DNA from: an uncultured Planctomycetota bacterium
Lineage (GTDB): Bacteria; Planctomycetota; JACQVV01; CAZANL01
DNA length: 33,232 nt
Assembly (NCBI GenBank): GCA_964566865.1
Contig: CAZMLI010000002.1
Span: forward strand, 1 to 33,232
Direction of reading: 5' to 3'
Of the stretch, positions 1 through 33,232 are shown in pieces (within the stretch, counting starts at the first letter, position 1; the number at the start of each line of letters is the position of its first letter). The notes under the pieces were generated by a model. It saw only the letters and a program-made list of their open reading frames with translations, was not told the origin of the DNA and searched no databases. The position numbers were made by a program, and so were the translations under genes.

Positions 1-46
1 GACTGATCTGGAGCTCTACTCCGCCGGCAAGACTATCAACGCCTGA
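1..46 (+). CDS. possible 3' end of an upstream gene (partial)
   Basis: Frame starting at base 2 is open (TDLELYSAGKTINA) to TGA at 44-46 and converges on the next gene; too short to verify. Confidence 0.25.
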   Translation, partial: TDLELYSAGKTINA

Positions 47-938
47 GCTTGAAGAACTTTCGGTATTGTTTGCCATTGCGCGTGTAGTGAACTCGGATGG
101 CGTTGGCCCTGCGCAGATGGTCCTTCAGAATCCAGATCTGCTCCACGACTTCAATCTTGAATGTATTTACCATCGTGATGATGTCACCACTGCGTAAACC
201 ACGCTCGTAGGCGTACGATGTCGGGGGCACCTTGGTGAGCAGTAGGCCTTCGGGTCGTTTGCCCTCTCCACCCATGGACTCCATCCGGACCTCATTCAGG
301 TAGGCCGCCAGATTCTTGAAGACGCGGTCTTGCTCCGCTCCGCTGATATGCCATTTGTGTTCCGCAATCCGCATGGTCCTGTCGTATCTGGTGCCGCGCA
401 TGGCTTGCCGCGGCTGCTTGACCGCAACCGGCTTCTCGGCCGAGGGCGGCTTCGGTGATCGCTTGCGCTTGGCGGGCTGACCAGGAGCAGCGACTGGCGT
501 TTTTGAGCGGGCAAGTCGTTTGGCCTGAGCATCCCTCGCACGTCGCACGCGCTGAGTCAGTCCCCTGATGAACTGCGCCTCCTTGCGTAACCCGCGCTGG
601 TCGCTCAGCGCTTGGACTCCAGCCAGCACACGCTTGAGATCATCGAGCGCAGCATCGTAAGACTGCGCGTGGAATCGCAGCAGTGCTCGCAAGTACCGCT
701 CTCGGATGGTCGCAGGCACCTCTCGGGAGACCAGTTCAGACTCTGCGAGTTGAAGAGCCTGCTGTGCGTCCAGATCGTCGGCTACTCTGTGGCGGGGTGT
801 CACGCTGCGCTCGTGCGCGCCAGAGTTTGCGACAGTGGAGTTTGCGACGGACTTGGCTGGCACCGGCTCTCGGCCTACATCCGGCGAACGAGCGCAACCG
901 TTAGCCAGAAGTAGCAAGAAGATGAGGAGACGCGACAT
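36..938 (-). CDS. putative lipoprotein with a TPR-like helix pair and a C-terminal GspC-like PDZ domain
   Basis: Preferred start ATG 938 gives MSRLLIFLLLLANG-C (lipobox). Helical YLRALLRFHAQSYDAALDDL, then a Pro/Lys linker. C-terminus GLLLTKVPPTSYAYERGLRSGDIITMVN...IRVHYTRNGK is typical of the PDZ domain in T2SS GspC-like proteins. Confidence 0.65.
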   Translation of the reverse strand: MSRLLIFLLLLANGCARSPDVGREPVPAKSVANSTVANSGAHERSVTPRHRVADDLDAQQALQLAESELVSREVPATIRERYLRALLRFHAQSYDAALDDLKRVLAGVQALSDQRGLRKEAQFIRGLTQRVRRARDAQAKRLARSKTPVAAPGQPAKRKRSPKPPSAEKPVAVKQPRQAMRGTRYDRTMRIAEHKWHISGAEQDRVFKNLAAYLNEVRMESMGGEGKRPEGLLLTKVPPTSYAYERGLRSGDIITMVNTFKIEVVEQIWILKDHLRRANAIRVHYTRNGKQYRKFFKLRR

Positions 939-1116
939 CTTCCGGCAATGATACACGATCAGTGCCCCGGATACCGGCTGTCTTGACCAGGCTACAGGCG
1001 CGGTCTGATGGACTGGAGCGAGTGAATTGCTCGAACGAGCAGCTGCTTCTCGGTATGATTGTAGTCATGACGCTCTCCAGACCTTCTCGCGAACGCTTCC
1101 TGCCGGGCGCGAAGGC

Positions 1117-2391
1117 GTGAAGCCCTGGCAGTTAGCCATCTCGGCAGCTGCCCTTGTCCTGCTGGTAATCACGACAGCCTCTACCCGTGGCCGCGATGAG
1201 GCGCAAAGCCCAATTGCGCCCCCCGGCATTCTCCTTGAGCATCAGGACAAGAACAGTTCTGCCGAGAGAAGGCGGCCGGCGACGGAGAAGGCCCCCTCTC
1301 GTCCCGCGAGGGTACGAGCCAAGAGCGCCAGAAAACGCGCCCAAGAGCAAAGCCGACGGTTCTTGGCTGAGCTGGAGAGAATGGTCAGCTCCTCCAAGCA
1401 TCGCACTGCCGGGAGCCTGCACCAGCGGGTTCGACAACTTGCCCTCAAGGACAAGTGTGTGGTCGAGAAGTTGATTCGGCTGTATCGAAGCCTCACCGAT
1501 CCGGCCCTGAAAGGGCAGCTGATCCTCATGCTGGGCGGGCTTCCTTACCCCGAGGTGCTGCAGCTAGTCATCGCGGAATTCACCAAACAAGGTGGTGACC
1601 TTTACGTGAGGCAGCTCGCCCTTTCCGTGGTTATAAGCCACGAGAAGAGGTGGATGACCAAGGAGCAAGATCGACGGCTCCTGTCGGAGCTAGCCAACAT
1701 CATCCGTAATGACGCAGAGCCTGGTGGCCTCAGGAATCTCGCTCTGTCGAAGCTTCAGTTTGTTGGACACCCGGAGCTGAACGAGATTCGGGATCTGATT
1801 GGGATCACACTCTCCGGTTCGGATCACGAGTTAATAACGACCGCATACTGGGTTGCGAACCTGCTCTCGCTTGACGACGAGCAGTTCCTTTCCGCGGCCA
1901 CCAAGCTCCTGAGAGAGACCCCCGGGGCAGACCTGACGCGTGTCCTCGTTGCGTATCTATCCTCCAACGGAGGGCCAGCAGTGCAGCAGGCGATGTTGAT
2001 AGAGCTCAGCGCGAACAGCAGCTCAATATACCGGGCGTTTGTAGCAGAGAATCTCAGCGCCAAGACAGGCGACAGAGCCGTAAGAATGAAGCTCATCCAT
2101 GCGCTGTTCAATGATCCAGATCCGGACGTTCAACTCGTCGTTATCGAGTCTTTACGATTCGGGGTGTACAACGACTCAGCTACCGTGGAAGCGCTGAAGA
2201 AGAAGGTCCAGGACCACACAGCGAAGGCAGATGTCCGCCTTTCTGCCGCAAGTGCGGCACTGTATCGCAGCCGGGTCGAGTTGGTTGATTCAACGAAAGC
2301 AGTTCTCTCCTTTCTGAGAACCGTCTCCGAGTCCGAACAGGATGCAGCTGTCCGGAAGGGACTTCAGGCACTAGGAGGACATACTCGATGA
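1117..2391 (+). CDS. exported or membrane-anchored HEAT-repeat protein
   Basis: ORF 1027..2391. Likely GTG start at 1117 precedes hydrophobic LAISAAALVLLVITTA. Repeated HEAT-like motifs (DPALKGQLILMLG, DPDPDVQLVVIESL, QDAAVRKGLQAL). Stop overlaps the next ATG (ATGA). Confidence 0.65.
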   Translation: MKPWQLAISAAALVLLVITTASTRGRDEAQSPIAPPGILLEHQDKNSSAERRRPATEKAPSRPARVRAKSARKRAQEQSRRFLAELERMVSSSKHRTAGSLHQRVRQLALKDKCVVEKLIRLYRSLTDPALKGQLILMLGGLPYPEVLQLVIAEFTKQGGDLYVRQLALSVVISHEKRWMTKEQDRRLLSELANIIRNDAEPGGLRNLALSKLQFVGHPELNEIRDLIGITLSGSDHELITTAYWVANLLSLDDEQFLSAATKLLRETPGADLTRVLVAYLSSNGGPAVQQAMLIELSANSSSIYRAFVAENLSAKTGDRAVRMKLIHALFNDPDPDVQLVVIESLRFGVYNDSATVEALKKKVQDHTAKADVRLSAASAALYRSRVELVDSTKAVLSFLRTVSESEQDAAVRKGLQALGGHTR

Positions 2392-3927
2392 AGTTGTTTC
2401 TCGTCATTGCACTGCTGCTCCCGCTAGCTCTCGAGGCTAACGCCCAGAAACCAGAGTGGGTAAAGACGAATACTCTGGTCTATGGGCGCGGGGATGACTC
2501 GCTCAGCCTCGACCCTGCGTATGTCGACGACGGCGAATCCGTCAAGGTGATCGAGACCATCTACGAAACCCTGCTACGCGTCGGCGCCGGCGGACGGCTC
2601 GAGCCCTGGCTAGCGACGCGCTGGTCCGTGCTGGACGGGTTCCACGGTTACGTCTTCACCATTCGCAAGAACGTCTGGTTTCATGACGGGACGCCGATGA
2701 CCCCCGCCGCGGTTGCTGCGAGCCTCAATCGTCTGCTTGCCAGTCGCAGTCCCTACCTCACCTTCTACCAGACCATCAAGAGGGTCTCGGCCGCGGGGCA
2801 ACAGGTGCGTGTCGAGACCAGCAAGCCCGATGCCACACTACCGTACAATCTGGCAATGTTCCCGGCTTCGATCGTCAGTTCGGCCGCGGTCAAGAGGCAC
2901 GGCAGACTGTTCGGCCCCCAGGTCGCGGTCGGAACCGGCCCGTTCAAGCTGACCCGTTGGCAGAAGGACGTGGTCGTCGAGGTCGCACGGTTCAAGGGTT
3001 ACTGGGGCAAGAAGGCGCGCGTCACGCGCATCGAGTTCCGCAAGGTCCGGGACGACCGCAAGCGCCTGGCGCTGCTGCGCAGTGGGCACCTGTCCTATAT
3101 GGACGGGCTGAACCCACGGGACATCAAAGGCGTGATGTCCGACCCCAAGCTGGTACTCAAGATGAGCGAGCGCGGCCACGAAACCAGCCTGCTTTACCTG
3201 GCGTTCAACACCCAGAGCCCCCCCCTTCGACAACGTCAAGTTCCGCCAGGCGGTGGCCCATGCGCTGGACAAGAAGGCGATCGCCGGACTGTACAACGGC
3301 TGGGCCAGTCCGCTCGACCTCCCGGTCCCACCAGGCATCAATGGGTACTCGAAAACCGCGCGAGGCCTGACGCATGACCTGGCGAAGGCGAAGCGACTGC
3401 TGGCGGAGTCGGGCGTCAAGCTGCGCAAGCTGACGCTGGTGCACATGAACAATCCTCGCCCGTACATTCACTACCCACAGGCTGTCGCCAGGTCAGTCGC
3501 GGCCAGCCTGGCGAAGATCGGCATCACCGTGACAGTGACAGGGATGCCATGGGCACGCTACTTGGCCTACGTTCAGCATGGCAAGCACCAGCTGTGTCTT
3601 CTCGGCTGGTCGACCGACAACGCAGACGCCGACAACTTCCTCTCGACACTCTTCCACTCCAGCAATACGCAGAAGGGCCGAGCATCCAACATCTCGTTCT
3701 TCAAGGACGACAAGCTGGACCGCCTGCTCCTCCAGCAACGTCGAGAGGTCGATCCCACCAAGCGCGCCCCGCTGCTCGACCAGGTCTACCGATACGTCGT
3801 CGCCCACTCACCGATCGTGCCCCTGATCGCGGCGCGCCAGGGAATCGTACACCACGCCCTGCTGTCAGGAGCCACGCTCGGGCCGACCTACCAGCGTAGT
3901 CTCTGGCGAGTCAAGATACGCAAGTGA
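2388..3927 (+). pseudogene. ABC transporter peptide/nickel-binding protein (SBP family 5, DppA/OppA-like), split by a +1 frameshift
   Basis: Signal peptide MKLFLVIALLLPLALEANA. Family motifs SLDPA, IYETLL, PWLATRW, FHDGTPMT, GTGPFKL, YWG. Removing one C from the C8 run at 3218-3225 joins ORF 2388..3377 to ORF 3253..3927 and restores FNTQSPPFDNVKFRQAVAHALDK. Could be an intact gene with a sequencing error. Confidence 0.85.
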
Positions 3928-3938
3928 AGCGAACTGGC

Positions 3939-3956
3939 GCTAGTGGGGTGAGTCAG
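3939..3956 (+). repeat. left terminal inverted repeat plus target sequence
   Basis: GCTAGTGGGGTGAGTCAG is the exact 18-nt reverse complement of 5601-5618. Confidence 0.9.
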
Positions 3957-3994
3957 TCATTCGATGAACTGCCCCAGCAGGCTGTGGGTCTGCC

Positions 3995-4552
3995 TCAGAG
4001 CTGGGCCACTGCCTCTTCGATCCCCGCGATCATCTCGGAGAGCCGCAACAACTCGCCCTCGATGCCGACCTCGGCCGCCTGCTCCCCGGACGCCCCGGCG
4101 ATCGCATGACCCACCAGCTTGGACCCCGCGATCGCGGTGACGGACCTCATCTGCTCCGCATCCGCCTCGGCCATGCGCTGCAGCCGCTGGTTCTTGCTGA
4201 GTCGCCCCGCAATCGTCTCGGCCAGCCTGGCCGCGCCGCTGGCATCCGCGTCGACACCGATATCCGCGAGTATCTCGCTCAGCTCCTCCAGGCACTTGGC
4301 GTCCTGCATTGCGTCGGCAGCCATACGGTACTCCAGCTTGAGCAAGCCCAGCAGATACAGCGCTGCCTCGGCGGATCGACCCTCCTGGTGCAGGGAACGC
4401 GCGCGGTCGAGCCGCTGGCGTCCTGCCTCGTGCCGCTTGCGGCGCCCTTCTCGCTTGCGCTGCTTTGCCCGGTCACCCCTTATCCGCAGCACAGCAACGA
4501 TCACCACCAGGATCACCGTGAAGATGATGAAGTTCTGGGCATCCGAGTCCAT
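3995..4552 (-). CDS. hypothetical single-pass membrane protein with a helical domain
   Basis: Start ATG 4552 follows a strong SD (GGGGAGG). N-terminal TM FIIFTVILVVIVAVL, then a basic stretch and amphipathic helices. No family recognised. Confidence 0.65.
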   Translation of the reverse strand: MDSDAQNFIIFTVILVVIVAVLRIRGDRAKQRKREGRRKRHEAGRQRLDRARSLHQEGRSAEAALYLLGLLKLEYRMAADAMQDAKCLEELSEILADIGVDADASGAARLAETIAGRLSKNQRLQRMAEADAEQMRSVTAIAGSKLVGHAIAGASGEQAAEVGIEGELLRLSEMIAGIEEAVAQL

Positions 4553-4702
4553 GCAATCAACCTCCCCGACCATGATCTCATCCGACAGCAGTGCGCACAT
4601 TCTCTACTATTGCCCGACGCTGTGCCACACTGGACTGCCACTCGGTTGACCCACGCATCTCGGAGTGGACACCGCAGCAGCCAACCGCTAGCGTAGCGCA
4701 GC

Positions 4703-5203
4703 ATGAATGCAGAAGACTTGACTGACGGCCTCACCGGATGCCATTCGAGGCAGGCGCTGATACTAGATCTGCACCAGGCCGTGACGGAAGCCGACAGAAT
4801 GAGCAGGCGCTACAGAGCCACCTTCCTCTGCGTCGACCTGGACAACCTGCAGCGCTACCTGGACCAGCACGGCCATGCGCCGACAGACATTCTGCTTCAG
4901 CGCCTGGCTGATCGTCTCTGCATCCTCTACCCGAACTCTCGGGTCTATCGATTCGGCGGCGACGAGTTCGTGGTCGAGAAAGTGGATCAGCCTGACCTGG
5001 ACCTCAACAGCCACTTCGAGGTCCCGGTGAAACAGGCGCTCGTCGATATCGATGTGGGCTTGCAGGGCAAACGAATCAACCGCACCGCCAGCTGGATCAT
5101 GCTGCACATCCACGAGGGTGTTGTGAAGTCATCAGTCCAACCGATACGCATAGAGTGTCGAGATCGACCTGCCGCGGATAGGAAGTATATGGGCTCAACA
5201 TAG
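4703..5203 (+). CDS. stand-alone degenerate GGDEF (diguanylate cyclase-like) domain protein
   Basis: DGLTG..SR, VDLDNLQRYLDQHGH..TD, VYRFGGDEF. The canonical FKxxND and GD positions are altered, the C-terminal part is divergent, and there is no sensor domain. Confidence 0.8.
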   Translation: MNAEDLTDGLTGCHSRQALILDLHQAVTEADRMSRRYRATFLCVDLDNLQRYLDQHGHAPTDILLQRLADRLCILYPNSRVYRFGGDEFVVEKVDQPDLDLNSHFEVPVKQALVDIDVGLQGKRINRTASWIMLHIHEGVVKSSVQPIRIECRDRPAADRKYMGST

Positions 5204-5462
5204 GCTACATTATCGGCGAGACAGAATTGATGTGCCACTGATCGGAGCACTTTCCTCTCAGTTAGCACAACTCTCGGTCTCTCCCTCCACGAGGCGATAC
5301 AGCAGCGTCACTCGAAGCCTCCGTTGCCCAGCACTCTTTCTATCTCACTGCGATGACGCGGATCGCAGGCTGCCCAGCGCCGCTCATCCTGGTCAAGGTC
5401 CGCAAGGAAGCCGAAACGAGATCGCACGCGCTTGCCAGCCGCGCAGATCGAGGTATGGGTCG

Positions 5463-5490
5463 CTTCGTCGTGACTCTTCGTCGTGACTCT
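5463..5490 (+). repeat. 13-bp tandem duplication
   Basis: CTTCGTCGTGACT at 5463-5475 and 5476-5488, plus CT. Confidence 0.85.
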
Positions 5491-5499
5491 CCGGCCGCC

Positions 5500-5562
5500 C
5501 GGCGTTGCGGCTGCGTTACTCCTCCTCGACGACCTCCCGGGTCGCCTCGTCGTCGCGCCTTG
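5500..5562. repeat. structured REP/MITE-like segment near the right TIR
   Basis: CGACC/GGTCG stem (5530-5544) and alternative CGACGAC/GTCGTCG stem (5527-5555) within GCGTTACTCCTCCTCGACG...CGTCGTCGCGCCTTG. Resembles intergenic repeat families from memory only. Confidence 0.4.
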
Positions 5563-5600
5563 TCATGCACCAGAATCACCTCGCATTATTCGACGTATTC

Positions 5601-5618
5601 CTGACTCACCCCACTAGC
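5601..5618 (-). repeat. right terminal inverted repeat plus target sequence
   Basis: CTGACTCACCCCACTAGC is the exact reverse complement of 3939-3956. Confidence 0.9.
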
Positions 5619-5627
5619 CACAGGCTG

Positions 5628-6848
5628 CTAGCGCCGTCGGCGACGTCTGGGTTTTCTTGAGCGAGACCTTGAGCTGCGTGCTTCCTCAAACGGCTCATCG
5701 TCGAGCAAGGGCTCGAGCGTCTTCACCGCCTCACCCGTATCCCCGAAGCGCTTTGCAGCCAGCAAGAGCCAGATTCCTACGAGCAGCTGGCTCAGTGAGC
5801 CAGCGATCAACCCTATCCAGATGAGCCTTGAAAAGAAACGACCCGCACCAGCTGGTCCGGTCTTGAGCACTACCGTTTCGACATGTGTCTTTTTCACCTC
5901 ATCGAACATGTGCTCCTGGGTCATAGAGGGCTGTGTGACCGTCAGAGTGAGCCGGACCCGCAACTCGCTGTCGGCGAGTGGCGAGTCCGAGGGCAAGCGC
6001 AGCCGCACCCAAGGAGTGATCTCCTCATAACCATCGCCTCCCTTTCGGGCCGAGAACGAGTCTGGCCAACCCTCCGTTCTGGTTTCCGAGGGAATAACCG
6101 TGCCTGTGGGCTGCTTCCCATCGAGGAGCTCTGCGGTGCACTCCCCGCGCCAATATCCGCTGAGCGCATGAAACCGTGTTTCAAGGTAGCAGGTTGAAAC
6201 GTCCCCTGGTCCCAACACGCCTGGATAGAGGTTGGAGTTGGTTGGCCAGCCCTTTGCCAGCCGCAACGGAACTGGAAGAACGAGCAAAGCGATGCAGCCC
6301 CCGAGCAGCCCGATCGTCCACGACGTGTTGACGGGTCCAGGCAGAGATCCCGCTGGATTATCCGGATCCCCCTCCTCAATTATCGCCAGACGCCCCTTTT
6401 CTAACCCATTCGTGGCCCTCTCCAGGTTGTCGTCCAGGTCTTTGTTAGCATCGATGTAGAGCCCAGAGAAGTGAAGCCAACCCGCGAGGCCGACGGCAAT
6501 GGCCGACAATACGGCCGCAGTCGCCCCGTGAAGATAGTGACCGTAGTGCAGCAGCAAGGGGAGCAGGGACCCGATGGAGCCAACTACTAGCCCCAATAGA
6601 TGCTCGGGCACAAGCTGGCTAGCTATCATCTCCGGCTGGATCGTACCGCAACAGGGGCATGGATGGCTCTCGATCTGTGTTAGAGCCTGCCGTGCGCGGT
6701 CTTCCAGTGCGGATCTCGCAGCGTCGAGCTGCTTTCCAGTCGCCGACAACTCTCGCCCGAAATGATAGCTGTACAGGGCACCGCAGTGGCCACAGCCGTG
6801 CTGTTTCCATGCTGTTACCGTTCCAGAAACTTCTCTCCTCGAAGACAT
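5628..6848 (-). CDS. hypothetical membrane protein with an N-terminal split zinc ribbon
   Basis: CGHCG...CPCCG cysteine pairs, about four hydrophobic segments, a beta-rich soluble domain and an Arg-rich C-terminal tail. Confidence 0.75.
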   Translation of the reverse strand: MSSRREVSGTVTAWKQHGCGHCGALYSYHFGRELSATGKQLDAARSALEDRARQALTQIESHPCPCCGTIQPEMIASQLVPEHLLGLVVGSIGSLLPLLLHYGHYLHGATAAVLSAIAVGLAGWLHFSGLYIDANKDLDDNLERATNGLEKGRLAIIEEGDPDNPAGSLPGPVNTSWTIGLLGGCIALLVLPVPLRLAKGWPTNSNLYPGVLGPGDVSTCYLETRFHALSGYWRGECTAELLDGKQPTGTVIPSETRTEGWPDSFSARKGGDGYEEITPWVRLRLPSDSPLADSELRVRLTLTVTQPSMTQEHMFDEVKKTHVETVVLKTGPAGAGRFFSRLIWIGLIAGSLSQLLVGIWLLLAAKRFGDTGEAVKTLEPLLDDEPFEEARSSRSRSRKPRRRRRR

Positions 6849-7109
6849 GCAGTGATCGTACTCAGCTCGGTGCGTGATGACAAGCAGGGAAGGGCCCCCA
6901 AGAGGAACATCGAATGAGTCTTTACTCTTTCTTGGTATTGTTATTGGTTGATGGCCATGACTGCTAAATGCAGATTTCGCGCTGAATTCTCGAATACACG
7001 CCTGTGACCAAGAAGAAGTCCGCCAAGAAGAAGCCTACCCGCCGCATACGGACGTTGAGATCCTTCACCAGCAACTCCACCGGCATGACAACCTGTCCTA
7101 CTTGTGCTC

Positions 7110-10100
7110 CTAACCGCCGGCTTCGACCTTGCGGATCTTCCGCGCGATCGATGCCTGGCGATCGGCCGGTGCGTACTTCTGCGCCTTGCGTAACGCGGCC
7201 AGCGTCTCGGGTCGTTTACGCTGTCGTTCGCGGACCAGCCCCAGATTGAACCAGGCGTACCAGGCCCGTTCATTGAGCGCGACCGCACGCTCCAGATCCC
7301 GCAGCGCGCCGGCCAGGTCGCCGGCGCGCAGGTGCACGCTGCCTCGATTGGCGTAGCCCATGTCCCATTTCGGTCGCAGCTTGATCACCTGCTCGAAGTC
7401 GAGAATCGCTTGCTTCGCCCGGCCCTGCGCGGCATGCATCTGGCCACGATTCAGATAGGCCTTTGCGTGCCGCGGATCGAGCTCGATCGCGCGCGTATAG
7501 TCCCGCATCGCCGCTGCGAACTTCTTCAGTCGGACCAGCACGTAGCCCCGTGAGAAGTAGCTGCCACCCTTCTTCGGCGCGAGCTTGATCGCCTCGTCAT
7601 AGTCGACGACCGCGCCAGGCAAGTCTCCCAGCCGACGACGGATCACGCCGCGGTTGTGATAGGCGACCGAGGCGCGAGGATCGAGCTGAATCGCCCGGGT
7701 GAAGTCATCCATCGCCTGCTTCAGCGCACCCCGGCGCATCTGCGTGATGCCTCGCGCGGTCCGATAGTCCGCATTCCGGGGATCCAGCTCGATCGCCCGA
7801 TCGTTATCACCGAGCGCTTCGTCGTGGCGTTCGAGCCGCTGGAGGACCTGAGCGCGGTTGATGTATCCCGTGGCCTGTTGCGGGCGGAGTTTGATGCTCC
7901 TGCTGAAATCGGCCAGCGCAGCTTCGAGCCGCCCCAGCGCCTGGAAGGCCAGTCCGCGGTTGTTGAAGGCGGAAACCAGCCGCGAGTCCTGGCGGATCGC
8001 CTGGTCGAAGTCGCGGATCGCCCGTTCTATCCGCTTTTGCTGGTAGAGCGCCAGTCCGCGATTGTTCCAGACCGTGGCCGAGCGCGGATTCAGCTTCAAC
8101 GCACGCGTCAGATAGCGCAGCGCCTGCTCGGTCCGTTTCAGATTCAGATTGGCCACGCCACACATGTTGAGCAGGTCGAAGCGATCCGGCTCCCGCCGCG
8201 CGGCCTCCTCGAAATCGTCGGCGGCGCCCCGCCAGTCTCCCTTGTCCATCCGCGAAAGACCCCGCCGATAGAGTGAACTCACGGTTTGCACGCCCGCCTT
8301 GGCGTGGGGCTCGGGCACACGCCCGAACGCGACAGCGATCTGCCGCCAGGCGGTCGAGTCGGCGCCCAGCCGGTTGCGCGCCTCGACCAGCGCGCCGTGG
8401 GCCAGGGCGCTGCGGGTATTGCACAGCGCCAGACCGGCCTCGACTGCCAGCTCCCGGTCCCAGACCAGCGCCATCCAGTCCAGCAGCGGATGCACCGCCT
8501 CGCGCAGCCGCAGACGCCCCAGCACGCGCGAGATGAAGATCGCCTGGTCCCGCTCCCACTGTTGCCAGGAGGTCGCCCGGCCGCCTCGGCGGGCCTTGCC
8601 CTGCAGCGACTGCAACGCCTGCGCCAGGATGCCGATCGTCTGCGCCTCCCGATAGCCGACCGCCTCGAAGACAAAGTCCCGCAGGGTTGGCGCCGCCGGA
8701 TCCCGACCGGGTCGGGACAGGCCGGCCTTCAACTCCGCCAGGATCTGGCGCAGCCTGCTCGCCTGTTGCTGCGCCCGCCGGTCGCGAGTGCCATGCAGCG
8801 AGGCAATCAATACGCCAATATCCTCATCCGGCGCCCCAAACGCCTTCAGATCGCGAAAGGCTCGCTCGGCCAGCATGTAATCGGCGCCGAGAATCGCCAC
8901 CTGCCCCAGCCGCTCTCCGGCCTGCCGCCGCAAGGCGCGCGCCTCCCGGTGGCCGGGCGCCAGCGCCAGCACGCGATCGAGCATACTGCAGGCCGCCAGG
9001 TAGTCGCCCAGGGCGGACTCCCGCTTGTAGCGTTGTGCGGGCGTCTCGGGCCGCTGGCCCCCGTCCGGCAGGCTGCGTAGCTTCGCCGGCTGACGCAGAG
9101 TCGAGATCGTCGACGCACGGGCAAGCAATTGCCTGGCCTGCGCCAGGCCCTGCTCGACCTGTGCTTGTCGGTCCTCGACCCGCGCCTGTTCGCGCGCCTG
9201 CTGCAGCGCGCTGGACTGCCAGTGCAGCCCGGCCAGCGTGCCTCCCACCAGCAGGACCATCGCCAGAGTGGCCAGGCTCGCCGCCTGGTTGCGCCCGATC
9301 CACTTGCGCAGCCGGTACATCCGCGACGGCGGCCGAGCCGCGATCGGTTCGCCCGCCTTCCAGCGGAGCAGCTCGTCGGCCAGCGCCTGGCCATCGCAGT
9401 AGCGCCGCTGGCGGTCCTTCTCCAGCGCCTTGAGACAGATCGTTTCCAGATCGCGGCCGATCGCGGGCGCCAGCCGGCGGGGAGGAACCGGATTGAAGTG
9501 CAGAATCTGCTCGTAGATCTCGGCCGCCGCCTGCCCGCGGAACGGCAAGGTGTCGGTCAGCATCATGTAGAGCATCACGCCCAGCGCCCAGACATCGGTG
9601 CGCGCATCGATCGCATGATCCATCGCCAGCACCTGCTCCGGCGCCATGTAGGAGTCGGTGCCGAGCACGGTTCCGCTGCGGGTCAACTGCTGGCTGCCCT
9701 CACCACGCGCCAGGCCGAAGTCGGTCACGATCGGCCGCCCGTCCCGCGTGAGCAGGATGTTGGAGGGCTTGATGTCGCGGTGGATCACGCCGGCCTGATG
9801 CGCATGCCCCACCGCCTGCGCCACCGGCTCGAGCACATCGATCCGTTCCGCCAGCGTCATCAGCGGAAGCTGATGCCCCAGCGTCTCGCCGTCGATGAAG
9901 TCCATCGCGATGAAATGCACCGTTGCCTGGGTCAGCTCGTCCTGCGCCACGCCGACCTCGTGCACGGTGATGATGTTCGGATGTGAAAGCCGCGCGGCCA
10001 GCATCGCCTCCCGCCGCAGCCGCTCGATCATCTCCTCGCCACCATCCAGATCGCGCAGCACCTTGAGCGCCACGACCCGCTCCAGATCGGGGTCGAGGGC

Positions 10101-10448
10101 TTGATACAAGACCCCCATGCCGCCCTGGGCGAACTCGGACAGCACCTGGTACTTGCCCAGCTGGGACAGCGGCCGCCGGCCGAAGTAGCGCTTGATCGGT
10201 AGCTGGCCCTGCTGCTGCGTGCTGCCATCGCCGCCGGCGGCGAACTTCACCGGACGCTGCACCTCGACCGCCAGCAGCTGCAGCGAGATCAGGATCTCCA
10301 GCTGCAGCCCCAGCGCCTGCGCGACCGTCTCCAGCTCCCGCGAGATCTGGCCTGCCGCCAGCGCCTCGCCGACCACCCGGCAACTCTCGGGAGAAACCAG
10401 ACGCATGTCTCTGGCCAGCTCGATCGCGCCGATCAGCTCGTCAGTCAT
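7110..10448 (-). CDS. membrane Hanks-type Ser/Thr protein kinase with a C-terminal TPR array
   Basis: AQGGMG, VALK, HRDIKPSN, DFG, YMAPE, DVWALG. TM AASLATLAMVLLVGGTLAGL. HEAT-like middle region. About 11 consecutive 34-aa TPRs (e.g. ATVWNNRGLALYQQKRIERAIRDFDQAIRQDSRL). Confidence 0.95.
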   Translation of the reverse strand: MTDELIGAIELARDMRLVSPESCRVVGEALAAGQISRELETVAQALGLQLEILISLQLLAVEVQRPVKFAAGGDGSTQQQGQLPIKRYFGRRPLSQLGKYQVLSEFAQGGMGVLYQALDPDLERVVALKVLRDLDGGEEMIERLRREAMLAARLSHPNIITVHEVGVAQDELTQATVHFIAMDFIDGETLGHQLPLMTLAERIDVLEPVAQAVGHAHQAGVIHRDIKPSNILLTRDGRPIVTDFGLARGEGSQQLTRSGTVLGTDSYMAPEQVLAMDHAIDARTDVWALGVMLYMMLTDTLPFRGQAAAEIYEQILHFNPVPPRRLAPAIGRDLETICLKALEKDRQRRYCDGQALADELLRWKAGEPIAARPPSRMYRLRKWIGRNQAASLATLAMVLLVGGTLAGLHWQSSALQQAREQARVEDRQAQVEQGLAQARQLLARASTISTLRQPAKLRSLPDGGQRPETPAQRYKRESALGDYLAACSMLDRVLALAPGHREARALRRQAGERLGQVAILGADYMLAERAFRDLKAFGAPDEDIGVLIASLHGTRDRRAQQQASRLRQILAELKAGLSRPGRDPAAPTLRDFVFEAVGYREAQTIGILAQALQSLQGKARRGGRATSWQQWERDQAIFISRVLGRLRLREAVHPLLDWMALVWDRELAVEAGLALCNTRSALAHGALVEARNRLGADSTAWRQIAVAFGRVPEPHAKAGVQTVSSLYRRGLSRMDKGDWRGAADDFEEAARREPDRFDLLNMCGVANLNLKRTEQALRYLTRALKLNPRSATVWNNRGLALYQQKRIERAIRDFDQAIRQDSRLVSAFNNRGLAFQALGRLEAALADFSRSIKLRPQQATGYINRAQVLQRLERHDEALGDNDRAIELDPRNADYRTARGITQMRRGALKQAMDDFTRAIQLDPRASVAYHNRGVIRRRLGDLPGAVVDYDEAIKLAPKKGGSYFSRGYVLVRLKKFAAAMRDYTRAIELDPRHAKAYLNRGQMHAAQGRAKQAILDFEQVIKLRPKWDMGYANRGSVHLRAGDLAGALRDLERAVALNERAWYAWFNLGLVRERQRKRPETLAALRKAQKYAPADRQASIARKIRKVEAGG

Positions 10449-10517
10449 TGCGTTCGGTCCAGGTCTGGGGCACCCCGCTATCCTATCAAGGATGGCAGCG
10501 GGAGGGCGAAATGAGCG

Positions 10518-10537
10518 TAGTTAGCGTCACCTAACTA
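10518..10537. promoter_or_regulatory. palindromic operator, DtxR/MntR-like (TTAG-N6-CTAA)
   Basis: TAGTTAG-CGTCAC-CTAACTA, a perfect 7-bp inverted repeat in an AT-rich patch 48 bp upstream of the porin ATG. Confidence 0.55.
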
Positions 10538-10585
10538 ATATATTTAACTTGTTGAACAATTAATTTTACGGGTGTAAATGCCTGC

Positions 10586-11932
10586 ATGAAACTCACACGT
10601 TCCACTCCGCTCAGTCTGCTGATCATCCTGGTGTCAGTCACCGGATGTATGAATACGCCGTCCTACAGCCGCTACACGGCTCCCTCGAACATGCGCGACG
10701 ATGCCGCCGAAAGCGCGCCTGCCAGCGGTGGCGCTGAGACCGAGGGCAAGACCGTCGCAGAGGCACCCAAATCAGCCTCCTTCCTGGAGCAAGACACGCT
10801 GACCGGCGACTGGGGTGGACTGCGCAGCAAGCTCGAAGACAACGGGCTGACGCTCGAGTTCGTCTACACCGGCGAGGTGCTGTCCAACTTCCGCGGCGGC
10901 ATCAAACGCGGCGAGGCCTACTTCGGCAACCTGGACATGACCCTGACCCTGGACACCGAGAAGGCGGGACTGTGGAAAGGCGGCACGTTCTTTGCCTATT
11001 CCCTGCTCAATCACGACACCGATCCATTCACCGAGAAGTTCGTCGGCGACCTGCAGACGATCAGTAACATCGATGCCCCGCAGGAGTTTCGGCTCTACGA
11101 GCTCTGGTACGAGCAGAGCTGGATGGATGGCGATTTCTCCGCGCTGGTCGGCTTGCACGACATGAACTCCGAGTTCCTGGTGACCGATACGGGCGGCCTG
11201 TTCATCGGCAGCTCCTTCGGCATCCAGCCCGACGTCTCGGCCAACTCCCCGGTCTCGATCTTCCCGGTGGCCGGCCCTGCGGTGCGCCTCTACCTGAAGA
11301 TGAACGACTCACTGGACTTCCGTGTCGCCGTCTATGACGGCGACCCCGGAGATGCGGAGAAAAACCATAACGGTCTGCGCTTGAGGCTCAACTCGAAGGA
11401 GGGCGCACTGGTGATCGGCGAGGTCGGGCTGCACCGCGGCCAGGAGGAGGGTGCCAGCGCACTGCCGGGATACCTCAAACTGGGCGCCTGGCTGCACACT
11501 GCTGATTTCGACGACACCAGCGGAGGCTCCGCGCACGGCGAGAACTACGGCATCTACCTGATCGCCGACCAGATGCTCTATCGCGAGAACGAGGATCAGG
11601 GGCTACGGGCCTTCGTTCAGATCGGCGGAGCGCCTGAGGACCGCAACGAGGTCTCTTTCTTCCTGGGCGCGGGCGTGACCTATCGGGGCCTGTTCAACGG
11701 CAGAGACGAGGATGAGCTGGGTCTGGCCTTCGGCCATGCACGGATCGGCCGTTCACTGCGCTCCGCGGATGGCAGGGATTCGGCCGAAACCGTGATCGAG
11801 CTGACCTACAAGATTCAGATCACCCCCTGGTTCGCGATCCAGCCCGACCTGCAGTATGTCATCAATCCAGGCGCCGATCCGGCTCTCAAGAACGCCATGG
11901 TCGGTCTAGTGCGCTTCGAGATCAGCTTCTAG
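10586..11932 (+). CDS. OprB-family (carbohydrate-selective) porin
   Basis: LTGDWGGLRSKLEDNG, SNIDA, RLYELWYEQ, GxxDMNSEF, ETVIELTYKIQITPWFAIQPDLQYVINPG, C-terminal beta-signal RFEISF. N-terminus carries a lipobox-like VTG-C. Confidence 0.92.
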   Translation: MKLTRSTPLSLLIILVSVTGCMNTPSYSRYTAPSNMRDDAAESAPASGGAETEGKTVAEAPKSASFLEQDTLTGDWGGLRSKLEDNGLTLEFVYTGEVLSNFRGGIKRGEAYFGNLDMTLTLDTEKAGLWKGGTFFAYSLLNHDTDPFTEKFVGDLQTISNIDAPQEFRLYELWYEQSWMDGDFSALVGLHDMNSEFLVTDTGGLFIGSSFGIQPDVSANSPVSIFPVAGPAVRLYLKMNDSLDFRVAVYDGDPGDAEKNHNGLRLRLNSKEGALVIGEVGLHRGQEEGASALPGYLKLGAWLHTADFDDTSGGSAHGENYGIYLIADQMLYRENEDQGLRAFVQIGGAPEDRNEVSFFLGAGVTYRGLFNGRDEDELGLAFGHARIGRSLRSADGRDSAETVIELTYKIQITPWFAIQPDLQYVINPGADPALKNAMVGLVRFEISF

Positions 11933-12472
11933 CACCAGCTGGTCGAGCAGCCGGGCGACCGCTCGATAGAGCGGGTTGCACGTTCGATCGCGCAGGGCGA
12001 GGCAAAAGCTGGGCACCCAGGGGCGGAGCAGATGATGCACCAACCCGGGTGCCTGGGCGCGTGCCTGCGGGTTGGGGGATCGAAACAGCCCGGCCACGAA
12101 ACTGGCCAGCACGCCGAGGTGGTCGCGAGGCGCGTTGCCGAAGTGGTCGGGTGCCAGATCGGGTTCGGTCGACTCGATCAAATCCTCAATTGCCAGCACC
12201 AGCCCATCTGTGCCCAACCAGCTGCTAGCCCTGGGGTTGACCAGCCCGTGGCCGACCAGCAAGAGCCCCGCATATTCGCTTGCGGCGTGCTGATATGCGG
12301 CCGCATCCCACTCACCGGAGAGGTAGTCGGCACAGCCGGGCTCGAGCCTGTCGAGCACCTGCAGCACGTCCGGCTCCAGCAACGCCGCTCGCGTGGGTTC
12401 GTCGAGCTCCACCAGTAGCAGCCGGCCGATCAGCGCGTAGAGCACGGCCTGGGTCTGGTCGTCGAGTTGCAT
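11906..12472 (-). CDS. TorD/DmsD-family redox enzyme maturation chaperone
   Basis: Start ATG 12472 overlaps the catalytic-subunit stop (ATGA). EYAGLLL...PRASSWL...PRDHLG...HLLRPWVPSFC...LYRAVARLL match the family pattern. Confidence 0.85.
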   Translation of the reverse strand: MQLDDQTQAVLYALIGRLLLVELDEPTRAALLEPDVLQVLDRLEPGCADYLSGEWDAAAYQHAASEYAGLLLVGHGLVNPRASSWLGTDGLVLAIEDLIESTEPDLAPDHFGNAPRDHLGVLASFVAGLFRSPNPQARAQAPGLVHHLLRPWVPSFCLALRDRTCNPLYRAVARLLDQLVLEADLEAH

Positions 12473-15252
12473 CAGACCTTTCGTACCTCGACGACGTTGT
12501 CGAACCAGTTTTGCCCGCCCACCAGCACCGAAGGATTGATCGGCAGGCAATCGTTGAGTCCGATGACGCCGTTGCCGGGCCCCCCGCGTTCGCGCGACCA
12601 CCAGATGTTATCCGGGATGTCGCGGTCCTGGAGCGCCTGAACCTGCGCCGCGTCCGGGCGCAGCACCGCCGGAAGTGAGCCCTCGGTGCTCGCACGCGCG
12701 ACAGCGCCATGCTCCCAGTGACCGGCATGATGGGCGAAACAGATCACGCGCTGCTGGATCCCGGCCAGCAGCCGAACCTGGTTGCGAAAACTGCCGACCA
12801 CCTCCGTGCCGCCGGGTGGCACGTAAACACCCTTGGGGCGGTAGACCTTGACCTCGACTTCGTCGCCGTCCTTCAGTTCCAGATCGGCCGCGGTCGTCGG
12901 GTTGATGAACAGCTTGTTGGTGTGCACAATCTCCGCATTGAATTTCCACTGGCCGGAGCGCCCCTGGGTGTGCACGTTCCACTTGAAGGTGGTCAGCACC
13001 ATGCGCTTGAACCGCCGCCCGTCCGGGTCCCGCCCGTCCTCCGGCTCCAGCCGATCGCGAAAGCCGGGAATCGGGAACCAGGTCGGCAGGACCGCGCCAT
13101 TGGGGTCGTCCGGGGGCAGGCCGACCGACCTGGCTGCGACGGCGAAGACATCGTCCTGGACCTGGATCTTGCGCGACGGCGTGGGAAAGCCGCGCACCGG
13201 CTGGTCCTCGCCGCTGGTGGGATTGCGCATCATGATCCCAATCAACTTGCCGCTGGGTCCGCGAATCAGCTTGTCATCCGCGACGGTCGCGCCCTTCAGC
13301 TCGGCCGTGGGCACCGGCCGCTCGTACAACTCGTAATCCTTCTCGCGGTCCTGGTCCTGCCAGATCCCCCGCCGCTTGAACTCTTGCCAGCCCCGCTCCC
13401 CACCGCCGAACTGATCGGCAATGCTCGCATACCACTGTCGATAGAAAGCCTCGGGATCGTCGAAGTCGAAATAGCGCTCCATGCCACCGCCGATGCGACG
13501 GGCAAGATCGCGCAGGATGACCTGGATCGAGCGCGCCTCGCCGGCCGCGGGCACCAGCGGCTGGCGAATGCCCGTGTAGGGCACCAGACCGTAGCAGTTG
13601 GTGCTGTGCGCGTCCCAGCGTTCGAGGCTGGTCGTCTCGGGCAGGATGATATCCGCCAGCGCGGCATGCTCGCTATAGCCGATGTCCACGGCCACATGGA
13701 ACGGGATCAGCGACGTGTCCCGCATCACCTCGCGACAGACGCTTGCCTCGGGATAGCCGTAAGACGCGCCGTAGGTATAGGACATGTAGACCTCGACCTG
13801 AGCGCGTCCTTCCTGGATGTAGGGCTGTACCAGCTGCCCGACGCGCATCGCATACCAGTGCCAGGCCAACGGGTAATCGGCCGGCGTGGCCAGCTCGCCG
13901 AAGTAGCGCTGCTGGAAGATCGGGTCGAGCCGCGCGGCCTTGCGCTTGACCGCCTCCGGCAGCGCCTCGTAGGCCCGGGTGCCGGGCAGGAAGGGTGCAA
14001 CCTTCGGTGGCTGGGGGCCGGGCAAACCGATCTCGGGTAGATCCCACAAGCCGTAACGGCCCTTCTTCCAGCCACGGCCGCTGGAGAGGCACATTCCGCC
14101 AGGCCGGCCGATATTGCCCACCAGTTGATCGAGCAGATTGATCCCGCGGTCGTTGCCCACACCATTGTAATGCTTGGCGGAGCCGCGGGCCTTGATCGTG
14201 GTGCAACGGGGGGCGGCGGCGGCGAATTCCAGCGCGATGCGCCGGATCTCACTCGCCGGCACCCCGCTCTGCCCCTCGGCCCAGTCGGCGGTCCAGCGCT
14301 GAATGTGCTGCTTGATCTGGTCCAGGCTGACATTGGCCCAGCGGTTCCAGAACTGCTCATCGACCTTGCCGGCGTCGATGATCGCGTTGCACATGGCATA
14401 GGCGATGGCGCCGTCCGAACCGGGAAAGACCGGCCAGTACTCGTCGCTGATACTGGCGGTGGCCGAGGGCCGGACCTCGAAGGTGATCAGCTTGCAACCA
14501 GAGTCGACCCGCGCGCGCTGCAGGCGGTGCATCATGAACAAGCCGCCCTGGTACGCCTCGCAGCAGTTATTACCGAAGTTCAGCACGTACTGGCTGTGCT
14601 CCAGATCCTGCGTCTCCCACTCGAAGTCGCGCCCGTAGCAACTCATGTTCGGTACGCGGCGGTTGCTGCTGCAGATCGAGCGGCGATTGAGGCGATTGGG
14701 CGTGCCAAAGGCGTCGGTGAAGCGCTTGGTGAAGCCCTTCGTCTTGTCGCGGCCATAATGGAAGACGAAGCGCTCGGGATGGCCGACATCGAGGCAGCGG
14801 CTCTTCATCCGCTCGGCGATCTCGGCCAGTGCCTCGTCCCAGCGGATCCGCTTCCACTTGCCCGAACCGCGATCTCCCGCGCGCTTGATCGGGTAGAGCA
14901 GCCGCTCGGGATAGTAGGTGTAGCTGATCATCCCGTTCGCCTTGGAGCAGATCTTGCCCTGGGAGTTCGGATCGAGCGGATTGCCCTCGATCCGGCGTAC
15001 CCGGCCGTCCTGCACGTAGCCGACCACGCCGCAGTGGGTGGTGCAGCCGAAGCAGATCGTCGGCACGACCTTCGCCTTGCGATAGTCGATCGGGTCGCGT
15101 CCGCCCGAACGAATCAACTGCTCCAGATCGGGCAGGACATCGCCACGGATCAGCCCACGGAAAACCGGGATCGAGAGCGCCGCCGTACCCGCCGCCACGG
15201 TCAAGCCGCCGGCCAGCTTGAGAAAGTCGCGCCTGCTCAGTTTTTCAGCCAC
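12472..15252 (-). CDS. Tat-exported Mo/W-bisPGD oxidoreductase catalytic subunit (Psr/Phs/Arr/Ttr-like superclade, substrate unknown)
   Basis: Tat motif SRRDFLK. FS0 motif CFGCTTHC...C. RLLYPIKRAGDRGSGKWKRIRWDEAL, FGTPN...SIC, ADIILPETTSLERWD, and a C-terminal dinucleotide-binding domain (HTQGRS, INPTTAADLELKDGDEV). Confidence 0.93.
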   Translation of the reverse strand: MAEKLSRRDFLKLAGGLTVAAGTAALSIPVFRGLIRGDVLPDLEQLIRSGGRDPIDYRKAKVVPTICFGCTTHCGVVGYVQDGRVRRIEGNPLDPNSQGKICSKANGMISYTYYPERLLYPIKRAGDRGSGKWKRIRWDEALAEIAERMKSRCLDVGHPERFVFHYGRDKTKGFTKRFTDAFGTPNRLNRRSICSSNRRVPNMSCYGRDFEWETQDLEHSQYVLNFGNNCCEAYQGGLFMMHRLQRARVDSGCKLITFEVRPSATASISDEYWPVFPGSDGAIAYAMCNAIIDAGKVDEQFWNRWANVSLDQIKQHIQRWTADWAEGQSGVPASEIRRIALEFAAAAPRCTTIKARGSAKHYNGVGNDRGINLLDQLVGNIGRPGGMCLSSGRGWKKGRYGLWDLPEIGLPGPQPPKVAPFLPGTRAYEALPEAVKRKAARLDPIFQQRYFGELATPADYPLAWHWYAMRVGQLVQPYIQEGRAQVEVYMSYTYGASYGYPEASVCREVMRDTSLIPFHVAVDIGYSEHAALADIILPETTSLERWDAHSTNCYGLVPYTGIRQPLVPAAGEARSIQVILRDLARRIGGGMERYFDFDDPEAFYRQWYASIADQFGGGERGWQEFKRRGIWQDQDREKDYELYERPVPTAELKGATVADDKLIRGPSGKLIGIMMRNPTSGEDQPVRGFPTPSRKIQVQDDVFAVAARSVGLPPDDPNGAVLPTWFPIPGFRDRLEPEDGRDPDGRRFKRMVLTTFKWNVHTQGRSGQWKFNAEIVHTNKLFINPTTAADLELKDGDEVEVKVYRPKGVYVPPGGTEVVGSFRNQVRLLAGIQQRVICFAHHAGHWEHGAVARASTEGSLPAVLRPDAAQVQALQDRDIPDNIWWSRERGGPGNGVIGLNDCLPINPSVLVGGQNWFDNVVEVRKV

Positions 15253-16159
15253 CGATGAACGCCTCCGACCCCTGACCGCCGAAGACGATCAGCACCCGGA
15301 TCGAGACCGCGCCGATCAGGACACAGGCGCCGCGCATCAACAACCCGAAGCGACCGCTGCTCGGGCGGGACATCTCGATCAGCGGCGCCAACCAGCCCAG
15401 CAGGAGCAGGCCGATCCAGAACCAGAGTCCCAGCCCCCCGCGCAGCAGCCGCAATACGGCCGCCTCCGGGAGGCCTGTCAACGAGTAGACGAACAGCATG
15501 AACAGCACCGCCTGCACAAAAATCAGCGCGGGGTCGATCCGCTCGAGGATCCCTCGGATAGCAGGCCCGAGGCCGCCCGGTCCTTCCCCGTCTGCGATCT
15601 GACGGGCCATGGTCACCACGAGCCCCCCACCCAGACCACCGTGCAGACCGCTGCCCAGCCAGTGCGGGGCCACCCACGCGCCCGCCCACATCGGTCGCGC
15701 CGCCGACTGGCCGAGCACAAACGCCGGGTAAGTCCCCACCCCCAGCGCCAGCAGCAAGAGCAAGACGAGCAGCAGCTTGGAGCGGGCTGGCCCGGTGGGC
15801 GCCTCGCAGCGGTCAACGGGGAGCCTCGTGGTCAGCGCGATGAACCCGGCCAGCAGGCTGAAGCTGCCGACCAATCGCGAACCCCAGGAGATGATCGAGT
15901 GCCGGTTGAACTGCGTCAGAATCAGGTACCAGCGAGTGGGCCGCTCCAGATCGTAGATCAGACAGGCCGCTCCCGCAACGATGGCAAGCGTCGCGACCCG
16001 AATCGCGCGCCGGCCCAGCCGATGATTGCGTGGCTCGTAAGAGAGCAGCAGCAGGCTGCCGACAACGCCCGCCCCGCAAGCGATGCCCGCAAGCGTCAGG
16101 TAAGCCACGATAGGCCAGCCAAAGGGTTGAAGCAGGTGAAAATGGCGCGGCACGAGCAC
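15245..16159 (-). CDS. NrfD/PsrC-family membrane anchor, quinone-interacting subunit
   Basis: GWPIVAYLTLAG, DLERPTR, FNRHSIISWG, YPAFVL...RPMW, LFWIG-like and IRVLIVFGGQ motifs, about eight TM segments. Start is GTG 16159 or GTG 16153 (AGGAG SD). Confidence 0.9.
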   Translation of the reverse strand: MLVPRHFHLLQPFGWPIVAYLTLAGIACGAGVVGSLLLLSYEPRNHRLGRRAIRVATLAIVAGAACLIYDLERPTRWYLILTQFNRHSIISWGSRLVGSFSLLAGFIALTTRLPVDRCEAPTGPARSKLLLVLLLLLALGVGTYPAFVLGQSAARPMWAGAWVAPHWLGSGLHGGLGGGLVVTMARQIADGEGPGGLGPAIRGILERIDPALIFVQAVLFMLFVYSLTGLPEAAVLRLLRGGLGLWFWIGLLLLGWLAPLIEMSRPSSGRFGLLMRGACVLIGAVSIRVLIVFGGQGSEAFIGG

Positions 16160-16161
16160 TC

Positions 16162-16833
16162 CTATCGCTGCTCGTAGATGATGTCTTCGTCAGCGGGCGA
16201 GAGTTGCACGCCGGTCTTGGCCGAGTCCTCCATCCACTTGTCGTGCTTCACGTAGAGCACGCTGGGCGCGGTCTCTGCGCCTTCCTTGAACGCCTTGGCC
16301 CCATGCTGGGCCGCATATTGCGCCAATGGGTCCTGTGGATCGTCCAGATCGCCGAAGCGCAGCGCCTCGGTGGGACAGGCATCGACGCAGGCCGGGTTCA
16401 TCCCCAGCGAGGTGCGGTGCGTGCACAGGTCGCACTTGTCGGCCAGGCCGCTCTGGGGATCGATGTAGATCGCTCCATAGGGGCAGGCCGCGATGCAGGC
16501 CTTGTTGCCGCAGCAGCGGTCCTGATCGATCGTGACCCGTCCGTCCTGCAAGCGGATCACGGCGCCGGTCGGACAGGCGTCGAGACAGGGCGCGTCTTGG
16601 CAATGCATACAGAGCAACGGCAGGAAGGCCAGCGCTAAGGCGTCGGGGCGCTGCAGGTAACGTACGCGCGTACGAAACCCCCCGAGTGGTACCCCGTGCT
16701 CGGTCTTGCAGGAGACACTGCAGGCGTGACAGCCGATGCAGCGGCGCAGATCGACCACCATGCCGGCGCGTTTCATCCCGAGCGATCGCTCGGTCTTGCG
16801 GTTCAACCAGGGAATCGGACGGTTGTCTGCCAT
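16162..16833 (-). CDS. four-cluster Fe-S electron-transfer subunit (PsrB/TtrB/DmsB-like)
   Basis: CIGCHACSVSC, CMHCQDAPCLDACP, CCGNKACIAACP, KCDLC...PACVDACP; no Tat motif of its own. Confidence 0.93.
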   Translation of the reverse strand: MADNRPIPWLNRKTERSLGMKRAGMVVDLRRCIGCHACSVSCKTEHGVPLGGFRTRVRYLQRPDALALAFLPLLCMHCQDAPCLDACPTGAVIRLQDGRVTIDQDRCCGNKACIAACPYGAIYIDPQSGLADKCDLCTHRTSLGMNPACVDACPTEALRFGDLDDPQDPLAQYAAQHGAKAFKEGAETAPSVLYVKHDKWMEDSAKTGVQLSPADEDIIYEQR

Positions 16834-16965
16834 GCAGGCACCATGCTACAGAGACAGCGCCTGGACACTCCATCGGATGTAGCCACGCATTTCATGGCGG
16901 CGTATTGACTTAAACAGCGCTTTTTCCGCCCAGTCCGTCATGCCAGGGCGTGGTACAAGGACCCG

Positions 16966-18345
16966 ATGAGATTCTGGAAAGAGCATCTACACGCCCTGAT
17001 CATCGTCTTCATCCTGGCCGGCATGGCGGTCGGCTCGCTGCTCAACTACAGCGAGCTGGCCTACAAGTACGACCAGTCGGCCTTCGGCTTCTACCTGTTC
17101 AATACGCTCGACCTGCTGGGCAAGCTGTTTCTGTACGCGCTCAAGATGGTGATCATCCCGGTGATCATCACCAGCATCGTCTTCGGGCTGGGCGGCATGT
17201 CGAAGGGGGCGCGCGTCGGCCGCATCGCCCTGCGCACAATCGGCTACTACCTGCTGACGACCGGCATCGCGGTGATCATCGGGCTGGTGCTGGTGATCGT
17301 GGCCAAGCCGGGCGCCGGGGCGGGCATCGAGAAAACCGTCGCGGGGCTGCTCAAGTCCAGACCTGACGCCGCGGTCCAGAAGAAGGTCGATCGCGCACAG
17401 GCACAGCTGAGGAAGGAAGGCCTGGAAGGGCTCAGCGGCGCCCCGCTGATGTTCATCAAGCTGAAGAACCTGGCCGTCTCGCTGATGCCGCAGAACGCCT
17501 TCCGCGCAATGTCGGACGGCAAGTTCCTGCCCTTGATCGTCTTCTCGATCCTGCTCGGCGTGACGTTGCTCTCGATCCGCGAGAAGGCACCCATGCTGCT
17601 ACAGTTCTTCGAGCAGGCGCAGATGCTGTTCTTCGCCTTGCTCGGCGGCATCATGTACACCGCCCCGATCGGCTTCTTCGCGCTGGTCGCGACGCTGGCC
17701 TGGACCGTCGGCCTGGAAGGCGTGGGAACGATCTGGGTCTATGGCGTCGCCGTCGTCGCGGGCCTGGCGATTCACGGCTTTATCGTCTTGCCGCTGATCT
17801 TGTGGATCTTCGCCCGCCGCTCGCCGCTGGAGTTCGCCGGCAAGATGCGCCACGCGCTGGTGATGGCCTTCTCCACCGCCTCCTCCTCGGCCACCCTGCC
17901 GACGACGATGCGCTGCGCCGAGGAAAACGCCGGCATCGACAATGACTACGCCTCGTTCGTGCTCCCGCTCGGCTCCACCGTCAACATGGACGGCACGGCG
18001 ATCTACGAGAGCATCGCGCTGGTCACCCTCTACACGGCCTACGTCGCCGCAGCCGGCATCCCGGATGCCACGCTCGGCCTGGCCCAGCTGGTCATCATCT
18101 TCATCACCGTGACCCTGGCCGCGGTCGGCGCGGCGGGTGTTCCCGGCGCCGGCATCTTCATGCTGATCATGATGATGGGCACGATCAAGGTCGGCAATAC
18201 CGTCGGCATCCCCGTCCACCTGATCGGCCTGATCCTGGTCCTCGACCGCCCACTCGACATGATGCGCACCTGCATCAACGTCTGGGGCGATTCGGTCGGC
18301 GCAGCGGTTGTATCGTACCAGGAAGGCAAGTCGAGCAGCACCTAG
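16966..18345 (+). CDS. dicarboxylate/amino acid:cation symporter (DAACS, GltP/GltPh-like), likely Glu/Asp
   Basis: AFSTASSSATLP, LPLGSTVNMDGTAIY, AAVGAAGVPGAG and DRPLDMMRTCINVWGD; the Asp and Arg used by acidic amino acid transporters are retained. Confidence 0.93.
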   Translation: MRFWKEHLHALIIVFILAGMAVGSLLNYSELAYKYDQSAFGFYLFNTLDLLGKLFLYALKMVIIPVIITSIVFGLGGMSKGARVGRIALRTIGYYLLTTGIAVIIGLVLVIVAKPGAGAGIEKTVAGLLKSRPDAAVQKKVDRAQAQLRKEGLEGLSGAPLMFIKLKNLAVSLMPQNAFRAMSDGKFLPLIVFSILLGVTLLSIREKAPMLLQFFEQAQMLFFALLGGIMYTAPIGFFALVATLAWTVGLEGVGTIWVYGVAVVAGLAIHGFIVLPLILWIFARRSPLEFAGKMRHALVMAFSTASSSATLPTTMRCAEENAGIDNDYASFVLPLGSTVNMDGTAIYESIALVTLYTAYVAAAGIPDATLGLAQLVIIFITVTLAAVGAAGVPGAGIFMLIMMMGTIKVGNTVGIPVHLIGLILVLDRPLDMMRTCINVWGDSVGAAVVSYQEGKSSST

Positions 18346-18393
18346 CGCCACTTACGCCCCCAACGAGATTGCCAGTAACGCCCAAGATGCCCC

Positions 18394-18408
18394 TTGCGCG
18401 CCGCGCAA
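18394..18408. repeat. short palindrome between convergent genes
   Basis: TTGCGCG-C-CGCGCAA. Confidence 0.5.
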
Positions 18409-18412
18409 TACT

Positions 18413-18438
18413 GTAGGGCGGGGGCTTGTCCCCCGCCG
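18413..18438 (+). repeat. GTAG-family REP element
   Basis: GTAG followed by a perfect 8-bp stem GGCGGGGG-CTTGT-CCCCCGCC, lying between convergent genes. Confidence 0.75.
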
Positions 18439-18468
18439 AGAGAGCACAAACCCCCCGCTTCCGCCCCA

Positions 18469-21400
18469 CTAACGCGGAAAAAAACGCGCGAAGGCCGGCG
18501 TCTTGACCAGACGCGCCAGCGCGGTTAACGAGCGGAAGTAAGCCGCATCGCCCCAGCCCAGCCCCGCAGCCTTGCGCAGCCAGCGCAGCGTCTGCGCATC
18601 CAGCTCGGGCTGGCTGGACTGGGCCTGCGCCGCTTCGAGCCAGCGTCGGCCGCGAATGGCCTGGCCTGCCGGGCCCGGTTGATCGGTCGCATCGGCCGCG
18701 TCCCGGAAAGCTCTGGCCGCCTCGGGCAGCCGCCCCACCCGCAGCAGCGTCCGGGCCTGGATCGCCAGCAGATCGGCCCGACGCAGCTTGAAGACGATCC
18801 TGCCGCCGCGGCCGGAAAGTAGCGGCAGCAGCGGCGCCCAGCGTCTCAGCGCCTCCGCGGGCTTGCCGCCGAAGCTGGCGGCGATCGCCGCGGCCAGCCG
18901 GACCCGCAGCGCATTCTTGTAAAGCGCCGCGTACTTCTCCCAGCGCACGGCCGTCTTGCGTAAGCCGTCGTGACTGGCTCGATATCGCTCGGCCAGCCCA
19001 GGATATTTGACCCTCAAGGCGTCGATGAGCGCCGCCGCGGCGCGGAATTGCCCGAGCTCGCTCAGGACCAGCGCCCGCAACACCGTGCCCTGGGGATCCT
19101 TCCGGCGGATCGCACTCGCGGCATCCGCCAGCGCGCCGTCAAAGTCCTTCAACTCTGCCCGCATCTGCCCTCGGTTGAAGTACAGCGTCTGCTTCTGTGA
19201 CCCGGTCGTCGCCAGCGCGTGGCTGTAATCGCGCTCGGCCAGGTAGAACTTCTGCAGCTTGAGATAGAGGATCGCGCGGTTGTTGAACAGCGACCAGTAG
19301 CGGCCTCCCGACAGCCGCACCGCGGACGTGTAGTCCCGCTCCGCCTTGTCGAACTGCTGCAGCTGGATGTATGCCGCGCCGCGCCGTGAGTAGGCTCCCC
19401 AGCTATCCGGCTGGAGCCGCAGGGCGCGCGTCAAGTCGCGCACGGCCTCCCGATTCCGACCCAGGTAGAGGTAGCGCTCGCCGCGTTGGAGCAAGGCCTG
19501 CGTATTCGAAGGCGAAACTTTCAGCGCCAGGTCCAGATCCTTCAGCGCCTCCTGGTGCCGATGCAGCGTCGCCAGCACCGCGGCGCGGCCGAGCAGGCTT
19601 GCCACGTGCCTGGCATTGATCCCCAGCGCCCGGTTATAGTCTGCGACCGCCTCCGAATGACGCTGCAGCCGCTCCAGCATTCTCGCCCGCTGCTGGTACA
19701 GCACGCAGTAGCCAGGACGCAGGCGAATCGCACGCGTCAGGTGCGTCAGCGTCTTGATCGGGCTCCAGAAGGGGTTACTCAGGCGCTTTGTACCGTAAAG
19801 CGCCGCCCGCGCCAGATGTACCTCCCACAGATGGTCCTCCGAGCTGCCGAGCTTGCGTAACCCGTCACGCGCCCGCTCGAACTTGCCATCGAGGCTCAGC
19901 AAGTAGATCTGCGCGACTGCTGCATAGCGGCTGTTCGGGTCGGCCGCCACGACCTGCTGGTACAACCGGGTCGCGCCGGGCAGGTCGTCGAGCAGATCCC
20001 GATGAATGTGGCCCATGTAGAGCAGGACCCGCGGCGCCGCGCTGCGCTGCGCCCGGTAATCGGCCAGCGCCGACTTCGCCTGGCCCAGGTTGGTCAGCGC
20101 CCTGGCGCGTTCGAGACGCGCGGCCGCAAACGAAGGATCGGTCTTCAGCGCGCGGGTCAGGTGGTTTACCGCGAGACGCCAGCGGACCCGGCGACGCATG
20201 ATCTCCCGGCCCCGCTGGTAGTGCTCGAAGGCCTCACGACGGCGCAGGGCGGCCTGAAGTTCGCGCTGACGATCGCTCGCCAGCCGCTTCGAAAGCTGCT
20301 GTGCCGAGAGCAGCGCCTCGCTGCGCTGTTGCTGAGCCAGCACCTGCCTGCGTGCGTGCCGACTCTCCTCAGCGAGACGCCGCCGAGCCTGAAGGGCCAG
20401 GCTCTGCCAGACCACCAGCCCCAGGATCAGGCCGAGCAACGCCGTCGTCACGGCGCTGGCGGCGCGGACCGGATGGGTCCGCGCCCAGCGTGCGATCCGC
20501 GCCAAGCGCGGCTCACGCCAGCACTCGGGCGGCAGCCCCTCGATCGCGCGCTGCAGGTCGGCGGCCAGCGCCCCCGCATCCGGATAGCGCTGCAGTGGAT
20601 CCCGCTCCAGACACTTGGCCAGGATAGCGCCGACAGGGCCCGGTATGCCGGGCAATGGGGCGCGGCGCCGGTCGATGGCTTCGCGTCGGCGTTCCGCGGG
20701 GCTCTGCATCACCTGCGTCTTGACCAGCTCCAGACAGGCCATCGGGTTCTCGTGACGGAACGGCGGCGAGAGCGTCAGCAGCTCGTAGAGGCAGGCCCCC
20801 AGCGCATAGACGTCCGCCGGATAGCCCACCGCCAACCCACCCGCCTGCTCCGGCGGCATGTAGGAGGGTGTGCCGAGCACCGCGCCGGCCATGGTCAGCT
20901 GAGAGTCGGCAGTCAGCGCCGACGACGCCGGCGACTGAGCGTCCGCAGCGCGGATCGGTCGGGCCAGCCCCCAGTCCATCACCAGCACCTCGCCGAAGAG
21001 ACCGACCATGATGTTGGCGGGCTTCAGATCTCGATGAATCACGCCCCGATGGTGCGCAAACGCCACCGCCTCCGCCGCCCGGTGCAGCACCTGCAGGATG
21101 CGCGGCAACTGCCACTCGGCGCAGGCCTGCGGATCGGCCAGCTCGACACTGCGAACGACAGCGGCCAGACTTTGACCTCGCACCTCCTTCATCGTGAAGT
21201 AGCAGCGCCCCCCATCTGTCTTCCCCAACTCATGCACAGGTACGATGTTGGGATGATCAAGCTGCCCGGTGATCCGCGCCTCCAGCTCGAAACGCTGGAT
21301 CAGTTGCGCCTCGTCGGCACCCTGCAGGTGAATCACCTTGACCGCCACGTCCCGCTCGAGGTCCCGATCGCGCACACGCCAGATCTCGCCCATGCCGCCC

Positions 21401-21528
21401 TGGTCGAGCAGCCGGTCCACCGCGTAGCGCGGGACGAGCTCGAGCGGTCCGCCGCTGCCTGATTGCGTGAGCCGAGGTACGACGGAGGCGGTCCCGTCCA
21501 GCCGCAGTGTCGGATCGTCCGCGTTCAC
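18469..21528 (-). CDS. membrane Ser/Thr protein kinase with TPR array (paralog 2)
   Basis: DQGGMG, VAVK, HRDLKPAN, DWG, GTPSYMPPE, DVYALG. TM AASAVTTALLGLILGLVVW. Multiple TPRs and a C-terminal capping helix region. GTG start overlaps the upstream paralog stop (GTGA). Confidence 0.95.
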   Translation of the reverse strand: MNADDPTLRLDGTASVVPRLTQSGSGGPLELVPRYAVDRLLDQGGMGEIWRVRDRDLERDVAVKVIHLQGADEAQLIQRFELEARITGQLDHPNIVPVHELGKTDGGRCYFTMKEVRGQSLAAVVRSVELADPQACAEWQLPRILQVLHRAAEAVAFAHHRGVIHRDLKPANIMVGLFGEVLVMDWGLARPIRAADAQSPASSALTADSQLTMAGAVLGTPSYMPPEQAGGLAVGYPADVYALGACLYELLTLSPPFRHENPMACLELVKTQVMQSPAERRREAIDRRRAPLPGIPGPVGAILAKCLERDPLQRYPDAGALAADLQRAIEGLPPECWREPRLARIARWARTHPVRAASAVTTALLGLILGLVVWQSLALQARRRLAEESRHARRQVLAQQQRSEALLSAQQLSKRLASDRQRELQAALRRREAFEHYQRGREIMRRRVRWRLAVNHLTRALKTDPSFAAARLERARALTNLGQAKSALADYRAQRSAAPRVLLYMGHIHRDLLDDLPGATRLYQQVVAADPNSRYAAVAQIYLLSLDGKFERARDGLRKLGSSEDHLWEVHLARAALYGTKRLSNPFWSPIKTLTHLTRAIRLRPGYCVLYQQRARMLERLQRHSEAVADYNRALGINARHVASLLGRAAVLATLHRHQEALKDLDLALKVSPSNTQALLQRGERYLYLGRNREAVRDLTRALRLQPDSWGAYSRRGAAYIQLQQFDKAERDYTSAVRLSGGRYWSLFNNRAILYLKLQKFYLAERDYSHALATTGSQKQTLYFNRGQMRAELKDFDGALADAASAIRRKDPQGTVLRALVLSELGQFRAAAALIDALRVKYPGLAERYRASHDGLRKTAVRWEKYAALYKNALRVRLAAAIAASFGGKPAEALRRWAPLLPLLSGRGGRIVFKLRRADLLAIQARTLLRVGRLPEAARAFRDAADATDQPGPAGQAIRGRRWLEAAQAQSSQPELDAQTLRWLRKAAGLGWGDAAYFRSLTALARLVKTPAFARFFPR

Positions 21529-24488
21529 CGGAAGATCCCGCGAAAGGCCGGGGTGGCGCTGAACCGATTGAGCGCCCTCAGGCTGCGCAGAAAGGCCTCG
21601 TCTCCGACACCCAGCGCCACGGCTGCCCGCAGTTCGCGCGCCGCCTCGTCGTCGCGACCGCCGATGACCGCCAGGTAGATGCCCGCCATCAACAGACGCC
21701 GGCCTCGCTTGTACCGACTCATCACGTCCGCGGCGACCGTGACAGCGGCGGCTTGCTGATAGGCTGCCGCGGCGCCCGGGAGATCCTGGGCCAGAGAGCG
21801 CCAGTAGGCCTGCAGCGCCAGCACGTCGCCGGACGTATGCGTCCAGATGATCCGGCCACGCTGCCCGCGAAGCCCGGCGATCAGCGGGGCCAGCCGCGCC
21901 AACGCCTGCTCCGGCGCCAGGTTGTATGCCGCCTGCAGCGCTTCTCCCAGGCGTACCGCAAAACTGTCCGGAGCACGTTCTCGCAGAGCTTGCCAGGCGC
22001 TCTGCTGCTCCCGCAACAGATCGCGCAGGGCCCGCATCTTCGCAGCCTGGTTGCTGGCGACGCGTTTATCGGCCTGCTGCACCGCCCGGGCAAACTGCCC
22101 CATCCGCGCCTGAGCCTCGACCAGTCCCGCGTGATCCGATCTGCCCGACTTCATCGCCTTCAGATATTCGGCGACCGCCTCCGGGTAACGCCCGACCGCC
22201 AGGTGAAAGTCCCCCAGCAGCCCATCCAGCAACGCGTGCGACTCGCGCAGTTTCTGAGCCCGCGTATGTGCCAGCTGCAGGTCGCGCTCGGCCGCCCAGT
22301 AGCGCTGACGGCTCAGCGCGTGGGCCGCGCGTCGCATCCGCACCAACCAGTCCTGGGGATCGTACTTCAGCGCCTGATCCAGATCGACCTCGGCCTTTTT
22401 CCAGTCCCCCCGGGCACTGTGGGCCCGGCCACGAAAGACCAGCGCGAGCTTGCGCAGCTCGGGGTCTGCCATCGCCCGGGTAAAATCGGCAATCGCCCGA
22501 GGGAACTGCTTCAGGGCTGCGTAGCTCGCCCCGCGATACAGATAGGAACGCCATGCTCGGGGGTTCAAGCTGACGGCCCGCGTCAAGGCGACGCTGCCCT
22601 CCTTGGGCCGGCTGAGCGCATTGAGCACGCGTCCACGCAGATGGTGCGTCCGGACGGAGGGCTCGTGAATCTCCAGGGCTTGATCCAGATCCTGCAAGGC
22701 GACCTTGTAGGTGCGCGCCCGAAAGTACAGCGCCGCGCGTTGCGTCAAGGCACGATGCTCGCCGGGTCGCAGCTGGATCAATCGAGTGTAGACCTGCGCC
22801 GCACGCTTGGGGTCGTAGCGCGGGTTGGGTTTGCCGGGCTCGGGCTGTCGCCCGTAGATCTGACCCCGCAGCAGATGAACCTCCCAGAGATGGGCGGCAT
22901 CCGCTCCCAGCCGGTCCAGTTGTCGCAGGGCCTGGTCCACCTTGCCTTCGAGCACCAGCTTCGAACTGGCGGCCAGGCGGCCGAAGACGCCCCTGGCATC
23001 CGCCTCCACCGCCCGTTGATACCAGCCACGCGCTGACTTTGCGTCGGAAAGCCGATCTCGATAGAGGTTGCCGAGCAGCAGATAAGTCTGCGCGCTCGGA
23101 CGCTCCAGCGTCTGCTGGGCATGACGAAAGTCCGCGACCGCCCGATCCGCCTGCCCCAGCACCGAGGCGACATGCGCCCGCTCGAGGTAGGCGGCGCTGA
23201 ATTGCGGGTCGATGCCGATCGCGACGCTGAACAGGTCGATCGCGCGATCCAGCTGGACGCGACGCCGACTGATCTCCAGACCCTTGAGAAATGGCGTCAG
23301 GGCCTTGCTGCGCCTGAGAATTGCCGCCTGACGCACAGCCTGCTGCCGCGCGACGCGCTGGCGCAGCGCCTCCTGCTGCTCGAGCGCGCGATTGCGCTGG
23401 ATCAGCAGCGTGCGCTCACGCCGATCCTGGTCCAGGCGGCGCGCGGCGTCCCGCTGGAGCGCGTTCTGGGTCCAGATCCACCAAAAGAGGCCAAATCCGA
23501 GCAGCAGCAGGCTGCCGCTGAATCCACTGCCGCTGCGCAGCGGGTGCTTGCGACACCAGCGCAGCGCCCGTCTGGGCAGGGACTCGCGGTAGGCCAGGAC
23601 GGGGTCGCCGGCCAGATAGCGGCCGATCTCATGCGCCAGCGACTGCCCGTCCGGATAGCGCTTCGCCGGATCGGCTGCCAGACAGCGCATCACGATCGCC
23701 TCGATCGCGCGCGGAATCGAGCGGCCGGTCATCCGTCGCGGAGGCAGGATCCGCCCCGCGAGCACCAGGCGCAGCACCACGTGCGGATCCTCGTGATCCA
23801 CCGGCGGCCGCAGGGTCAGCATCTCGTAGAGACAGGCGCCGATGGCATACACATCACTGGCGGCACAGAGCGCCGCGCGATCGCTGCGCGCCTGCTCCGG
23901 CGGCATGTAGTGCGGCGTGCCGACCACCGCGCCGTCCTGCGTCAGCGAGGCGGACAGCGGGACGCGACTGGCGGACGCCTCCGAGGAGCCGGGCGATCCG
24001 CAGTCGGCAATCCGCAAGGCCAGGCCCCAATCCATCACCAGCACCTCTCCGAAGGCGCCGACCATGATGTTGTCCGGCTTCAGGTCGCGATGGATCACGC
24101 CGCTGTCGTGGGCGAATCCCATCGCTTCGGCAACCCGCTGTACCACCTGCAGGATGCGCACCAGACCGAATTCAGCGCAAGTCGCCGGATCTCCCGCGGC
24201 CACCGCGTCCAGCACGTCGGCCAGGCTGCGCCCCCGCACGTGCTTCATGGTGAAGTAGGCCTGGCCTTCGGGCGTCACCCCTAGCTCGTGAACCGGGATG
24301 ATGTTGGGGTGCTCGAGCTGGCCGGTGATCTGGGCCTCGCGCACGAACCGGCGCCGCTGATCCGGCTCGTCCAGCTGCTCGAGCAGCACCTTGAGCGCCA
24401 CCGTGCGCTCCATTTCCGCGTCGCGAGCCAGATAAACCCGGCCCATTCCGCCCTCGCCGAGCAATTGCTCCCGCGCGTATCGGCTCAC
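21525..24488 (-). CDS. membrane Ser/Thr protein kinase with TPR array (paralog 1)
   Basis: Preferred start GTG 24488 (ORF extends to 24563). GEGGMG, VALK, HRDLKPDN, DWG, GTPHYMPPE, DVYAIG. TM SLLLLGFGLFWWIW. Multiple TPRs. Confidence 0.95.
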   Translation of the reverse strand: MSRYAREQLLGEGGMGRVYLARDAEMERTVALKVLLEQLDEPDQRRRFVREAQITGQLEHPNIIPVHELGVTPEGQAYFTMKHVRGRSLADVLDAVAAGDPATCAEFGLVRILQVVQRVAEAMGFAHDSGVIHRDLKPDNIMVGAFGEVLVMDWGLALRIADCGSPGSSEASASRVPLSASLTQDGAVVGTPHYMPPEQARSDRAALCAASDVYAIGACLYEMLTLRPPVDHEDPHVVLRLVLAGRILPPRRMTGRSIPRAIEAIVMRCLAADPAKRYPDGQSLAHEIGRYLAGDPVLAYRESLPRRALRWCRKHPLRSGSGFSGSLLLLGFGLFWWIWTQNALQRDAARRLDQDRRERTLLIQRNRALEQQEALRQRVARQQAVRQAAILRRSKALTPFLKGLEISRRRVQLDRAIDLFSVAIGIDPQFSAAYLERAHVASVLGQADRAVADFRHAQQTLERPSAQTYLLLGNLYRDRLSDAKSARGWYQRAVEADARGVFGRLAASSKLVLEGKVDQALRQLDRLGADAAHLWEVHLLRGQIYGRQPEPGKPNPRYDPKRAAQVYTRLIQLRPGEHRALTQRAALYFRARTYKVALQDLDQALEIHEPSVRTHHLRGRVLNALSRPKEGSVALTRAVSLNPRAWRSYLYRGASYAALKQFPRAIADFTRAMADPELRKLALVFRGRAHSARGDWKKAEVDLDQALKYDPQDWLVRMRRAAHALSRQRYWAAERDLQLAHTRAQKLRESHALLDGLLGDFHLAVGRYPEAVAEYLKAMKSGRSDHAGLVEAQARMGQFARAVQQADKRVASNQAAKMRALRDLLREQQSAWQALRERAPDSFAVRLGEALQAAYNLAPEQALARLAPLIAGLRGQRGRIIWTHTSGDVLALQAYWRSLAQDLPGAAAAYQQAAAVTVAADVMSRYKRGRRLLMAGIYLAVIGGRDDEAARELRAAVALGVGDEAFLRSLRALNRFSATPAFRGIFR

Positions 24489-24494
24489 GCGACC

Positions 24495-24502
24495 ATTATA
24501 AT
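24495..24502. promoter_or_regulatory. palindromic ATTATAAT: consensus -10 hexamer on both strands
   Basis: TATAAT reads on the minus strand (24500-24495, 6 nt before GTG 24488) and on the plus strand (24497-24502), between divergent operons. No clear -35. Confidence 0.5.
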
Positions 24503-24701
24503 TGCGGCTCGTGGATTGTTCGCGCTTCAATAACTCTCTACAATGGGCGATGTTCGCCCGCATTCATGCCATTTTGAAAAACCAGACTTTTTCGGGCGAT
24601 ATCGACGTAATAACTGAGGGGGTTCGCTCGAGAATGGGGAACCTCCTGCTGATAATTCCTTGATGAAGGCTGGCGCCATTCATTTTAAAGCCCTGAACCC
24701 G

Positions 24702-27700
24702 ATGCCGCGACACCTGCTGACCGTCTCTTTCCTGGCGCTCGCGTTATTGACCGGTCCCGCCTGGGCGCAACTGGAGGAGGAGGGGGAGGAAGAGAACCAG
24801 CCCCTCAACGCCACGCCCATCGGAGAGGACGCGGAGGTGCTCGACCAGTTCAAGCGGGTCGAGTCACGCTACATTCCGCGCGGCGAGTGGAGCCGCATCG
24901 TTCGTTACTACCAGAAGCAGCTCGACCGGACCGATCACGGCATGTTCTCCGAAGATGGCGAGATCTATCTACCGCTCTCGGTTCACTGCCACCACCGGAT
25001 TGCGCAGCTCCCTGCCGCCGGCCTAGAGGCCTATCGCCGACGGGTCGACCCGCGAGCCGCCCGGCTCTATGACGAGGCCCTCAAAGCCACACGGCTGGCG
25101 CCGCTGAGCAAGCTGTTGCGCTTCTATTTCAACAGCACCTCGGGGGACAAGGCGCTGGTGCTCGCGGGCAGCCTGTACATGGAGCTGGGACGCTTCCGTC
25201 AGGCGCTGAAGGTCCTGCAGATGGTCCACCCCTCGCTCGGGCCCGGACACCTGCACTATCCGGACACCCGGCTCGACCTGGACCCGATCCAGGCGCGCAT
25301 CGGCTATTGCCTGGCGGTGCTCGGCGAGCGTTACCAGCTGGAGCAGCTGTTCGGCCGCTGGGATTACAAGTCCTACTGGGGCAGCCAGCAGGGCGAGGCC
25401 TATCGTGACGACCTGACGCGGCTGGCGGCGCGTGCCCACGCGCCCGGCACACTGCAGACGTCGCGCTGGCCCTACGTCTACGGCGACCGGAAACATACCA
25501 ATCTCGGCTTTCAGGTGAACAAGATCACCGGCCCCAAGCAGTGGATCTTTCCGGACAGCCACGTCAAGAAGCGGCCGCTGTTCCAGGGGAATTTCGCCTC
25601 GGGCTATACCAAGCCCCAGGTCAGCCAGACCGTCTGCGTGGTGGCCGGAGAGCGGATTTACACGATCCAGGAGCAAAAGATCCAGGCCGCCAACATCTTC
25701 AATGGCAAGCTGGTCTGGGAAGCAGATATCGATTACCAGGTCAACCTGCCCACGCGCAGCGGTTGGCGCTCGACGATGCCGACCGCTGACGCGATCAAGA
25801 ACTGGCGCATGGTGGCCGACCCGACCGCCTGCAGCCTGTCACTGGTCGGCAAGCAGCTCTACTCGATCCAGCGCACCTCCCCCCGGCTGATGAACCGCGG
25901 CGCCAACCAGTGGATCAACGCGAACATCCTGCGAGTCTACGATACCACCCGCGAGTACAAGAGCCTGTCAGAGGTGCCCGCCTTCGGCGGTTCCAACGAA
26001 AAGCGCACACCGTACAAGAACGTCTACTGGCTCTCCACGCCGGTGGAGTATGAAGGCCGGGTTTACCTGCCGGCCGAGAGCGAAGGCTCCTACAAGATCT
26101 TCTGCCTGGACGCAGCGTCACTGAAACTGATCTGGTCCAAACAGGTGGCGGGCGTGACCGACGGGGAGCCCCAGTATAATCAGGTCAGGATCCGGGCTGC
26201 GGCCGGCAGCGCTCTGGCAGCCGGCCAGGGACATCTCTACTGGGCCACCCAGAACGGCGCCGTGATCTGCCTCGATGCCACCACCGGTGAGAAGGTCTGG
26301 GTCACCCGTTACCGCCGACAGGGCGAGAGCAAGAACTTGCCTGCGGGGGTCTCGCCTGCAACCGGACGCTGGTGGCTCTCGCCGCCGATCCTGGCAGCCG
26401 GCCGCCTGATCGTGGCGCCGCGCGACGCCCACCAGCTGCTGTGTTATGACGCCAACACCGGCGAGGTGATGTGGAAGAGCCCGCAGAAGAAGTCACGAAT
26501 GCTGGCCGGCGCATCGCGCGACCACGTCTACACGGTCGGCGAGACGGTCCTGGCCATCAGCGTGCTGACCGGGATGATGGACGGCGAGAGCCTGAAGCTG
26601 GGTAAGCTGACCGGCCACCCCGTGCTGACCGACCGGGAGATCTACCTTCCGACCAGCACCGGACTGGAGGTGATCTCGCTGGCCTCGATGGCGAAGCTGC
26701 AGTACAGCATCACACTGGCCACGCTGTTCCGCTCGGCGGGAGAGACCGACGCTGAATCCCACCCACGGCTGGGCAATCTGATCCTCTCGCCCCCCGGCAT
26801 CCTCTTCTCGGCCCACTCGGACGGAATCGTCGCGTTCTACTCCAAGGGGCTCCAGGTTCGCCAGATCGCGGAGGTCACGGCCAAGTTGCGCCAGCGCCCG
26901 GACGACCTCGCGCTGCGGCACCTGCGGGCCGAGCGGTACCAGCAGTTCGACCAGCCCGAGAAATCGCTGGCCGACTACATCACGCTCTACGACAGCGCCA
27001 AGAAGAAGAAGAGTGGCACCTACAAACGCTGGGCTCAGGAAGGGATCATCGAGCTCTCCCGCGACCTCAGCCGGACCGCCGGAGATCCCAAGTACATCCT
27101 GCTGGCGCTGAAGTATGCCGGCAAGCGGCAGCAGGCGCCGCTCAAGCTGCTACTGGCGCAGAGCCACGAGAAACAACAGCAGTACCGCCAGGCGCTGGCG
27201 CTGTACCTCGAGTTGCGCAGCCGATTTTCCGGCCAGCTGATCGAGATCGACGATCGACGCGTGGCGCAGCTCGACGTCTTGCTCGACCAGGCGATCCGCC
27301 GGGTTCGCCAGCACCTACCGCAGCCGACGCTGCAAGATCGCGTACTGCGCGCGGCGGTGCAAAAGCTGAAGGACCCGAGCGGCATCCCGAAGCTCTTGCG
27401 CGGGCTGCCCCGCTCACCCGATCGGGCGCTGGCCGAGTGGATCCACGCCTACTGGATGGAGCGCCAGCAAGGCAAGCTGGAGGACGGGATCAGCTTGTGC
27501 CGTGCGATTCTCAACCGCTATCCGGGCACCCCCGCCGCGCTCGGCTGCCTCTGGCGACTGGTCGAGTATTACGAGCGCGAGAACTTCCCCGGCCGCGCGT
27601 TGCACCACCTGACCCGTATCCGCGACAGCTACGCCACGGTGGCCTGGCCGGTCACGACGCTCGAGCAGTTGCAGATCCACTGGCAGCCGCAGAAAGCGCC

Positions 27701-29219
27701 CAAGAAGCAGGGCGCCGACGACAAGAAGCAGGGCGCCGACGACAAGAAGCAGGGTGACGAGGACAAGAAGAAGGGTGACGAGGACAAGAAACGCAAGGAC
27801 GGCCCCGAAGACGGGATGGCCTACTTCAAGGCCAAGCGCAGCTCGGCCAGGTTCAAGCAATTCAGCCTGCCGGGCAAGACCATCCGCTCACGCGGGACGA
27901 AATACCCGCTGCGCATCGACGATAAACGTAAGCTGATCGGGTCCGGGCAGACCAACTACAGCCAGGGACACGTCGTCGGCGCTTTTGCGCAGGACAACAT
28001 GATCTTCATCTGGGCCAACAAGCGCATCGAAGCACGCGGCTTGAAAAACTGGAATATCCTCTGGCGAACCAATGATCTGCAGGCCGCGACGACCAGCAGC
28101 CAGGCCTACGCTTCCTCCCAGAAGAGCAAGCTGTTGCGCGAGGTGCCGCGTGTCCGGGTCTTCCGCTCGCAGGATCGCGCGATCGTGGTCTATCGCAACG
28201 CGATCCAGGCCGTGCACCTGACCACCGGCAGGCTCAAGTGGCAGATCAAGCTCAAGCAGGACAAGCCCTTCGGCTTCAAACCGACGCGACGCAGCTACAG
28301 AAGCACCCTGACGCCGCCCCCGATCATGCGCCTGCGCGTCACGCTCGATCGCGTCTACACACTGACTCCGGGCGGCACATTGACCGCCTACGACAGCCAG
28401 GGTGGCAAGATCATCTGGAGCATGAAGATCGACCGGATGCGTACCGGCCAACTCTACGTCTCCGGGGACAGGGTCATGGTGCTGGCCGCGATCGGCGCCG
28501 AGGGCGATCACCACTATCGACTGTACCGCTGGAACGAGATCACGACCAAGCTCGAGAGCAATACGCGCCTGGACCAGCCACTGGTCGGCATGACCGCGGA
28601 GCTGGGGCCCGGCGGCATCCTCTATCTGGCCGCCGAACAGACGCTGACCGGGATCGAGGCCGTCAGCGGCAAGATGGTCTGGGAGCTCGTGTATCGCGAC
28701 CGGATCCGGGATATCTTCTCGATGCCGGAAGGCCGCCTGCTCGTCGGCAGCGGCGGCCGCTTCGAGCTGCTCGACGGTCGCACCGGCGGTATCGTGATGC
28801 GCGGCGGGCTCGGCTCCCAGCGAATCCTCCGTGCATCGACAACCGCTGAAGAGATGTACCTGCTGTGCACCCCGTCGCTCAACGGCCAGGGCACCAGGGT
28901 CGGGATCTGGATCGGCGCCTTCGACCTGGCGAAGCGAAAGCTGAACTGGGAGACGAACTTCCAGTCCGCATACTACACCTACTACTACGATCTGCTGCCG
29001 CTGCGCGGCGGCGCGGTGCTGGTCGGAGAATACGCGATGAGCAGCCGCAATAGCAAGCTGTACCTGTATGCCGGCGGATCGCGCAAGCAGACCTACGACC
29101 TCCGCCGATCGAATTCCCGAAACAATCGCCAAGATCTCTCGGTTCGCAGCGCGCTGGTCTTCAACGGCCACGTGTTCATCCCGGAGCAGAAGGGCATCCG
29201 TGTCTTTCGAGAGAAATAA
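24702..29219 (+). CDS. giant exported protein with two PQQ-like (BamB-type) beta-propeller regions and TPR-like helical regions
   Basis: ORF 24660..29219. Preferred ATG 24702 gives signal peptide MPRHLLTVSFLALALLTGPAWA. Repeated blade motifs (CLDATTGEKVW, CYDANTGEVMW, AVHLTTGRLKW, AYDSQGGKIIW, GIEAVSGKMVW) flank a TPR-like middle. Confidence 0.88.
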   Translation: MPRHLLTVSFLALALLTGPAWAQLEEEGEEENQPLNATPIGEDAEVLDQFKRVESRYIPRGEWSRIVRYYQKQLDRTDHGMFSEDGEIYLPLSVHCHHRIAQLPAAGLEAYRRRVDPRAARLYDEALKATRLAPLSKLLRFYFNSTSGDKALVLAGSLYMELGRFRQALKVLQMVHPSLGPGHLHYPDTRLDLDPIQARIGYCLAVLGERYQLEQLFGRWDYKSYWGSQQGEAYRDDLTRLAARAHAPGTLQTSRWPYVYGDRKHTNLGFQVNKITGPKQWIFPDSHVKKRPLFQGNFASGYTKPQVSQTVCVVAGERIYTIQEQKIQAANIFNGKLVWEADIDYQVNLPTRSGWRSTMPTADAIKNWRMVADPTACSLSLVGKQLYSIQRTSPRLMNRGANQWINANILRVYDTTREYKSLSEVPAFGGSNEKRTPYKNVYWLSTPVEYEGRVYLPAESEGSYKIFCLDAASLKLIWSKQVAGVTDGEPQYNQVRIRAAAGSALAAGQGHLYWATQNGAVICLDATTGEKVWVTRYRRQGESKNLPAGVSPATGRWWLSPPILAAGRLIVAPRDAHQLLCYDANTGEVMWKSPQKKSRMLAGASRDHVYTVGETVLAISVLTGMMDGESLKLGKLTGHPVLTDREIYLPTSTGLEVISLASMAKLQYSITLATLFRSAGETDAESHPRLGNLILSPPGILFSAHSDGIVAFYSKGLQVRQIAEVTAKLRQRPDDLALRHLRAERYQQFDQPEKSLADYITLYDSAKKKKSGTYKRWAQEGIIELSRDLSRTAGDPKYILLALKYAGKRQQAPLKLLLAQSHEKQQQYRQALALYLELRSRFSGQLIEIDDRRVAQLDVLLDQAIRRVRQHLPQPTLQDRVLRAAVQKLKDPSGIPKLLRGLPRSPDRALAEWIHAYWMERQQGKLEDGISLCRAILNRYPGTPAALGCLWRLVEYYERENFPGRALHHLTRIRDSYATVAWPVTTLEQLQIHWQPQKAPKKQGADDKKQGADDKKQGDEDKKKGDEDKKRKDGPEDGMAYFKAKRSSARFKQFSLPGKTIRSRGTKYPLRIDDKRKLIGSGQTNYSQGHVVGAFAQDNMIFIWANKRIEARGLKNWNILWRTNDLQAATTSSQAYASSQKSKLLREVPRVRVFRSQDRAIVVYRNAIQAVHLTTGRLKWQIKLKQDKPFGFKPTRRSYRSTLTPPPIMRLRVTLDRVYTLTPGGTLTAYDSQGGKIIWSMKIDRMRTGQLYVSGDRVMVLAAIGAEGDHHYRLYRWNEITTKLESNTRLDQPLVGMTAELGPGGILYLAAEQTLTGIEAVSGKMVWELVYRDRIRDIFSMPEGRLLVGSGGRFELLDGRTGGIVMRGGLGSQRILRASTTAEEMYLLCTPSLNGQGTRVGIWIGAFDLAKRKLNWETNFQSAYYTYYYDLLPLRGGAVLVGEYAMSSRNSKLYLYAGGSRKQTYDLRRSNSRNNRQDLSVRSALVFNGHVFIPEQKGIRVFREK
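27701..27790 (+). repeat. intragenic 21-bp tandem repeat, about 4.3 copies
   Basis: CAAGAAGCAGGGCGCCGACGA x2, CAAGAAGCAGGGTGACGAGGA, CAAGAAGAAGGGTGACGAGGA, CAAGAA; encodes KKQGADD/KKQGDED/KKKGDED. Confidence 0.92.
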
Positions 29220-29235
29220 CAAGGGCAACAGACGC

Positions 29236-30291
29236 ATGAAACACACCACCGTGGCACTGCTGTTCGGCCTGTTACTCGCGACCCACCCTGGCATCGGGGC
29301 AGCCGAAGAGGACCCCATCACCGTTTCGCGATACCCCAAGATGATCACGCCGGAGGCGCTCAAGGCGATCCGGGCCGGTGTGCGGTATCTGAAAAACTCG
29401 CAGCGCGCCGACGGCTCCTGGACGGCCGGCAGGGGCGCCGGTTATCCGGTGGCAATGACCTCGCTGGCCGGCCTGGCGCTGACCGCCGCAGGCAGCACGC
29501 CGACTCGCGGACCGAACGCCGCGCAGGTCAAGAAGGGCGTGCTGTACCTGCTCAAGAACCAGAACGCCCGCGGGCTGATCACCGGCCCCAGGGAACAACG
29601 CACAATGTACGGCCATGGCTTCGCGTTGCTGTTCCTCGGCACGATCTACGGCACCACCGCGGACCGGCGCCTACAGAAGAAGATCAAGAAGTGCCTGCAG
29701 AAGGCGGTCGAGCTGACCGTGCGCGCGCAGAGCACCAAGGGCGGCTGGTACTACGGCCCGGACAGCCGGTCGGACGAGGGTTCGGTCACCATCACCCAGA
29801 TGCAGGGCCTGCGCGCCGCGCGCAATGCCGGCGTGCACGTGCCGGACAACGTGATCAAGAAGGCCGTCAACTACCTGAAGATCTGCCAGATGGGCGATGG
29901 CGGCATCTGCTACAGCGCCGCGAGCCGCGGCAGCAGTCGCCCGGCGATCACCGCCGCGGCGGTGGCCTGCATGTACAGCGCGGGCGCCTACGACAGCCCG
30001 ATCGCGCTGAAGATGATCAGCTACCTCAAGTCCAAGTTCGGCAACAACCCGTACTCGGGTTCGTTCTTCTTCTACACCAACTTCTACTGGACCCAGGTGA
30101 TGTACACCAAGGGCCGCGCCGACTGGGAGAAGTTCTACCCCAAGATGCGCCAGTCGGTGCTGACGACCCGCTACCGCCAGGGCGACCACTGGAACGGCAG
30201 CGGCTGGGGCACCGGCCCCGTCTATGGCACCGCGCTGGCCGTGGTGATCCTGGCCATGCCCTACAAGAACCTGCCCATCTTCCACCGATAG
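29236..30291 (+). CDS. exported prenyltransferase/squalene-oxidase-repeat (alpha/alpha toroid) protein
   Basis: Preferred ATG 29236 with signal peptide MKHTTVALLFGLLLATHPGIGA. QW-type repeats YLKNSQRADGSW, YLLKNQNARG, AQSTKGGWYY, YLKICQMGDGG. No DXDD motif. Confidence 0.88.
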   Translation: MKHTTVALLFGLLLATHPGIGAAEEDPITVSRYPKMITPEALKAIRAGVRYLKNSQRADGSWTAGRGAGYPVAMTSLAGLALTAAGSTPTRGPNAAQVKKGVLYLLKNQNARGLITGPREQRTMYGHGFALLFLGTIYGTTADRRLQKKIKKCLQKAVELTVRAQSTKGGWYYGPDSRSDEGSVTITQMQGLRAARNAGVHVPDNVIKKAVNYLKICQMGDGGICYSAASRGSSRPAITAAAVACMYSAGAYDSPIALKMISYLKSKFGNNPYSGSFFFYTNFYWTQVMYTKGRADWEKFYPKMRQSVLTTRYRQGDHWNGSGWGTGPVYGTALAVVILAMPYKNLPIFHR

Positions 30292-30318
30292 AACGCACGC
30301 GAGCGAAAGGAAACAAGA

Positions 30319-31362
<1,044 letters not shown>

Positions 31363-31384
31363 GCCCACCCACGGAGACCTGTCG

Positions 31385-32467
31385 ATGTTCCTGCTGTCCG
31401 TCCTCCCCGCGGCCACCGCCGTGGGGACTCAGAATGTCTGGATCCTGCTCGGATTCGTGCTGCTGCTCGTGCTGATGGTGCTGGGCGCGATGCTGTTTCG
31501 CAAGGATCCCGCCGCGCCCGGAGTGTCCCTGCCCGCCGACGGCGGCGCGGCGGTGATGGCCGCACCCGGCGATTACCGCAAGTATCTCGACCCCGCGGTC
31601 TTGACCTCGATCACCCATCTCGACCTGCGAGCCAAGACGATCATGGAGGGCTTCATCGCCGGCCTGCACAAGAGTCCGTTTCACGGATTCTCGGTCGAGT
31701 TCGCGCAGCACCGCGAGTACTGCCCCGGCGACGACATCCGTTTCATCGACTGGAAGGTCTTCGGCAAGACCGATCGCTTCTACATCAAGGAGTACGAGGA
31801 AGAGACCAACCTGACCTGCCAGATCCTGATCGACATCTCCGAGTCGATGCGCTACCAGGGCAGTTCGGGCATGTCCAAGCTGGACTACGCCGCCACGATC
31901 GCGGCCTCGCTGGCCTACCTGCTGCTGCAGCAGAAGGACTCGGTCGGCATGGTACTGTTCGACTCCGAGGTGCGCAAGGTCTTCCCCGCCTCGAACAAGC
32001 CGAGCTACCTGCGCGACATCCTCAACGAGGTGGCGCAGATCAAGCCGACCGAGAAAACGCATGTCGGCCCGATCTTCCACCGACTGGCCGAGGAGTTCCG
32101 CCGTCGCGGCCTGATCGTGATCATCTCCGACCTGTTCGTCGACGTCGAGGACATGTACGAGTCGCTCAAGCACTTCCGCTTCAACCGTCACGAGATCCTG
32201 ATCTTGCACGTGATGGACGAGGATGAGCTGACCTTTCCGTTCAGCCAGAATACGCTGTTCAAGGGCATGGAAGAGATGCCCGAGCAGCTCTGCGAGCCGC
32301 AGTCGCTGCGCCGGGCCTACCTCGAATCCATCGGCCGCTTCCACGACAAGGTCGAGCGCGGCGCGCGCGAAAACGGCATCGACTACGTGCGCCTGTCGAC
32401 GGCGGACCACCTGGACATCGCGCTGTCCCGCTTCCTCGCGGCCCGCTCGGGAGCGGTCAAGACATGA
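31385..32467 (+). CDS. DUF58 (vWA-like) protein with an N-terminal TM extension
   Basis: GLHKSPFHGFSVEFAQHREYCPGDDIRFIDWK, YIKEYEEETN, MIDAS-like DISES, IISDL. GGAG upstream of ATG 31385; an alternative start at MAAPGD is possible. Confidence 0.93.
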   Translation: MFLLSVLPAATAVGTQNVWILLGFVLLLVLMVLGAMLFRKDPAAPGVSLPADGGAAVMAAPGDYRKYLDPAVLTSITHLDLRAKTIMEGFIAGLHKSPFHGFSVEFAQHREYCPGDDIRFIDWKVFGKTDRFYIKEYEEETNLTCQILIDISESMRYQGSSGMSKLDYAATIAASLAYLLLQQKDSVGMVLFDSEVRKVFPASNKPSYLRDILNEVAQIKPTEKTHVGPIFHRLAEEFRRRGLIVIISDLFVDVEDMYESLKHFRFNRHEILILHVMDEDELTFPFSQNTLFKGMEEMPEQLCEPQSLRRAYLESIGRFHDKVERGARENGIDYVRLSTADHLDIALSRFLAARSGAVKT

Positions 32468-33232
32468 GCTTCATCAATCCACTGTTCCTGATCGGCTCGG
32501 GTCTGATCTCGATTCCGATCATCATCCACCTGCTCAACCGGCGAAAGTTCCGCATCATCGACTGGGCCGCGATGGAGTTCCTGCTCGAGGCCATTCGCGA
32601 GCGGCGGCGCAGGATGAAGATCGAGCACCTGCTGCTGCTGCTGCTGCGCTGCCTGATCATCATGCTGATCGTTTTCGTCTGTGCGCGGCCGTTCTTCGAG
32701 TCGAGCTTTCTCTCGACCGCACTCGGCAGCGGCGGCACCGAGCGGGTGCTGTTCATCGACGATTCGGCGAGCATGCAGGCCTCCGTCGAGCGGGTCACCG
32801 CCTTCGAGCGCGCCATCTCGGCGGCCGACGAGCTGGTCAGCCGCCTGGCCACCGAGCGTCCCGCCGACCGCGTGGTGATCGTGCGCGCGAGCCGGCCCGA
32901 GCGCCGCTACTTCTCGACCGACCAGATCGGACGCAACGCGGCCAAGGCGCGCGCGGCGCTGGGCAAGTTGAAGGCGAGCTTCCGCCGGGTCACGCTCAAT
33001 GACGCGCTCGGCCGCTTCCAGCAGTCGATCCTGAAGAAGGGCGAGGATGAGGCCGCGCGAACCACCGTGGTCTACCTGTTCAGCGACTTTCGCCGTGTCG
33101 ATTGGGGCGCTGGCTCGAAGGCGGCCAACCAGCTGGAGGCGATGATCCAGGACGGTCCCTGGGTGCTGGCCGATGCGGGCGAGGCGCAGGACACCGACAA
33201 CCTGACGATCGTCGACGTGCGCACCGACCCGC
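32464..33232 (+). CDS. BatA-domain plus vWA membrane protein (partial, runs off window)
   Basis: Absent from the ORF track because it has no stop. ATG 32464 overlaps the DUF58 stop. MSFINPLFLIGSGLISIPIIIHLLNRRK...WAAMEFLL...LLLLLLRCL...ARP, then VLFIDDSASM and VYLFSDF. Confidence 0.93.
   Translation, partial: MSFINPLFLIGSGLISIPIIIHLLNRRKFRIIDWAAMEFLLEAIRERRRRMKIEHLLLLLLRCLIIMLIVFVCARPFFESSFLSTALGSGGTERVLFIDDSASMQASVERVTAFERAISAADELVSRLATERPADRVVIVRASRPERRYFSTDQIGRNAAKARAALGKLKASFRRVTLNDALGRFQQSILKKGEDEAARTTVVYLFSDFRRVDWGAGSKAANQLEAMIQDGPWVLADAGEAQDTDNLTIVDVRTDP

Follow-up and report, generated by a model that had tools for sequence, protein, structure and literature searches.

The 1.68-kb segment at positions 3939-5618 of a 33,232-nucleotide stretch of DNA from an uncultured Planctomycetota bacterium (hereafter the window) is bounded by perfect inverted ends of the IS630 family, and it is likely that these ends are a solo terminal inverted repeat (TIR) and a truncated MITE, which were inserted independently around resident genes. 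The original prediction had named two independent MITE-type insertions with resident intervening genes as the second of two scenarios that would speak against it, and this is the reading now favoured.

Reading of the sequence together with a repeat finder identified a 17-mer, CTAGTGGGGTGAGTCAG, in which CTAG leads into a 14-nt TIR. The 17-mer is located at 3940-3956 on the plus strand and recurs without a mismatch on the minus strand at 5601-5617, placing the two 14-nt TIRs at 3943-3956 and 5601-5614. Both junctions read CTAG, with the TA dinucleotides at 3941-3942 and 5615-5616. The perfect 14-bp TIRs with TA at both flanks that had been predicted were thus confirmed, and the predicted outward reading of '...DSPH' followed by TAG was seen in the ORF at 5483-5617. 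With ≤2 mismatches allowed, the window contains 2 matches to the 17-mer; its shuffled versions had 0.33 on average, and 1 of 100 reached 2. The recurrence of the 17-mer exceeds chance: in the whole genome, exact copies number 8 for the 17-mer and 0 for its reversed control, and with ≤2 mismatches allowed the numbers are 14 and 1. Each of the 8 exact copies has the form C-TA-[TIR]. Among public genomes (one genome per species, 185,579 species), the exact 17-mer was present in 19 stretches, 10 of which are from Planctomycetota.

Another genome of the phylum, G396, contains seven paired 1212-bp IS copies with ends near-identical to those of the window. The copy at L031:306-1517 has CTAG and a TIR differing by 1-2 nt, and the ends agree over ~30 of 36 nt when counted by hand. 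This IS has a single ORF (386-1504), whose stop codon lies within the right TIR and which encodes a 372-aa transposase matching the NCBIfam model NF033545 (IS630 family transposase) with 267.9 bits (cut-off 100) and Pfam DDE_3 with 71.8 bits. The window ends are genuine IS630-family ends, and both relics belong to one TIR family, the autonomous form of which is a 1.2-kb IS630-family IS. An IS630-type transposase on contig C544 was also considered as the cognate enzyme and was rejected, as it shares 26% identity with the G396 protein and its surroundings lack these ends.

The genome of the window also holds a complete, cargo-free 245-bp element, MITE-A, at C203:7956-8200, which has CTAG at either flank. 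Partial copies are found on C21, C178/C8 and C182 and at the right end of the window segment. Positions 1-36 of MITE-A match positions 245-210 by 89%, giving a family TIR of ~35 nt. MITE-A is short, non-coding, TIR-bounded and multi-copy with different flanks, as a MITE should be, and the 1.68-kb segment departs from this in size, coding content and copy number. The claim of IS630-like ends is therefore upheld by the recurrence of the 17-mer, by the 245-bp MITE in the same genome and by the IS630 transposase enclosed within near-identical ends in G396. The original prediction had suggested looking for a MITE that has these ends and no cargo, and for a transposase of the IS630 type enclosed by them; the former was found on C203 and the latter in the 1212-bp IS of G396, with no transposase inside the window segment. 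A second family, MITE-B, has a 14-nt end with 16 exact copies in the genome versus 0 for the reversed control, and most of these exact ends run on into a 248-bp MITE-B. The end of contig C266 was tried as a junction between the two families and was rejected, containing only a chance 'TGAGTCAG'.

The two ends of the segment are unequal. The left one (3940-3956, plus strand), identified by sequence reading and the genome-wide 17-mer search, is a bare 17-nt solo end of the MITE-A/IS630-type TIR. Only positions 1-17 of MITE-A are held in common, and in the 19 nt inward of the 17-mer 8 positions agree with the TIR by hand count. With a family TIR of ~35 nt, the inner TIR half is missing on the left, and the right end retains all ~35 nt, so that complete IS-type inverted repeats do not stand at both ends. 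The left half of MITE-A was not detected in 3957-4200, where 126 and 96 of 300 shuffles scored equally well. A lenient alignment hinted at a diverged left half of the MITE, either in 5257-5494 or inward of the left TIR, and this similarity proved to be chance under stricter scoring, since 50-199 of 300 dinucleotide shuffles scored equally well for 3957-4200 and 5257-5494. A second, interleaved pair of MITE-B ends was considered because of a B-like 14-mer at 3974-3987 (2 mismatches) and was likewise rejected as chance; at ≤2 mismatches the MITE-B 14-mer occurs 66 times in the genome versus 112 times for the reversed control, and the exact right-hand B end stands.

On the left flank is an orphan, frameshifted SBP_bac_5 solute-binding gene (2388-3927, plus strand), in which the Pfam SBP_bac_5 match begins in one frame (2388-3377) and continues in another (3253-3927) and the stop codon lies 12 nt upstream of the left CTAG. 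Logan contigs of the sequencing runs X1 and X2 list no gap at the frame overlap (3253-3377). On C88, the ORF after an SBP paralogue points in the same direction and looks by eye like an ABC permease; no such ORF comes after the window copy.

The right end is the right half of MITE-A (positions 123-245) at 5495-5617 on the minus strand, including the TIR at 5601-5617, and is 99.2% identical over 123 nt to C203:8078-8200. It is part of an intergenic patchwork that runs from a truncated repeat R1 through unique DNA and the half MITE-A to an exact solo MITE-B end. R1 (5174-5256) is a truncated copy of an unrelated dispersed repeat, sharing 79.8-93% identity with copies on C10, C250 and C174, which extend past the break point in the window. 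The unique stretch (5257-5494) is non-coding and single-copy in the genome, with no Rfam match and no Pfam domain in its ORFs; over the wider range 3800-5800, no RNA family of Rfam was found at E values up to 1. A predicted 13-bp duplication was recovered by the repeat finder within this stretch as a tandem pair at 5463-5475 and 5476-5488. The hairpin segment that had also been predicted did not hold, as shuffled sequences fold about as well as 5257-5494 does or better (z = +1.36; 186 of 200 shuffles at least as good). The exact 14-nt solo end of MITE-B (5618-5631, minus strand) abuts the MITE-A end, and its CTAG contains the stop codon of the right-flanking gene, a 406-aa ORF (5628-6848, minus strand) that belongs to no family and has one paralogue, on C430, with 27% identity. 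An empty site had been reconstructed in a gap of about 26 bp between the convergent flanking genes. The gap of 26 nt between the two stop codons was correct, but 5618-5631 is a MITE-B end, so the right flank is not plain host DNA.

Between the ends are two unrelated genes and no transposase, as had been predicted and as the profile scan of the ORFs bore out; no transposase domain was found in any scanned ORF there. One gene encodes a 201-aa protein with a hydrophobic N-terminal stretch (3995-4600, minus strand) and has no Pfam or NCBIfam family. The other is a stand-alone GGDEF ORF of 166 aa (4703-5203, plus strand), matching Pfam GGDEF with 51.8 bits and TIGR00254 with 47.4 bits. Its residues 7-91 correspond to positions 3-86 of the 161-position Pfam profile. 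The recognisable part of the domain is thus its first half, reaching as far as the GGDEF motif; the missing half is absent from the other frames, leaving the domain incomplete. Most matches to GGDEF paralogues stop near residue 91, and 4 of 24, together with two tblastn alignments, extend to residues 107-131. The last codons of the ORF run into R1. The small GGDEF gene is probably degenerate.

No second copy of 3957-5494 was found in the genome except for the R1 fragment at 5164-5257. Across 185,579 species (one genome per species), no inverted pair of exact 17-mers carries cargo, the only pairs being of 72 bp and 167 bp; the paired copies with different cargo that the original prediction had suggested looking for were thus found neither in the genome nor in this collection. 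A clear homologue of the 201-aa protein was lacking in the three class relatives (G001-G003; the class comprises 4 genomes with that of the window) and in 400 other genomes of the phylum. Movement as a unit has left no sign in the form of a second genomic copy, an occurrence of the 201-aa ORF in these 403 genomes or an empty-site contig. A single gene-carrying transposon at 3940-5617 is accordingly not upheld: MITE body is confined to the right end, the left consists of the 17-mer alone, and neither a second copy, nor an empty site, nor another cargo-bearing pair was found in these searches.

A foreign composition of the cargo was considered and not seen, the segment being ordinary for the genome. 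Its tetranucleotide distance is at the 72nd percentile and its GC content at the 15th; GC3 of the two cargo ORFs lies at the 41st and 68th percentiles, the latter being that of the 201-aa ORF (GC3 = 0.832) among the long ORFs of the genome. In G001, the genes next to the SBP homologue differ, as far as ORF layout alone shows, and G001 is not syntenic. The 406-aa protein, like the 201-aa protein, has no homologue in G001-G003, and a metagenome scan with it returned one weak match (34% identity over 68 residues). The collections contain no close relative with a syntenic locus, so that the residency of the two genes is presumed, a point against the favoured reading.

In the genome of the window, this TIR family occurs most often as solo ends. 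Bare ends make up 8 of the 14 sites at ≤2 mismatches, namely the left end of the segment and sites on C216, C1, C23, C147, C317, C346 and C534. Six of the 7 solo ends outside the window have 1-2 mismatches, whereas both window 17-mers are perfect, which speaks against independent insertions. The solo end on C216 abuts a complete ruvA gene (RuvA_N, HHH_5 and RuvA_C to residue 201 of 202), the stop codon of which falls within the repeat; this ruvA is plainly not cargo. In genome G094, 23 of the 37 matches at ≤1 mismatch are unpaired, and 5 of the 6 unpaired ends inspected diverge directly after 17-26 nt. Mini elements of 38 bp, 55 bp, 72 bp and 79 bp also exist.

Evidence from reads came from Logan contigs of four runs, of which X1 is the source sample, X4 belongs to a different study, and X2 and X3 have no coverage of the left end. 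The empty site, for which a search had been proposed, was not found, as no contig of the four runs joins 3939 to 5618; such contigs drop rare variants and cannot prove absence. A 351-nt contig of X4 covers 5505-5723 with one difference and runs 132 nt further left as MITE-centre-like sequence, known beyond the window match by a 30-nt consensus only. The 113 nt of MITE in the match and these 132 nt add up to 245 nt, the full length of MITE-A, joined to the flank of the 406-aa gene, suggesting that a full-length MITE once stood alone at the right site. A second X4 contig has the left TIR with a 6-nt skip (3944-3949) and 7 differences over 88 nt. In X1, a second path leads into 5628, skipping 5239-5627, and the contig covering 5197-5524 has a depth of 14.2 against ~21 on either side, indicating that variation affects the right end independently and does not fall at the TIR pair. 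Depth rises to 228 over R1, compared with ~21 around it, with loose ends at 5174/5176 and 5251-5257, and to 306 over the right MITE half, where loose ends at 5495/5496/5505 continue as MITE centre. The MITE half is thus at ~14 times single-copy depth in X1, so that unassembled copies are likely.

According to the explanation that we favour, the segment would be resident chromosome, consisting of the 201-aa ORFan and the small GGDEF gene, between two separate non-autonomous relics of the IS630 family. The left relic would be a solo 17-nt terminal repeat, and the right one the remainder of a MITE-A that was complete when it entered a CTAG and has since been shortened by ~120 nt on its left side. 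The two insertions would have been independent events, both in permissive gaps between convergent genes, where debris appears to gather in this genome. Decay may have proceeded from IS to MITE, then to mini-palindrome and finally to solo end. Since the left end has no inner TIR half, the unit is presumably not mobile now.

In principle, any two inverted ends could be mobilised together, which counts against independent insertions. We regard it as unlikely that the solo end and the half MITE, around resident or captured DNA, formed a unit like a mobile insertion cassette (MIC), moved in trans by an IS630-family transposase into the CTAG between the SBP and 406-aa genes. Such a unit would account for the perfect, inverted 17-nt termini with TA and CTAG at both junctions, but two separate insertions predict TA and CTAG at the outer junctions equally, so these do not discriminate. 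With 14 sites at random on 4.8 Mb, only ~0.016 convergent pairs within 1.7 kb are expected per genome; clustering in permissive intergenic gaps would raise this figure, and the co-occurrence of the ends is not fully explained. A source of transposase is also conceivable for the unit, as the cognate IS is present in the phylum and the genome of the window retains a 46-residue fragment of an enzyme of this type (C424:5-142, at the contig start; 57% identity to residues 133-178 of the G396-type transposase), but an intact cognate transposase is absent from the assembly (87% complete, 563 contigs). Furthermore, MITE copies probably went unassembled, and MITE-A and MITE-B have a common core between different TIRs, indicating that ends of this kind were re-paired with other DNA before. 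Against the unit, the segment is single-copy, no cargo-bearing pair occurs elsewhere in the genomes searched, the contigs of the four runs lack the empty site, and the left end comprises only the outer 17 of ~35 TIR nt. Moreover, the right flank is a solo end of another family, MITE-B, and the X4 contig points to a complete MITE standing by itself at the right site.

Slightly more doubtful is a nascent or active IS630-family MIC, in which the solo end and the half MITE re-paired around 1.5 kb of chromosome and shuttle the membrane ORFan and the GGDEF gene; identical end-swapping would then have made MITE-A and MITE-B. It is highly improbable that the contig was mis-joined across the multi-copy MITE half, so that the right TIR would not really lie next to the cargo. 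The X1 pieces 5197-5524 and 5589-5657 of the independent Logan assembly are indeed linked only via a 64-nt high-depth repeat contig (5526-5589, depth 107.5), but the first piece contains the junction of unique DNA and MITE at 5495, the second that of MITE end and flank, a single 2.8-kb contig (2400-5226) runs across the left junction, and a repeat of only 123 nt should by our reckoning be spanned by common paired-end reads. Equally far-fetched is a selected host motif, such as a 3'-end/stop-codon or protein-binding signal, copied or seeded by the IS family as solo 14-17-nt ends with a functional pairing: the inner boundary is nearly equal in two distant genomes (15-21 nt in that of the window, G000, and 17-26 nt in G094) and several ends supply stop codons at gene 3' ends (ruvA on C216, an ORF on C1, and the 406-aa gene via the MITE-B end), but an X4 contig skips 6 nt inside the left 17-mer, the mini elements provide the intermediates of a decay series, and no Rfam family matched.

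Together, our data suggest that the segment, read as two independent insertions around resident genes, is most likely genomic debris of the usual kind and that it probably does not represent a new gene shuttle. The case is a worked trap: for elements that target TA or CTAG, two relics mimic one element with a target duplication. As two separate relics can look like one element, a perfect TIR pair with TA flanks cannot prove that the DNA between is cargo. In addition, two related IS630-type MITE families not described before are recorded here, together with their decay series, from a marine lineage that has been sampled sparsely. If a cassette were nevertheless real, it would be, to our knowledge, the first IS630-family cassette with host genes in the phylum, and the IS630 debris of planctomycetes would function as a system that packages host DNA; judged by title and abstract opening, the papers found on mobile insertion cassettes together with IS630 do not deal with such a cassette. 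It would still fall within a known class, the MICs, and would not be a new kind of system.

Like the IS630 family (Tc1/mariner superfamily) and its MITE derivatives, the window segment displays TA duplication inside a CTAG target and terminal inverted repeats. Unlike them, it lacks a transposase, and its ends are half a MITE on the right and a bare 17-mer on the left. The ISsaga paper (PMC3129680) lists solo IRs and partial copies of ISs, together with MITEs and MICs, as IS-related objects. As described there, solo IRs are isolated repeats without partner or body, scars of past events, and the left end of the segment and 7 other sites resemble them; the scars here differ in being unusually uniform (~15-21 nt) and in that several give neighbouring genes their stop codons. 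MICs are described in two papers (PMC3129680, PMC4133298) as transposase-less, IR-bounded units with passenger genes that are mobilised in trans. The segment shares with them inverted IS-type ends, passenger ORFs, the absence of a transposase and TA at both junctions. It differs in being single-copy, in having an incomplete left end and a right end that comes from a full MITE seemingly inserted on its own, and in that no empty site was found in the contigs. PMC4133298 also describes TIME-COMP structures, composites of two Tn3-derived TIMEs that were captured experimentally while moving. These belong to the Tn3 family and not to IS630, and their movement was captured, whereas the window segment shows no sign of movement. 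As presented there, they are a precedent for two miniature non-autonomous elements bracketing and moving DNA, and bracketing of this type would appear to be the only route by which the window segment could become mobile.

The repeat finder placed CTAGTGGGGTGAGTCAG at positions 3940-3956 of the window sequence and its exact reverse complement at 5601-5617, and each end of the segment 3940-5617 is legible as an IS630-type C-TA-[14-nt TIR]. This layout is present on both sides as described in the original prediction, which had proposed one transposase-less, gene-carrying mini-transposon with IS630-like ends. Between the ends lie a 201-aa ORF (3995-4600, minus strand) that is hydrophobic towards its N-terminus and matches no Pfam or NCBIfam family, a 166-aa ORF (4703-5203, plus strand) whose GGDEF match covers only the front half of the domain (profile positions 3-86 of 161), a 13-bp tandem duplication (5463-5488, repeat finder) and ~420 nt without a convincing gene; a profile scan of the ORFs in 3940-5617 revealed no transposase domain. 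The segment is flanked on the left by a frameshifted SBP_bac_5 gene stopping at 3927 and on the right by a 406-aa ORF without a family, which lies on the opposite strand and stops at 5628. The SBP_bac_5 solute-binding gene (2388-3927) is split near 3253-3377, and its frameshift is uncorrected in the Logan contigs of two public sequencing runs (X1 and X2) over the site, where no gap is listed. Its paralogue on contig C88 has a co-directional ORF behind it, an ABC permease by eye; the window copy has no such ORF and is probably an orphan pseudogene. The minus-strand ORF at 7110-10448 (1112 aa) resembles a Ser/Thr kinase with a long repeat run, judged by eye only.

In the genome to which the window belongs as contig C2 (4.8 Mb, 563 contigs, 87% complete), the 17-mer occurred exactly eight times, compared to none for the reversed control, and at 14 sites with up to two mismatches, compared to one. 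A complete, cargo-free 245-bp element, MITE-A, was found at C203:7956-8200, with CTAG at both ends and imperfect TIRs of ~36 nt (89% identity between arms); partial copies lie on C21 (177 nt) and at the contig ends of C178/C8 and C182. When 401 genomes of the phylum were scanned, this one included, the motif was abundant in two others, G396 and G094. The single-contig genome G396 contains seven paired 1212-bp copies ending in CTAG and a TIR 1-2 nt different from that of the window, and each of the four examined in full has a single 372-aa ORF whose TGA stop falls within the right TIR. The encoded protein passed the NF033545 model, 'IS630 family transposase', at 267.9 bits (cut-off 100) and matched DDE_3 at 71.8 bits. 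G094 contains 150-170-bp MITEs with the same ends, plus many unpaired ends. With one genome per species (185,579 species), the exact 17-mer was found in 19 stretches, 10 of them in Planctomycetota MAGs, and the scattered singletons outside this phylum are fewer than random sequence predicts by our own arithmetic. The transposase model, the TA/CTAG target and the TIRs all place these ends in the IS630 family; their proposed identity was thus correct, and three of the checks suggested in the original prediction gave positive results, with further copies, cargo-free MITEs and an IS630 transposase bounded by matching ends all found. At a contig start in the window's genome (C424:5-142), a 46-residue transposase fragment is 57% identical to the G396 enzyme, and an intact-looking IS630-family gene without these ends (C544:1156-2195, 346 aa, DDE_3 91 bits) encodes a protein just 26% identical to it.

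A BLAST search of 3800-5800 against the same genome showed that 5495-5617 corresponds to MITE-A positions 123-245 at 99.2% identity, while the left end matches MITE-A over positions 1-17 and nothing further. As the family TIR is ~35 nt both in MITE-A and in the autonomous G396 IS (counted by hand in the latter), the 17-nt left end lacks the inner TIR half, which is the binding region of Tc1/mariner-type transposases. No MITE-A left half was detected above chance in 3957-4200 or 5257-5494, where 50-199 of 300 dinucleotide shuffles did as well; a diverged left half suggested by a lenient alignment was discarded after this stricter scoring.

Bare ends are the commonest state of the TIR family in the window's genome, 8 of the 14 sites (the left end in the window and those on C216, C1, C23, C147, C317, C346 and C534) having no MITE similarity past 15-21 nt. 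At up to one mismatch, 23 of 37 matches in G094 are unpaired. On C216, the sequence lying 'inside' the end is ruvA, shown by its Pfam domains to be complete (RuvA_N, HHH_5 and RuvA_C to residue 201 of 202) and with its TGA stop codon within the repeat at C216:7828-7844; nobody would call this gene cargo. A solo MITE end at C1:52428-52444 provides the TGA stop of the adjacent ORF, and the same extra CACTAG lies directly outward of the ends on C216, C147 and C21. Mini elements measure 38 bp (G396), 55 bp (C178/C8), 72 bp (L060, a retrieved stretch) and, in a second family, MITE-B, 79 bp (C45), and these sizes suggest a decay path from IS through MITE and mini-palindrome to solo end. By hand count, the 38-bp element (L029, G396:C1:119729-119765) consists solely of a facing pair of TIRs separated by 4 nt, and is the smallest family member seen.

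The right flank does not consist of host DNA alone, since 5618-5631 is an exact copy of the MITE-B terminal 14-mer directly adjoining the MITE-A end. MITE-B (248 bp, TIR CTAGCAGCCTGTGGATAAAGTGC) was found by aligning relatives of the MITE core; it has a centre homologous to that of MITE-A and different ends, and its terminal 14-mer has 16 exact copies in the genome, compared to none for the control. In the window, this end supplies the TAG stop of the 406-aa gene at 5628-5631. MITE-B sites also lie at C85:11094-11341 and on C286, C62 and C16, with the 79-bp form at C45:16177-16255. The common core matches repeats in two other genomes, G005 and G027, in which no MITE-A end was found. A third dispersed repeat, R1, is present at 5174-5256 as a truncated copy, and other copies (C10:17865-17962, C250:4926-4984, C174:529-581 and 7538-7567; 79.8-93% identical) run on past the window's break. 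The window copy extends over the final codons of the GGDEF ORF. R1 has ~10x single-copy depth in run X1 and matched no Rfam family. Across 5204-5631 the order is R1 fragment, unique DNA, half MITE-A and solo MITE-B end, a patchwork that independent insertions and deletions, recurring within a permissive gap, would leave behind.

Parts of the stretch are present in six public runs from two studies, four of which (X1-X4) were analysed, all as Logan contigs. In X1, probably the source sample, one unbroken contig covers 2400-5226, a second crosses from unique DNA into the MITE at 5495 and a third from the MITE end into the flank; depth reaches 228 on R1 and 306 on the MITE half, compared to ~21. 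An alternative X1 path runs from 5238 to 5628 through a single added letter, omitting 5239-5627 (389 nt, among them the half MITE-A and the greater part of the MITE-B end), and the contig over 5197-5524 has a depth of 14.2, roughly two thirds of that of its neighbours. This path and depth indicate that the right end is structurally variable, though not at the TIR pair, and the path may represent a co-existing deletion variant. In X4, which is from a different study, a 351-nt contig spans 5505-5723 with one difference and then extends 132 nt further leftward, reading like the MITE-A centre as judged from a 30-nt consensus only. As 113 + 132 = 245 nt, the full MITE-A length, the X4 population appears from these contigs and this consensus to have an ordinary complete MITE-A at the right site, joined to the same 406-aa flank. 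Over 3950-4037, another contig of X4 shows 7 differences and 3 gaps, and it skips 6 nt within the left 17-mer. No contig joining 3939 to 5618, the empty site, was found in X1-X4, where contigs cannot show absence and those of X2 and X3 miss the left end.

Apart from the R1 fragment (5164-5257), 3957-5494 is single copy in its genome. Three class relatives and 400 other phylum genomes contain no clear homologue of the 201-aa protein (best foreign match, E = 2e-4). Among the 185,579 species, no cargo-bearing pair of exact 17-mers was found in other genomes, close inverted pairs being just 72 bp and 167 bp apart, and G094 has no cargo-sized pair, all seven close pairs being ≤ ~170 bp. The composition of the segment is ordinary for its genome: among 2,584 genome windows it ranks at the 72nd percentile for tetranucleotide distance and at the 15th for GC, and among long ORFs its two genes rank at the 68th (201-aa ORF) and 41st (GGDEF ORF) for GC3. 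With a MITE body at the right end alone, a bare left end and no sign of movement, a single gene-carrying transposon at 3940-5617 is unsupported; what stands of the original prediction is that the ends are real and IS630-type. The segment is likely best labelled a solo IR and a truncated MITE, independent relics flanking resident genes. Because no relative with a syntenic locus was found in the genome collections searched, we infer rather than demonstrate the residency of the two genes.

Alternatively, 3940-5617 could be a mobilisable unit like a mobile insertion cassette, a transposase-less element with passenger genes, which we consider unlikely given its incomplete inverted repeats, the left end lacking the inner TIR half, and no evidence of movement. 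Random placement of 14 sites in 4.8 Mb would put only ~0.016 pairs in convergent orientation within 1.7 kb of each other (91 pairs × 7e-4 × 1/4, our own arithmetic from the 14-site count), although insertions are clearly non-random, as most ends examined in the genome sit at gene ends or between genes. Both window 17-mers are perfect, while six of the seven other solo ends carry 1-2 mismatches. The outer TA and CTAG are compatible with a single insertion and equally with two, since each family insertion leaves C-TA on the left and TA-G on the right. The core common to MITE-A and MITE-B sits between unlike ends, so such ends get re-paired with other DNA, and a passage of PMC4133298 relates that two miniature non-autonomous elements of the Tn3 family were shown experimentally to move intervening DNA. 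Moreover, the 46-residue fragment of a cognate transposase on C424 and the ~14-fold MITE-half depth suggest that unassembled copies are present, so an intact transposase in the organism is possible. Even less credible than this unit are an assembly mis-join and solo ends acting as a functional host motif.

The segment is of an already known kind, and its main value lies in the warning that it gives for the interpretation of TIR pairs flanked by TA and in a first description of two MITE families from a little-sampled lineage. The segment has the same layout as a mobile insertion cassette, but two defining features of such cassettes, complete IRs at both ends and evidence of movement, fail in it. 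Its left end finds a counterpart in solo IRs, a recognised class of IS-related object according to an excerpt of PMC3129680, and with MITE-A and MITE-B the known class of IS630-derived MITEs gains two new members.
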